Positions 1 to 64,000 of a stretch of 64,000 nt of DNA are shown here, in pieces (the first letter of the stretch is position 1; every line of letters starts with the position of its first letter). Below the pieces are notes generated by a model. The model was not told where the DNA came from and searched no databases. It saw nothing but the letters and a program-made list of their open reading frames with translations. A program made the position numbers and the translations under genes. Origin of the DNA: Eutreptiella sp. 'Long Island Sound 2002' (lineage: Eukaryota; Protista; Euglenida); contig OZ038378.1 in the NCBI GenBank assembly GCA_964036045.1, positions 181,970,001 through 182,034,000 of the forward strand. The letters run 5' to 3'.

Positions 1-1834
1 AGGGCTAGGTCCCTCCTCCTTCTGTGTGTCATGCCACATTCACTGTGTACTGTACTTTCCCTCCTACCACCCTTGCATTCCATACGTGTGTAAGTTCAAT
101 AGCAGAGCTCACATCGTGGGTGCATGTGCTAAAAACTCAGGATTCAGGGTCAGCAAACTGTGCGGGTCACCCAGGGCCGACGGCGTCGGCGTACTATGCG
201 CCGTAAGGCGCTGACATTGGTGGAAAAGGATCGGATGGAGGCGCCCGAGTCTACATATGATCCTGATGTGGCGGCGTGAGCATGGGGGCAAGGTCTAATG
301 ACATGAGAGGCGATGGGGGCCCGGATCGTGGTGTGCCACTGCTTGCAGTACTCCCTGCGGACAATCTGGGTATTTGCAGTTACTCTGGTGCAGCGAGCGG
401 GATGCATAGTGGGGGCTTCGTAGCCGGCGCAACTTGCACGTTGAGCTGATGTCGGTGGAGAAGGAAAATGCCAAACCTGGCGTTGTACATGTTGTACCCG
501 CGGTGGACTGTGCTAAAATCTCCCAGCTCCTCTGGGCGTGTAAAACTGGCAGATTCATCGTCCCCTGGCTTTGGGGTGGAGGCAATGGAGAGGGTGGAGT
601 CCATGTCTGTGAAGATTCAGGATAAAACATCAAATGCCTGCGAACAGATTCAGTACAGTCTCGGGGCTCTGGAGGGGCGTGTGTGTCCCTGGGGTTTGAC
701 ATAGAAAATTTGGGGGGGGGTCATGAAAGGACACTGGCCAATCGGCCTTGCTGTGCAAGATTGTTTGCCTCTTCGTTCCTTGGTATTCCCTGATGTGAGG
801 GCACATGCAGCCACTCCAACACACCCACATGTGCATCGATGTGATCTAACAGCATGCTTCAGGGCTCTGCATGTACCACAAGCCCGGTGGTTGTGCGCCA
901 TCCACGCGCAAGCTATTTTCGAACTTGGAGATTCATTCAAAGACACACGCAGTAGTTAGATTGAGGGGGCAGGAGGAATTGATGCCGGAAACAGTAGCCA
1001 ATTCAGTGGCTCTTGCCTCCACAACTGAATGTAGGCTGGTCTTATATTCATATCTGCGTGACACAGGGTCTGTTGGGTTCCATTTGGAAGGGACCTAGGA
1101 CAATGTGAAGCATAAGGCACTCCGGAGTGTGTGCTAGATGTGTTTCAAGCACGCGATGTGTTGTCTATGGTGTATTATGGCCTTATTGTGTAAGACCACC
1201 CATGGCCCTGCGAGGTTATATCCGACGACGTGCAGGTGCCGCCGCCCAATATGCACCGCCGCTTTTTCGCTAGTTACGTTGCCCTGAGGCCCACGTGATG
1301 CTGATTTGCGTCAGTCCCCGAGAGCCTCCACAATTGCGCACCGACTTCATCTCCCCATAATCCTACACAATGCATCTTACCAGATATGGCCGCATCAACG
1401 TACCAGTGTGTTACCTGTCGGCACGAGCATACTGACCCTTGGAGCATGTGCTCACACAGTTGAACTTGGTGCACAGGATAGCGCTAAGGCTCCATAATTG
1501 GCATTTGACCATGCCCATTTTGCAACTACCCCCGGGGGAGGGAGGGCTGGGGCAGGCGAGTTTGGCCTCGTATGCGGAGTGGGTACTTCGCCATAGCTTT
1601 GTCAAGTATGTGCACCGGCCAGCACAGTTTGCTGAGCGACATGCAGGCCCTTTTCGGCAATGGGCGAACACAGTGAGGCTCCTGTTTGAGGACGACTTTT
1701 TACCATGTTTGCAAATGGGACCACTGCCGTTGTCCTGGCCGTCTTTTCTGCAAGGGCCTTTGAATTTGTACTCTGTAGTGCGCAGAGGAGGGGGGGGGGG
1801 GGCTCCCCCACGCCCGGCTCAGCGTTTATTTTAG
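1..1834 (+). mobile_element. Decayed non-LTR retrotransposon (LINE) ORF2: reverse transcriptase and downstream region
   Basis: ORF 1439-1834 contains LQLPPGEGGLG, matching the LPxxxGGLG motif after LINE RT domains. Upstream broken frames give LEGT*DNVKHKAL (~1085-1120; LDxxKAYDxVxH-like) and ISDDVQV (~1219; YADD-like). Many stops and frameshifts; the left edge is the window edge. Confidence 0.6.
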
Positions 1835-2399
1835 ATGCCAGTGCCGCATAATGTGTTGCTCCGCAACTCTCTGTCATTAACATTCCACTGTCCAGAGTTA
1901 CTGGTATTCATGAGGCAGATGCATTGGCCGAGCAGGGCCGACAGCAACATCCACACAAGCAGCAGCCATTGCCCAAACGGCCACGAATGGAAATGCTATG
2001 GGAACAACTGGGACAGGAAGAGATGCCTAGTGTCGTCGTCGGAACGGGAATCGGAAGGGACGTGCAGTAGTGAGGGGGGGTTCAGCGCGGAGGTGAGGAG
2101 ACGCGGTTGTGCAGGCGGGCGTTGGTTGCGTCGGGTGTCTGTTGCGTCGTCAGGCATGTCGTCAGACTCATCAGCGGTCAGCACGGACGTTACGGACACG
2201 TGCAAGCACAGGAGGAGGGCGGGTTGTGACAGAGCCGGGTTGGCGCCTCCGGCGCCGTATGATTATCAAGAGGGTAACTCTGACGGCCTAAAGGCCAGCT
2301 GACCGAACCAAGCTGGAACAGCGCATGTGTACATTTGAACAGTTTGCAGAAAATCTGTGGCAGCGCCTCCGGCGCCGTAATTGTGACAATCAACTGAGA

Positions 2400-2942
2400 G
2401 TGCTCGGAGTGATTCCGGAGGGTGACAACCATCGTCGTTTTATGGCCAAGCAACGCCTATTTGTGATGGCGCCTGACAGCACCTTGCTGGACACACGAAA
2501 CAATTGATGCCGCGGCTCTGCCACGTGGATACATGCTGTACTGTTGAGAATGCCAGAGTGAATCTGGAGGGTGATGAGCATCGTCGATCTATGTCCAAGC
2601 AATGCCTGTGTCCAAGCAACACTAGGCATTGGTTCCGTCAATTTTCGCACCGGTGATTTTGGCGGTGCATTTTTCAATTGGTCCTACTGTGTGTTATCTG
2701 TGCTGTCTGATACCTTGGTTTTGAGGTGCATGATGTTCATATTTTGTGTCAAGGATACTGATTTGGGTACAATGGGTACGATGGGTAGCATATTTTGCCC
2801 CTTGGTTTTCAGAATAGAACAAGTTGTCTTTCTGCATGTATCATGCACAGTGTAACACGTACCCTTGTCCAAGCAACACTCGGCGTTGGTTCCGTCAATT
2901 TTTTTTCTGTTCATTTACCGTTGCTTGGACAATGGGGGGGGC
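2400..2942. repeat. Dispersed non-autonomous repeat (gtccaagcaac / gagggtgacgaccatcgtcg family)
   Basis: Internal duplications (2410-2455 vs 2553-2600; 2608-2650 vs 2866-2905). ttgtccaagcaac (~2866) is inverted at ~2919 and followed by a G run. The gagggtgacgaccatcgtcgatct segment recurs at ~25205-25255 and a related element lies at 30732-31122. Confidence 0.6.
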
Positions 2943-3943
2943 GGTAGTATTATTGGTGCATTGCTGTGTATTTCTTGCATCCAAGTTACTACACTGTACT
3001 CTGTATAATGCACTTAGTTTTTGACAGTTTCAGCCATGGATGCCAATCATATCGACACATACCCAGCTGGTATTGTTGTCAAACGTTTTTGCCACCAAGA
3101 AATTGTGCTTCACACGTGATGTTTCTGAGCCAGACTGCTTGCCACAGGGGCTGGAGCCCCCTGCCAAACCTGCTGCCCAGCCTGCTTCCAAAGCTGCCAA
3201 ACTTCGTGCCAAACCCTCAACTAAGAGTGCAGCCAAACCTGCAGCTGGAGAGCCCATTCTAGTGGTCCCTTTTGAGCATTTGCAGCTCATCAAAGTCAAG
3301 TATTAGCGCCAGAAAAAGTGGCACACAGTGCTTGCCTCTCAGTAGAGCTGAAAATGCATCCCAACAGGCAGTTTCCCGGTCATTTTGTGGGCGTTTTTGC
3401 ATGTCTTGCTTCGTGTCACGGGTCCACTGTGTTCCCTTCGGGGGTTGGGGTTTGGGACCGAGCCCAGCAAATTGGCTGCTCTCCTGGCAGCTGGTGGCGT
3501 CAATGTTCTCTCACCAATCACGAAAATCTCGACCAGGCCTTCCTTCGCCAACCTACGTGGGTCACGAAGATCCACCAAGCCGCTGTGTTGGCCCACTGTT
3601 TCTGTTGCTGAGGGGGGGCTGGGGGGCAGGGGAACTGTCACTTTGGCTAGGTTCCCCCGGGGGTGTGGGGATACCGTCACATGCAGCCGGGTACTGATCA
3701 AAGGGGGGGGTAGGTACTCCACGTGAAGTAAAGGGCATCAAATGGGTACAGGCGCTGCCCCCTGCCCTCTACAGCAGTGGCAATCCTGCAGCGGGGTCAT
3801 GGTCTCATGTGGATACTTGCCTCAGAGCGTGCGATGCAGTGTTGGGGTCCTGCTTCACTCGTGAGTACCACCTGCTTGTCCTTTGGTTTTGCAGCCATGG
3901 GGTCCAGCCCCTGCAGTACATGTCCTGACCCCATATTTGAGGG

Positions 3944-4416
3944 TTGATGGCACCCACTGACGGTTTATGCGCCATCTTGGGCGTGAGTGCAGTTGAAGGC
4001 CATCGCATCCATGCAGATATGTGCTCTGGGCCATTACGGGAGAGGGTGGCACGTCAAGCATTGTTGGGGGATGCACTGCTGAATCTGGAGGTCTTGAGGG
4101 CACTGTGTCAGACTTACCCTGATGACAGTTGCGGTGAGCTGAATGGAAAGAAGGTGTGTGTGCGTGTGTGTGTGCGTGTGTGTGTGCATGTTTTGTGTAT
4201 TTGTGTGTTTGCGTGTGCGTGTGCCTCCATGCGTGTGTATGGGTGTGGGTGTGGGTGTGCATGTGCACGAGGCACGTGTATGTGGGTGTTAGTGTCAGCC
4301 ACCTGTCCACTTCCCTCACTGCAGCGAAGTACCTGATTGCTTTCAATGGGGGTGTGCTATACACTGTGCGCACGCTGTGCACAAAGTTTGGACAAGCACC
4401 TACCCAAGCTGCATAA
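3944..4416 (+). pseudogene. RNase III (Mini-III-like) domain fragment, probably disrupted
   Basis: RERVARQALLGDALLNLEVLRALCQTYPDDSCGELNGKK fits the RNase III signature (LxxLGDAxL...L...YP...GEL). There is a GT donor at 4154 into a (TG)-rich stretch and a cag acceptor at 4322-4324, but the downstream frame (AKYLIAF...TLCTKF) is out of phase, and the in-phase reading stops at 4336. Confidence 0.5.
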
Positions 4417-5807
4417 TAGTGCCTAGTACCAGTAACAATGAGCCTTGTTATGCATCTATATGAGTTGCTTGCATGCTTTGCCCTTATTTCTCATGTATTG
4501 GGGTTTATTCTTTTGCATCTTTTCCTATAGATTCGTGGTATCTATCAAGAATTTGGATTTGGATTTGGCCCCTTTCTGGTTGGGGATATGGACTGGCCCC
4601 TTTGCTGACTTGCTTTGCACTTTGCACTTGCTGGCGTTTTGAACATAACACTATGCTCAACGTGGGATGTCCAGCACCATCTGACTGATTGGAAAACTGG
4701 TGCTCGTGGCAGACTACACTAACATGACGACCGATGCGTGCCGTCACCTGTCCCCACCGACGTCCACATGTGGACATGCATAACCTGCATGAAGTGTGTG
4801 GCTATGGTTTTAGCGGTTGTATATACAATTGGCAATTGCCTATGCGCGTCTTCTTTGTTTATAGCTTGTCTGCGAAGTCTGAACTCATGTGGCGCCGGAA
4901 CACACACAAAAAAAGATATGGATTGGCCCCCTTGGCGTACACTGTGATTTCGGTGATGGCCTCTTCTCCGTACCTTTTGAGCTGTCACGAAGAAAATAAT
5001 CCGGATTGCGTTATGAGGCTGTCCAACATTGTGGGGGTGTAGTATGGTTCGTATATGCAAGAAAATTGCCAATTGTAGTAAAAAAACCCAATTTCTCCCT
5101 ATCATGTGTGTTTTGTGCCTCTTGTGTGCGAATTGTGCCGACACGCCCCCAATGCAATTGTCTTCATCTGGCTACAGTGTCATGAAACGTCACATGGTAC
5201 GCCATGTTGCCTCTGTTTGGGTGAGTAGGCAAGACTTCAATGTGTACCTCCTACCAATGTTGCTTCTTCTCAATGTTGTGTGTTTGCATGTTTGCTGCCT
5301 GCCGTTGGGGGAGTGTCAGCACGCCAGGCGCGCACCAAGCATCTTTTTTGGGCACTTTTGATATGGAGCCCCAATCCACACTTTTTGCATGGGTTATGTA
5401 GCCATATTGGTTTCTCTTGCAAGGTTGCTGCCAGCCAGGACCTGACCCCCAAACGGCAGGGCTTATGTAGCCACCGGGCTCACATCGCTTTCCAAAGATC
5501 CCTTGGAGGATGGACATCCTCTTTTGTGACACAAATACATTGGCCATATAGGGGCGGACACCCCGGCCGCTTCCCTTTCTACGAGACTGGTCGGGACATC
5601 CCCAAGGCATGAGTGAAAACACTGAACCCAGCGCTCTGTTGGTAAGTGATGCAATGCGGAAATATTGGGATGCCGTTTCATGTCGACGGGGGACCAGAAA
5701 TTTGAAGTTGTGTGCGTGTGTATTGTGAAATATGCCCGCTGAGCTTGGTGCATGTTGATACATTTAATGTGTCCGCCGCACAGCATCAGTTTTTGCCCCT
5801 TTTTGTA

Positions 5808-5975
5808 ATGGAGTTGAGCATTGGGGACAAGGTGTTCTACACTAGGTCAACTGGGCTTCGGGTACCCGCAAAGGTGATTGCGCTTTTGGGCGATGGGCAT
5901 GTGGAATTGGAGTATCATCAAGATGGTGTCCGGGTTATCAATCATTGATGCCCCATGGATTCCATGTCCTTCGTG
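5808..5975 (+). CDS. Small repeat-borne ORF, SH3/Tudor/KOW-like beta domain, copy 1 (premature TGA at 5946-5948)
   Basis: MELSIGDKVFYTRSTGLRVPAKVIALLGDGHVELEYHQDG aligns without gaps to the ORF at 10134, with many synonymous differences. The fold assignment is inference. Confidence 0.5.
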
Positions 5976-6580
5976 ATCTCTAGTTTCGACTCTCCACCAC
6001 CATCACCATCAAAGGAGGCCTCTGCGGAAGTCTTTTCCGACCTTCCCGGTTTGGAGTCTCCGCGTACAGCCAAGAAAGCGTGATGCCCACACTTGTGGGG
6101 AACAAAAAGTTTATTAGCCAACACCGGGATTGTGTATAGCGACCAAGTTGGCCATCAGACATCAAACATCAGACTTTTATAGAGCCATTACCCAAACCAT
6201 AAACCCACCTCCCCCACCCCCCCTTGTGATGTATTACATCCCCCCCCCCGGGGTACAACCCACATTAGACACCCCCAATGGAAGATCCCCCCCCCACCAA
6301 TGGTTCGCCCCCCCCCCCCCCTTGGCCCTTCCCTAGTCCTTCCACCCCCCCCCCACTCATGAGTGCTTTCCTGCATCAGGAAGTATGGAAAATGATTCAG
6401 ACCCCCCGCTTTGTGTTGTGTGTTTGTTTGTAGGAAGTATGGAAACTGCACCCACTCACTACACCCTTTGAGGTGTAGATTTTCGTTTTGTGGCCTCAAC
6501 CCTAGCGTTCTAGGGCCATCAGACAACAACAAATTTGGCGCATGTATAGGCATATGTGCTCCCACACACACACACACACA

Positions 6581-7070
6581 GGATCCCCGGCTCACTCAAC
6601 CGGGCTAAGCGTAGGTCTCGCAACCGTAAGGTCGTGGGTTCGATCCCCGGAGCGGGCATGTCTGGAGGCGGGCGGCGGCAACCGTGCGTCAAGGGCATCC
6701 TTTCTGGGGAAATCGCCAAATGAGTAGGCCGTGGAGGCCGCCTCGCTGCCGCGAGCACCACCAGCTGTGGAAGCCCCAATACACATACAACACACGGGGC
6801 GACATGGCGATGACGGGCTCGTCGAACTCATGCCGTGGAGCTGGCCCGGCAGAAGCCACGGAGCCACCACCCCACTTCCAAGGTGGTCCTGGGGCAGCGA
6901 GCCAGGTTCTGGCCCAAGTGCATATCGCACTGGTCGAGGGGTAACACAGGGACGCTCTCACACCCCTGGCCTGCACCGTGGGCCTGCTATGATGGGGTAA
7001 GCGACCCGACCCGAGGACGCCAGTGTGGCCTATACGGGCTCAACCGGGAGACCTGGTAAAAATGGTACAA
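6581..7070 (+). mobile_element. tRNA-derived SINE-like element sitting in a (CA)n tract
   Basis: Head 6585-6658 is tRNA-like: gcgtaggtctc..aa....aaggtcgtgggttcgatcccc, with a perfect B box GGTTCGATCCC at 6637-6647, resembling elongator tRNA-Met. The anticodon and acceptor stems are broken. A ~410-bp body follows, and (CA)n flanks both sides (6563-6580, 7068-7096). Confidence 0.6.
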
Positions 7071-7271
7071 CACACACACACACACACACACACACATGCA
7101 ACAAGAGGGAGTGGGGCTCCTGTACCTACCGCGTCCCGCATCCTTGTTCCGTTCTCCCGTGCTTCCCTGCGCGGAGGCCCCACTGGGCGAGCTTGAAGCC
7201 CGGCGACGGGGCAACAGGACAAAAGAATTCATGGTTTGGTCGCATCCTTGTTGAACCTCGCAGTTTGAGCA

Positions 7272-7290
7272 TGATTTGAAAGAATTGGCG

Positions 7291-7329
<39 letters not shown>

Positions 7330-7330
7330 C
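7272..7330. repeat. (CA)n microsatellite
   Basis: Direct reading; it produces spurious CVCV/HTHT ORFs. Confidence 0.95.
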
Positions 7331-7620
7331 GCACACACACGCACACACACTTTGACATAGGCATAGGCACTGTGGGGATGCCCTTGCTTCAAGCCTTGGT
7401 TGGTAGGGGGGTGCCTTTCCTTTCTTTACACGTTTTTCACTAGGCGGGGGGGGGGTTGAGAACTGCTGGGGGGGGGGTTCAATCGGGGGTGCGGGAGGGT
7501 GTTCTTTTCTTTGTCTCACAGGTGTTGCTTTTCATGCAATAAAAATGACAGCAATGAAAATGATCATTTCACAACTTGCAGGTGTGCCATGCCGCGCTGT
7601 GCAGTGTTGTGGTGTGTCTC

Positions 7621-7845
7621 CATAGGTCCCCGCAGGTCCCCCATCAATTTCATAGCCCCCTCCTATCAATTTCAGAGCCCCCCCCCCCCGATCAATTTCA
7701 TAGCCCCCCCCATCAATTTTATAGCCCCCCCATCGATTTCACATGCCCCCCTATCAATTTCATAGCCCCCCCCCCTATTAATTTCTTAGCCCCCCCCCCG
7801 CATCAATTTCGTAGCCCCTCCCATGTATCAATTTCATAGGGAATG
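7621..7845. repeat. Minisatellite (atcaatttcatagccccccc)n, block 1
   Basis: About 9-10 tandem ~21-bp units. Confidence 0.9.
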
Positions 7846-8579
7846 CCATGCACGCAGTGCGCACGCAGTGCACACGCAGTGCGCACGCAGTGCAAAGTTT
7901 TGGATGTCGGCCAATACTCGGACCCTACTTTTGGCCCCTTTTGACAAGTTTTTGGTTCCATACTGGGTTTTTTTGTAGTTTTTTTTTCTTCCTATGCATT
8001 TGGGATGTGGCACATTTGATTTGTCACCCTTTGTTGCCCAATGTCAACCATTTTTACCCATTTTCCATCCCCCATATTGAACTCTCCTTACTATGGGGAC
8101 CCCGAGAAGGCCGGGGTGATGTAGCCATACATAGCCCGCGGACTTTGAGGAGTTTGTGGTACGGCCTTCATCCCCACCACATCACTGACCTCGCTCGCCA
8201 TGAACAAGTGTGTCGCGTCCACGCTCAGAATCACCACCGCCCTCCCCTTCACCCTATTCACGGTCCCCATCACCCAAGAGACCACGGACAACGCATTCCC
8301 TGCACTCCGAGTCAAGGGACATCTCATCGCCGCCTCCAAGAGCGAAGCCACGGGCACCGAAACACTCGAAGCAAGCGGACTTTACAAGGCTAAGTGGTTT
8401 GTTCATAGGGACAGTGGAGTACCAAGTTGAAGGCAGTTTCGTCGGTCTCATGTGGGTTTTGTTGCTTCGCTGTGCAACCAGTCAGGTGACAGGTATTCTT
8501 GAGTGAGTATACCGGCCTCTGCCGTGTGCAGTATGCACGCAGTGCGCACGCAGTGCAAGAACTTGGCCATAGGCACCCA

Positions 8580-8765
8580 ATATCAATGTCATCCACCCCC
8601 CGTATCAATTTCATAGCCCCCCCCCCGATCAATTTCATAGGTCCCCCCCTGTGAATTTCATAGCCCCCCCCCAATCAATTTCATGGCCCGCCCCCATCGA
8701 TTTCATAGCTCCCCCCTATCAATTTCATAGCCCCGCCCCCATCAATTTCATAGCCCCCGCGCTAT
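8580..8765. repeat. Minisatellite (atcaatttcatagccccccc)n, block 2
   Basis: About 8 tandem units of the same repeat as 7621-7845. Confidence 0.9.
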
Positions 8766-8776
8766 CAATACCCCTC

Positions 8777-9495
8777 GCGATGAATGTTGGAGGGGTGTAC
8801 ACCCTTCCAATATTCATCGCGTGCCCCTATACCCCCTGTTGAGGGGTCTATACCCCTTGCGATGAATATTTGAGGGGTGTACACCCTTCCAATATTCATC
8901 GCGTGCACCTATACCCCCCGTTGAGGGGTCTATACCCCTCGCGATGAATGTTGGAGCGGTGCACACCCTTCCAATATTCAACGCGTGCCCCTATACCCCC
9001 TGTCGAGGGGTGTATACCCCTTGCGATGAATGTTGGAGGGGTGTACACCCTCCCAATATTCATCGCGTGCCCCTATATCCCCTATCGAGGGGTGTATACC
9101 CCTTGCGATGAATGTTGGAGGGGTGTACACCCTTCCAATATTCATTGCATGCTCCTATCCCCCCTGTCGAGGGGTCTATACCCCTCGCAATGAATGTTGG
9201 AGGGGTGTACACCCTTCCAATATTCATCGCGTGCCCCTATACCCCCTGTCGAGGGGTGTATACCCCTTGCGATGAATGTTGGAGGGGTGTACACCCTTCC
9301 AATATTCATTGCATGCTCCTATACCCCCTGTCGAGGGGTCTATACCCCTTGCGATGAATGTTGGAGGGGTGTACACCCTTCCAATATTCATCGCGTGCCC
9401 CTATACCCCCTATCAAGGGCTGTATACCCCTTGCGATGAATATTTGAGGGGTGTACACCCTTCCAATATTCATCGCGTGCCCCTATACCCCTCCA
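8777..9495. repeat. 82-bp tandem array built from palindromes, 9 copies
   Basis: The 44-bp imperfect palindrome gcgatgaatgttggaggggtgt-acacccttccaatattcatcgc starts at 8777, 8859, 8941, 9023, 9105, 9187, 9269, 9351 and 9433 (exact 82-bp period). The intervening 38 bp are also repeated. Confidence 0.95.
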
Positions 9496-9559
9496 GGATT
9501 CACCGCATGAGGTTTACACTAGTGTACAAGTGATGCGCTGAATCCTTGGAAGGTTTAGA

Positions 9560-9850
9560 CTATGGGGACCTATGGGGGCCTTTGGGGGCCTATTGGCACC
9601 TATGGGGACCTATGGGGACTTGTGGGGACCTATGGGGGCCTATGGGGACCTTTGGGTACCTACGGGGACCAATGGGGACCTATGCGGACCTATGGGGACC
9701 TATGGGGCTCTATGGCAACCTATGGGGACCTATGAGGACCTATGAGAACCTATGGGGACATATGGGAACCTATGAGGGCCCTTGGGGACCTTCCGGGACC
9801 TATGGGGACCTATGGGGACCTATGGGGACTTATGGTGACCTATGGGGCAG
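9560..9850. repeat. Minisatellite (ggggacctat)n, block 1
   Basis: About 29 degenerate 10-bp units. Confidence 0.92.
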
Positions 9851-10133
9851 CCTCAAGCGCAGTGCGCGCGCAGTGCAACTATTTGGGCGTGTGGCCGTAC
9901 TAGAGACCCATACTTTGAGATACTAGGGGCCCCTAGGGGCATCATGGTGACCCCTAGCGGAGGTTTTGCAAGGTGTAGCACGTTTGGGTCAAGGCATGGC
10001 AAGGCGTAGCATGGTTGTGTCAAGGCATGGCAAGGCGCAATGCTTGTGTGCACACATTGATCTATCGTGCTTGCACATATGCTACAGGACTTCATACCTA
10101 CCCCCCTCCTCCTTTCTTGGAAACACTTTCTTC

Positions 10134-10301
10134 ATGGATTTGAGTCTTGGCGATCGGGTGTTCTACACCCGCTCCAACGGCGTGCGAGTTCCTGCCACGG
10201 TGGTTGGGATGGCGGGAGATGGGCTCATCCACTTGGAGTACTACCAAGATGCACTATGGGTGGTAAATTGCCAATGCAAGATGGAGTCCATGTGTACTTA
10301 G
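10134..10301 (+). CDS. Small repeat-borne ORF, SH3/Tudor/KOW-like beta domain, copy 2 (55 aa)
   Basis: MDLSLGDRVFYTRSNGVRVPATVVGMAGDGLIHLEYYQDALWVVNCQCKMESMCT*; homologous to 5808-5975. Confidence 0.5.
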   Translation: MDLSLGDRVFYTRSNGVRVPATVVGMAGDGLIHLEYYQDALWVVNCQCKMESMCT

Positions 10302-10522
10302 TAGACAATGGAACAGAAAGACAGTTCTCTGTTCTTGAGGGTGGCGACCAATGCGCTGTTCATAGCTTTTCCAGTTGTGCATGATGTATGTTTGGGTCAC
10401 CTAATTCTAAGGGCGTTTCCAAGGGGTTTGCTTGGGGGCTCTTTGGGGGGAACATAGTCTAAAAGTAGCGCGCAGTGCGCGCCCAGTGCAGCGCGCAGTG
10501 CACGCGCAGTGCAAAGATTCCC

Positions 10523-10748
10523 CCTATGGGGGCCTATGGGGACCTTTGGGGACCTATGGGGGACCTTTGGGGACCTGTGAGGACCTATGGGGGTCTATGG
10601 TGACCTATGGGGACCTATGGGGACCTCTGGGAACCTATGGGGACCCTTGGGGTCCTTTGGGGACCTATAGGGAGCTACGGGGAGTTTTGGGGACCTTTGG
10701 GGACCTACAGGGACCTATGGGGACGTATGGGGACCTATGGGGACTTTA
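10523..10748. repeat. Minisatellite (ggggacctat)n, block 2
   Basis: About 22 degenerate 10-bp units. Confidence 0.92.
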
Positions 10749-12699
10749 TCCGGATTCTAGTTTTTTTCCAGCTTTTTCATGTTGGCTTGATCTTTTCCCA
10801 ACCCCTTTATTTTTTTATTTTTTTCTTGGGTGGGTTCTTGCACACCCATTTTGACCCCTCCCCCCCCTTCCTCCAAGCATCAAAACTACATCAGACATAT
10901 CACACATCTTGTTGTATACACTGCAAACACAGCATGCCACATCAGACATCAGACATCAGACTTTATACACAATCCTGGCCAATAAATGAGCGATACACAT
11001 TGATGTTGAAATCAGTTGTTCCAACTTATGTAGCGTGCTTTGTAGGGAAAGTTTGCGGTCCACTGTGGTCGACTTGGGGGGCTCCTCTAGGGGAGGGTAA
11101 ATCTGGGGTTAAAGTCGGGATAATTAATACAAAAGTAGCACGCCGGGCGTGGGCTTGGCAAGCACCCCCCCATAAGCAGCTCAGGGAAAATGAACAGCAC
11201 TTTTTGCTGCTGGGGCCCTACATGCCTGCACACTCTGCCCCTTGTCTCAGGTATGCCCCTGTCTGAGGTACGGTATGCATTGGCACCACACCAATTTAGT
11301 ACTTAGTTTATTTTGGTGCCGCATGGAATGGCACGGGATGATTTCAAGTCACATCGCATTGTTGACGGGCACATTGCACATTCATGATGTGCTGTGTTTT
11401 ATGGCACAGTTTGTGGCACTCAGAAAATCACTTTGAAGAGGGTTGTTAGATACGAGGGCCATATACCCCGTATTTTCAAGGGTACTCGCGTACCATACCC
11501 CAAGTAATGAAATTGGATGTTTAACCCCTTGTAATTTGGGGGGGCAAAATTCTCCCCAGGACATTTTCCGAGTTTGACCCCTACCCAAAATCGATAATTT
11601 GACCACACCTTTTTGATCCCGAAGAATGCCAGTCCATGGTCAACCAAGCAAAGCAATGGAGGATGGCTGATCTCACGTGGACATCTTGATAGGGCCGGCC
11701 AGGGGAAATCGGGTATGACTCTGTCTTTGGTGGAAGGTGCCTATGCGTCGACATGGGTGCATTCCCCTTGGGGGATTTTTTCCTGCCCAAATGTGCCGAC
11801 CTCCACTATTTCTGGTGCATTTTTGTCCATTGGGGGAAGTTTAGCGACCTCAGTGGATTGCACAAGTGATCAAGGTAGTGGTAGTGGTAGTGTGCCCGGG
11901 CGAGTACGGGCGCCGCATAACACTTTGATTAACCCTGTTACTGCCAGCTGCCGGCCTCGACCTTCCGGGACAGCGGCTGTGACCTCTGAAATTTCGGGGC
12001 AGGCACGGGCACAGACGGGCACGGACAGGCATGGTCGGAAACTCTGGGATTCACCGCACATGGAGCTCTAGTGCAGTGAAGTTGGGCGAAACGAAAAGTC
12101 AGACAAGTGATACCCTGCTGTACAGGAACACAGCACGCAGGCGTTCCTGATACCCATGGAGGTTTCTCGTGCATGGCAGGCATGGGGAGTATAGTAAAGT
12201 GCTGCAAAGGGGGCAGGGGGGTAGTAAGGCCCTCGGGGGTACTCGGACAGACAAATTAGATACCCATGGGATGCAGGATGTGGGACAGGACACGCTGTAC
12301 CTGGAGGGAGGAGGAGGAGGATGGGCGTGGCCCTACTGCATAACCCGAGAAAATTGAGGATTCGTTGTGGTGCTTGGCTCGATGTCTCCAGAGGGGCATT
12401 CGACTGGGTTCCGTTGGGGCCGCAAAGCCAATGGGGACCACCATGGCACGAAGCACTGACTCAGAGAGGGAGAGCAAAAGGGGGGGGGGGGGGCTAGGGC
12501 CAGGGCCAATATGAACCAGTCTCGACCAAGACAGCAGGACTCTTTGGAAGTCTGGAAAAAACAGACACCATGTACAGACGACGGCTAGGTCCTTCTCGCT
12601 GTGAGGCAATCGCCATGACGATGGCGCCGGCACTGTGCCGCACAGCAGCTATGAGGTCACCGTAGGCGAACCCTGTGACACACAGCTGTTCCGACAGGG

Positions 12700-14722
12700 A
12701 GTCAAGGGCCGCCAACAGGGCACAGTGTAGTTGTGTGTAGACAACGGGACAGTCCTAGACATGGGCGAATTGGTTGCCCTCTGTAATACCACAGAATCTA
12801 CAGGGTGGGACGCTGAAACACATGTGGGGTAGCAGGGAGACTATGCACAGATAGGCGGCCACCATGTGTTGCTCTAACGTAACTGCATCTGAGAGGCAAG
12901 CAGTTTGCCATATCTCATGGTTGTACCCAGCTTTCCGAGTGTCAGGGAACAGTGGAGAGTGGGCACCTATGGCCAGGCCATGCACATACTCCAAAAAGCA
13001 AGCATATTGGAAAACAGGGCACTTTTGTACCACCAAACATGCGGATGGTCAGGGAGCAGGAGGATCGTGCAGGGGAAATCCCAGGGAGGGACAATCTCTG
13101 CCCCAAGACGCGAATGTGTGGGCTCTCCGTTGCCAACCATGTGCGATGCCCTAAGATGTAGTATCATGCTGTGTGGGTGTCCAGTACTCGTAGGCCTGTG
13201 TCAAAATGGGGAGTCCTAGGATGTGTTTGGCCATGCAGTCAACCTAGGGGTTCACTCAGACCCACCTCTGAAAGTCTTGCAAAAGGGCTGCTGAACTATC
13301 ACAAATTAGGTGTATAGCAGCGTGGGTGTGGGGAGGCTACCGTAACTGTGCCCTGTATGTTGATGTGTCCTCCCACTCTCTGGAGCTGGCTGTGGTTGCG
13401 CAGCTCAATGACAGTGTACTCCTTCTCGGCCAGATTGTTGAATGTGCAGTTGTGTTGGGCAGCCTTGTGGGCAGCCGGGACTTTGCGTTCTATGCCTTCA
13501 CGTGATCGTTCGACATATCGACGATCGTCACTGAAGATAAATTCACCAGGCAAGGCAACAAGACCACAGTGTTCAACCACCCACTCCGTTTCTCTTGTCT
13601 ATGCTGCGTGTGTGCGGAGGGTACCAAGGACAACATACCCCATTGCGGCAAAAGTGCATCCTTGGGAGAACCCCTCCTGAGTTCTCACGGGGGGGGGGGG
13701 GGTGCCCATGTGTTGTGAGGAGGCGCACATGCTGTTTACTGTAAAAGGTAGATGCCCAGGAGCCGAAGGCACTGTGTGGGGGAGAAGACGGGTGACTACG
13801 GGCAGATGAGTGCATATTGGGGTATCGAAGGCACCGCTTTCATCAGCGTCTACTATGTGTGCCTGCCCCCCTTGCACTACTACTTGCACCACGGTGACTG
13901 TTGCACGGGCACCATTGCACGTGATCAAGGGTATGTTCAATGGGTCACTCCGTGGGGTAAGATGGCCTTGTGCCAGTTTCGCAGATAATATACTTCTTGC
14001 CACATCTTTCCCAGACTCCCCATCCTGTAACATCGTCCGGTAGATTGGCACATAGCTACAATGGTTTTGGAAGATGAGGGTTTTGTGTGCCTGTGGGGAC
14101 AGATGCACCCATACTTGTCTCCAACCACCCCTTACTGCAATGAGTGTGTGTATTGTCAGGGGGTCGAATGTAGTCTGGACATTGTAGTTGCACCCCAGCT
14201 CCCTCAGGTCCCTGAAACAAGGTGCACCCTCATGTTGCCGTGCCAAGACTGCCCCTCATATTTGTCAGGTATATCCATGAGGGTGATGTGCAATTCCGAT
14301 GGCTGGTACACTGCACTGGGGGGACAGATACTGAGCCTCTCTGCTTGGTGCTAGGTGTCTATACGGCCAGGGTGTGACTGCTAGTTGGTTTGCAGAGCCG
14401 GCCACTCCTCCGTGGGGGGGGATGTTTGCTACCAATGAGCATCAGCACAAGGTGGCGGTACTGTACATTCATCATATGGCATTGTGACATTTTATTGGGC
14501 GTTGGCCGAACGAGTTGTTCAGACCACTGCCTGCCTGCTCCCTGTTCGTCCACAGTGGTTTACCGCGTGCTTGGTCTCATTCACACAGTGTGTGCGCATG
14601 TGCGTACGTGCATGCATGCGCGCGTGTGGGGTGTGTGGGGCAACCGGTATTCGCTCGCTGTGCGTGTGCATGTATATCCACGTCGGGGCCGACCTGTGCA
14701 TGGGGTGTGTGTGTGTGTGTGT

Positions 14723-14798
<76 letters not shown>

Positions 14799-15400
14799 GT
14801 GTGTGTGTGTGTGCATCTTTTCATACCTAATCAAAGGGGCGATGCCCGTTACCACATTGCTTTGTAGGGCAATCGTAGCATTCGCAGGACAGCTATGATC
14901 CTTGATTCCTCGAGTGGCATCTGCTGAGAGGTTTTCGCCAGCTTACCACGGCCTGGACCCCAAACAGAATAAACAAAAGCATACCTACTCAATGTTCGTA
15001 TGCCATTTTGTCCATTCGCCAAATCTGCTATATTTGCTCGCCCGTTGCATGCAGATTGTTTACATCGCCAACATGACCATGGCTGCCGTATTCCCAGACT
15101 GCCAGCTATTAGATGTACCTCTGCAAGGCGAGAAACGATACCACCCTGAGGTCTGTCCCAAAGCATGAGGCTGTAGAATGAGATAGTCATCATTTTTCTG
15201 CCCCACGTCGACGAAAACCACCCATGCATGCCCGCTTTCATTCTTTGCAAGTGCTCTTTCAATGCCACAGACATGATGGTGTGCAAAATGCAATGCCCCG
15301 CGACATTGCGAAACCAGCGCAGCATCCATTGTTCACGTGACCCCAAGGAAGCATTTGCACACAACCACCACAACTCTCATGCTCTTCCGTGACAAGGTTT
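12700..15400 (-). mobile_element. Decayed LINE ORF2 (RT region; endonuclease region uncertain), minus strand
   Basis: The minus-strand ORF 13599-14246 contains remnants of RT motifs (DESGAFDT, D..AFD-like; IAVRGGWRQVWVHLSP, GVRQGxPLSP-like) although the frame is scrambled. Fragmented ORFs continue on both sides. A (TG)n tract interrupts it at 14700-14812. Confidence 0.5.
14703..14812. repeat. (TG)n microsatellite
   Basis: Direct reading. Confidence 0.97.
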
Positions 15401-17087
15401 CCCCATGGTGATTACTATTTGGTCCAGACTCAACATGCTGCAGGCTTTGCATGAGATGTGGATGCTACAAAGGCAAGGTCAAACTAAAATGAACAGTTCC
15501 CCGAGTGGTGCTGGATTTTATCGCCCCCCCCTCCCCCCGTCCACCCCCCCCTACAGCAACCCGCGCCACCACCGGTACCGGTGGATCGGGTGGAGGTCTC
15601 GTCCGTTTTGCCCCAACCCCCAAAAAGTGACACGCAGGAACCACACACACCTGCAGCAGTGCGCGCCGCCACCTGTACTCGAACAGGTCGACAGGAGGTC
15701 CCGTCCGGTATTCGAAGGGATCGGTGGGAGACCACCGATCCCGGGACTCGAACCACCTCCCTCACGGCAAACGCCGGGTGCGCTGCCACTTGAGCGGCCG
15801 TCTTCTGAGAAGTGCTGGAACTTGGCACAGGGAAAAACCGCACACGCAAACACACACACCACACATGCAGGCGCCTCGGCGCCGCCCAGCCTTCCCACCC
15901 TCTGTATGGCTGTATGTTGACCTCCAAAAAGCCAGTACCCACTGGGGTTTTTAAATCCTAAGGACCTAAATAGCCCAGGGCCGGTGGCAGTGGCCCACAA
16001 GGGTGACCTCTGACCGCCCCACCCCCCACGACCAGGTGACCCGGAAACACAGGTGTGTGGCCGAGAGGGGCCAGCGCAAGCGAGCATGCCAGTGCGACGG
16101 TGGGAGCCAAAGTGGGACACAACAAACGCTACGCCCCAAACTCAGTCCGAAGGCGACAATGCCCTGAACCCTGTAGAAGCAGCCCGACTCTTACCCCATC
16201 CAGGGACGAGGGACGGGACGAACTGCAAAGCACTGTCTGCGTGACACGGAAAATCATGGAACTGAGATGGCGATGAAGGTCGTGAGGCAGGCGCGGCTGG
16301 AGCTAAGTGGCGGGTCCACACCTGACCAATTGAGGCCCCCCGTCCAAAAGGCGCATCGCCTTGCTGACATGTGAACTGTGAAGGCCATCGTTGAACTTAC
16401 TGCCAAGAGACGCACTTCTCCAGTAGGTGTGCATACTGTATTGATTTAGGACCTAAGGTTGATTCACTGATTGACTGAGAAGCCAACGGGTTGGGTTTGG
16501 AGTGCACGGTTTACAGTTAGACTGCAAATGCCAACTGCCATTTGCACTTTGGAGGGTGATTGGTTTGTGATGGCCGCTCTCGTGACGAAGGGATGATAAA
16601 GAAGGCCAAGCATGGCCAATCACCTCATGTTGCCCCCCCCCCCCACCCCACCCCCCAGCGTGCGTGTGTCAGATACGATTCAGGGCAAGGTTGTTCAAGG
16701 TACAGGAGACCGTGTTAATTTGGGACTTAGGCGTCTCCTGCACAATGGGGGAGGGGGTACAAAAGACCCCGTATTCCGTCTATTTGCATTTTTGACGCCT
16801 TGTAAATTTTTCCCAGCTGTCCTGCAGACTGTAACCCTCAGATTTGGATGCGTACCCCGCTTGGAATCAAAAGGACGAGCAGCGCCATGCCTTGGTCTTG
16901 CGTTGCGAACGTGCTCGGCTTCAGCTCTTGTGTCGCTGCCTGCCTGTCCCTACCCGTCCATCGGTTCCACGTGCTGCGGGTATTGAGTCGCGAAGGGATG
17001 TGGGAGATGGATTTCACAAAATGGGGCGTTTTCGGTGCAGATCCCATCACCGTTTGGTGCCCTTTCCATCCTCATCGCTTTTCAGGG

Positions 17088-18111
17088 CACCCTCTTTGAG
17101 GCTCTCTTTGAAACGGCCAGTTCACAGAACGGTAGTTCTACAGTGACAGCTCGGTGGATGCAGTGGGTCGATGCCAATGACCTGAGACTGGGACTGAGGG
17201 ATGCAGTTCAGCAGCTGCTTGCAGCCAATGACCACTCCAACCCTGAACCCACTAGCACTGCTGACCCTCAGCCTGACGTGCACACAACATCCAATGCCCA
17301 GCACAGCGCGAAACCTGCTTCCGATGTTGGCCTATGCTCCATCTTTGCCGCCAACGCTGATTCTCATGTTGGCAATCGAAGCCTCCACGTTGCTTTACCA
17401 CATGGTGCTATCATTGATCCCCACAACGAGTCCACAAATGGCAAGCACCATGCCAATGTCGATGTGGATCAGAGAGATGAACCCAGTCCCAAAACCAGCC
17501 CTACTTCCCGCCCCACTCTTTGTTCCAATGCTGCGACCTCCTGTCCAACGCCGAGCCCCACGCCCTGCTCCGTCCCGAGCACAGCGCATACCGCCTTTGC
17601 CCGCTCCGAAGTCTTTTGCCAGAACAGTCAACCAGCATCTGAGCCTCACTCTGACCACCTCAGCCCCACTGTGCGCTCCCTGCCTGGCCCTGGGCCTATC
17701 CTTGCTCGTTGCTCTGACCTTGACCAAAGCCCCAGCACATGTTGCTACGACGAACCTGACCCGCCTCATGAATCTGAAAAGTCTCATGAGACCCTCCTTG
17801 ACCTCCACCAGCATTGCAACTCTCATCCTGAACCGCACCCTGACTCTACCCTGGGCCATAGCCTTCCACATGAATCCGATAGCGAGCCCAGCCCAGACAC
17901 TGCGGATGCCTTCGACACCAGACCGCATGTTACCACAAGCCCAAAGTTATCCACTGCTTCAGCTATGTCGCGAACAGACAATCTACGGACCCAGTACCAG
18001 CAGGGGGGGAGCATGCCTGTTTCGGGCCGGTCTCTCGAGCAAGTGACCCAGGCAGTAGATGGCATTTGGGCCCTTCTAAACAAGACGCCGGCTAGCCATG
18101 TAGGGAACTAG
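17088..18111 (+). other. Uncharacterised open frame with a Ser/Pro/His/Asp-rich low-complexity core
   Basis: Part of the 358-codon ORF 17035-18111. A ttttcag acceptor-like site lies at 17081-17087. Short ordered segments flank a degenerate hexamer-repeat core. Coding status unproven. Confidence 0.3.
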
Positions 18112-18899
18112 GGTTGAATCAGGTCTCCCTTCTTCCCTTCTTGGCCTCCCCCTCTTCTGTTCCCTGGGGCTGAGTTGTGGATCAGGACATTGGAGCACTT
18201 TCGTCTACAACAAGACCGCACGGACATGTGGATGCAAAGATGCAAGTGCTGTTAACCATCACGTTCTCGTGTGCTCCTTCTTCATCCCTCTGTTGGTATC
18301 ATATTTGGTTTTCCGGTGAGAGGCATGGAACCAGGAGACCTTGCCTTTGTTGTGCTCATCTTGTGCATGCTTTTATGTGCCAGTTTCTACAACTACGCTC
18401 TGGTTGTTGGCCCATCCCGCAAATGTTTTGGGGATGCCAAAGTCATGGGCCGTGACGCTCTGTATTTGCACGCTTTTCTCTTCCCCTGCGTTCCTTGCCC
18501 CTGCTCCCGAGGCTAATGCATCCACATCACCTTTTGTGCAATGCCAATCCGGGGAACCCACACAAATGCGTGCAAAAACTTGCCCACGAGGGGGACGTCT
18601 CATCAGTTCTGGTACGTCACCCCCCCCCCTTCCTTGCCCTCCGGGCCCACTTCGTTGCCAAGGGTCAATAGCTGCCGGCCATACATATGGTGGCGCCGAA
18701 GGCGCCCGAAAACATTTTTTCATTCCCCTTGCCAACGTGGCACCCCTTCCTGCCCAGGCGCTGGAGCGTGGATGGGAGGCGGCCCCCTGCGCACGTGGCA
18801 CCCCTCCCTGCCCAGGTTAGGGTTAGGGTCACCGAGCTGGTGGAACCAGTCTTGGTTTTATGATCCTCTTTAGTGTCTAGGGTGGACCTAACAGGTTTG

Positions 18900-18931
<32 letters not shown>

Positions 18932-19100
18932 CGCAAAATGGGGGAAAAGCACAGCTCCGTCGTGGTGCTTCACATTTGGCCAAAATTTTGGTGGATGGTA
19001 CCTAAGAGTGTGAGGGACAACCACACAAAGTATGAGCCAGAAATTTAACGGTGGCGGCCGGGAATGCGCGTCGCAAGTATCAGACCTCCATTTCAAAATC

Positions 19101-19794
19101 TGCAATTTAGGGCCAAAATCAGCTTCTTTTTTTTTTTTTGCTAAAAACTGCCCTAGAACCTGCTAAAAACGGCCAAAAGAAGGGGACTAGTGGCTACTCT
19201 ACATATGCAGCTAGACTTGCCCGTCCCGAAGGGCCCCCTAGGGCCCTCTAACTCCACAATATGTCCGCGAACCGCCCCCAAAAAGGCCCCCAAAAGCCCC
19301 AGAACTTGTGCACAAAAGTGGGTGGTTGCGGGTGGATTAGGTGCGCTCGGAATCGCGTTTTGAGCCACGTAGCCCAAGATATGGTCTGTTTTTGGTTTCG
19401 GGCTGTTGACGGCCAATGTGCACAAATTCTGGGGCTTTTGGGGGGCTTTTGGGGGCGGTGCGCGGACATATTGTGGAGTTAGAGGGCCTGCAATTTAGTG
19501 CCAAAATCAGCCTTTTTTCCCCAAAACCGCCCTAGAACTTGCTGAAAACGGCCAAATGAAGGGAAATAGTGGCTACTCTACACATTCAGCTAGGCTTGCC
19601 CATGCCGAAGGGCCCTCTAGGGCCCTCTAACTCCACAATATGTCCGCGAACCGCCCCCAAAAGGCCCCCAAAAGCCCCAGAATTTGTGCACATTGGCCTT
19701 GACGGCCCCAAACCAAAAACAGACCATATCTTGGGCTACGTGGCTCAAAATGCGATTTCGAGCGCACCTAATCCACCCGCAACCACCCACTTTT
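19101..19794. repeat. Tandem ~388-bp unit containing a 73-bp inverted-repeat pair around a 102-bp core
   Basis: Unit 1 is 19101-19488 with IR arms 19242-19314 and 19417-19488. Unit 2 is 19489-19794, where the core (19693-19794) is reverse-complemented relative to unit 1. Confidence 0.88.
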
Positions 19795-19879
19795 GGTGGT
19801 TTCCACCCCTCAAAATTGCCCTAACCGACGCCTAGACCCCCATACCTAGGCCCAGTGGGCTGCGGTAAGCTGCACAAGG

Positions 19880-20665
19880 TAGCCCAAAGAGGTGGGTGCC
19901 AAAATGGGTCAACAAGGTCCACGGGTGCGAAAAAAAGACTTGTTTCAAAAATGATCCTGGACCGCACGGAATGCCAAAACAAGTGTTTTTGGCGCGTTTT
20001 GAGCTCGTGGTGGCCCATTTTGGCCCTCCCAAATCCCAAAATGCCTTGAAAATGGGCTCTTTTGGGACAAAAAATGGGTCAAAAATGGGTCAAAAATGTG
20101 TTTTTTCCAAAAATGATCCTCAGACCATTGGGGGTGCCTAAACAAGTAAAATGAGCCCATTTTGAGCCCATTGCAAGCCATTTTGGCCCCTCCAAAGGTA
20201 CAAAATGTCTTGAAAATGGGTTGTTTTGCGACCAAAAATGGGTCGAAAATGGGTCAAAAATGTGTTTTTCCAAAAATGATTCTAAGACCATTTGGGCTGC
20301 ACAAAGCAGTGAAATGGCCCCCTTTTGAGCCTATTTCAAGCCATTTGGGCCACTCCAAAGTCACAAAATGCCTTGGCCTAGGCCTAGGCTGTTTTGGGAC
20401 CAAAAAGCAGTAAAAAATGGATCACAAATTTGTTTTTCCAAAGATACTTTTGGACTATTGGGGGTGCATAAACAAGTGGAATGGTCCCATTTTGAGCCCA
20501 TGTTGAGCAATTTTTGCCCCTCTCAAGGCCGAAAGGGCCTTGAAAATGGGCCAATTTGGGACCACAAATGGCTCAAAAACGGGTCAAAACCATGGTTTTC
20601 CAAAAATGATCCTAGTCCAGTGGTGGTGCCCAAACGGACGAATACAACTCATTTTGAGCCCCTTC
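19880..20665. repeat. ~163-bp tandem satellite (caaaaatgggtcaaaaa...ttttccaaaaatgatcc), about 5 copies
   Basis: The anchor aaaatgat or its variant recurs near 19951, 20113, 20276, 20441 and 20606. Confidence 0.88.
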
Positions 20666-21474
20666 TTCAACTGAAAGACTCCGGATATCACAGCCATTGC
20701 ACAGCTTTGGGGCAGAACACAGCCCGCGTCATGCATGTGGCGAAATAAGTAACCCCCTCCGCCTCTGTTTGGTAGGATCCAGGACGACGGTGGGACTGGT
20801 GCTTGAGCCTGTGCGAGCACGTTTGATGAACGTTCGGCAGAGAAGGTCGTGGTCGGCAGGTGCAGCTGCAGCCAAGTAGGTTTAGCACACCAGTACACAA
20901 GGTGGGTTCAGAACCAACCAGCCTTTGCGGAGCACCCCCGCCTCCGCATTTGTGTGAAGCAACGCTGGCATGGGGGCAGTGCTGCCCACCATTCGCCTGG
21001 ATTGCAGCAGTAGCGAAGCGGGCGGGTGGAACTAGCCTCTCTCCGGTAGTGGTAGCGGTTGGGAACGCGGTGAGAGAGGGTGGGCAAACTGTGCAGAGCG
21101 GTGAGTGGGAGTTGCAAATTCCGCTAGTCTGTTAGACGGGGAAAGCGTGGTCCCTCACCAGTGGCTGTTACCCTCCAACCACCACCCAATACCCTCCAAC
21201 CGCCGTTGGTACCCCCAACCGCTGTTGGTTACCCTCCAACCGCCCTCCGCCACTCTCCAACTGCCGTCGGTTGCCGTCCAACCGCCGTCGGTTTTCCTCC
21301 CAGCACTGCCGGTTGCTCTGCAACCGCCGTCTAATCGTGCGCCTAAATAGTGAGCCGGCCACTGGAAGGTCCGAATTTGTTTTCCAGTTACCAAACGTCC
21401 TGATGTTCGCATCCTCCTGTGGCTTCCCAATGCACAGCGCTTTGTTTCGTGTGTGGCTACCTGAGCCCCGCAGC

Positions 21475-21879
21475 ATGAGCACCATCCAAAATTTAAAGCA
21501 CACGTTGCACATGTTGGAGGTGGAGGAGTATCAGTTAAACGAGCTCACGGAGCAGCGCAAGAAGCAGGCGGAGATCGAGCGGCAGATCGAAGCGATGGCA
21601 GGGGAGTTCGAGGAGCGGGCGCGGCAAATCCAACGACAGCGGGACGACCTGGTGCTGCAAAACCGGTTGAGCCGGGAAGAGCGGGACCGGGAGATCGCGG
21701 AGGAGGAGGCCCAGCTGCAGGCGCACTATGCGGCGATCGAGGCCCGCGTGAAGGACGAGGAGTACGCGCAGCGTGCGGCGGCGCAGAAGAAGCGGCAGGC
21801 GGACGAGCAGCGGGCGCAGTGGCTGGAGGAGGAGCTGGAGCGCAGAAAGGGGTGTAGCGATGTGGAAGTGGCAGAGAAG
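21475..21879 (+). CDS. Coiled-coil protein, exon 1 of 2 (180 aa total)
   Basis: GC3-rich E/Q/R/A heptad-like frame MSTIQNLKHTLHMLEVEEYQLNEL...VAEK with a donor aag|gtgtct at 21879/21880 (phase 0). The ATG is preceded by ccccgcag, so an upstream exon cannot be excluded. Confidence 0.72.
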
Positions 21880-22864
21880 GTGTCTGTCCTCCTTTGTGAT
21901 GCGAACCCAGTGACGCCCCCGCCCCTCACTGACCCACTGACCAGTCTTGTACCTGCGAAAGCCCGGATCGGAGCGAGATGCAAAGAACTGCCGAACATTG
22001 CTGCATATGCATAAGATAGGGCCAGGGTTTTTCGGACCACCAAGTGTTGCTCATCAGTCGCGCGCTGCATTTCGGAGAGGTTGGGGGCAGGGGTGGGGAG
22101 CAACTTGCAGCGCGCGCCGTTTAGACTATGTCACGGGGTACGGGCTCCCATGCCCCCGTTTGTGTCGGCCCCGGAAGATGGTGTTCGCGGCCAACTCCCG
22201 TTCCAAACTCTTAGTGGATGGTGTGTATGTCCAATGCGTTGACAGGTTGCTCCTTTGGCCGCCCTGGTTATGGAGCGCCACGGGGCTCTGTTGACACTGC
22301 ATACGTATGAACGCCTTCATGGGCCGAAGTTGGAATGTATTACTAGCACTTGGGTCCAAGCCACCTACAAAGGGTAAGGGTACTTACTACCTTGCCCCTC
22401 TTCCGGCAAGTCGGATGACATGGCGGACAATCCACATGAGAAGTTGATGAATGTGAAAGGCGCGTTGCCAACCAAGCTTAGGGGGGAGCGTTAGCACGCC
22501 GGGCGCGCGCCGGGCATCTTTTTATGACCATCTCCCACCCGTGCCTGCTTTTGACCACACCTCACCAAACAATTTGGAGTACCTTCTCGCTGTGTCTAAA
22601 AATTTGGCCCATCCTTTGCACCCAGTTTATGACGATGGAAAGGGTGGTGGTTGGAAGTGGTGGGAGTGACTTTTTGTGGAGTTGAATTCTCATATTTCGG
22701 CTTATACAAGGTGCCTTGCAGGGAAGGTTTGCGGTCTTGTGCGGTCTACTTGGGGGATTTCCTCGGGTGAAGACAAACTTGGGGCTAGAGATAAGATACG
22801 TAATACAAAGGTAGCGCGCCGGGCATGCGCCGAGCGCGCGCCGGGTAAACATTCCCCCTAGGGG

Positions 22865-24285
22865 CTCTAACACCCCTGCATTCAATTTCGCCGCCATTAC
22901 CCAATTACTTGAGACAGCATGCATCGGGTGTGGGAGTTGGCGCTCCCTAAATACACCAAAACCGAGACTGTGGATGCTGCTTGCTGTTGGCCAAAGACAC
23001 CTGGGGTTACGTAGATCAGTGGATGGTACCAATTGGAGTATTTGGGCACCACCCAATGCCCGCATCAGCTCAAATTGGGGCCAAGATACCCGGCGGAGCC
23101 TGGGGACCGTGCTTTGGTTGTGGTCTTTTGGCTTTTGGCCACTTGTCTTGTATCTTTGGATTACCGTATCCGAGGAGCTTTTACGTGGCTGTCATTTTTG
23201 AAACTTGCACGGCTTGTTCTCGGGGCCCATGTCCATGCCCTTACATTGTACATGAGGCAGATTCTTGCAAGTCAGCAGTCAAACGTTATATACAGCACTT
23301 AGAAAGGGGAGGACTTGTGAAGTGAAGTGGCCAGCCCTCCTCCCTACGCTAGGATGCTCAACTGGTGCCTCGTAAGGATCTCACCCCATTGCCGCACATC
23401 CTGTACGGCTTGCACCCTACTGCAGCATCTACTGGGGTGTTGGCCCACCTGCACCCTACTAGACCAGTGCCGGTTGGGCCACACACAAGGAGCGCTGCCG
23501 ACCTACGGTGCCTCAGCACTGCCCTATGGATTGTGCGGAAATGCATGAAGTGCTCGCGAGCATCTAGGTCCTTGGATATGTGGTCTTCAATCTCCTCCTA
23601 TACAGGCAGGTGCTCAAATATGGAGCAATGTCTGGGCGCCTGCTACGCATATCCCTACTCCCCTTAGAGGCCTATCAATCACAACACATCAAGCGACAAG
23701 GACTCGATGGGGGCAATGTGTACCCGAGTTGGGGGGGGGGGGGGGGTTGCTGTAACTTTCGTTCCGGCAGGCGGGTCCCTGGACCCCCACCTCCCGTACC
23801 CCTTCCACTCTGAGTCAGCTGACAACCTGGGTTTTCGGAACATTCTCGGTGACCGGACAAAATTGGCTCCGCGCCTTTAGTGCATGCCAAAGAGTGTTCA
23901 GTTGTTGTTCCATGTCTACCCTATGTTCATTGTCTTACAGAGCGCTCGTAGGGTGATTATATGGTTGGGTGTCGGGGGAATTTCGGGGCACGTAGAGCTC
24001 TGGTGGGTGTAGACGCGACAAGCAACGGAACTCCCTAGGGTGCTAGGGGCCTTAGACATTGCAAGTGTACATCACTGCAGAACTGTGGACAACATCGGAG
24101 CCCAGCACAACCAGCTCGGGGTATGGCACATTCACATGCGTGTACTCAACACCGTATTCTGGCAGATTGAGATGGGTGTATCCATCACTTTGTACTATGT
24201 GGATTCACCACTGAACCCAGCGGATCCGTTGAGTAGAGCTTTGTATGAAATACCCATCTGTGAGGTGATGCTGGAACATGCATAG
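22865..24285 (+). mobile_element. Decayed DIRS/tyrosine-recombinase-class retroelement RT-RNase H region
   Basis: Broken frames give QLVPRKDLTPLPHIL (VPKKDGxxRxIxD-like, ~23355), ALPYGLCGNA (LPFGLxxxP-like, ~23515) and YVDSPLNPADPLSR (~24195-24237; DIRS-type RNase H end). A G/C-run repeat is inserted at ~23729-23860. No recombinase domain was recognised. Confidence 0.55.
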
Positions 24286-25743
24286 GGAGTGTTCACCGAT
24301 CAAATTTAAAGTTATTCACAGAGTGTTGGTTCTGACAAGAAGGCTGGCAGCAGACAATTTTGGCTAAGTTCTGCACTCCCACTGTTTGGCATCGACCAAG
24401 TGGCGCCAACCAAGCAGCACAGTTGCCAAGCGCAGCCATCTCTATGGCTGCACCATGCTCATACGAGCTGACTGATTCCAGTTGTTGCAGTGAATCAATC
24501 CAACCATAAGAGTATTTGCAGGGTTGTGCGGGGACAGTCCAACACCGGCCATGCATAGCAGGTCACAATTTTTTTTGCCAAGCAAAACCAGTGTGAGTTG
24601 CGGTTCCCAAGAGAAGTGGCAAGCGAAATCCATCGGCACTAGGTCTGACAGGTCGGACCCAGATAATTGGGAATCTCGGCCTCTGCTTTATGGGTTGTTG
24701 GGAAGTTCAGGATCACAAGGGACAGATGAACTGAGACCCCCATCCCCCCGCGCGCGCCCTGCCCACAGTCCCCCCCCATGTCTGACCTCCACCAACATGC
24801 AGCTCACACAAGACACATAGCACTGGACGCTGTGTGGTGCCCAACCAGCCTTTATGGAACACCCACCCACCCCACCACAGGTTTGAAAGTGCAACAAGGG
24901 CGATAAAGATTTTTCTCAAGGAGGGCCAATGAGATGAGGCCGGGATGGACTGGGACCTGACTGTTGGCTATGATCAACAGCCATATGATATCTTGCCTGC
25001 CCTCAAGAGCATGCTTTTCTCCAAGGATTACATGCCAGAGCATATGCCCACCCCCTTGCTGCCCTCAGAGTGTTCACCAAATACTTGGGGTGGGGGATCA
25101 CAGGTACCCCCGCCCCCCGCCCCGCCCCGCCCCACCCCCAGGGTCCAAGGAACTCAGTGTGTGTGTCGCGGCTCCGCCCCGTGATACTTGAAGTGCTGTT
25201 GGAATGCCAGAGTGATTCTGGAGGGTGACGACCATCGTCGATCTGTGGCCAAGGAACTCGGGGACTCCTTCGCAACCCCGCCAAAGAAAGCGAGGTTGCA
25301 GCCGCAGTTGCGCACAGCAGGGGGAGGGGGGGGGGGTACTTTAGGAGCCGTTTCTTTTTCCTTTTCGTTAAGGGCGCTGATCTCCCCCCTGACCCCCTGC
25401 ACCTGGTGCACCGTTGGGATCAGTGCCCAAGGCCAGTCGAGACATCGCAAATACTGGTGGCAATTTTTTGTTTTTGGTCTCCGTTTTTTGTCTCGCCCTC
25501 AAGGGCCCAAGTGGTCGTCCACACATCCGCCCCGCAGGTTCCCTTTTCTTCCACTGCGGCTCAGCCTCTGACCTTTGGCTCCCACTCCACGTCAGGTGAG
25601 GTCGCACGAGCGCTTGATTTGGGGTCTCTGCGATGGTAATATTTCTGTCTGTAAAGTGCGCGTTAGAACCTGTGCCAAGGCCCCTGTACCGCGTGCGCGC
25701 GGTGCGGATGCTCCCTCTGAGCCCCATAATGTGCCGCCCGCAG

Positions 25744-25881
25744 GTGTGGCGATTGACGTTCGATGTGACGCGCAAGCGGCAGAAGGACACGGTGTGGGAC
25801 TGGAAGCGGGAGCTGATATCTTTGGAGATCGAACAGGCGCAGTTTGAAGAAGAAATTGCTTCCAGAATCGAGGCGCAATGA
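25744..25881 (+). CDS. Coiled-coil protein, exon 2 of 2
   Basis: Acceptor ccgcag|gtg at 25743/25744, phase 0; VWRLTFDVTRKRQKDTVWDWKRELISLEIEQAQFEEEIASRIEAQ* continues the charged helical composition. Confidence 0.72.
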   Translation: MWRLTFDVTRKRQKDTVWDWKRELISLEIEQAQFEEEIASRIEAQ

Positions 25882-28379
25882 GGGCGTTGTGGTGCAAGCC
25901 ACCGAGCACCACAGAAGCCGCACGGCGTCCGCTCCCTGAAAACGAGGTCCGGAGGCAGGGCATTGACGATGTACCTCGTCCTATTGTACGCTACTGCCGG
26001 GGCTCACTGACCTACTGACCACCACAGCCGCATTCATTGCATCGCTTCAATTCTGAATTATATGTTTCTGATGTTTTACCTCTGTGCAAGCCTCTTGTGA
26101 GGGTGCTCTGCCCGCCGTCCCCCCTCTTTGGAGGATTCCAGACACAACAGAACACAAGGTGCGTGTATTTGTGTATATACCAGTCTTCCCTTATGCTCCT
26201 GTGCATCACCCCCCCCCCCCCGTTTTGCATTGGTTGTCTAATCGCCGCGACTCCATCTGACCGTCGTTTTTCTGACCACGATTTTGTGGCCCAGAGCGCA
26301 AGAGGACGTGTTTGTGAGCCCTTTGTTGTGGGAAAGAGGGGCGTGCCTGTGAAGAGTTCTGTCTGATCAGAGCAATATTTGCGCATGAGTTTGTTTCGAT
26401 GTGCTGTTCAGCCTGCGGTACTGTGATGGGGCCCCAGCGCCACTTGTCTGTGGGTCATGCATAACCACGGCCTTTTCTAAGTATCGGATCCCCGTGGGAC
26501 CGTCGTTTTCCGTGATTTCAGCCGTAACTTCGGCCGTGCTTGCGCCAGGGGGATGGGGGGCACACGCGGGTCTCGTTTGAAAATACATTTGGCAAAGGTC
26601 CTGGGGACTGGGGAGGGGAGGGCCCAGGATTATGTCCGAAAAAAACAGCCCCATTCATGCGAGGTACGGTTGGGGTCCACGGCCTTGCTGCGGGCCTCGT
26701 GCTCTGTGTTATGCTGATTCGGTCCTGCGTGTGTTTTCTGGGCCCTTGACTAGTGAGAGTTGTTTGTTCGCTGTCCCCTTACCTTCATCTCTTTGCTGTC
26801 CATTGACCTTGACTCACATTCGCGTCCCCATTTGCTATCCTTTACTCATGGCTGTCCTTAAGGGGGGGGGGGGGGCGGCAATCCCCCGCCATTTTTTTCC
26901 CTTGGGGGTCATAGTCTGTTACGCTCCAACCGCTTCCGTCCGTCCCCTACTGTTGTCCAACTGTTTTGCAAGCGCCCAAATTTGCCCTTAACCGCTTTCC
27001 AAACAGCCAGTGACCACTGCTGCTATGCCGCACCCGGACCCTATGTAGCCTACCTCTCCGCCAAGCACATGCTTGCCCGTCCCCCATGACCACTGACACA
27101 AGCTGAGGATGCGCCCCAAGCGCACACAACTGAATTGGCAGAGGACAAAGCACTCTGTCCATTTGTTTTGGGTTTTGTGGTACCCTCGTTGTCTCAAGAT
27201 GCTTTTGAGGGGCTATTGACACTCCAACTCATTTTCTGTGTCACCCTCATGGTCTCGAAGTGCATCTGAGTGCATCTGGGGCACTGGCACACGAAACTAT
27301 TTCTGCGGTACCCTCATATTCTCAAAATGTTTCACAAAACCATTTTTTATGGGACACTGATGATCTGAAAATGCTTTTGAGGGGGTAGTGACATGCCAAG
27401 GCAATTTTTGTGCTCCCCTTATGGTCTAAAAATGCTTTTCAGGGGGGTCCCATTTTGGCACCCGCAGTGCCAAAAGGGTTGGCCCATTTTGGCACTTGCT
27501 TTTGTCTGGGGGTCTCTGCCCCCATTTGTAATTTGCTTGACTGGCCGGGTTTGTCGCACTGAGACAGCGGCTTATTTGTTTTGATTTTGAATGTTGCAGA
27601 ATCTGGTTTGACTCACAAATTTACACGTTTCACGCTGTTCAGTATGTTTGATTTGCATGTGGTGTCTCTACATTTTCTGCAACCCTCCTCTTCTTGGGCA
27701 ATTAGATGATTGTATGCATGTTTGGTGAACATTAAAAGAAATTCATCCGGCAGTACTGCACCAAAGTACAGATGATCAAGACATACAAAAATTGCAAGGA
27801 TAGCATATCCCAGCCCAAAAATGATGACATTGGTAGGGCACATAAGCAAGAGGCTGCAATCTGAACCAATCATTGGATTGGCTTGGCTTGGCGTATTGAG
27901 CATCAATAAACAAAATTACACACTAGTCACGACACTGAGTGTTGTGTTGGTCATGTGCACCTGATGTGCCGGAGAAGTAGCTCATATAAAAAGAAATACG
28001 GGGATGCTACAGAGGAATGCACCAGCTCTCCATTTCAAGTCAAGTTGTGGGGTGAGTGGAGGATGGCGGAAAACACTGTTTTGTGGCCCTTGCATCCTCG
28101 ACCCCAGTTGTTCCCAACCGTGTGTGGAGAATTCCGGAGACAGCATAGCTACCTGAGAGATCTCTCGTCTCTGTCACTAGTCCTTCTCACAGATGCCCCC
28201 AGGACCTACAGTTTCAAAATGGCAAAAACAGGCTGTTACCCGCCCCCCACCTTTTCCTCCAAAAAGCGAGTCCCCCCCCCCCCCCCCAACAGCCAATCCC
28301 TGATGTCTTTCTTGGCCCTTGTTCTTCATGCCACACAAGCAAAGCCACATGCCACATGCCCCACCAAACACAGCACACG

Positions 28380-28380
28380 C

Positions 28381-28421
<41 letters not shown>
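28380..28421. repeat. (CA)n microsatellite
   Basis: Direct reading. Confidence 0.95.
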
Positions 28422-28424
<3 letters not shown>

Positions 28425-29887
28425 CACATCACGTCAAATTCCAAAAGAGCGCCCGCTTAGTCATTACGCCGTCAATGCCTGACCACACAAGCGTGCATGC
28501 ACCACACATGAGCTCCCTCACAGCACCACAGGCCCACAGAGGTCCCCATGCATATCACTAACACGTGGAGCACCCAAACAATAGAATGAGGCAAACCGGC
28601 TGGTCAACGCTTTGTCGGTCGTGCGCACGCAGGCTCCCACTCACCAAAAGAGTGGATCTCGTCACTGTGCCCATACTGATGCCACCTGGGGGTACGTGTA
28701 AATCCATGGGGAGCCATGTAGCACCAATTTGGCAATATATTGTTGTACAAAGACGTAAATAACCCCATGTATTTATTGCAATTAGACAGGATATTGGGTC
28801 TGAGTATTCACAATGCACCAACACAGGACAACCATCCGATAGTGTATGGTGGTGGTTTTGCCAACAACATCTGTTGCCGGAAGCGCACCAAAGCTTCTTC
28901 TATCCGAAACAACCAGGTGGTGTCATTCTTTTGAAAGCCGGTTGGCAGGAGATTGTTGTATCTTATGGCATGGAATACAAGCAAAAGCTGCCAAACGAAT
29001 TCAAACAGAAGCACACACAAAAGTGACGGGTGCCTCAGACAGTTCTGAGAGCGCTTGGGCACCATTGTTCCCATTGTTTGTATTATCAAAGTCCAAGATC
29101 CGTGTGCACAAGCCCTGCTTCCAGTGCATTTGCACCGGCATCTCCTATGCAATCGAAGGAGAGGTTGAGTTCCAATTATTTGGGTAGCACATGTGCTTCA
29201 TGAAGCCTTGTAAGTGTGTGTGCACTAATGGCACTGATGTCTACGTCCATGCATTCAAGATTGAGGCCAAGTGTGTGCACTGCAGGCGCTTTTTCTGAGT
29301 TTGAGTATGAGTTTGAGCAAGTTCCTGCACATGCCCGTAGACCCATGTGTATTGTGTATCTGTGAATCAATTGAATCTACGAGTTTATGACATGCCGCAA
29401 TCAATTTAGGTATATTTCATTCACCAAACACAGCAAGGTGCACGCAAACCCGGTGATAAGACGTGCTGTCACAATCATGATGCAATATAACATGTATTTT
29501 GTGTAGTTGTATCGGTGCACATTCAAACTGGGTGCTCATAGGGTATGGTGGGGTGTTAGAATCCAGAAAATCATAGAGTGGATGGTGGATGGTGAAAATG
29601 GTGTTGCAGCTGAACAAGTTACAGTTCTCCGGCCCAATGCCACTGGCCCAATGCCGGCCCAATGAGGTGTATCAGTGCCTGCAGATCAATATACCCGACA
29701 TCAGATATTGACCCAGGTCATGAACGGTGAAGGAAGATTCAACGAGTGTACAACATGACACGTTGTGTATACAACTTTGAAAGCTTGCCTGCCAATCCCA
29801 CCAGCAGCATAGCAAAACTACCCTGCGGTCCGCGCACACGTGCAGTCTAGCTACCCCCCCCCCCCCAAGGGACTTGCTTTAATTTTC

Positions 29888-30720
29888 ATTCCGACGGGGG
29901 GGGGGGGGCCCCTCCCCCCTGGGCCCCCTCCCCCCCTCCCCTGGACCCCCTCCCCCCCTCCCCCCTCAGCTCAAGTGCAGCTGAAAACCTGGGTTTTGGG
30001 AACTTTTTTTGGTGACGGGGAAAAAATTTCTCGGCGCCTTCGGCGCACGCTACACACTGTTTACTTATCATTTTATGTGTACTCTGCGTTCCTTGTCTTG
30101 CAGATTACCATGACCCAACGCTCGTTGTCAGTGTATTTCTGCTCCCCAGTCCAACCGTCGCCACGCGCAAAACGCCAAGACGTAATCGACGCGCTGCTTT
30201 ATTTTAGGTTTAAAGATAGGATCACTGGCCGGAAGAGACAAGAAGCATACAATGAGGCACAAAAGGCATGTGCCACACTGTTTTTGAGTGTGCCAATGGC
30301 AACACTTGTTTGATGTTTCCCATTCAGGCAGTGACTCAGATTCCTCATCATCATCAGGTTCCAGCTCCACTTCCACTACAGATGGAGGCTCCAGTTCAGG
30401 GGAGTCTAATTCTGATTGACCATGATCACTGTGAGTTGGCATGAGATGGTGGGTGTCCCGCTTTGTTGTATTTGTTGTGTCTTGATTAGATGAGGGAACC
30501 CTGAATTGACCTGCAATGATGAATTGGTTTTGTTTGCTACCAACAAGATGACATTTCCATGTGCTGAGTGGTTCGTTGCCCAATAAATTTTCTGTTCCCT
30601 GTGGACTAGGTACGTTCCGACGGGGGGGGGGACCCCTCCCCCCTGGACCCCCTCCCCCCCTCCCCTGGACCCCCTCCCCCCCTCCCCCCCCCCCCCCGCT
30701 CAAGCAAGTCCCTGCCCCCC
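29888..30720. repeat. Two direct copies of a G/C-run repeat (ttccgacggggggggg...ccctggaccccctcccccc...ctcaag)
   Basis: Copies at ~29888-30060 and ~30614-30720; related G/C-run segments occur at ~23729-23860 and ~43520-43660. Confidence 0.75.
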
Positions 30721-30731
30721 CCCCCCCCCCC

Positions 30732-31122
30732 CCCCCCCCTTGTATAAGCTACACCCTTGTCCAAGCTACAGTTGGCGTAGGGACCGTATTAATTTGGGAC
30801 CTAATTTTAATTCGGTACCAAACGTAGTGCAGCCACATAAGACATGGGTTTGGTGACAAATGTGCCGGCTACATAGTGTCATGGACACATTTGTTGTGAG
30901 TGTTTGCCCACTTGAACCCACATAGCTATGATTTTGGGGATGTTTGTGCATTACATTCCCCTTTCTTGCACCAGCTCACCATGCAATCCTCTCTTTTTGA
31001 ACCTGGGCGCCCGGTGTTGGTAGCTGTATGTGTGGCACGCAAGCTACGCCCGTGTCCAAGCTACAGTAGGCGTAGGGACCGTATTATTTTGGGACATTGG
31101 CGTAGCTTATACAAGGGGGGGG
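30732..31122. mobile_element. MITE-like element with 21-bp terminal inverted repeats
   Basis: ccccccccttgtataagctac (30732-30752) is the exact reverse complement of gtagcttatacaagggggggg (31102-31122). An internal direct repeat gtccaagctacagt.ggcgtagggaccgtatta occurs at ~30759 and ~31054. Confidence 0.75.
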
Positions 31123-31199
31123 CCAGACCCCACACCCCAACGCCAACACGGCGCCCACCACACACGCAACAACCAAGGCCACACTTACACACAACATAG

Positions 31200-33970
31200 A
31201 AGGGATGCTTCCCTGATGCACTCCCGGGAGCCATCACCATCCCGACCACACCGGGAGGGGAAGGCAACCCAAACCTAAGTAAGGGGGTCGCCCCTGCGGG
31301 GGGTTGGCAGCCGGCTACGCGGTTGTCCATTGGGCAGCGACCTAAAACATGTACTGCCCGCGAGTAGCTAAGTTCTGTCACCAAGGCCTAGTGCAGGGGC
31401 CTTGGGCACGCTTATGAGACACAGCGTCCAAACCATTGGTGGTCACTGCACACGACCAACAAGGGGGTGGACTCACACGAGTCCCTAGCTCCGAGGCGTG
31501 GACAGCCCGGAGTGAAGTCCTCAAACGGGGAGCCCCTCAGCAGCCCAGAAAGCAAAAGAGCAACAACACAACACATTCACCCCAGAACAACCCCAACAAA
31601 CACCAGTGACAGGTCAGTTTGTAGATTTGGAGACATGTGCAAAAGTGCCTGGTGCCCCTTGCACCACCCAACTGCGAGTGGGACAACCCAACAGCCACAA
31701 TGGGATGCAGGGAGCGACATGCTACCCCCCTGGCGCCGCAGACCAGAAGCAGTGAGCAGGCCAGCAGAAAAAGAAAGAGCCCGAAACTGGGAGGAACGCA
31801 TGCAGCAAAATAGCTGGGCACAAGGCCGCCCTACACACGGCAGGGAGACGAGCCCCAACAGGGGACACAACAAGACACAAGGGAACCATGAGGTGCGAGC
31901 ACTGCAGCAACCACCAAATGCAGCGCACGCCGAGCGAGCCATCAGCAAACACCCCCCCTCCCTCTACAAGGTGCCCACGTACTCCACAAGGGCGGGGGCT
32001 GCGCCCCGCGCTCCGGGAGGTGCCCGCCACGGGGGTGGCAACAGGGCCGTGAACAGCCAACCGGGCACGGGGCAGTCCACGTTGTATGGAGATGTGAAAT
32101 CCTCGTATGGGGGGGCAGGCGGGTGGGACAGGAGGGGGTGCGCGACATGGGCACCCAGGAGCGCCACCAGACAGGGGGAGGAGCAACACAGACACACAGA
32201 ACGCGGGAGCCACACCAGGAGGGACAAGAGCGGGCACAGCAGACAAGGAGGAGGGGCACAGCAAGGCGGGAGAGGCAACTGGAACAGCGGGAACAGAGAA
32301 CCAGAATGGAGCGGATGGCAGAGCGTGCGCATGGGAGGCAGCGACAATAAAGGGGATGGATTGGCCAGCCAACCCCGTCGCTACCGGGTGCCAGGGCAAC
32401 CCCTGCTCAACCGGCATCAGGTGGGGGGTGTCTCCCGCAGCCCAGATGGGCTGTTTGCGCAACAGGAGTGGGAGCCCATCAGGGGCAGACCAGCCGTGAG
32501 GGGGAAAGGGGCATATGGTGGACGGCCCGGACAGCGCGTGGAGGAAGGCACCTGGGCCGCACAGAAACACAGCGAGGCAGGCGATGGACGGCCTGTGGAC
32601 AGAGGTGTGTGGACAGCAAAAACAGTCAAACGACCCCGGCAACAACCAGCACATCCTCAATACGCCAACTATTGGGCGCCGCTGACACGCAAACGGCACA
32701 CCATGCCGCATCCAGCACAGTCCCAACACGCCAACTACTGGGCTCCGCGAACGCGGAAACGACACCAGCAAGAGCCCGGCCGACAGAAAGTAGCGACCCG
32801 ACGCAACATGCGAAGGGAAGAACGGGTGACCGTCCAGGGCCCCGTAAAGGAGCAACAACCAGACGGAATGTCACACAGGGGGGGGGTACATGTGCCTACA
32901 GAAAACGACACACACCCCCGATTGTGGATACCCCCCCCCATGCTAGATGCCACATTATGATGTGCACAAGCCCAGAGACTCCACCCCCAAAAAACAGCCC
33001 AAGTGGGAGAGGACACATACCTCTCGCCTTTTAAGAGAACCATTAATACTATGTTGCACATGAGTGACCCCGCAAACCCTCACTCAGAGAACAAGTCTTC
33101 CAGCACTTGGAGCACGCACACCGAGTGCAACGGCAGCAGCAGGGGAATTGGGGATTCCAAGAGCACCAGCCCATCCTCCTCAACCTCGAGCGCACTGCCT
33201 CCCAAGAAGCACCAACAGAATGTAGTCAAACCCGCAAGGACAAATGCTAGTGGCACACACACAAGGGTGTGTGTTAAGCAAAACATCATTTTCCCTGGCT
33301 TGTTCAGTGCAGGAGATGCGCGGCCAAGTGGTGCATGCGAATGGGCCTTTGGCCCTGTCATGCCTATATGCTGGCCCTGTCCGAGGACCAGCAATTGCTC
33401 AAAATGGCGGCCCTAGTCGGGAAATTTGGTAGAAAAAGTTCCCCCATGAGGTGTAACCCCCCCTTGTCCCTTGCGCAAACATGGGCCAAAAATGCCAACG
33501 ACGGCAACATGGTTTGGTCATGCTAAGACAGAATTCTGCTTGCACGCCACCCATGGTCTGGCAAAGAAGGGAGGGATACACCGAAAACCTGTCCATTCCT
33601 CACCCAAACCAAAAAGTAATCCCCACAACAGGGCACCAGGACACATTGTGCAAGCAAATGGCTGCACTGCCCGTATTTAAAGTACAGTTGGAATTCGCAT
33701 GAGATTGAGCATCATGCCCAATTGACAGATTGCCGTGTCCTCTTCCCAATCCGCAGTCCATACCCATCACCTTCTGAGGCCTTCCCCACCCGACAGTGTT
33801 CACCACCACGTCATGCAGCCACAGACACCCTCTATGCCCAAGATGGTGACAGGGGGATATTGGGCGCATGCTCTATCAAGTTGGGGAAGCATGTGACACG
33901 GCAAGCACGCAGCTTTAGTATTCGGGCAGGTGACGACCTGGCACGAGTGGAAAGAGCAGAGTGGAAAGTG
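31200..33970 (+). mobile_element. 5' part of a LINE: structured leader, ORF1 and decayed APE-type ORF2 start
   Basis: A structured leader at 31209-31460 precedes the 497-codon ORF 31467-32960. Broken downstream frames resemble an AP endonuclease start (PLILCCT*V, NIIFPG, CHAYMLA). No RT was seen, so the element appears 3'-truncated. Confidence 0.55.
31467..32960 (+). CDS. Retroelement ORF1/gag-like protein with a CCCH zinc finger
   Basis: VCRFGDMCKSAWCPLHHP (C-x5-C-x4-C-x3-H) followed by a Q/G/R-rich disordered region and a duplicated HxQxANYWAP motif. The ORF track starts it at GTG. Confidence 0.55.
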   Translation: MDSHESLAPRRGQPGVKSSNGEPLSSPESKRATTQHIHPRTTPTNTSDRSVCRFGDMCKSAWCPLHHPTASGTTQQPQWDAGSDMLPPWRRRPEAVSRPAEKERARNWEERMQQNSWAQGRPTHGRETSPNRGHNKTQGNHEVRALQQPPNAAHAERAISKHPPSLYKVPTYSTRAGAAPRAPGGARHGGGNRAVNSQPGTGQSTLYGDVKSSYGGAGGWDRRGCATWAPRSATRQGEEQHRHTERGSHTRRDKSGHSRQGGGAQQGGRGNWNSGNREPEWSGWQSVRMGGSDNKGDGLASQPRRYRVPGQPLLNRHQVGGVSRSPDGLFAQQEWEPIRGRPAVRGKGAYGGRPGQRVEEGTWAAQKHSEAGDGRPVDRGVWTAKTVKRPRQQPAHPQYANYWAPLTRKRHTMPHPAQSQHANYWAPRTRKRHQQEPGRQKVATRRNMRREERVTVQGPVKEQQPDGMSHRGGVHVPTENDTHPRLWIPPPMLDATL

Positions 33971-34143
33971 TGAAATGATGGGAAACAGTCTGGCCCATCG
34001 ACCCATGCCAGCACAAGTTTCCACAAGGTGTGCACGGCGCATGTGCAGCGCAAGTACTCCTCTTGCTGCAGCTTTTGCGCTGTGGCTTCAGACAGGAAAG
34101 TCACTGTTTGGATGCATGCTATTCATTCGTAGACCACACGCCC

Positions 34144-34544
34144 ATGGACTCTGAGGAGTCTGTGCCATCCCCGGAGGCCCTGCAGGCACGAATCGCCGAC
34201 TCAGTGGAGCAGTATGACACGGAACTTGCAGCAGACGCCCGCAACTGGCCGCCCCGGTCCTTTGATTACGGCATCCCGACGAACGAAGCCTATGCAACTA
34301 CAGAGCGGCAGTTTGCCGCCCAGTTTCAGGGGGCCCGGACCAAACTGGACTACTCCTACCACAAGTGTCCGGCGATCCCCCGGCAGATCCTGCAGGACAG
34401 TATCCTGCAGAGAATAGCGTCCACGCACCAATCTGGAGGTGATGGGGACCGGCCTTGGGTCGTGTTCACGGCGGGTGCCATGGGCGTTGGCAAGTCTTTC
34501 GTGCTGACGTCTCTGTACAATCAGGGCAAGTTCCCTCTGGACAG
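34144..34544 (+). CDS. Zeta-toxin-family P-loop kinase, exon 1 of 3 (384 aa total)
   Basis: MDSEESV...RPWVVFTAGAMGVGKS (Walker A). Donor gacag|gtgccg, phase 2. Confidence 0.85.
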
Positions 34545-36576
34545 GTGCCGCACATACCGCTGCCTCTCATCGCCTGCCTAAATCTATTGCAAGAGGTTCA
34601 AGGAGCTCGGCCCCCAGCAAAACCTCGCAGGTTCGGGCCCAAGGTGGGGCATGAGTAGGCACGCAACCACGGCGGCGCTCGGGTGTCCGTGACCCTGCGA
34701 GCCGCATGGGACACTGCGAGGGATGAGGAGTAAGTCATGCCAGGGTTCGGAGATGCCTGGGCAACTCATCTCACCCAAGTTTAAGACGCAGGTGGTCCCC
34801 CACTGACCGTTGTTGTTGTGGCCGCCGTTCTTGTGGTCAAGATGGTGACAGAGCCAGTTGTAGTGGGAAAGAGGGGCATGGGGCGTGCGTGTGTTGGGAT
34901 AGGCATTGCACAGGCGGGTTCGGGCCACAGTTTGGGAACTGCTGAGATGGGGTCGGGGCCAGTGTTTGACGAGAGGTTTGGTGGAGGGTTTGGCAGAAGC
35001 TCTGGGACAGGGTGTGGCATGGAGACAAAGAGACTCATCACAACATTCATGTGTGCGACTGCAACCCACATCCATTTTCTCTGCCATGAGTGTCAATGGG
35101 AATGTTGCTGTAATGGCCCAAACCCCCCAAGACCCGCTCACTCGTGGGTTATATGTGGGCACGGCCTTGTCCAGGCACAGGCATCCCTGTCTGGCCTTCG
35201 TTGTCCCCTGACTTCAGCTGTGCTTGCGCGAGGGGGAGTGGGCCCGACCGGCACCCCCAAAGTTTGGTGCCGGTATCGACTAGCTGGAGGATAGAAGTGC
35301 ATAAACATCGCACGCGTTCTCATGGGGGGAACATTAGTGCGCCGGGCGCGCACCAGGCATCTTTTTAGGCTGCCATGCCCCCGACCAACACTATTCTAAG
35401 CAACCAAGGTTCCTTGATATGCTTTCCTACCACTGTGCCCTGGATCCCCGAGGAGGCAGGGTGATGTAACCATATTGATTCCTCTCCACCTTGGAAATCA
35501 AGACCGCAGTGGTCAGGTAGCAACTTTTGATTGTGTCCCTTCATCCTTCTGGTGCTATTGAGGTTGACTGGCCCATGTTAGCACTCTCTACGTTAGAGAC
35601 CCTGAGAGGGCAGGGGTTATGGAGCCATTTCAGTTTCAGTTTTAGTTTCAGGTCACCGGAGAACAACCATATTTAGTTAGGCGTGGTGGAGAACCTGAAT
35701 TCACAGCTGTGGTCTTATGTTGTGAGCTCATAGTGAAGGGTTTGGGGTTGATTTTGGTTTGCTTGTGGGGGTTCTCTTGGAGAGGGTAAAGCTGGGGCTG
35801 AAGTCGGGATATTTCATACAACAGTAGCGTGCCCGGCGCACGCCGGGCAAACACCCCCCTATGTGCGCGCAACCCCAGAGACCAGCTTCCATAACGGTGG
35901 CACTGGTAGCATGCACGTGGTGGCAAGGGGCAGTAGACCATGCTACTTTGGGGCAGGTCATTTGACGGCAACTGCTCCGAACTGTTTGGCCAACCCTGAC
36001 GCTACGCTGTGGACCCCGTGCCCTTCCACTGCATCCGGGATCGTTGCCTCTCTCGGCAGTCCCCATGGCATGGATGTCCCACAACATCGCACTCCCCCAG
36101 AAATGCCGTTGGGAGGCAGTTGGGGAACAGGATCGGTCGGGTGGGTCGCAGGCTCGGCCCACGAAGGGGGGAAATGGCCTCCTCTTCCTTTCAGTGAATC
36201 CCAGGCGATGAGCCGTGTGCAACAAAGAATCTGAAATGTTCTGCTCGGAAGAAGAAGAGGAGAAAGTGAATGCCTTTGTGCGGTTTGTAGAAATATGGGT
36301 GCAAAGGGCTCCTCTTTGCCAAGGACCAGTCCGGCATGGGGCAGGACTGTTCTTTAATTCTGTTCATAAAGTGCACCTGTAAGAACCGCCACAAGGGCTG
36401 GCGGTTACAGCCAACCGTCGGCGGTTACCTGCCAACCGTCATCGGTCAACAGCCTGGCGGTCCACGGCCAAATTAAAGGGATTCAAGAGAGGGGTCGCTC
36501 CCATCACCACCCGCCTGGATTCTGATTTGCGGTTGGGGATGAACGCCATTCGAATCACGACGCCTTCTCTGATCAG

Positions 36577-36934
36577 GTTCATTAAGATCGACCCTGATAT
36601 GATCAAGGGCGAGCTGCCCGAACTTTCCGGTTACATGCGCAGCGACCCTGAGTCAGCAGCCACAAAGGTGCACCGGGAATCCACAATGATGTCCGACGTG
36701 CTTTTCGAGCACGCGCTCATGGATTCCCTACCGATGCTCGTGGACGGGTCCCTTCGCGATGTGGAGTGGTATCGGGGCCTCTTCAGGCGCATCCGCAACG
36801 AGTATCCGAAGTACCGCATCGCCATCGTCCACGTCAATGCCTCACGCGACACCATTTATCAGCGGGCCGACAGTCGCGCGGAGCTGACGGGCAGAGTGGT
36901 ACCGCGTGAGTTGCTGGACATGTCTATCGAGCAG
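36577..36934 (+). CDS. Zeta-toxin-family P-loop kinase, exon 2
   Basis: Acceptor gatcag|g completes an AGG codon. RFIKIDPDMIKGELPE, KVHRES, LVDGSLRD and RAELTGRVVP are typical zeta-toxin/AAA_33-like motifs. Donor cag|gtgcac, phase 0. Confidence 0.88.
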
Positions 36935-37574
36935 GTGCACCCCTGCCCCACTGCCCCTGTGCCCCCACGCCCATTGCCCCTGTCAAAACTTCTTTTGGAA
37001 CGGCTGACAGCGAGTCGAGCGCGAGTGCCCCAAGGCGGCTTTTCACTGGCCAAGCTGGGGGGTACCTTGTCAGTACACTCCCGTCAACGGCATCCGTTAT
37101 CCATAGAAACTGTCTCATACCAACAACATCCAACTGAGTTTACAGAACGCGACCTGTACATAAAAAAGGTCGTATCTAGCATTGCAGAAGTCACTTTCTT
37201 CTTGCTTACTATGCACGGCTGGCCAAACGCAGGACACTCCTGATAACGTCAGGGAGGGTACGGGAGGGTACGGTGAAAAGCTAAGCAAATGCCGGTGGCG
37301 CAGGGCATGTCGGGTTTTCACTTCCGGGGGGGGGTCAATAGAGCCCCCAAAAACTGGGGGGGGGGTTGGGAAAAGGGCTCAATTGATAGGCACCATTCTC
37401 ACTAATGAAAAGGTTAGGATCCACGTTTTTCCTGGCAATTTCCTGAAAATTTTTGTCCCCTTTGCACCCACCCTTGCTCACATGCCTCTTTGCCCATGCG
37501 CTGGAGCGAGGATGGGAGACACCCACCCTTGCTCACGTGCCTCTCTGCCCATGCGCTGGAGCGTGGATGGGAGG

Positions 37575-39200
37575 CACTTGGTACTGCACAGTGAGGAATG
37601 CGAGTCCTTTCGGCAGGGTGGGGAGTGGACGTTTGTGAGTGACGGGGGTTGGGACCACAATCCCCGCAATGGGGAGGTGCAATTGGCTCTAACCCTTGAT
37701 CACTTGGATCGAGAATGCACCTTCACTACGTCTATTGTGCGTGCTGCACGAATGTCATCGTGGAACAAGGCGGAGCGCCTCAACGCGGCCGAAACATGAG
37801 CCACACAGAAGGCACTCTTGCGCGAGGCTGTGTTGTTGCCTGCTGGCAACGACCTCCTCCCGAAAGATGCATTGGACACGCGCCGGCGACGTTTCCAAAC
37901 TATTCTCGCTGCCTCAATTGGTGGGGCACAATACGCAAAGCAACACTTTCGCAGTTTTGTGTCTCACCCAGGTGTGGAGGAATCTGACACGTATGATCAT
38001 GAGTTCCGTCTCATGTGTAGAGTGGCACTGGATGGGAAGGAGGCGGACATTCCTCTGGAAACACGGTCCCGCATTGTTTGTGCACTGCGGTACAAGCAGT
38101 ATCATGCCTGCACCGATTGGGCAATATGACTTTCAGCTCCGCAGGAATGGTTGTCTGGCAAAGCTGGGACAGGGAAAGTTGTGCAAGCCCGGGGACTACC
38201 CCTACCTGCCTACATTCAAGTGTTGCAGTGAGTCGCAATTGCAGGGCGTTCCCGGGTTTTTGGGTTTTTGGGTTTTTGGGTGACCCTGTTGTGCAAACTG
38301 GTGGTGAGTGCATGAGTGCCGAACAGTTGTTGAGAAAAAAATGTGCCGAGGACTTGCAGGTTGTGAAGGTTGCTCCCCCCTCTGTGTTGTGCAAGAGGTT
38401 GTGGGAAAAGACCAACCATCCTGAAATGGGGGACATCCGTGCGGTCGCCCTTGCTGCCTTTGGCATTACTGATGCCAAACATGTTGAGGCAATTCAAAAG
38501 TGGTTTGCTCACCGCCGTTTGCAACAATTCACGAAGGCCGAGGAGCATCTCAAACGGCGGTGTGGCATGGTTACGCCTGATGTGAAGGGTGAAGTTGAAT
38601 GCTTGCTCCGGCAAGCACGTGGTTGTTTGGGGATGAATGGGCAATGTAACGTAGCAAATTTGAAACGGTTGCTCACCTATTTGGACCTTAGCTGCTCTGG
38701 CCCTAAGGCGGAACTCATGTAGCGGGTATATAACCTGCCGATTCCCTTCGATCTTACATGGGTTTGCCTACCGATACTGCATCTGTCCCTGAGGAATCTA
38801 TTTCCGAGAAAAATGAAGATGAGGATGAGGACATTGTTTGTGTTCACTGGCTCGGTGGTGATGCATTTGATGGGAATGGCATTCTCATTTGTGAGGGTGC
38901 ACATTCTGCCACGGTTGGTTGGCACCAGTTGTGCGTGACATTTCCTCTTCGGGAGATTCCTACGTGTTGTTGGTTGTGTCCTGAGTGTGTCTCTGCACAG
39001 GTTGGACCAGGTAACTGCTTGGCTGATCCTAAATATGCACCATCGACGGTTGCATCCTCGAGCTCGAGCTCTTCTAGCTCCACCTCTGCCTCCACCGCTG
39101 ACTCCAGCTCCAACTCTAACTCTAGCTCTAGCTCTGACTCTAACTCTGATTCCGACCGCAACACTGTCATGTCACTAACTCTAAATGTGACTCTGCTGGC
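37575..39200 (+). mobile_element. Decayed Zator/TP36-like DDE transposase followed by homeodomain-like, SAP and PHD domains (in zeta-gene intron 2)
   Basis: One frame with internal stops runs from ~37575 to 38229 and carries SDGGWDHNP (37638-37664) and RAARMSSWNKAER (to 37778). It is followed by IQKWFAHRR (38492-38518), VANLKRLLTYLDLSCSGPKAELM*R (SAP-like, 38648-38725) and CVHW...ICEG..GWHQLC...WLCPEC (PHD-like, 38839-38989), then a Ser-rich tract. Confidence 0.55.
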
Positions 39201-40112
39201 GACTCTGAGTCTGACTAGCTCATGTGGTTCTAATGGAAGGCCATGTTGGTTCTGGTTCTGGTTCTGGTTCACCAGGGCCATCTCCCGGCAAGGCTGTTTC
39301 GGGCTCGGCGGCCCTAAGAGTCACCCAAACCGCTCATCACCTTCCGCTCGGAGGCTGCGCGCACTGCGCGTGGGGGCCGGGGTGTGCTGTGGGGTGTTGC
39401 CGGTGTGGGTGTGGTGTGCGGTGGCACCGGGTGCTAGGCTGTGGGTCCGGGGTCGCTTCTTCCGTGTGGGGGGGGGGGGGTGTTCGCGCGCCCTACGTCC
39501 TGGAAGGCCATGTTGGGGCGCCACATACATGTAGCCGGAATTAACCAGGGGCCTTGTGTCCTTAAACACAAGTACCACCGCCATTGGAACCACGGACATC
39601 CACGGGTCGGTTTTTGGGGTATTTTGGGGGTCGCGTCAATTGAGCCCCTTTGGGGGGGGGGGGGGTCTGGCCGGAGGGCTCTATCGACCCCCCCCCTGGA
39701 AACGAAAACCCGGCCTCCCCAGAGGATGGTCCGCTCCCCAGCACGGAGGAGGAGTGGCAGCTACCGGTGATGCTGCCCACGCTTGGTGAAGTCGGTACAC
39801 TGGGTACCCCCGGGTTCACCAGCTTCTCAATAACTGCCGCGAAGTTCCCTTACGAATTTGGGTGCGTAGAGGAGTTGCGACCCTGGAAGGTCTGCCCCCC
39901 GGCCAGGGCTCCGTTTAATAACTACTGCACTACTGCGGGGGGGACGGCTATCTTACAGACTGGACCCCCTCCCACCCCCTCCTCTCTCCTAACGCATGTT
40001 TGCCCCCTTAACCCAACCCCCCCCCCCTGTCCCTGTGCCCCACCCCCACTGCCCCTGTGCCCCACCCCCACTACCCCTTTGCCCCGCCCCCACTGCCCCC
40101 GCACCCCATCAG

Positions 40113-40508
40113 GTGCCTCAGTCAGTAGAGGCCCTCACGCCGATGACGGACTATGTGGCCGTCATCAACAATGACGACGGGGTGCCGCTGCATTTGGCGG
40201 ATGGGAAGGACTGGACTGATTTTCAGGAGCGCTGGGGAAAGTGCGCCCAGACCGAACAGAGTTGCGAAGCGTTCCGCACGGCCTCCGCCGCAGAGCAGAC
40301 GGAGATGAACTGGAGATCTGCGAGGGAGCTGTGGGGGAGGGCGTACCGGAGCATGTGCCCGCGCTGCAGTCTGGACGGGTACTCCTGCGGGTTCTGCGAG
40401 CACGGAAGGCACATCTGCGCGTGCCCCCAATGCTGCGCGCCGTGCAAGCAGCTGACCGCCGCCGCGCTGAAACAGAGGCTCTCCGGGAAACAGGGCGAGC
40501 CCCAGTGA
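40113..40508 (+). CDS. Zeta-toxin-family P-loop kinase, exon 3 with a Cys-rich C-terminus
   Basis: Acceptor ccatcag|gtg, phase 0; VPQSVEALTPMTDYVAVINND...CPRCSLDGYSCGFCEHGRHICACPQCCAPC...Q*. Confidence 0.85.
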   Translation: MPQSVEALTPMTDYVAVINNDDGVPLHLADGKDWTDFQERWGKCAQTEQSCEAFRTASAAEQTEMNWRSARELWGRAYRSMCPRCSLDGYSCGFCEHGRHICACPQCCAPCKQLTAAALKQRLSGKQGEPQ

Positions 40509-42371
40509 GCCCTTGGCTTTGGTGGTGTTGGCAAGCGCCCCGTGGCGGTGCGTGTCGGGGAGTCACACGGGGCCCAGTGGTCTGGTGAGCGTGGTCAGTG
40601 GCTGAAGGGGACTGACTGGAAGATGGTGAGCGTCTGAAAAAGGGGGCAGGAGTGGATATAAGAATGGGTCCTTAACGGGCGGCGTGTGGGGCAGCAGTAT
40701 GAGAATGGCCGTACACCACAGGAGGAGGGTGCGGGGTGGCCCCGCCAACTGGTCTTGAAATATGGGAGGCGCCAAAGGCACAGAAGGTTGGCCTAAATTG
40801 ACCTGCTGAAGGTGCCCACAGACACTCTGCCCACTCGTCGAAAAGAGGGGAGCGAGGCATCAATGCAATTCACTGCACATACCACCAACAAACCCTGTAC
40901 CTTGTGGAGCACGCCCAAGACCATGGTTCGGGTAGTTGCTGAAAAACAAGTCTTTACAGTGCGTGCCCACTGAGTGCACAGCTTCCCACAGTTTGATGGA
41001 CTGCCCCCATTCCCCTGACCCTGCCCCTGATGCGGCTGCCCATCTCGCCGCCCCTGCCGTCCCTGCTATGTGTAGCCCCATCAGGCCCACTGGCACTCTA
41101 GATGGACAACAAGTGGTGTGCATGCACATGTGGCACACCAAGTGATACGGTGTCCTCCCGCTCCAAGGTCGGCTGTGACACCTGGTGTGCCTGAGACAAA
41201 AAAAAGCAGAAAAAGCGCCTGGTAACAATCCCGCATCGTCCACAGCCCCAACCCTCTCCATACCAAAGCTTCAGTCCTCTCACCACCAGAGCAGCAGCCT
41301 TCATTACAGCCTCAGCCCTCTCACTACCACAGCAGCAGCCTTCTGGCCATCTGATGACACCCGGATGGCCATCCCACAGCTGTCACTTCATCTCCCAGCG
41401 CCCCAGCGCATCGATGTCCCTGTACTCTCAAGCCGGTCGTCACTGCATAACCCAAACCGGCAGTGGAGGCAGTGCTGCAAAATAACTCGCTGAACAGGGG
41501 CCGCTCCGGCGTGGGTGAGCGGCCCTGCTGCTCACATGTTCGTTCGGCTGCGATCTAAGGTCGCCAGACTCTGTGATGAAGTGGGCATTGCCCTGTGTCA
41601 TCCCCCTCAAACAATCGTGAAACTTTGGACTCACCCAGACTGTTGGACGGGCCAGTGGGGGGAGGCGGGGAAGGGGGTGAAGGTCAAGAAGAAGACAGAC
41701 CGGTCAACTGCCCCAGTGTTATGCCGTTGGTAGAGCTTTCTGTGGAGGACCCTCCAAACGGGAACAGCATGCGGGCCCTCGCCGTGCCGCGCTCAGCTCA
41801 GTTGCGTTGCCATGCTTTCCCTGGCTCCTTTCACAGGGGCCCGGTCCGGACTAGTTGCACTGCGACCCCCTCCCCCCCCGCCCCACTCACTGTCGGTTGA
41901 AAAAGAAAGCAGGGGGGGGGCACCTCAAAAGGAACGCCTTGGTCTTTAAGTGGACCTGAAGGGTCCAAAAAAAAAAGCGTAAAAAACAGCGTAAAGCAGT
42001 GGGCCTACAAAAACTGCCATATTGCCATATTTCATAATGGAATACCCTGTGACAACGGCCAAAACCCGTCAACTGGTCTCCGGTTCACCATCAACTGTCA
42101 CAGGTTGGCGTTGCGCTGTCGGCAGTTGGGGGTGATGAACAGGGCAACGGACGCTGATGTGAAATCCTTATGCCTGCCATCCATGTAGCACGCTACAGGG
42201 AAGGACAGATATGTGTACTCCAGTAGTTGAGGATAATTGGCAGGTAGTGGGGTTCGAGTTGAGGACTCTCATCCAGCGCATTCCTGTTTTCGAGGTGGCT
42301 AATCACTGGGCTTCCTGCTGGTGGTCCCTCCAGATTTGAGCACAACCCTTCTCAGGACCTCCTCCGCGTGT

Positions 42372-42452
42372 CGCTCAGTGGGGTAGGCTGGGAATCAAAC
42401 CCGCGGCGAGATGCCCTTGAATTCATGCCTCTGACCACTGAACTACGGGTGT
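42372..42452 (-). mobile_element. tRNA-derived SINE head or tRNA pseudogene
   Basis: The minus strand reads cccgTAGTTCAGTGGtcagag...gcgGGTTTGATTCCcag: an A box and a B box with CpG decay. No complete cloverleaf. Confidence 0.45.
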
Positions 42453-42459
42453 TCCTGTC

Positions 42460-43200
42460 TCTAGTTGGGGGTTAGTCCCCACCAGTAGGCGATCAATTGC
42501 ATGCGGTTGGTGGTTGATTGCCTGCAGCGCTCCAAAACTTTCCTTAACTCAAACTCTTGTCCCCCGAAGGAAACCCTGGACGCCAACGCTGATGTTCGGG
42601 GGCTGGCGGCGCCTCCAAAGGCCCGCAGGTAGGTGCCAGCCCCTCCCTGCTGGAGCGCCAGACGGTGTGCACCCCGGAGCCACAGGCAATGGTAGTGGCG
42701 GCCGGTGACCTTTTCATGAGCCAAACTCCCGGAACTTTGTGTGGGGCGCACGCCTGCAGGCTCTTTTCATAAGGAAAGGGCAGGTCTATCTACATTGGAA
42801 CAGGGATGGTCAGAAATAGTCGGGAATGTGGACAGGCTCCGCATGACATCACTGGACCTCCAACCTCCCTTCCCCGGGATTCGAAGTAGGGACTTCTATG
42901 GGTTCGTCACGGACTCACTGTGGTAAGACCTGTGTTCCATGGTCCGGGATGGAACATTGGGCTCCTGAACACACGACAAGCCCACGGACTGCTGCACCAC
43001 TGGGTCCCACTTCTGAGTGCGGTGAGCTGAAAGGAGAAGGACCTGCGCGAATGCAGCCAGGGGTGCGAATTAAAGGGGCACAAAAATCACACGAAAGCAG
43101 CGACACAAACACCAGCACAAACACCCGCACCAACCGCCGAGCTCACCACCGAATCCGGAGTTTAGGGGTCGGAAGGAGTGGAAGGAAAGAGATGGATAAA
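42460..43200 (-). mobile_element. LINE AP-endonuclease remnant
   Basis: The minus strand gives LLSCDFCAPL (GDFNAxL-like) and, further on, PTISDHP (SDH motif) in the expected order. Frames are broken. Confidence 0.4.
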
Positions 43201-44337
43201 GGGGGATATTAGGCTCAAGTGGGGAATCTTCAGAAAATTAGGATGGAAAGTGCACAAAGCAGCTCACACGTAGCAGAAGAAGAACGAATCCGCCGGGGTT
43301 CAGTGTTAAAAATGATCCACCGCTTGGTCCATGGATCAGAAAAAGAACAGCAAGTGCCATCAAGTGTTTTTGTTGGGTGTTGAATAGTGTTTTTGACCCA
43401 TGTTGTTGCAACCGACGCAGCCGCGTCTGAAAAAGGGGGCAGGAGTGGATATAAGAATGGGTCCTTAACGGGCGGGGAGTGGGGCAGAAGTATGAGACTG
43501 GCCGTACACCACAGGAGAAGGGGGGGGTAACCCCCCACCCCTGGACCCCCCCCTCTAGACCATAGTGCCCGTAGTGGGAAAAAACGAAATTTACAATAGA
43601 CAACATCTTGTCGGGCCATTTTTGGTACACAAACTTTTGGGTCCCAGGCCCCCCCTTCTAATACTTCCCTGGGTGGGGGTGCAGGGGGGTGGGGAGGGGA
43701 TTAGTTTCAGGGAGGAGAGTGGGGGAGGTCAGGAAGCGGACCCACCCCCTCGCCATGTCCTTCACTGATGGGGGGAAATTGAACTGGAAAAAATGGGGGG
43801 TGGATGCTGCCATTTTTCTGCCGTTCCTCTCAGGGTCAGCCTGGCTCAGGCAGGAGCAATGAGGAAGGGTAGTCAAGAAACGATGCGCATCCACAGAGCT
43901 CCAATCACGCGAGGGCTTGTCTGCTCATGTGTGGGTGTGTATCGGGGGGGCAGGTGCGCGCGTGCGTGTGTGTGGCTGCTTATTTGTCGTTTCACCAATG
44001 CTGCATGTGTGTGGCTGCTTCATTCAGGCGCATGACACTCGGAGCTTTGGGGATTTCAAAGGGGGCAAAATTTTCCTTTGGTGAAATTATCCACGGCGAA
44101 ATTTCAGTACCCCCCTGTTGGATTTTTTAAGCTTCTTATGCATTCAAGATATGACATATTTGAATTGTCATCCATTTTCACCCATTTTCACCCATTTGTA
44201 CCCATTTTCACCTGCTTTTTTTTTTTGCACGTTCATTGTTGTAGAGGTAATGGTGGCCATGGACAACCTTGGGAATATAGCATGGATATGTGATCTTATG
44301 GCGGGCAGAAAGAAACTTGGAGAGTATGGACAATGTG

Positions 44338-44455
44338 GACCACACTTGGCTTACCTTCCATCCGAATACATCCATAGGACCAAGTCTGCAGGTGTGGACC
44401 AGACTTGGCTCACCTTCCATCCGAATACATCCATAGGACCGAGTTTGCAGGGCCT
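44338..44455. repeat. 59-bp tandem duplication
   Basis: acttggct.accttccatccgaatacatccataggacc.agt.tgcagg starts at 44344 and 44403. Confidence 0.85.
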
Positions 44456-46049
44456 GTGGCTCATGTTGCTTAGGCATAGGCCTCCAACTTCTCTGGCGAG
44501 ACTGTCTATATGCTGTTCAAGATCAGGGATTGTTGCCCTTGGACAAGTGGTCATGCCTTGCATCACCTCTTGCTCCATCCCACAAACAAAGTGGGTAAAG
44601 TATGTGGGGTCCGCCGGCAATTGACGCGGGAACCCCAGATGATTTACCACGCGCCTACGTCGTGGAAGAGTCCTTCAAACCTGGAGAATGTGCCTGAGAG
44701 GTTCAAGAACTTGAAGTATGTGCACACTACTCTACTTGTTGCCAGGTCTTTTTTGTGTGTGGCCACGGTCCAAGTGATATATCAGAGTGTGGCACTTGCC
44801 ACTTAAACATTAAACATTTGTGGTGGTTGCATGCCACTGCATAGTTGCACTCTACAACACGAATTGAGAAGTTCATAGGTACATCAAAGTACTAGGTTGG
44901 CAGTGGTTCAATGTCTGTCTTGTTGGCTATGTTGCTTTGCTGCGTTATACAAAGGTGGCATGGGGCGGTTTCACTGCAATGTGCACGCAATGCACACACA
45001 GTGCAAAAACACGGCCATAGTGGTTGTTACGGCCATCGCTCCCGCAGTTTGTAATTGAGTTTTGGAGGACAGGTACCTAAAGGCACAACCCAGATCCTCG
45101 GACTGCCACAAGCAAAAAATCAACTGCCAGGGGCATGAAAGAACTGCCACCGAGTGAACAAATGAACTGAGTGAGACGAAAATCGTCCCCCGCAGCAGGG
45201 CAATTGGCAATCGGCACATGCGCCCATCTTCTGTGAGCAGCTGGAGGGGGCGTGGGGGGCTTGGCACACACAAGGGTGTCTGTGGATGCAGCCTATTTCG
45301 TTGGGCCAGTTTGTGTGTCCTGTGATAGGGACTGGATTCAGCCTTGACCCAGCATGTGGGGCGTCCACAATCCTCTCCTCTTGCTGGGCCAACACTCAGC
45401 AAGGTGTAGAGTTTTACGGTGTATGGAAGCTCCTGAAGGCACTGGCCCATGGGCGGCTGCCTTAGGTTGTCAGATGAGCGTCTATGGCGGCTGGAAAGCG
45501 GCGGTCTCAAATGATCCCCAATTTGCAGACTCTTGACGATAAAGCAGTGGGTTTTTGAACCACTAATCTAAAAGGACCCATGACAAAGGAGATGCAAATT
45601 TATGGCTTTCCAGAGCCTGCTTTGGTGCCAAAGAGATGCTCAATACTTAAGCTGAAGCGTGCCCAGAGGTTCTGCATGTGAGTTGGCGTCCAGATAAATG
45701 TGGGATTCTCGATGCGGGGTAAGCAGGTTGGTACATACGCAATGTGCAATCGACTGACTTTCAGGGCCTGAGTGAGATTCGGGACATGAAGGGATGAGCA
45801 GGTCCGGGTGTTTGCTGTGCAGAAGAATCATGTCGTCTTATGTTTGGTATGTTGTGGTGAGACCGCCCTTTATGCTTTGCTGAAAGGGCTGTTTCACAAG
45901 GAATTTGTGTGCATTAACAGAATTCAATTTGTATTTGAAGTGTTGTTGGAGTTGGCCAGTCAGCCCAACCGCCCAACCGTTTCTTGTCCCGGAGGCGCAC
46001 TTGCTGCTTTTGAACATGTGACTGCTGAGCAGGCCCGGGTGTTTAAGTT

Positions 46050-46212
46050 CATTTAGGCATCGTGAGGTGTTTGGTGGAGTGCGGCGCGGACAAGGACAAG
46101 ACAGCCTTCGATGGATCTTCACCTCTGCACGTTGCCAGCGGCAATGGTCATTTAGACATCGTGAGGTGTTTGGTGGAGTGCGGCGCGGACAAGGACAAGA
46201 CAGCCTTCGACG
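46050..46212 (+). pseudogene. Isolated ankyrin-repeat fragment (~1.6 repeats)
   Basis: HLGIVRCLVECGADKDKTAFDGSSPLHVASGNGHLDIVRCLVECGADKDKTAFD, a near-identical 99-bp DNA repeat. No ankyrin sequence on either side. Confidence 0.8.
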
Positions 46213-47212
46213 CCCTGGCAATTTGGGAGGACACCGGTCATCCGGGTGCGTGGCGGCCCAGACAGCCACGGTTGCTGTGGGTTGGGTCATGGTTTGCTGT
46301 GGCTGGGGATGGGAGCTGTGTGCTTTGCTGTACATTTGGGCCCTCCCAAGTGGGCTTGATTAGGGTACAATGTCCTGAGCATGAGTATGCTTGTCATAAG
46401 GTTGTGGTGCGACAACGTTCTGGATGTCTGTGTGATGGGGCTAGCGGACAGTCTAACGATGAGGTCAGGAGTTTTTGGAAGGACAACGGTTGGCATAATT
46501 TTTTCAGAAGAAGATACGACTTGAGCCTTTTGTGTTCCAGGGTCATAGTATTGGGCTAAGGTCCCGCCAACCGCAGACATACCCCCCCCCCCCCCGCTTC
46601 CGGTGATAGGCCGACTCCCCAGAGATTGGAAGTGGGGTGCGGATCTCCTCCCCATGAAGTAGAAGTGGCTGACAGCCCTGGAATGGCTCGCGCCTCCGGC
46701 GCCAGCAGATGACCTCCCGGTGCGACAGATCACCGACCAGGTGCCAGATGCCAGATGAAGGACATCCTGCCATGTGCTGAGGTCCAAGTACGGCGGCCCC
46801 CTGACCGCGACTTTGTGATCCAGAATGCACGATGACGAGGCACATGGGGCCGTTGTGCGGCCTGTGACAACTCAAACACGACTGAATTGCACAGGCAAAA
46901 TGACTCAAGGAGGCGAGGGGGGTATCGATCACGCAGCCGGGCGCTTGGCACACTTGGTGCCAGCGAAACACAGCCTGAGGTGGCCACCGACCAAATCAGA
47001 CGATGTCCCTCCACAACATGGGGGCAGGCACATCTTTTCCCTCAGTTGGAGCACGCACGCCCCTTCCTTCCTTGGGGCTGTGAGAGCCTGTCTATAAAAA
47101 GGATACGGCCTCCCCAACAGGAGGTGTGGGTGGCTGCAACATCAATGCCTTCAGGACAAGGTCTTTGGAGTGCAGAAGACTCCAGCACCTCTAAAAAGAG
47201 GGGGGGCGGCGG

Positions 47213-47215
<3 letters not shown>

Positions 47216-47258
<43 letters not shown>
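47216..47258. repeat. (GA)n microsatellite
   Basis: Direct reading. Confidence 0.95.
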
Positions 47259-47265
<7 letters not shown>

Positions 47266-48044
47266 GAATGACCGAGTAATTCGGCTGCCCAGCAGCTGCA
47301 CTTCGAAGACAAAGGGGTCCAGCCCATTTTGACCCAACCGCCCCTGAACACCCCCCCTCTCATAGACATTTGGGACAAAGGGGGGGGGGGGGCACAAACG
47401 AAGGGGGCGGGGGTTCTCTGAGTGAACAACAGCAACCCAGCCCCACCCTGCGACCATGCTCGACATCAAGCGTGGTCCCGCCCAATGGCTCTTGAGAACG
47501 GGAGTGGGGGGCTGGGGTGGGTTGGTGGGTGGGGGGGGGGGGGGGGCAGGGGCACAAATGGTCAGATTTGCAATCATGCAATGAGCTGCAGCCGTGCCAA
47601 GATGCTCTTTGCCCACAGTCCGATGGTGCGACAATTCCTTTGCGCCACGCAGGCAATGGTCTGTGATGAGGTACGGGCCAAGTGTCCACTGGGCACGGGT
47701 CAATGCATTGTGCTGGCCCGCCTGCTTTCTGCACTCGGCCTGTGTGCAGCACCGCCTCCAGGCTGATTCCACCGGACAGCAGGTGCCACAAAAAAGTATG
47801 CGGGGCTGTTTGTGAGCCCGTTGTACTGGGGAAGAGGTCCCCGTCTGACCGTCGTCTTCCGTGACTTGGGCCGTGACTTCAGCCGTGCTTGCGGAAGGGG
47901 GAAAGAGGGTGGGGGGGTGGGGGGTACGTCGCGGGGGGGCGGGGGGGGGCATGGGCCATTGATTTCTGCAAATTAGACTTTGCTGTGCCCCTCCGGACCG
48001 ATGACCGTCGCGGTGTCGCAGTGGTCACATGAGCTGCCGCTGGA

Positions 48045-49130
48045 ATGTGGCGGAGAGTGTCCGCCTTCGTCTTTGTGGCGCTGGGCCTTCTGGCCGCGTT
48101 GTCCCACGTCAGTCTGCGCCGCAGTCGCGGGGCGCGCCCCCGGCCCCCGGGTAGCCCCCCGCACCGGACCCCGCGTCCGACCGCCGGCGAACCGGAACCG
48201 CAGGCCGCGCGCGCCGCTGCAGCCGCGGCCGAACCGCGTGTCCTCCCCCGAACGACGGTGCAGACGGGCCGTTGGGTCGTGGTGGCCGCCATCCTGACGC
48301 CTGGGGCCCCGGCAGCGCAGGTGGGTCTCTTCGTGGCATCGGCGGTGGAGCACCTCGCGCCGTCTGTGGACGTGGTGCTGCTGACAGACCCCAGCGCTCG
48401 GGCTCAGTATCAGGCCTACCTGAACTCTGTCCCGCGCCCCAGCGCCGGCCCCCGGCTTTCTGCTTTTCCGGCGAACGGCGTGTGCGTGACGGAGCCCTGC
48501 GCCGAGCCTCTGGACACCCGGCGGTTTGCAGCGCACGCGCAGTTCTTGAGCCACTCCCCCGGGGCCTATGAGGCCGCGTTGCTGCTGAACGGCGGGGACG
48601 CCCACGTGCAGTCGGACCCCTTCCAGGCCCGCAGCCCCGCGCCCGGCGTTGCACTGTTCCCGGAGGCCATCCCCGTCGCAGATGCCGGGGTGTACCCCGC
48701 CCTGCGCGTCTGCTTTGCGACGCGCAGGCCCGGCCTCCCCAAGCGTGACGCCCTCAATGGCAAGGCCGTCATGGGTCATCCGGCTGCGCTCCTGAAGTTG
48801 CTCCGCGCGTACAACGACACGCTGTCGCGCGCGCGTGCGTGCCGCGCTGCAGCACCAAAGATCCTGCACAGCCTGGTGCTCCATTCCGTGGCCTACGCGC
48901 AGCCCCAGGCCGACCTTGGGCTCGCCGTCCTCGGCACTTCCGCGTCCCCTGTGGTCTCCCTCGCGCATTGGCCTTCCCGGACCCGCACATACGTTTGGAG
49001 TCCCAGCGCTCTTCAGGCGCTGAGGCGGTTTGGGCATACGCCGGCGGTGGTGCAGCACAGCGCGGAGCACCCCGCGCTGTTCTGCTACTGGCACCTTCGC
49101 CACGGCCTACCTCTGCCCCGTCACCCGCAG
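48045..49130 (+). CDS. Membrane-anchored GT-like/carbamoyltransferase fusion, exon 1 of 6 (975 aa total): signal anchor, stem, glycosyltransferase-like domain
   Basis: MWRRVSAFVFVALGLLAALSHV (basic residues then a hydrophobic run), a Pro/Arg-rich stem, then RRFAAHAQFL...YEAALLLNGGDAHVQSDPF and VVQHSAEHP. Donor ccgcag|gttgct, phase 0. Confidence 0.8.
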
Positions 49131-49415
49131 GTTGCTGTTTGGTGCTCATCGAGTGATAGGGTATTGCTATTGATTGCTCATGACGTGAGAGGTGTTGCCA
49201 TCGGGTGCTCATAAAGTGGCTGAACCAATTTTGTGTTGTTCTTACCTTGCCCCCCCCGTGTCCATCCCCCCCCCCCAGGGGGGGAACCGTCACTTGGCCC
49301 ATGAACAATAAGAAATCAATAGGAAATCACAGGCGCCGAAGACGCTGAAGAAAATTTTTAGTTGGGTTATACTAGAATTGGTTGGTCGGGAGTGGTGTAC
49401 GGTCCCCCCCCCCCA

Positions 49416-49449
49416 GGGGGGGAACCGTCACTTGGTGACGGTTCCCCCC
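49416..49449. repeat. Perfect 15-bp-stem hairpin within an intronic repeat (49245-49500)
   Basis: ggggggaaccgtcac-ttg-gtgacggttcccccc; the arm gggggaaccgtc also occurs at ~49279 and ~49456. Confidence 0.85.
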
Positions 49450-49626
49450 GGGATGGGGGGGGAACCGTCGTCCCTTGGGGGGGATGGACATGGGGGGGGG
49501 AAGGTACGGTGCTCGGGTGTTGCCATTCGGTGCTCTTAAGGGGATAGGGTGGCGTTATTCGGTGCTTGCAAAGTGATAGAATGTCGCTATTGGGTGCTCA
49601 TGCAGCGATGGGGTACTTTTTTTCAG

Positions 49627-49830
49627 GTCGTCGCTGCCTTGGGGCTCCCGCTGTTCGAGCATCTCGCCCAGCACCGCACCTCCCCGGGGGGCTGCCCGCG
49701 ACCAGTGCACGGCGGGCTCGTTTGCGGCCTGCCCGTTGGGTCGCGGCCCGGGTCTGCGTACAATCTGGCGATCTCTGCGGGGCCGCATGACTTCAACATC
49801 GCCGTCAGTGACGCCGATGGGCAGGTGCAG
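49627..49830 (+). CDS. Carbamoyltransferase fusion, exon 2
   Basis: Acceptor tttcag|gtc; AISAGPHDFNIAVSDADGQVQ resembles the family's N-terminal GIxxGxHDxxAAL..DG motif. Donor cag|gtattc; an alternative donor at 49824 is also in phase. Confidence 0.78.
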
Positions 49831-51890
49831 GTATTCGCTGCCGGGGCGCTATCTGGCGGGCAGGACCTGTTTTGCTTGCTGGGGGGCGTGTAGTTTGGCC
49901 CAAAACCGCCGTCGGTTGTCTCAGATCGGCCCTGATTAGCCTCCAGTTGGTGCCAAGTGAAGAGACCACTGTGGTCCCTCCGTGTGCCTAATTATGGGGC
50001 TGACTGCTGGACGGCTTGTCTAAGATACGGCCAGGTCCCAAATGAATACTCCCCTGGGTATGTTAGATGGCGTGTCTCGTGCGTGTCATTCAAACCTGCA
50101 GCATGGAAGCTGCAAAGCCATTTGTGTTGCATCCCTATTACCCATAACAAAGTGAATGGGAGCCAAAGGAGTGGAGGACAGTCCATCATAATCGAACCAA
50201 CATGACGTAGCAAGCAACCGAAAAAGCTGAAGCATCTTGGCCCAGAGGTGAATCCGACAATGGCTGTCACGCAGACAAATCCTTATCCAAACGCCCACCC
50301 GAACAAGCCTCCAAGCAGCCCAGACGTGCAGTATTGTTTCCCGTCTTCCCTTGGGCTGAGGCAAACATGCCAAATACACAATCAAACACATATTGTGTGC
50401 ACAACTGGTGCTTCGTCGTACATTGGGTGCGTGGTGTGCCCAAATGGTCAGATGGTCGCACTGCGCCCAAGGGAGCCCCTTTGTCTGCCATTGTCTGGGG
50501 GCGGCTTGCACATCCTCAAGGCGCCACAGGTCAGGCATAAGGCACACACACACACACCCTCCCCCTTGTGAAAGCACTGCCCAGGTCCACAAAAGCGACG
50601 GCCACGCAGGGTCATGTGCCCAGACCACGCCGTGCTTGCGCGGGGGAAGGAAGGGGCACAAATGGCGCTCGAACGTGGAGACCAATGGGCTGCGGCTGCT
50701 GGATGGACCCTGGTTGCTGGTACATGCTGGTGCCCATCACGCCATCGTATCGTGACCGCAAACACCATCGCCATAAAAGCAATGGTAGCACAGAGGTCCG
50801 GGTGCACGCAAGAAGACAGCGATGGCCGCCACCCTGCAGCATCACCACGGGAAACGTCTTCGTCACTGCAGCAGGTGGGCTGAGGAATCGCGATTCTGGG
50901 GCGTCCAGCACGCCACCAATGGTACCCCCTGGAAGCGTATCCCCTCTAGCTCGCGACGGTCACCCTGGACACCCTAGCTCATGGCATAGTCTGCCATGGC
51001 TCTTGGGAATCGAACTGCCGGCCATTCATCCGCGGCCCTGCTGCATGACCAGTGACACACGCACCTCCATAGGGAAAAGCGCGGTACCAGACCAATCCCC
51101 ACGCCGCACTTGAGAGACCTGTGCTAGACCCAGCGCCACCGTCGTTTTCCTGACTTTTGCCCGGGATCGAGACTGGGCAGGGGGGGGCAGTGGGAAGCTG
51201 CAAAATATTTACATACGGTGAATGGTACGGGATGGGGGAGGGGGAGAAGTTGGCCGCCAGCTGCCGTTGGCTGCCCAGCACTGAGGATATCCGACCACTG
51301 GTGCATGGGACGAAATGCTCTCTTTGTGTTGGCTTCTGGGTTGGTGGCCGGGCTGGTGGCTGGTTGGTGGGTGGGTGTTTGGCCGGGCTGTTGTACGCGG
51401 TGCTGATGGCGATGGTGGTGGCGAGGTTGTTGGGATGGGTCTCGGCTCGGAGGTGGTTGCAGTGAGGGGGATGGCAATGGTGAAGGTGATGGAGCTGGCG
51501 TTGCTGATGCCGACACCATTCACGGCATGCATATCCCGTGCACCCTTGTCTCACCGGTGAAAAAAGTTCCACCACGCCACCTTTATGCGGCGGGAGGACT
51601 CGTCCAATGCCACACGCCCCTGGGCAGCGGATCGGAAGTAGACTCAAGTTGGCTGGTTGCAGTGGCGATCGGTTATTCGCATTGCACCGCACCAGTGCCC
51701 CCGTGCGGCCCCACTGCCCCGCTCAAAGAGTCCGGGGCCCCAAGTGAAAGTCCATCCACCCCTCGGGCACCGACACCCCAGCGCTGCGGACAAGCCCCGC
51801 TTGCCTGCTCCTTCTCCATCTGGGGAGCCCCGAATCCCTCGGTCCATTGTCACGTGCCGTAGCGGCCGAACCACACGGCCTCGTTTGCAG

Positions 51891-52469
51891 GTGCACTTGG
51901 AGCTGGGGCATATTCTCGGGGGCAGCAAGAGCCTGGGGACCTGGAGCGGGGGCGGGGGCACGCGCTTCCACGGCTGGTGGCAGCGGCTGACAGCGCTGAT
52001 GGGGCCCTACACCGGGAACGCCACCGCCTCCTTCGGCGTGCTGGCGCTGGCCACCCACCAGCGCGCGGCCAACCTCGCCTTCCAGAACTGGGTCCGGCCT
52101 CGCGTGCCGCACCAGCAGTCGCTGCTGGTGCACCACCACCACGCTCACGCCTGCTACGCTTTCTTCGACTCCCCCTTCCTCGATGCCCTCATCCTGAGCG
52201 TCGACGGCGGCGGCGACGACGGGGCGTTCCGCGTGTTCGTGGGTTCCAAACGGGAGGGCGTCGTCGCACGGCTGGACGAGCCCCACCCGTCGCCTCTGGT
52301 GCTGGGGCAGGCCTACAAAGAGGCGGCCATGATCATGCCGGCCATTGCCTCCGAGTTCCTGCCCCAGTGCTCCAACTCCACCCTCTGCCTCAACGACGTC
52401 TCGCAGGAGTTGATGCATCTTGCCGCCTTAGGGACGACCCGCAAGGCGTGGGTGCCCCTCGTTACGCAG
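51891..52469 (+). CDS. Carbamoyltransferase fusion, exon 3 (Kae1-like domain)
   Basis: Acceptor ttgcag|gtg; VHHHHAHACYAFFDSPF and LILSVDGGGD are the NodU/CmcH HHxAH and DGxGD motifs. Donor cag|gtgcgc, phase 0. Confidence 0.9.
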
Positions 52470-52976
52470 GTGCGCCAGGATGGAGGGCCCCTCGAACACA
52501 GGGTCAACGGCGGTCCACCTCTCTTGGGCAAGTGCGCACGCCGATGGAGAGGGTGGCAATGCCGAGGCTAAAATCTGAAAAAAGATTCAATTTCTACTAA
52601 GAAAATGAACACTGCCAAAAAAGTCTAATATGTAATAAGCAAAAAAGTCTTTTTGTCCTTCAGTTATTGGTTTTACTTTCTAAAGCTAAATCGGTGTTCA
52701 GAAGTACGGCTACATACTGAGTTGTGCACTGGATGTGGAAGGTGGACCAGTAATTGATTGAGTGAGTGGGTGAGCGAGTGAGAAAGGGATACAAGTTGAA
52801 AGAAGTTCCTGTTCGGACGGGTTTTGTCATGGAGAGGGGCAGCTATTCACCTTTGCGCCCCCAAAAACGTATGTCAGTAAAATGTAAAGTTTTCTCGCCC
52901 GAAAAGCCACTTTCTCCTTTTACACAACCCTGTAGACTCCAACATGCCCCACCACGGCCCCCTCACATGTGCCCAG

Positions 52977-53148
52977 GTTCTGAAGGCGCCCACGCGGACC
53001 GCACAGCGGAAGCTGCTGATGCCTTTGGTTCCGAAGGTGAGGGAGAGCGTGCAGAGCGCGATGGACTACGCGCACACTGTGCAGCTGGTGCTGGAGCAGC
53101 TCGTGATCAGTCAGGCCGTGCGGCATATTGCCGCGGCAAATGCCACAG
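52977..53148 (+). CDS. Carbamoyltransferase fusion, exon 4
   Basis: Acceptor cccag|gtt; DYAHTVQLVLEQLV matches the family's D.AxxxQxxxE helix. Donor acag|gtgtgc, phase 1. Confidence 0.85.
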
Positions 53149-53400
53149 GTGTGCCTGCCATTAGAGAACCGCGGCAGAGGGCCGGGCTGCCCCCTCCCCG
53201 AACGCTGTGTCCCTATGGCTCGCAAAGGCTGTGGCCTCTGGACACCGTGTCTGGACGCCATGTCTTCGAGGGCATTGCACGGCTTTGGGATCGGGGATAT
53301 GCCTTCCTCCGGCCCTGAGGCGTTCTCGGATTGCCTCAGTTGAGGAGAGGCTCGGGCAGAAGCGAACCCGACGCTCCTGAGGACCAGCTGATTACGGCGC

Positions 53401-53600
53401 GCTGGGGCACTGGGGCACTGGGGCACTGGGGCACTGGGGCACTGGGGCACTGGGACACTGGGGCACTGGGGCACTGGGGCACTGGGGCACTGGGGCACTG
53501 GGGCACTGGGGCACTGGGACACTGGGGCACTGGGGCACTGGGGCACTGGGGCACTGGGGCACTGGGGCACTGGGGCACTGGGGCACTGGGACACTGGGGC
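53401..53600. repeat. (ggggcact)n 8-bp minisatellite in intron 4
   Basis: About 25 tandem units; source of the WGTGALGH/PVPQCPSA ORFs. Confidence 0.97.
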
Positions 53601-54407
53601 ATGACGCTCCACAGGGCGGAGCGGTCCAGACACGCAGTGCCCCCCGCCTCCCCTTTGCCATGGCCGGGCACAGGGCATGGGCTACTGCGGGGTTTTGCCC
53701 AAGTTTCGGGGGCTGGGGGAATGACGAGCACAAAAAACGGGGTGGGGGGCCCTTGGACCGCACCACAGCCAACAGGGGCTTGGCTGAGCCAGGCCCAGAT
53801 CTCGACCAATACTATGATCCTGACGGTTCTGCATAACCCCCCGGTCTCACTGTGGCTTCGGCGCAGGGCACTCAGGGCTCAGGACAGTGGCCCAGGGCCT
53901 GGGCACAGGGCAACGGCGCGGGCAGGGGCACAGGGCAGTGGCACAGCGCACTTTGACGATGTCGTACGGCGGATATTACCGAGTGGCACATGGGACAGGG
54001 CTGATTCCTCACGAAACTCAGCTCCCCTGCCGGACACTAGTGGCACGTCTGTTCTCCCCGTTCCCCCTCAGTTCTCCCCGTCCCCCACCGTTCCCCCCCG
54101 TTTCTCCACATTTACCTGCGGTTTCCCCAATATTTCCTGAGGTGTGTCTGATATAGTGTCTAGCGCCGACGGGCGATGTGAGCAGGCGATGGCATTGGCA
54201 TTGCATTCTCCTGGCCGTAAGCGCAATTTTTGCAATTTTTGTTGTCCGAGGCACAAGTGTGTGGCCGGGAAACGGGCGCACCGAGGCACTGAGACGTGAA
54301 GGTGTCACGCCGTTGGTCCGTTTGTGCAATACCCTTGGGATGTTGTGTGTTGGGGTGCCCGTCCGGCGCAACTCCCTCATTCCAAACTGCCTTCCATCGC
54401 ACTGCAG

Positions 54408-54883
54408 TCGGAGGGGTCTCCGGGATAGTTCTGACGGGCGGTACAGCGCTGAACGTGCGGCTCAGCCACGCCGTGTACAGTCATTTTCAGCTCCCGGTAC
54501 ACGTCCCGGCTGCTCCCCACGACGCAGGCCTCTCCCTGGGCATGTTATGGGCCGTGCAGCCGCCTCTGAGCGCCCCCGGCCACCCTTTTCTGGGGCTGCC
54601 GCTGCTGGACGCAGAAGGCCTGCCGGCGCACGTTGCGGCGCACGGCGCAACCCCTGTCGGTCCGGAAGGGATCGCCAAGCTGCTGCTCCAGGGACATATT
54701 GTGGGACTTGTCAGGGGCCGCATGGAGGTGGGCCTCAACGGACTGGGCCATCGCAGTATTTTGGCCATGCCCAACAACTCCACGACACGAGAGCGCATTT
54801 GTCGCCTGTTGGGGGTATCCGAACGGGGCTATCTTGGCGTTGCACTGCTGCAGTCTGCATTGCGCCTTGTCACTCAGGACAAG
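54408..54883 (+). CDS. Carbamoyltransferase fusion, exon 5
   Basis: Acceptor ctgcag|tc completes GTC (phase 1 match); LTGGTALNV, VPAAPHDAGLSLG and GRMEVGLNGLGHRSILA. Donor aag|gtatcc, phase 0. Confidence 0.9.
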
Positions 54884-55167
54884 GTATCCTGCGCCCTCTG
54901 TCCGCATGCCTTCCTGCCCATACACCAGGGCGCTCCTTCGTCATCTCGTTTTTTCTTTGTTCTTTTGTTTGCGCTCCTGAAACAACCGCTCAATCGCCGT
55001 CGGTTACCCTCCAATCGCCGTCGGTTACCGCCCGAAAACCACTGCGTGTGGGGTCACCCTTTTTCCTCTTTTTTTTTTTTTTGGATTGAGAGCACCCTAC
55101 CGTACGCCCTTGTACATTATGCTTGTGCCGATGTACACGTACACCCTTGTGGACTCTTCTCATGCAG

Positions 55168-55578
55168 GTCACATCTCCGTGCATGTCTTCGGTGGTGCTG
55201 GTGGACCCTGCTGCTCGGGGGCACTTCTCAGGGGCGGTGTTGCATGACGGTACGATGCTGGTACAGACAATACAGCGCACCTTCGATGACTATTTTCATG
55301 AGATTTTGGAAAGGGTCTCTGATCTTCGTGGTCCTTTGAGGTCCAAGCCGCACGCCAGCCCTATCAACAACGTTCCCTCGAAGCCAAATCATGCCGGAGA
55401 CCACCAATCCCACGCTACATTCCCTGCAGTTTTAAACGTGCCCTTCCGGCGGCGGACCGCAGGGCTGGCCACCCACGTGCACAAAGTGCTAGAATTTCTG
55501 ACACTCCCAACTGGGCCAGATTTTGTGGTCGTGGAGGGTTGGCTGTTCTCAAGAAGGGCCAATGCTGACCCCAACTGA
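55168..55578 (+). CDS. Carbamoyltransferase fusion, exon 6 (YrdC-like C-terminal part)
   Basis: Acceptor atgcag|gtc; SPCM, GAVLHDGTMLVQTI and AVLNVPF correspond to the family's SPFM, AVxHVDGTARxQT and LNTSFN motifs. Stop TGA at 55576-55578. Confidence 0.85.
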   Translation, partial: VTSPCMSSVVLVDPAARGHFSGAVLHDGTMLVQTIQRTFDDYFHEILERVSDLRGPLRSKPHASPINNVPSKPNHAGDHQSHATFPAVLNVPFRRRTAGLATHVHKVLEFLTLPTGPDFVVVEGWLFSRRANADPN

Positions 55579-56199
55579 ATACTGCCCTCCCTGTTGGCGT
55601 TAGCTAGACTGTGCGTGTGGCTGCCTCCAGGGCCCAACACGTTACCGAGACACAACAGATGTATTTGGGTGGTTATCTTGGTGATCATCGGGTGCCCACC
55701 GAGAAAAGTGCCCAGTGAACTCGAAGAGGAACCAGAGAGACACGAAGCCGATAATGATCGCTCAGTTGCCTTGGAGTGCTCAGAAACGGTGGACCACACA
55801 TGCAGCATTGTACGCCTCCTGTATCATTCATTGAACCTATCTTGAAAGCACCATGGAGAGCCAAACAACGCACTCATCGGGCGCTGAGACATGGTATCTT
55901 CAGACAGGGTGCAATTGGTGCAAGAACAAAAGTGACTCCATGACCTGTCGCGGAGGGACAGGATTGCATTTTCTGGGATGGGCGGAAAAGGTCCTGGGAA
56001 CCCGGTTTTTTTAGCCTGATTTAGGGCCAGGAGGGAGGGGATGAGGGTCCACGAGAGGCAGGGACGGGGCCCAGTGGGAAGGGCTGCTGGAATGAAATTT
56101 AAGCAAAAACCTGCTGCCCACGTATGTTCCCGTGGTTTTCTATGACCCAGCAGGGGCACGGCTGCTGCAGGGGCAGCATGTCGCTGCTCATCTTTTCTG

Positions 56200-58060
56200 T
56201 CTTTGGGGGTAACTATTCTGGGGGCTCTAAATCACTGGGTTTGCAACCCCCTCCTGAAACCTCTTCCTAACCCCGTTGAATATTCCACTCCAAAATGCCA
56301 TGTAGAGTGATGGGTCGTCATGAATTGAGCTGTGGGCAGTCAATGGGCACAGTCGTGGTAAAATCATGGTACCGGCAGAAGCTGCACGTCCAGCCATACC
56401 CATGACTTTGAAATTTATAGTGTATTTGTAGTGTGTGCAGTCGGAAGCGAGAAGCAATTGCAAAAGCAGGTTTTGGAGAGGCATGTCATTCTGTTTGATT
56501 CACAGGCCCGTGCAAGTCACACTCTGGTCCGCGCTGGACACCAACAATGCAATTAAGACGAACTCTGGATGCAAATTGGCAGCGCGTGTGAGGGAGAAGG
56601 AATCGGGGTGGCGCAGAAAATGATTAGCATGTTCATTCGGTCTGACCTGCTTACAGTCAGGTTCAGGCGGATGTGTTTCCGATGTTCCTCACATGGCAGT
56701 GCTACCCCCGGTGGGTTGGGGGGGTTGTGGCGTACTGCAAGCACACTGCTGCCTTCCACCACCTGCTGCATGAATATCCAAATTGCCACTCAATGGTACG
56801 AGCATCTGCACAACAATCTGTCTGTGCCTGCCTGGAAGATTTTCAATGAGAAATGGACGACAACATTGCATGCACGTGAATTTTGATTGGCAAAGCCAAT
56901 CGCTATTCGACCATTTACAGTGGAGGTGGCAACGCTTACTGCACGCTGCACCCTCCACTTGCACCATGTAAGTTCATGTGAGCTATTGTTTGCAACAATA
57001 ATGAGTACAATTTTTGTCTGCTCCAGCTGATAGAACGAGTCCACAGACTAGGATTGCATGGTGGGATTAGAGGGGTGGTGTGCAGCCACTGCAGATGTTG
57101 TTTCAAACCTGGCCAACCTCCCGATGCACATCACAGACCACCACCTCTCACATCTGCAGTCTATGCATACCCCGCCCAGGTTAAATGGGTGACATTGGAC
57201 CATTGCTGCCTGTGCTCATGAAACAGTGGGCTGGGCCTGTGCCACTAATCACCATGATTCCATCAAGTTCTTGAAGTTCTGATCAGTTCTTTTGGTAAAA
57301 AAAATCGCAGCAGCCCTTGACCCTCATAACCTTGCAGAAATCACAGCAATGCACGAAGAAGTTGACGAAATCCACTGATTTTTGCATGCTGTCGCCATAG
57401 GCACCCCCATGTGTTTATATGTTCTCATGGGCTTTGTCCAGCCCCCTTTTCTATGATCTGATGCCATCCCTGAAAAGTTCAGGGTGGCACTGACAGGGCG
57501 CAAAGCAGCAGACCAAATACAAACCACACACACCGCAACGTTCAGGCAATAATGCAGACAAGGTCACAATTCAAGAAAGAAAACTCAAGAATGGACCATT
57601 TCGTGTTTCTCCCCCTGACACGTCATTTCAGTGCACCAAGGCGCCAGCTCTGAAAACCGAGCTTTCCTGAAACAGGCTCTGCTGGACCTTCTGGTGACCT
57701 GATCCTGTTCTGGGTCAATCTGGAAAATCAGCCATGAATTGTGACCATTTTTTCGCAACAGCGAAAGTGTGTGCTAGCAGCTAGTGCCGCTTTTGTATCT
57801 GAGTATGTTTATTGTGAGATTAATGCAGGAAATACATCAAATTTGGTGTCAATTGTTTAATTTCCGAATCCAGTGATTTTGGATCACGCATGCAAACCGC
57901 CACAGTGCTTGAGAATTCAGCCTCTTTGGGCTGCTTCCACAAAGATTTTCTAACAACAAGGCATGCAGAAACAGCGGGATGCAAAAGAAAAACATTTTTT
58001 AACGGTGTTGCTGCACGGGACTCAGAAGCGAGCATCCCTGTTCGCAGCACTCCAGGCACC
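56200..58060 (-). mobile_element. Possible decayed pogo/Tc1-like DDE transposase
   Basis: Minus-strand remnants in the expected order: CIWSAALRP..., GGWTKP (GWMT-like) and KIVLIIVANNSSHE (~57014-56975; LLxLDNxSSH-like). Heavily disrupted. Confidence 0.3.
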
Positions 58061-58484
58061 TCAGCTATTTACAAATACTTTGTGCAGGGGACTTAAGTAG
58101 CCCATTGCATCACTCAATGTCAATTTCAAAGAACAGCACAATGCCATTGTGGCCCAAATGTGGCGAAATATTATTTCCGTCATTTGTATCTATGGGGCAT
58201 CAGGGTTGGCATAATAATGGGATGCAGGGTGTGTTTTTTTTTCGACAAAAAGGCCGTAGAAAGGAGGCACTGCATGAAGTTAGCGGCAAAAAATGGGTCA
58301 AAAAATGTACATACGTTTTCAGAAGGAAAGGAAAAAGGTGAAAATGGTGAATGTTAGTCGATGATTGTTTAAGGCTCTCCGGCTTGGTGTTTTCAACAAG
58401 GAGTGGTGAGGGTAGGGCTCCTCTATTTCCATTCCCTGCTTTGAAACAGGCTGCTCCGCAAAGCATTTGCTTGATTGTTTGTTG

Positions 58485-61400
58485 TTAAGGCAAGTAGCAG
58501 CAAATTGTTCTGAGAACGATGTTTCTGTTTAGGATTGAGGACGAAAGGTAAAGTAAGTATGGAGGTTCAAAAGTTAAGGTTGGGGATATTTTTGGTTTTC
58601 GCGCTTTCCTTTGCCGACAACATGGCACGAAGGGGTTTCTGGAGATAGCCGCAGGGGTTGGCAGCGGCCTACTTCTCACACCACCCAGGGTATGAGTTAA
58701 GCCAACAACCAGGTGGTTGGTCTGTACTCGGTGACGTGAAGCTCCAGCGGTCATAGGTGACCCTTGGGGTGGTATCAGGCGCTCCAACTTCGCCCTGATT
58801 TCTTGGGTGAGGTCTCCAATCATGGTTGCCCCACGGAGAGCTTTCCAGATCTCGATGCGAGTCAACGACCGCTCAGATGACCTCCCAGACTCCCTACTCC
58901 TTCCGCCATAGGAGCCTGGGCCCCGTAGGCTGCTCAGCGAAGTAAAACCATGCTCGGGCATGGTGTAGGCGGGCATCATAAGAGGGGAAACTGCGGTAGG
59001 CGTTTGGATTCTCACAGGGAGACGGCTCATGGATACCACTGTAAGAAGAGCCAGATCCAACCGGTTCAGTGACTGGATGTGTCACAGATGGCGCCGTAGT
59101 GTGTGGGTCCACTCCATGGGTAGGGTAAGGCGCGCCACTAAGGCCTGCACTCTCAGCCACGGGTGGAGTTGTTGTAGCAGGGGATGTAGCTGGATGTGTA
59201 GCTGGGGGTGTAGTAGCTGTAGGAGAGGATGATGCGGGATCGGAAGAGAGACCGGTCGCGCCTGAGGCGGTCTCAAAGCGCATCTCGGCAGAGTGTGCAT
59301 CATGTGTTCGTTCATGTGCTACTTCGCGGCCAGCTCCTGCTCCTTCTTCCCCTTCCTCCTTCTCCATCTCCTTGCCTTCACATGTTCCAACTCGAAGTTC
59401 ACTGAAGGCTACTCCCAACCCGCTCATATCAAGAAAATCATCCTTAGTGTCACTGAAGGATGCTGAGAGTACAGGTTCAGCGTAAGGTTCACCAAGAGGT
59501 GTGGGCTTTGGTGCCGGTTTGGCTGGTGCCACTAAGGGGTCTGTCTTCTCAAGAGTGTCTTTGGTGTCTACTATATATCCTTCGCCCTTAAGGAAGTGGC
59601 AGTCTCGGCGTACTGGTCGTACAGCACGGGGTTGTAGGTACACAAAGGCTGTTTGTCTCTACTACCAGAAAGTTTGTGATGCTTTCAATGATTCTTTTTG
59701 TGTTGATGTGTTCCTGCTTGTATCCCGCTGCCTTGCCTGCTCCTCTGGTTTTTGTATTTTGGAAACCAAGGAAAAGACCCACTCCACAGTCCAAGTAGGG
59801 CACAATTCAGGATCTTAAACTCTTAACATGAAGGGCTGCAGTCAAAGAGAAATAGATATACAAAGTATTCAGAACAATAGATCAAACTTTGACTGCTGCT
59901 TAGAAAAGACAGTTAGAAAACAAAATAGTCAAGACAAACAACGGCCCTCATGGGCACCCTCTCTGAGGCAGGGTCACTCTGAGAGGTGAACCCTTTGTTT
60001 TTGGTCCCTTAGGTGCTGAGGTGGCATGGCTTGTGGCGCTGTGGTCACTACCATGTCACTAGGGATCTTCCTACTTAGCTATGCTGACTGAGAATTGAAC
60101 CCAGCGCCTCTCAACCCCCTAGGGTGCACACCACTAGGATAAGTAAGCATTCAAGAAAAAATGGATAAAAATGTATAGGTTCTAAACCAGAGCAGTACTT
60201 CAGTCAACTTAGGATCCTGTTATAAAACCAAAATAGTTGGGGTGTCAGGGGTCTTCACAACATCCATTGATTAGTGTTTGGTTTTATAGGTCAAAATGCA
60301 TTATCCTCATTTTGGTGGGGCCAATACTAAGATAAAAATGTGATATGCCTCAAGGCATCTTTAATACAACTAAAGCTATCCCCAAAGGCGTTGAAATACA
60401 CTTTTTCTTACTGGTTCTGCATGATACACACCTACCAACCCATCTGTCAAAACACCAACACAGTTTGGTGAGGCGCCATTCGGTAGGACCCCAATGCACA
60501 AAGAGCCCAGTTTTGGGCGGTGTGCCCCTGTGGTCAGGGGCCAAAGCTACCATACCGACTCCCGTGCTGGCAGAAAAACAATACGGTACAGACCCATGGC
60601 TTCGCTTCAAAGCCCGTAGGTATCCATGGAAACAATGGTGCACATATCAGTAAAAAAAACAACAAAAATTATAAAGCATAGCAGAAAAAGAGCAAACATC
60701 GTCGGAAATTAGAGTCAACCTGTCGAACGGTCGAAGGCTTGGTGACACAGAAACAAGAATACCACCCTCGTGTCACGCTAGAACACTCCACGTAGATGGA
60801 CTTAGTGTCAAACGGCGGCGGTAACATCCATGGAAAATCAATACTTCTACCAACAAGTATAGGTCCATGGTATGTCTCCATAGAAACTTTGAAAGGAATG
60901 GCAACTTGCGGGAAAGTGTCGTCCATTGGGTATGCGGTCCTCATGCGCTGTAAGGTTACCCAACTACTCCCAGGGGAAAACGTGTCCGTCCAAAGGTTCA
61001 AGCGCGAGCAGGCACTTCGCCAGATAGCAATGCCACACAGCGAGCTCTCAAACCACGGTCGCCCACGTCTCGGCCGAACAAAGCTATAGGATAGCAATAC
61101 CTGCCTGCTCGTGACCCATCATGTCCACGACAAGTGGTGCGTAACCGAGCAACAGTCAGTGGTAGACGGCTACCAACGTCCATGTCGCGGCCAAGACTCT
61201 AATTGTCAGCCAACATGTCATAAGAGTAGCATTTTGCAGCAGAGGCGACCACCGTTCCTCAACGCTCGAAGGTAACCACAACTCCACCGTCATGAAATCA
61301 GAAAGACACCCAACACGGCCACAACATCTAATAGCAAGCTTGAAACGGCAGACAAGCGAGAATAACTTCAACAAAAATTTGAAATCTTAGGCCGTGGCGG

Positions 61401-61700
61401 CCATCAACACAAATGGTGGCGCAAAGGCGTCGTGCCGATTAGTTGACAAAGTACGCAGTGGTGCAAATCATATGAAATCACGGGTATGTTTCACAAGGTC
61501 CAATTGTGTTTTCCAGCAAAATTGGCAAAACCAATCTCCAATGCACTTCACGGTTGTATTCAGGACCACCTTTGAGTTCTCGATTCCAGATCAACTAATT
61601 CTGCACCATGCACGAACAGCACCACAACCAGGACCTGAATAATCCACAGACTAACAGAGTTTTGAAATTGTTCATCCGCCTGTCATTTTACAATACCCTG
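58485..61700 (-). mobile_element. Decayed Ty3/gypsy-like LTR retrotransposon pol (RT, RNase H, integrase) plus a 3' Pro/Thr-rich ORF
   Basis: Minus-strand order: SVDY (~61650), LKLFSLVCRFKLAIRCC (RT, L..VF..L...KC-like), RNase H-like LVGRS...DTKSI, integrase Zn-finger-like HRGTPPKT...WRLTK...WVGRCVSCRTSK (60350-60643) and P*GVER (~60120-60105). LTRs not identified. Confidence 0.5.
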
Positions 61701-64000
61701 CGATAATACACAGAACTTTTCATGTACGGAAAAATCCCTTTTTGCTGCACGCGCGCGACGCATCCTAATCTACATGACTCGCGATCTGGCTGCGGGCAGC
61801 CCCTTGCTGGGCATTGAAGCGGTACCCAGAACCCCATGGCCAGGTTATGGCATACAACCGGTCTCCGGTCCACTAACCCCATGCACGGCGTGTTCCGTGC
61901 CGTGAAGCCCCGCATCGGCAACCGATGCACCGCCAGCGGAGATTTGTGTATCAGAATATCAGGAATCAACAGGGTTTTATTTTCATATTGTTTCCGTCAA
62001 TTTTTACGCTTCCGTTCCGATACTCACTGTTTTGACTGCTGGCGGTTGGTTCGCGACTTTACCGTAACCGCCAGTTTAACTGTTTATAATGGAAATTTTA
62101 ACGCTATCCGTCACGAAGGCTCCAAAGTCGCCAGGAACTGCATGGATGCTTCCGCAATTTTCATAATTAATACTCGCAATTTTAATCCGAATTTTTCAGG
62201 ATGTCGAAATCGGATTTTCGATTTCGACATCCCCGCACTTGATTTGACCTCTTTCGAGTGGACCTACGTGCTTCCCTATGCACGAATCAACTTCCCTTTT
62301 ATCTTGCCCTCCATTTGACTCAGAGATATGGGCAAAACAAAGTTGATTCGTGAGGCCACTTGTGAGGGTCATATCTCGTGCCGCTTGCGAGTATTGACGA
62401 TAAGGAAACGTGGGATGTATTCACAATACTCCCGACGTAATTTAGGAAGCTTCATATGCCTTGCGTTTCTACACATGCGCGCTAGTGTAATGGATCATGG
62501 TCAAGAGGGTAGAGTTTGCGTTATAACTCTATGGCCATGATATTGCGTGCGTTAAGATAACTTTCGAGTGTAGCGCGCAAGTGTTGGTGTGGCATAGGAA
62601 CTCTCCTTGAGTTCCTATGAGCGATTGACACAAAGTTATGCCCTTGGAGGGGCATGACATATCGTGGTGGGAGCTACCTTTTTGGGCAATATGTGGTATG
62701 TGCCATGTGTTGTGTTGCGTGCCCATTTGGCGGGTCCATTGCTCCAAGTCGAACCCGCCAATGGACCTCATATTGTGCAAGCCCCTTCTCCATACTCCCT
62801 ACGGTCAATTGCATGCCTAACCTTCGTGAAGGGAAGCTTGTGTGGTGATCCCGAAGCGATGCGTTGGGAGCAAGGTGTGTGTTTTACAATTTTCCATATT
62901 TTCATGTGCCCACTTGGGAAGTAGCGCTCGTAACCTTTCAAGGCGCCCCAAGTGGAGCACATATGTGGGATCGAAGGTCAATGGTGTCAAGTCATTGTGT
63001 TTAGAAGGATTAAGTGATTGCACGATCCAAGCTGGAGATATTATAATATAATTGTAGGCCTTTCAAGGCACTTTTGTGTGTTATTGTGCCAATTTTGCCA
63101 TTTTTGGCTCGTCATGATGTCAAGTGGCGACCGTGTATCTCAACGTTGCGCTCAATTGACATCATGACCCAAGTATGTTGTGAGGGTACATACTTCGGTA
63201 GCCAACATATCTTGGACCCGGCGAATAACTCCTCTTAGGCTTGGCATACCGTGGCCGCCATGTTGGCGATTTGGGACTATCCCAAATCATGGGCTCACTT
63301 GGCGACCCTGCCATTCCCAATACCGGAGGAGTTGGGCGACGCCCCAAAGATATGTTGGACACATATGACTTGATATCAATCCTATGGCACACTCCGGTCC
63401 AAGTCGGGCATGTGCCTCATTTGCCCCAACCATGAGTGTGCGCATTTTTGGCCATTTTGAGCATTTTTCCACTTTTGCTGCCCGCCGTGCCCCATGTTCT
63501 AACCTTCGTGCACGCCGGACGCATGGACCAATGGACCATATATGACATGGGTGTTATGGGTAATGGTCCCCATGGTCCACACACCACGTGGGCGAAGCGG
63601 AGCCGCCTTCGTTAAGGCGCTAGGCCAAATTGAGTATGGGCAATTTTGCCATTTTTGCATTTGTGGACCCAATTGGGATCGTCACCACGCCGAGTGGCAT
63701 GGAGATCTTTGAGAGCCAAGGGCATGGGAGTCTCCATTGGACTCCCGGTGGATCGCGTATGGAATGGCGGATCCGATCTCCAAGCTGGCGTGGAGATATA
63801 CTATTGGGAGCACACCGAATTTTGGCTCATTTCAAGCAGCCAAAATGACCCAATTTTGGGACCCCAATTTCCCCCTTCCGTGTGGTCAATTGGCGGCCCC
63901 ATTTCTCTAAGCCCATGGGGAGCCCGGACCTAAATTCAAGTTGTGCACTCAGATATAAGTCCTAGGTCCTGCCTCCTACCCTGTGAGCCATTGGCCTTAC

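Follow-up and report, generated by a model that had tools for sequence, protein, structure and literature searches.

Does a euglenid gene that appears to join a glycosyltransferase-like domain to a TobZ/NodU/CmcH-type carbamoyltransferase encode a lumenal enzyme that carbamoylates surface glycans, as an earlier note on this DNA had proposed? The gene lies in the window, that is, the whole 64,000-nucleotide stretch analysed here from Eutreptiella sp. 'Long Island Sound 2002' (contig OZ038378.1, positions 181,970,001 to 182,034,000). Known class III carbamoyltransferases are soluble and mostly bacterial, and a search of the literature on Euglena carbamoyltransferases returned the ornithine/aspartate type only, with nothing found on this architecture.

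The predicted gene was rebuilt from the sequence on the forward strand as six exons, joined in phase across five GT..AG introns into a product of 975 aa with a single terminal stop, identical in length to the product described before (Table 1). Whole-protein results given below were obtained by running HMMER, BLAST and hhalign locally on this spliced model. The ATG is preceded by an in-frame stop 15 nt upstream, the 2,925 coding bases contain neither a premature stop nor a frameshift, and all five splice-site pairs are canonical. GC content is higher in exons than in introns; GC3 is 0.82-0.91 in exons 1-4, compared with a GC2 of 0.40-0.58, and is lower in exon 5 (0.71) and exon 6 (0.61). For exon 5, the donor at 54884 was preferred because a 952-aa model using an earlier GTATCC donor at 54815 scored 15 bits lower against the carbamoyltransferase profile (136 versus 151 bits) and deleted the KxR region. 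Five sequencing runs were found to hold the locus, all of them genomic DNA, with contigs that are collinear with it, introns included, and have few joints, which fall within repeats. Repeat insertions occur in introns 1 and 4. The MITE-like element in intron 1 (49243-49506) is present in high copy, with 30-nt inverted terminal repeats that are 93% complementary and a contig depth in the DNA runs of hundreds to ~1,400 times that of its flanks.

Table 1. Features of the predicted gene, in window positions.
Feature	Position	Strand	Detail
Exon 1	48045-49130	+	Leader, linker and GT-A-fold domain (residues 77-362 = remainder of exon 1)
Start codon and hydrophobic segment, residues 1-25	48045..48119	+	Kyte-Doolittle ~2.0 over residues 5-23
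Arg/Pro/Ala-rich linker or stem, residues 22-76	48108..48272	+	11 R, 11 P and 10 A per 55 residues
Predicted GT-A-fold domain, residues 77-362	48273..49130	+	AF2 model, structural matches, family HMM
Degenerate family motif LLLNGGDAHVQSDPF	48579-48623	+	Motif quoted in the earlier note spans residues 160-193
Intron 1	49131-49626	+	GT..AG, 496 nt; contains MITE-like element
Exon 2	49627-49830	+	Fusion point: GT-A family tail (residues 363-397), then Kae1-like start (409-430)
Exon 3	51891-52469	+	Kae1-like domain with metal ligands; profile E 9e-10; GdmN aligns here
Metal ligand H512	52134-52136	+	Conserved profile column
Metal ligand H516	52146-52148	+	Conserved profile column
Metal ligand D535	52203-52205	+	Conserved profile column
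Exon 4	52977-53148	+	Mid Kae1-like domain; ends in phase 1; collinear inside single 148-bit domain match
Exon 5	54408-54883	+	Kae1-like end (GGTALN) and first YrdC-like half; profile E 6e-26
Metal ligand D719	54521-54523	+	Conserved profile column, exon 5
KxR position, reads G816-V-S818	54812-54820	+	K816G, R818S
Exon 6 and stop codon	55168-55578	+	Second YrdC-like half; profile E 1.4e-6
NTS(F/L)N motif, reads NVPFR	55435-55449	+	S to P931, N to R933

Exon 1 gave no match in a Pfam scan, an NCBIfam scan or a word-index search. Profile-search matches among PDB sequences (designed armadillo repeats, uronate isomerase) were low-scoring and were discarded as spurious. The AF2 model of the domain (pLDDT 80, pTM 0.76) was aligned by VIA-align with Mimivirus R699 (Z 16.4), human collagen glucosyltransferase (16.4) and GTB (16.2); the best 25 structural matches, from Z 16.4 to 11.6, were all GT-A glycosyltransferases, 140 chains scored Z >= 8, and Foldseek matched the domain to GT6 at E 5e-8. 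Judged from this model, exon 1 has a genuine GT-A glycosyltransferase fold, which bears out the glycosyltransferase-like domain proposed in the earlier note; the motif quoted there, RF..Y..FL...[NGGD]AHVQSDPF, was likewise found. The fold is that of the retaining GT-A glycosyltransferases (GT6 GTA/GTB, BoGT6a, GT8 LgtC/glycogenin, GT24 UGGT, the LH3 collagen glucosyltransferase domain and Mimivirus R699), with Z 14-16.4 and rmsd 3.2-3.8 over 208-239 aligned residues. The acidic motif follows strand 4, where it is expected, but these enzymes show no match to the family of the window domain at sequence level, and where that family has D-x-R-D the window domain has N-G-G-D, with DQ...N and HQYDR lost.

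This GT-A-like family, for which no Pfam or PDB family gave a match at sequence level, spans at least 300 bacterial species as well as 45 viral contigs and 4 euglenid proteins, the euglenids being the only eukaryotic relatives found, and its genes often lie within polysaccharide gene clusters. Its motifs are RF..Y, D-x-R-D-V-x-F-Q-x-D-P-F, DQxxxN and HQYDRHP, of which the DQ...N motif resembles, as we take it, the DQ-type motif of GT8. A family HMM that excluded the window sequence detected the window domain at 108 bits (E 2e-35); a word-index search with the family profile returned the query member alone. A full HMMER search across 1.84 billion representatives found no near-identical protein, and the only relative it returned from the transcriptome-derived E. 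gracilis protein set within that library is a 35%-identical paralogue. The euglenid members share with the window protein a hydrophobic leader and a Cys-containing tail. Every other member seen is a stand-alone protein of ~280-500 aa, and the window protein alone is fused to a carbamoyltransferase-like module; on contig L001, too, the family member (P0004) is stand-alone, with no carbamoyltransferase downstream.

Within the family, the window domain is the most degenerate of 87 sequences. It keeps 11 of the 31 columns conserved at >= 85%, whereas the 86 relatives keep at least 16, with a median of 30, and the euglenid members 22-25. The first Asp of D-x-R-D is present in 86 of the 86 relatives and the Arg in 98%; the window domain reads N182-G-G-D185 here, so that of the two Asp residues only the second remains. 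With DQ...N and HQYDR also lost, the domain is without the most conserved acidic and His residues of the family, and it retains RF, Y, D185, Q189, D191-P-F, E207, G244 and H342-P343. Losing the first Asp of D-x-R-D together with DQ...N and HQYDR would make canonical metal-dependent sugar transfer unlikely.

Exons 3-6 gave a single alignment with a profile of 14 bacterial class III carbamoyltransferases (151 bits, E 2.4e-48), which is collinear over ~560 profile positions; positions 113-510 were aligned in one piece, and both ends were weak yet collinear. Exon 4 alone matched this profile weakly, as did the C-terminus in hhalign (P 6e-4). Pfam Carbam_trans_C was detected on exon 5 (38.8 bits, cut-off 27), and Carbam_trans_N on exon 3 alone stayed under its cut-off (17.9 bits, cut-off 24). 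The best solved matches were TobZ, which matches exon 5 at E 1e-4, and GdmN. As in the class III enzymes (TobZ, NodU, CmcH, GdmN, NovN; PF02543 + PF16861), a Kae1-like half is followed by a YrdC-like half, and the HxxxH, D and D ligands, the N-terminal His-Asp and the GGxxxN loop are common to both; unlike them, the window protein is eukaryotic and intron-bearing, has a secretory leader and an N-terminal GT-A domain, and is without the KxR...SxN tetrad and other basic residues.

Residue-level assignments in this module rest on alignments of ~26-30% identity. At that resolution, H512, H516, D535 and D719 fall on columns conserved in 13-14 of the 14 members, leaving the Kae1-like metal site intact; in GdmN this site consists of H133, H137, D156 and D333 (PMC9633730). 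The Kae1-like half also keeps a His-Asp pair at the catalytic-base position and the GGxxxN nucleotide loop (G691/G692/N696). In the YrdC-like half, which carries a ~25-residue insertion, none of the four KxR...SxN residues is kept, and three conserved arginines or lysines beyond the tetrad are gone, with R791N and R870L among these further losses. The tetrad makes carbamoyl-AMP (PMC9654439); having lost it and the further Arg/Lys residues, this half is expected to be incapable of forming carbamoyl-AMP from ATP and carbamoyl phosphate. The full-length carbamoyltransferase of the earlier note is thus full in extent but not in catalytic residues.

The fusion of the GT-A domain with the carbamoyltransferase-like module, inside exon 2, is supported by homology. 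The family tail in this exon has the conserved form CPRP...C, and exon 2 is collinear with residues 341-366 of the E. gracilis homologue P0001 (BLASTP E 4e-4); the spliced model gave a single alignment with that protein over residues 80-397 at 83 bits, compared with 72.8 bits when the intron was retained. Residues 409-434, spanning the exon 2/3 junction, were placed on columns 4-29 of the carbamoyltransferase profile (hhalign, P 0.004), and the start of the Kae1-like domain includes H415-D416. No Met occurs between residues 243 and 467, which leaves the carbamoyltransferase part without a separate start codon. As to where the pairing came from, inheritance from a bacterial operon was rejected for the sample examined, none of its 82 bacterial loci having a carbamoyltransferase gene within 10 kb of a family gene, and so was a recent viral origin of the carbamoyltransferase part, for which viral contigs yielded no close relative. 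In two independent large viral contigs (L115/L117 and L107), a distant GT-A family member precedes an intact class III carbamoyltransferase by 3-4 kb, each pair within one co-directional glycosyltransferase/methyltransferase cassette, which provides a natural precedent for pairing the two modules in glycan building.

We favour, with moderate confidence, a genuine multi-exon euglenid gene whose secretory GT-A/class III carbamoyltransferase-like fusion has been kept coding but repurposed. The 975-residue product would enter the secretory pathway through its N-terminal hydrophobic leader, carrying a domain of GT-A fold, whose glycosyltransferase-like family is mainly bacterial and viral, fused to a TobZ/NodU/CmcH-type module. 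Its coding sequence would have been maintained while its function changed, with no carbamoyl-AMP formed by its own YrdC-like half. Given that the carbamoyl-AMP site and the GT-A motifs are lost and the Kae1-like site is kept, the most likely mode would be either that of a protein which binds or scaffolds within the lumenal glycan machinery without catalysis, or that of a Kae1-type transferase relying on an activated donor made elsewhere, as Kae1 relies in t6A synthesis on Sua5/YrdC as a separate protein. The Kae1/TsaD and Sua5/TsaC pair of that pathway sets the precedent of a Kae1-type site that uses an acyl-adenylate from another protein (PMC9654439). The analogy is one of mechanism only: the sequence affinity of the window protein is with the carbamoyltransferases, and Kae1/TsaD acts in the cytosol or mitochondrion, whereas the window protein is predicted to be in the secretory pathway.

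Erosion of both active sites is also expected of a decaying gene. The locus might be an intact-looking relic, silent or recently inactivated and no more expressed or selected, a reading to which we give some weight while considering it unlikely. No RNA run was found holding the locus, and the gene is absent from protein libraries that contain the E. gracilis paralogue; the eroded catalytic centres, the repeats inserted in introns 1 and 4 and the drop in GC3 over exons 5 and 6 point the same way, but the coding bases run without stop or frameshift through five canonical splice-site pairs, codon-position GC bias is strong, and the frame would not have survived divergence this large from all its relatives had it been neutral. 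An open frame of 975 codons despite only ~30% identity to the nearest homologue argues for divergence under continued selection for that frame. If the gene is silent, it would be an ordinary gene-fusion relic in a 2.4-Gb repeat-rich genome.

The N-terminal hydrophobic segment is a predicted signal peptide or type II signal anchor: residues 5-20 are strongly hydrophobic, residues 2-27 are modelled as a helix, and all four euglenid homologues likewise begin with a hydrophobic segment. The small residues before S20 would also fit a cleavable signal peptide, and the linker that follows is disordered in the model (pLDDT ~50). The hydrophobic leader and Pro/Arg linker of the earlier note are present, and an anchor, a cleavable peptide and a plastid presequence all fit them. 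In the type II Golgi layout a short cytoplasmic tail, a single N-terminal anchor and a flexible stem precede the lumenal catalytic domain; the hydrophobic segment and a disordered stem are there, but such a layout is not Golgi-specific in Euglena, where plastid proteins also enter via the ER with a similar leader (PMC6242988). We consider it distinctly unlikely that the leader acts as a plastid-targeting presequence of Euglena class I, by which the protein would reach the plastid envelope or stroma via the ER and Golgi. Such presequences have two hydrophobic domains with 60 +/- 8 transit-like residues between them (PMC6242988), and the hydrophobic stretches at 5-21 and 77-99 fit this spacing, with 55 residues between them, three of them acidic and many of them Arg, Ala or Thr; yet the second stretch is strand 1 and helix 1 of the GT-A fold (pLDDT 81-93) and is homologous in relatives, the linker is unusually Pro-rich, and in P0001 and P0004 there is just a short leader. 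This alternative concerns location only and can be combined with any functional reading.

A more specific version of the repurposed protein, which we find very doubtful, would have a euglenid secretory family derived from bacterial or viral carbamoyltransferases, with only the Kae1-like site surviving, acylate lumenal glycans using a donor made by another enzyme. If true, it would place carbamoyl or other acyl groups on lumenal glycans by a route not described in eukaryotes, and the GT-A-derived part would serve as a glycan- or nucleotide-binding domain.

The enzyme first proposed, in which the GT-A domain adds a sugar and the carbamoyltransferase O-carbamoylates surface glycans, is more improbable still. 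A secretory leader, both folds and an intact Kae1-like transfer site are present, and the two viral contigs pair the modules; set against these are the replacement of all four tetrad residues with loss of further basic residues of the adenylate-forming site, a GT-A domain keeping few of its conserved columns and missing the first metal-motif acidic residue, DQ...N and HQYDR, and the lack of carbamoyltransferases near family genes in the bacterial loci sampled. We also know of no supply of carbamoyl phosphate in the secretory lumen, a further point against this reading. The proposed architecture holds up, but with tetrad and GT-A motifs lost the function draws little support, and from its residues the protein is probably not the glycan-carbamoylating enzyme. 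Finally, it is highly improbable that a GT-A gene and a neighbouring carbamoyltransferase-like gene were wrongly joined: non-conventional introns and trans-splicing do occur in Euglena genes, the N-terminal domain stands alone in its four euglenid homologues (345-501 aa) and the five runs covering the locus are genomic DNA, but exon 2 is one open frame containing both the GT-A family tail and the first Kae1-like strand, the second part has no start of its own, and every junction is in phase.

Independently of the window gene, the analysis brings to light a widespread GT-A-fold family without a Pfam model. To our knowledge, no other eukaryotic secretory-pathway protein is built from a TobZ/NodU-type carbamoyltransferase; if made and functional, the window protein would be the first, and would offer a natural case of a Kae1-like site parted from a working YrdC-like partner. 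It would then bear on how a two-step carbamoylation machinery can be dismantled and put to new use, and on Euglena's poorly known glycan chemistry.

The plus-strand gene was rebuilt by script from 47900–55700, yielding six exons and five GT..AG introns of 496, 2060, 507, 1259 and 284 nt, with every junction in phase and an open frame of 975 codons. An earlier note had proposed a six-exon, in-phase GT-AG model, and the reconstruction arrived at the same length. An in-frame stop lies 15 nt 5′ of the ATG, G+C content is higher in the exons than in the introns, and exons 1–4 show GC3 of 0.82–0.91 against GC2 of 0.40–0.58. A 952-aa model, in which exon 5 ended 69 nt earlier at a donor with the same GTATCC sequence, scored 136 bits against the carbamoyltransferase profile, compared with 151 bits for the 975-aa model, and removed a conserved block; the exon 5 donor of the earlier note was therefore preferred. 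Antisense to exon 1, in a region of 72% G+C, lies a 376-codon open frame that most likely results from base composition, and its presence indicates that ORF length alone means little at this locus.

Repeats occupy parts of the introns. In genomic contigs, the summed depth of the MITE-like element of intron 1 exceeds that of flanking single-copy sequence by a factor of hundreds to about 1,400, which makes it a very high-copy repeat of the genome. At the octamer array of intron 4, contigs from three of the four DNA runs are interrupted or become sparse. Positions 50563 and 53825 are joined, with 40 other letters between them, by one contig each in X1 and X3, two genomic sequencing runs holding the locus. 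Because the shorter side comprises only 21 letters, the joint probably reflects a repeat at another genomic site and not a deletion allele.

Features of the rebuilt gene and its surroundings in the window, and viral cassettes on their own contigs
Feature	Position	Strand	Remarks
Exon 1	48045-49130	+	
Exon 2	49627-49830	+	
Exon 3	51891-52469	+	
Exon 4	52977-53148	+	
Exon 5	54408-54883	+	
Exon 6	55168-55578	+	
Antisense open frame	47973-49103	-	376 codons
MITE-like element	49243-49506		Intron 1; 30-nt terminal inverted repeats, 93% complementary; G/C homopolymer runs
Octamer array	53402-53601		Intron 4; (CTGGGGCA) x 25, perfect-looking
Second intron 4 repeat	53950-54149		About 40-90x flanking depth
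Viral glycan cassette	L115:8586-15263; L117; L107:8537-16062		IMG/VR contigs of 75-184 kb, about 35% GC

The only sequencing runs containing the locus gave collinear genomic contigs, introns included, and the proposed joining of exon 1 to exons 2–6 is supported by homology. Residues 10–35 of exon 2 match residues 341–366 of P0001, the Euglena gracilis homologue of the exon 1 domain (E 4e-4); in each of the two proteins this match begins exactly 12 residues after the exon 1 match stops. Once spliced, the protein gives a single alignment segment with P0001 (80–397 on 32–366) that scores 83 bits, whereas retaining the intron lowers the score to 72.8 bits, and the alignment to P0003, another homologue of the euglenid set, likewise spans the exon 1/2 junction (residues 329–399). 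Exon 2 then runs on, without a stop or Met, into LAISAGPHDFNIAVSDADGQ, which falls on columns 4–29 of the bacterial carbamoyltransferase profile (hhalign, P 0.004), collinearly and across the exon 2/3 junction. Since the P0001-type tail and the start of the carbamoyltransferase both lie in exon 2 with no Met, the fusion point is placed within a single exon, and the carbamoyltransferase part lacks a separate start codon.

Exon 1 had no match in Pfam or NCBIfam. An AlphaFold model built from five sequences (pLDDT 66) matched GT6 in Foldseek (E 5e-8) and GT-A glycosyltransferases with Z 14.8. A model from 48 sequences reached pLDDT 80 and pTM 0.76, and its best matches were Mimivirus R699 and human collagen glucosyltransferase (both Z 16.4), GTB of GT6 (16.2), BoGT6a (15.8), Skp1 galactosyltransferase (15.3), WbbM and LARGE1 (both 14.8), UGGT (14.3) and LgtC (14.0), with the earliest non-glycosyltransferase at rank 26. 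A HMMER search of 1.84 billion representatives with exon 1 returned four proteins, three from euglenids (E. gracilis, Dinema validum and Eutreptiella) and the fourth from an ENA contig, and a search with the family alignment added two metagenomic relatives. The family, for which no Pfam or PDB sequence match was found, occurs at 300 or more loci of bacterial and archaeal species genomes and on 45 viral contigs. It extends across many phyla, with members in no fewer than 300 species representatives of bacteria and archaea, typically within polysaccharide or O-antigen gene clusters; proteins from L004–L083 (bacterial genomes), L002 and L003 are about 280–300 aa long and carry D-x-R-D-V-x-F-Q-x-D-P-F, DQxxxN and HQYDRHP. 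Neighbours of the bacterial members are those of surface-polysaccharide clusters: GT2, GT61, GT8, Wzy_C, DegT aminotransferase, Acyl_transf_3 and polysaccharide deacetylase. With these structural matches and gene contexts, the description of exon 1 as glycosyltransferase-like is right for both its fold and its family. Among 87 family members, however, the window copy is the most degenerate: of the 31 columns with conservation of at least 85% it retains 11, against 22–25 in the euglenid homologues and no fewer than 16 (median 30) in the relatives. In a distant alignment D-x-R-D has become N-G-G-D, with loss of the first Asp and the Arg; Cys238, Gly240 and the DQ...N motif are missing, and H337, Q338, D340 and R341 of HQYDRHP are lost.

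The assignment of exons 2–6 to a carbamoyltransferase was borne out. Against a profile of 14 bacterial carbamoyltransferases retrieved with exon 5, exons 3, 5 and 6 matched separately (E 9e-10, 6e-26 and 1e-6) in collinear order, and the spliced protein gave one alignment with E 2.4e-48; the best solved relatives are TobZ and GdmN. In class III enzymes, a YrdC-like domain first converts ATP and carbamoyl phosphate to carbamoyl-AMP; the carbamoyl group is then transferred by a Kae1-like domain whose metal is coordinated by two His and two Asp residues (PMC9633730). Their catalytic signatures are KxR...SxN and HxxH...D (PMC9654439). Conservation in 13 or all 14 of the bacterial proteins is seen at 51 columns, of which the window protein, by distant alignments, retains 31. 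All Kae1-like landmarks are kept (H512, H516, D535, G691–G692, N696 and D719), as is the His-Asp pair at the general-base position (H415–D416). The YrdC-like half carries R791N, K816G, R818S and R870L, and NTS(F/L)N reads NVPFR, so that all four residues of the KxR...SxN tetrad are replaced.

The frame, splice sites and codon bias are intact despite only about 30% identity to the nearest relative, a distance at which unselected decay would have broken the frame, and we therefore lean towards a maintained but repurposed secretory protein. Such a protein would not itself make carbamoyl-AMP and would probably not carry out canonical sugar transfer; it could be a pseudoenzyme for binding or scaffolding, or a Kae1-type transferase supplied by another enzyme. 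For the same reason, a silent or recently dead gene is rather unlikely.

As to where the repurposed protein would reside, residues 5–20 are strongly hydrophobic, residues 22–76 are rich in Arg, Pro and Ala and disordered in the model, and all four euglenid homologues have a hydrophobic N-terminus. The protein is thus likely to enter the ER, with the segment either cleaved or anchoring. Euglena plastid proteins likewise begin with a signal peptide, followed in class I presequences, 60 ± 8 residues on, by another hydrophobic domain (PMC6242988). The window protein has an uncharged stretch (77–99) 55 residues after the first hydrophobic segment; in the model, however, this stretch forms strand 1 and helix 1 of the GT-A fold. 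Plastid targeting, which concerns location only and could be combined with any other reading, is accordingly considered a minor and improbable rival.

Pairing of the two modules was also sought beyond this gene. A carbamoyltransferase is absent from all four euglenid homologues of exon 1, and none was found within 10 kb of the family gene at 82 bacterial loci. The failure to find a further fusion with the single-sequence exon 1 search is weak evidence of absence, because that search, with its four relatives, overlooked hundreds of bacterial members. Three viral loci do pair a family member with a carbamoyltransferase; L115 and L117 seem to belong to a single virus, and L107 represents a second, distinct one. 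The co-directional cassette comprises a GlcNAc-type GT, a distant family member, an unknown ORF, HtrL_YibB, GT_PLOD with an FkbM methyltransferase, and a carbamoyltransferase that is intact, with KHREWFRPF and NTSFN present. Peptidase_M23 and IMPDH/GMP-reductase-like genes are close neighbours of the cassette. The active glycan carbamoyltransferase envisaged in the earlier note is quite unlikely, given the replaced KxR...SxN tetrad. A mis-joined gene model is highly improbable, with the fusion point inside exon 2 and a carbamoyltransferase part that cannot start by itself. While they are no evidence for the activity of the euglenid protein, the viral cassettes are a precedent for pairing these modules in glycan construction, and their gene content suggests that large viruses may make carbamoylated glycans.

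Follow-up and report, generated by a model that had tools for sequence, protein, structure and literature searches.

Carbamoyltransferases of the TobZ type are a textbook fusion of two ancient modules, YrdC and Kae1, between which an unstable adenylate is passed. In the canonical enzymes, carbamoyl phosphate and ATP are converted to carbamoyl-AMP in the C-terminal YrdC-like domain. The N-terminal Kae1-like domain, which holds a metal on two histidines and two aspartates and has a catalytic histidine, then carbamoylates a hydroxyl group on the substrate. The t6A pathway divides a similar task between two proteins: there the threonylcarbamoyl-AMP consumed at a Kae1-type metal site comes from a second, YrdC-type protein. 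For GdmN and TobZ a two-step mechanism has been described: the YrdC-like domain produces carbamoyl-AMP, and transfer of the carbamoyl group takes place at an iron site in the Kae1-like domain (PMC9633730). A histidine acts as the base in the transfer step, and in GdmN this general base is H27 (PMC9633730). Structures of three TobZ variants have been deposited (H14N, K443A and S530A, according to the entry titles).

Here we describe a TobZ-like gene from Eutreptiella sp. 'Long Island Sound 2002' (GCA_964036045.1 OZ038378.1:181970001-182034000), analysed within a single-stranded stretch of 64,000 nucleotides (the window); all features discussed lie on its plus strand. Positions 54408-55578 are the last two exons, with the one intron between them, of a split homologue of the TobZ/NodU/CmcH-type carbamoyltransferases, with exon borders that are predicted. 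The span singled out in the original prediction starts exactly at a CAG|TC splice acceptor and ends on the last base of the stop codon. Around it, plus-strand open reading frames of 100-390 codons carry TobZ/NodU/CmcH-type blocks in order, and a predicted GT-AG spliced model, for which frame continuity and stop count were computed, joins five exons into one open frame of about 620 codons. The gene had been credited with a frame intact over 975 codons; that figure does not hold, as the longest open reading frames around the finding have 304-389 codons and the spliced model falls short of it. Because the gene is split by introns, 975 codons are possible only as a spliced model, and that length is reached only if splicing joins the upstream open reading frame at 48045-49214 to the exons of the carbamoyltransferase.

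The five exons were placed with a family hidden Markov model (HMM) built from close relatives of the window gene. The first exon of the carbamoyltransferase core (49606-49830, predicted borders; acceptor tcatgcag|CG, donor CAG|gtattc) gives a weak match at 49678-49839 to HMM positions 25-53. The exon of the Kae1-like domain that holds the metal-site motifs (51891-52469, GT-AG borders) matches HMM positions 74-239 at 51963-52475 (E = 1.8e-36) and has a third-codon-position GC content (GC3) of 0.91. It is followed by a short Kae1-like exon (52977-53148; acceptor cccag|GTT, donor ACAG|gtgtgc) in which DYAHTVQLVLEQ... corresponds to the family block 'rDyAAtvQ..LE' (HMM positions 246-292 at 52992-53144, E = 8e-4). 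The exon at 54408-54883 runs from the last part of the Kae1-like domain into the first part of the YrdC-like domain (HMM positions 285-449 at 54395-54889, E = 1.1e-51), and the last exon, at 55168-55578, carries the remainder of the YrdC-like domain (HMM positions 447-500 at 55165-55326 and 500-550 at 55411-55563; E = 2e-6 and 9e-7), including SPCM upstream of LHDGTMLVQT, and ends in a stop codon at 55576-55578. The family HMM thus covers the gene collinearly from position 25 to position 550 of 554. The exons show the GC pattern by codon position that is typical of coding sequence, with GC3 of 0.61-0.91, and the introns have a flat profile. The Pfam family Carbam_trans_C is matched at 3e-9 by the open reading frame with 54408-54883 and at 1e-4 by the one with 55168-55578; Carbam_trans_N is matched weakly (0.004) on 51657-52571. 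Among solved structures, the best matches of exon 54410-54883 are TobZ and GdmN, and the last exon was aligned to GdmN. The similarity lies well beyond what chance would give.

All motifs quoted in the original prediction were recovered on the plus strand, at or near where it had placed them, and its division of the protein into a preserved and an eroded half stands. In the transfer half, alignment to canonical enzymes shows the Kae1-like motifs to be intact: the histidine of GPHD (49780-49791), HHxxH (as HHHHAH, 52131-52148), DGGGD (in DGGGDD, 52203-52220), GGxxLN (as GGTALN, 54437-54454) and PxDxG (as PHDAG, 54515-54529). The GPHD histidine, in the predicted first exon at 49606-49830, is the counterpart of the residue mutated in TobZ H14N; it aligns to the 'HD' column of the family, and a histidine is present there in all 16 of the clade members described below that cover the column.

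In the adenylate-forming half the same alignment finds the YrdC-like motifs gone from the window gene. The first block, within RGRMEVGLNGLGHRS (54713-54757), reads GLNGLGHRS against a canonical GPRALGxRS, so that only the L-G-x-R-S part is kept. Where K-x-R-E-x-x-R-P-F-A-P is expected, the gene has LLGVSERGYLGVA (54806-54844), with LGVSERGYLGV at the columns of (N)xxKxRExxRPxAP. LHDGTMLVQT (55240-55269) stands in the place of HxDGTARxQT, and comparison of VLHDGTMLVQ with xxHxDGTARxQ shows that the histidine and the arginine are lost. LNVPFR (55432-55449) stands in the place of LNTSFN, having lost the threonine, the serine and the second asparagine. Two of the residues altered in the TobZ structures lie in motifs that are eroded here, K443 in KxRE and S530 in NTSFN; H14 belongs to the Kae1-like half.

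This pattern is shared by at least 18 full-length relatives, all of which keep the Kae1-like motifs and have lost the YrdC-like ones. A word search with exon 54410-54883 returned one relative, P0001, which is 43-49% identical and has an eroded C domain too. A full scan with a profile of the window exon and P0001 gave 4,850 matches; among the best 150 of these, about 30 representatives keep HHxxH, GGxxLN and PxDxG and have no KxRExxRP, HxDGTxR or NTSFN. The closest relatives of the window gene are 43-57% identical to it in protein, a distance at which synonymous sites would be saturated. The possibility that orthologues had kept canonical motifs, with relaxation confined to the window copy, was contradicted by the opposite result, as the close relatives are all eroded; the shared loss bears out the earlier view that simple decay does not account for it.

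The eroded members that carry a species name are all from euglenids (7 out of 7) and all from transcriptomes, which indicates that the family is expressed: two from Euglena longa, two from Eutreptiella gymnastica, and one each from Urceolus cornutus, Jenningsia fusiforme and Entosiphon sulcatum. Of the unnamed members we traced seven; each sits on a contig of its own within a single assembly, ERZ25074135, taken to be from Euglena, and six of the seven are uninterrupted open reading frames of 547-711 codons. This assembly contains an exact copy of what we take to be the spliced leader of Euglena. It also shares diverged repeats with the window. A retrogene origin of the intronless paralogues drew no support: no spliced-leader sequence was found within 1.5-3 kb of six paralogues. 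No motif-complete canonical paralogue was found in euglenids; the three nearest such sequences trace to metagenomes or to a run without a label, and none is from ERZ25074135.

A maximum-likelihood tree was built with each window exon as a row of its own. In it the eroded sequences cluster together (21 rows, SH-aLRT 83), with window exons A and C among them. Exon A adjoins the Eutreptiella sequence P0113 (support 85), and exon B, which holds the most conserved blocks, floats among the canonical sequences. A single loss of the YrdC-like catalytic residues, before the sampled euglenids diverged, is likely; we grade it no higher because the tree has moderate support and long branches. An N-terminal hydrophobic signal or anchor was detected in 11 of 16 clade members. 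Residence in the secretory lumen was considered as the cause of the loss and set aside, because relatives with both complete motifs and signal peptides exist in other eukaryotes; location alone does not explain it. We found no paper on such proteins in euglenids, and databases label the family members 'uncharacterized' or 'carbamoyltransferase domain-containing'. As judged from these comparisons, this is a euglenid-specific, multi-copy family of TobZ/NodU/CmcH-type descent that has not previously been described.

The extent of the loss is best seen column by column. An hhalign comparison of the clade with the canonical enzymes (probability 100%, 508 columns) has no gap in the C domain and no register shift, so the catalytic residues do not sit at shifted positions; the alignment also runs gap-free across the motif blocks. 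For columns that are invariant in 54 canonical sequences, we counted how often the clade has the canonical residue. In the Kae1-like domain it is present in 100% of the clade at G267, G268, N272, D295 and G301. At the catalytic columns of the YrdC-like domain it is rare: K391 7%, R393 28%, E394 5%, H439 6%, R445 28%, T476 5%, S477 16% and N479 0%. Mean pairwise identity among canonical enzymes is 29% for the N domain and 44% for the C domain; in the eroded clade the corresponding values are 31% and 28.5%, which places the loss of constraint in the C domain.

Residues that build the fold have fared differently from those that carry the chemistry. The blocks SPy.sf, QTV, dpWLh.lL, P.Ll, dAL and vvVE..LF, which form the fold, are conserved in the clade, and the first YrdC-like block, RGR...LGxR, is partly conserved (G359 100%, G369 95%, R371 95%). 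Against NovN and TobZ the clade profile scores about 1e-59. An AlphaFold model of the paralogue P0008 is confident throughout, including the C domain (pLDDT 91, pTM 0.91), and its similarity to TobZ, GdmN, NovN and VtdB extends across both domains (TM scores of 0.72-0.77); the model shows the YrdC-like fold for this paralogue, and the Pfam and HMM matches indicate the domain in the window gene as well. In the euglenid clade the YrdC-like domain no longer has its catalytic residues but has kept those that form its fold.

The start of the gene was described originally as a glycosyltransferase-like (GT-like) domain fused to the carbamoyltransferase. The region in question is an upstream open reading frame of 389 codons (48045-49214) with its own ATG and stop, a coding-like GC content by codon position (0.74/0.58/0.79) and a strong N-terminal signal anchor, MWRRVSAFVFVALGLLAALSHV. 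The sequence NGGD, noted in the original prediction in place of an expected D-x-x-D motif, is indeed present in it, at 48588-48599. The GT-like label drew no support from Pfam or word searches, neither of which gave a match, and the frame has no similarity to any member of the carbamoyltransferase family. Its look-alikes in a protein language model are stand-alone eukaryotic hypothetical proteins of 323-465 amino acids; in one distant cluster among them, at rank 19, 10% of the members carry Nucleotid_trans, a weak lead. GT donors near the end of the frame (for example, GAC|GTGAGA at 49185) are in phase, as is the acceptor at 49605/49606, so a fusion to the carbamoyltransferase exons is possible. 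In transcript-derived family members, however, a signal peptide directly precedes the carbamoyltransferase core, and none carries the upstream domain. The upstream frame is possibly the first exon of the window gene, or else a separate gene.

Taken together, these results lead us to prefer, with a probability of roughly 0.6, a reading in which the window holds an intact, intron-split gene whose dead YrdC-like half serves as a structural module and whose Kae1-like half transfers a group from a donor made elsewhere. The role left to the YrdC-like half would be to complete the two-domain architecture. The Kae1-like half would act as a metal-dependent transferase that uses an activated, probably adenylate-type, donor, and by analogy with Kae1/TsaD, which takes threonylcarbamoyl-AMP made by the separate Sua5/TsaC, that donor may be supplied in trans.

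The first alternative is that the whole protein is non-catalytic, both halves forming a binding or scaffold module, lectin-like or a pseudoenzyme, in the secretory pathway. Support for it comes from the clearly dead half and from the family being large and fast-evolving, as families of binding proteins often are. The transfer half has also changed somewhat, as two residues that are invariant in canonical N domains, the E and R of 'ELER', are lost in the clade. Set against this, the clade shows little or no variation at the catalytic histidine, the histidine pair of HHxxH, the aspartate of DGGGD and the aspartate of PxDxG, the nucleotide-site motif GGxxLN is kept as well, and the N domain is as conserved in the clade as it is in the canonical enzymes. 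We regard a wholly non-catalytic protein as unlikely. A lectin or scaffold role had also been raised in the original prediction, as a possibility beside a different activated donor or a partner in trans.

It is likewise improbable that the window copy is a silent or decaying pseudogene in an otherwise functional family, although several features of this copy would fit. Its introns are filled by repeats, and GC3 falls to 0.61 in the last exon. That exon also has a unique in-frame insert of 29 codons (PLRSKPH...SHAT, 55333-55419) at a point where 19 out of 19 relatives have a gap; the family HMM jumps around it, from 55326 to 55411, at HMM position 500. As non-conventional introns also occur in Euglena, the insert may be a loop at the protein surface or else an intron of that kind that has gone unrecognised. 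Neither an RNA run that contains the window copy nor a transcript-derived protein that matches it was found: word searches and the full profile scan gave no such protein, and a word search with the family alignment, which included the window exons as separate rows, gave no transcript of the gene. The absence of RNA is uninformative, however, because the read data on 49620-55619 (four runs) are genomic contigs that span the introns, without splice joints of the gene. Against decay, all five exons are open and in one frame with GT-AG borders, and coverage by the family HMM is full and collinear. The gene agrees with every listed column that is conserved in the family, and HHHHAH and DGGGDD align to the metal-site columns. 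A DNA contig from a second sample has a sole difference within exon C, at 55527, and it is synonymous.

A third possibility is that carbamoyl-AMP, or some other acyl-adenylate, continues to be formed in the YrdC-like domain by different, non-canonical residues. The retention of the fold in the P0008 model and the partial conservation of the first block would be compatible with a re-tooled site of this kind. A re-tooled active site would not be expected, however, to leave its former catalytic columns varying freely, and in the clade these have no replacement consensus; moreover, the TobZ variants K443A and S530A, as titled in their entries, probed exactly these positions. We consider such a site very unlikely. 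Finally, we reject the idea that a faulty exon model has merely simulated the erosion, with canonical motifs in missed or read-through exons: the non-conventional introns of Euglena and an alternative GT donor (GGG|gtatcc) near 54818, just before the eroded K-x-R-E position, speak for it, but the HMM runs gap-free through 54395-54889 and 55165-55563 with lengths that match the relatives, no second match exists in any other frame or strand of the window, and intronless paralogues and transcript-derived relatives are equally eroded.

Returning to the preferred reading, of an intact gene with a structural YrdC-like half and a working Kae1-like half, we can tentatively take it one step further. 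Euglenids may have 're-split' a fused two-step enzyme into a large family of signal-bearing Kae1-type metal transferases that retain a fossil YrdC domain, draw on a donor supplied in trans and carry out some modification; we hold this to be a possibility and would not put it higher. Candidates for the donor are carbamoyl-AMP, some other acyl-adenylate and ATP itself, and the modification would go onto secreted or surface glycans, lipids or proteins.

The clade has kept the fusion but appears to have switched off the module that makes the donor, so that a two-step fusion enzyme carries a pseudo-domain throughout the clade. This state has probably lasted since before Entosiphon and Euglena diverged, and across many paralogues, which raises the questions of where the donor comes from and what target is modified. 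The clade also offers a natural set of pseudo-domain sequences that separates the YrdC residues needed for the fold from those needed for the chemistry. Where its euglenid proteins are annotated as 'carbamoyltransferase', the label probably misstates their activity.

Among systems that are already described, Kae1/TsaD/Qri7 with Sua5/TsaC provides an analogy of mechanism only, and not of membership. TsaD/Kae1 structures match the P0008 model in its N domain alone (TM about 0.37), and the clade differs from Kae1/TsaD in that its proteins have a secretory signal and retain, in cis, a YrdC-like domain that is dead; it is not known to have tRNA-binding partners or a KEOPS or TsaB/TsaE context. Its proteins are not stand-alone Kae1-type t6A transferases, as their best matches in sequence and fold are carbamoyltransferases over both domains. 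HypF, a class II carbamoyltransferase, combines YrdC-like and Kae1-like domains in one chain with a carbamoyl-AMP intermediate (PMC9633730), and the HypF structures 3tsq and 3tsp are weak fold matches to the P0008 model. The domain order of HypF is the opposite, it has additional acylphosphatase and zinc-finger domains, and its adenylation motifs are intact; it is not a close relative.

The closest described systems are the class III O-carbamoyltransferases (TobZ/NodU/NolO/CmcH/GdmN/NovN/VtdB; PF02543 and PF16861), which have the same architecture as the clade, Kae1-like and then YrdC-like. Both have the catalytic histidine, the HHxxH/DGxGD/PxDxG metal site and GGxxLN. In contrast to class III, the YrdC-like domain of the clade is without K-x-R-E-x-x-R-P, H-x-D-G-T-x-R and N-T-S-F-N, and because these three motifs are absent, synthesis of carbamoyl-AMP, the first half-reaction of class III (PMC9633730), is not expected. 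The clade proteins also differ in being eukaryotic, mostly with a signal peptide or anchor, and in occurring as many paralogues per genome. By descent the window gene belongs to the Carbam_trans_N/C superfamily; classing it by activity among the carbamoyltransferases would be wrong, because three of the catalytic motifs that define the family are missing.

Introns split both the window gene and the gene for P0001, a euglenid relative that shares its eroded C domain, unlike six paralogues of the family in Euglena assembly ERZ25074135 (contigs L002, L003, L004, L008, L009 and L010), which are intronless, with open reading frames (ORFs) of 547–711 codons. No spliced leader was found within 1.5–3 kb of these six, which may or may not have originated as retrogenes. 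An intron of the P0001 gene contains, at L001:9316–9351 in the same assembly, an exact copy of the 24-base Euglena spliced leader. A G-run precedes the leader, and the sequence after it is non-GT. This is not an SL-RNA gene; it resembles the 5′ end of a trans-spliced RNA that was copied back into the genome.

The introns of the window gene are rich in repeats. Between the last two exons, a tandemly duplicated short motif (about CAATCGCCGTCGGTTACC; positions 54960–55030) is extremely abundant across the genome, with a contig word depth of ~14,000–53,000 compared with 10–40 in the flanks, and many contigs terminate or loop back at 54990–55030. The large intron contains a tandem (GGGGCACT)n array of ~200 bp and an adjoining dispersed repeat (53400–53600 and 53820–54220); the array generates spurious repeat ORFs on both strands, and the dispersed repeat has a depth of 600–2,300.

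Upstream of the exons, in a stretch with a GC content of 66% (47973–49214), a 389-codon ORF on the forward strand (48045–49214) is overlapped by one of 376 codons on the reverse strand (47973–49103), so length by itself is weak evidence here. The forward-strand ORF does carry a signal anchor, and its GC pattern resembles that of coding sequence.

Motif-complete carbamoyltransferases of 765–1,320 residues from eukaryote-like sources (profile-scan proteins P0007, P0015, P0028, P0030, P0057 and P0148) have signal-peptide-like segments at the N terminus and long N-terminal extensions, which suggests that complete enzymes of this type enter the secretory pathway in other eukaryotes.
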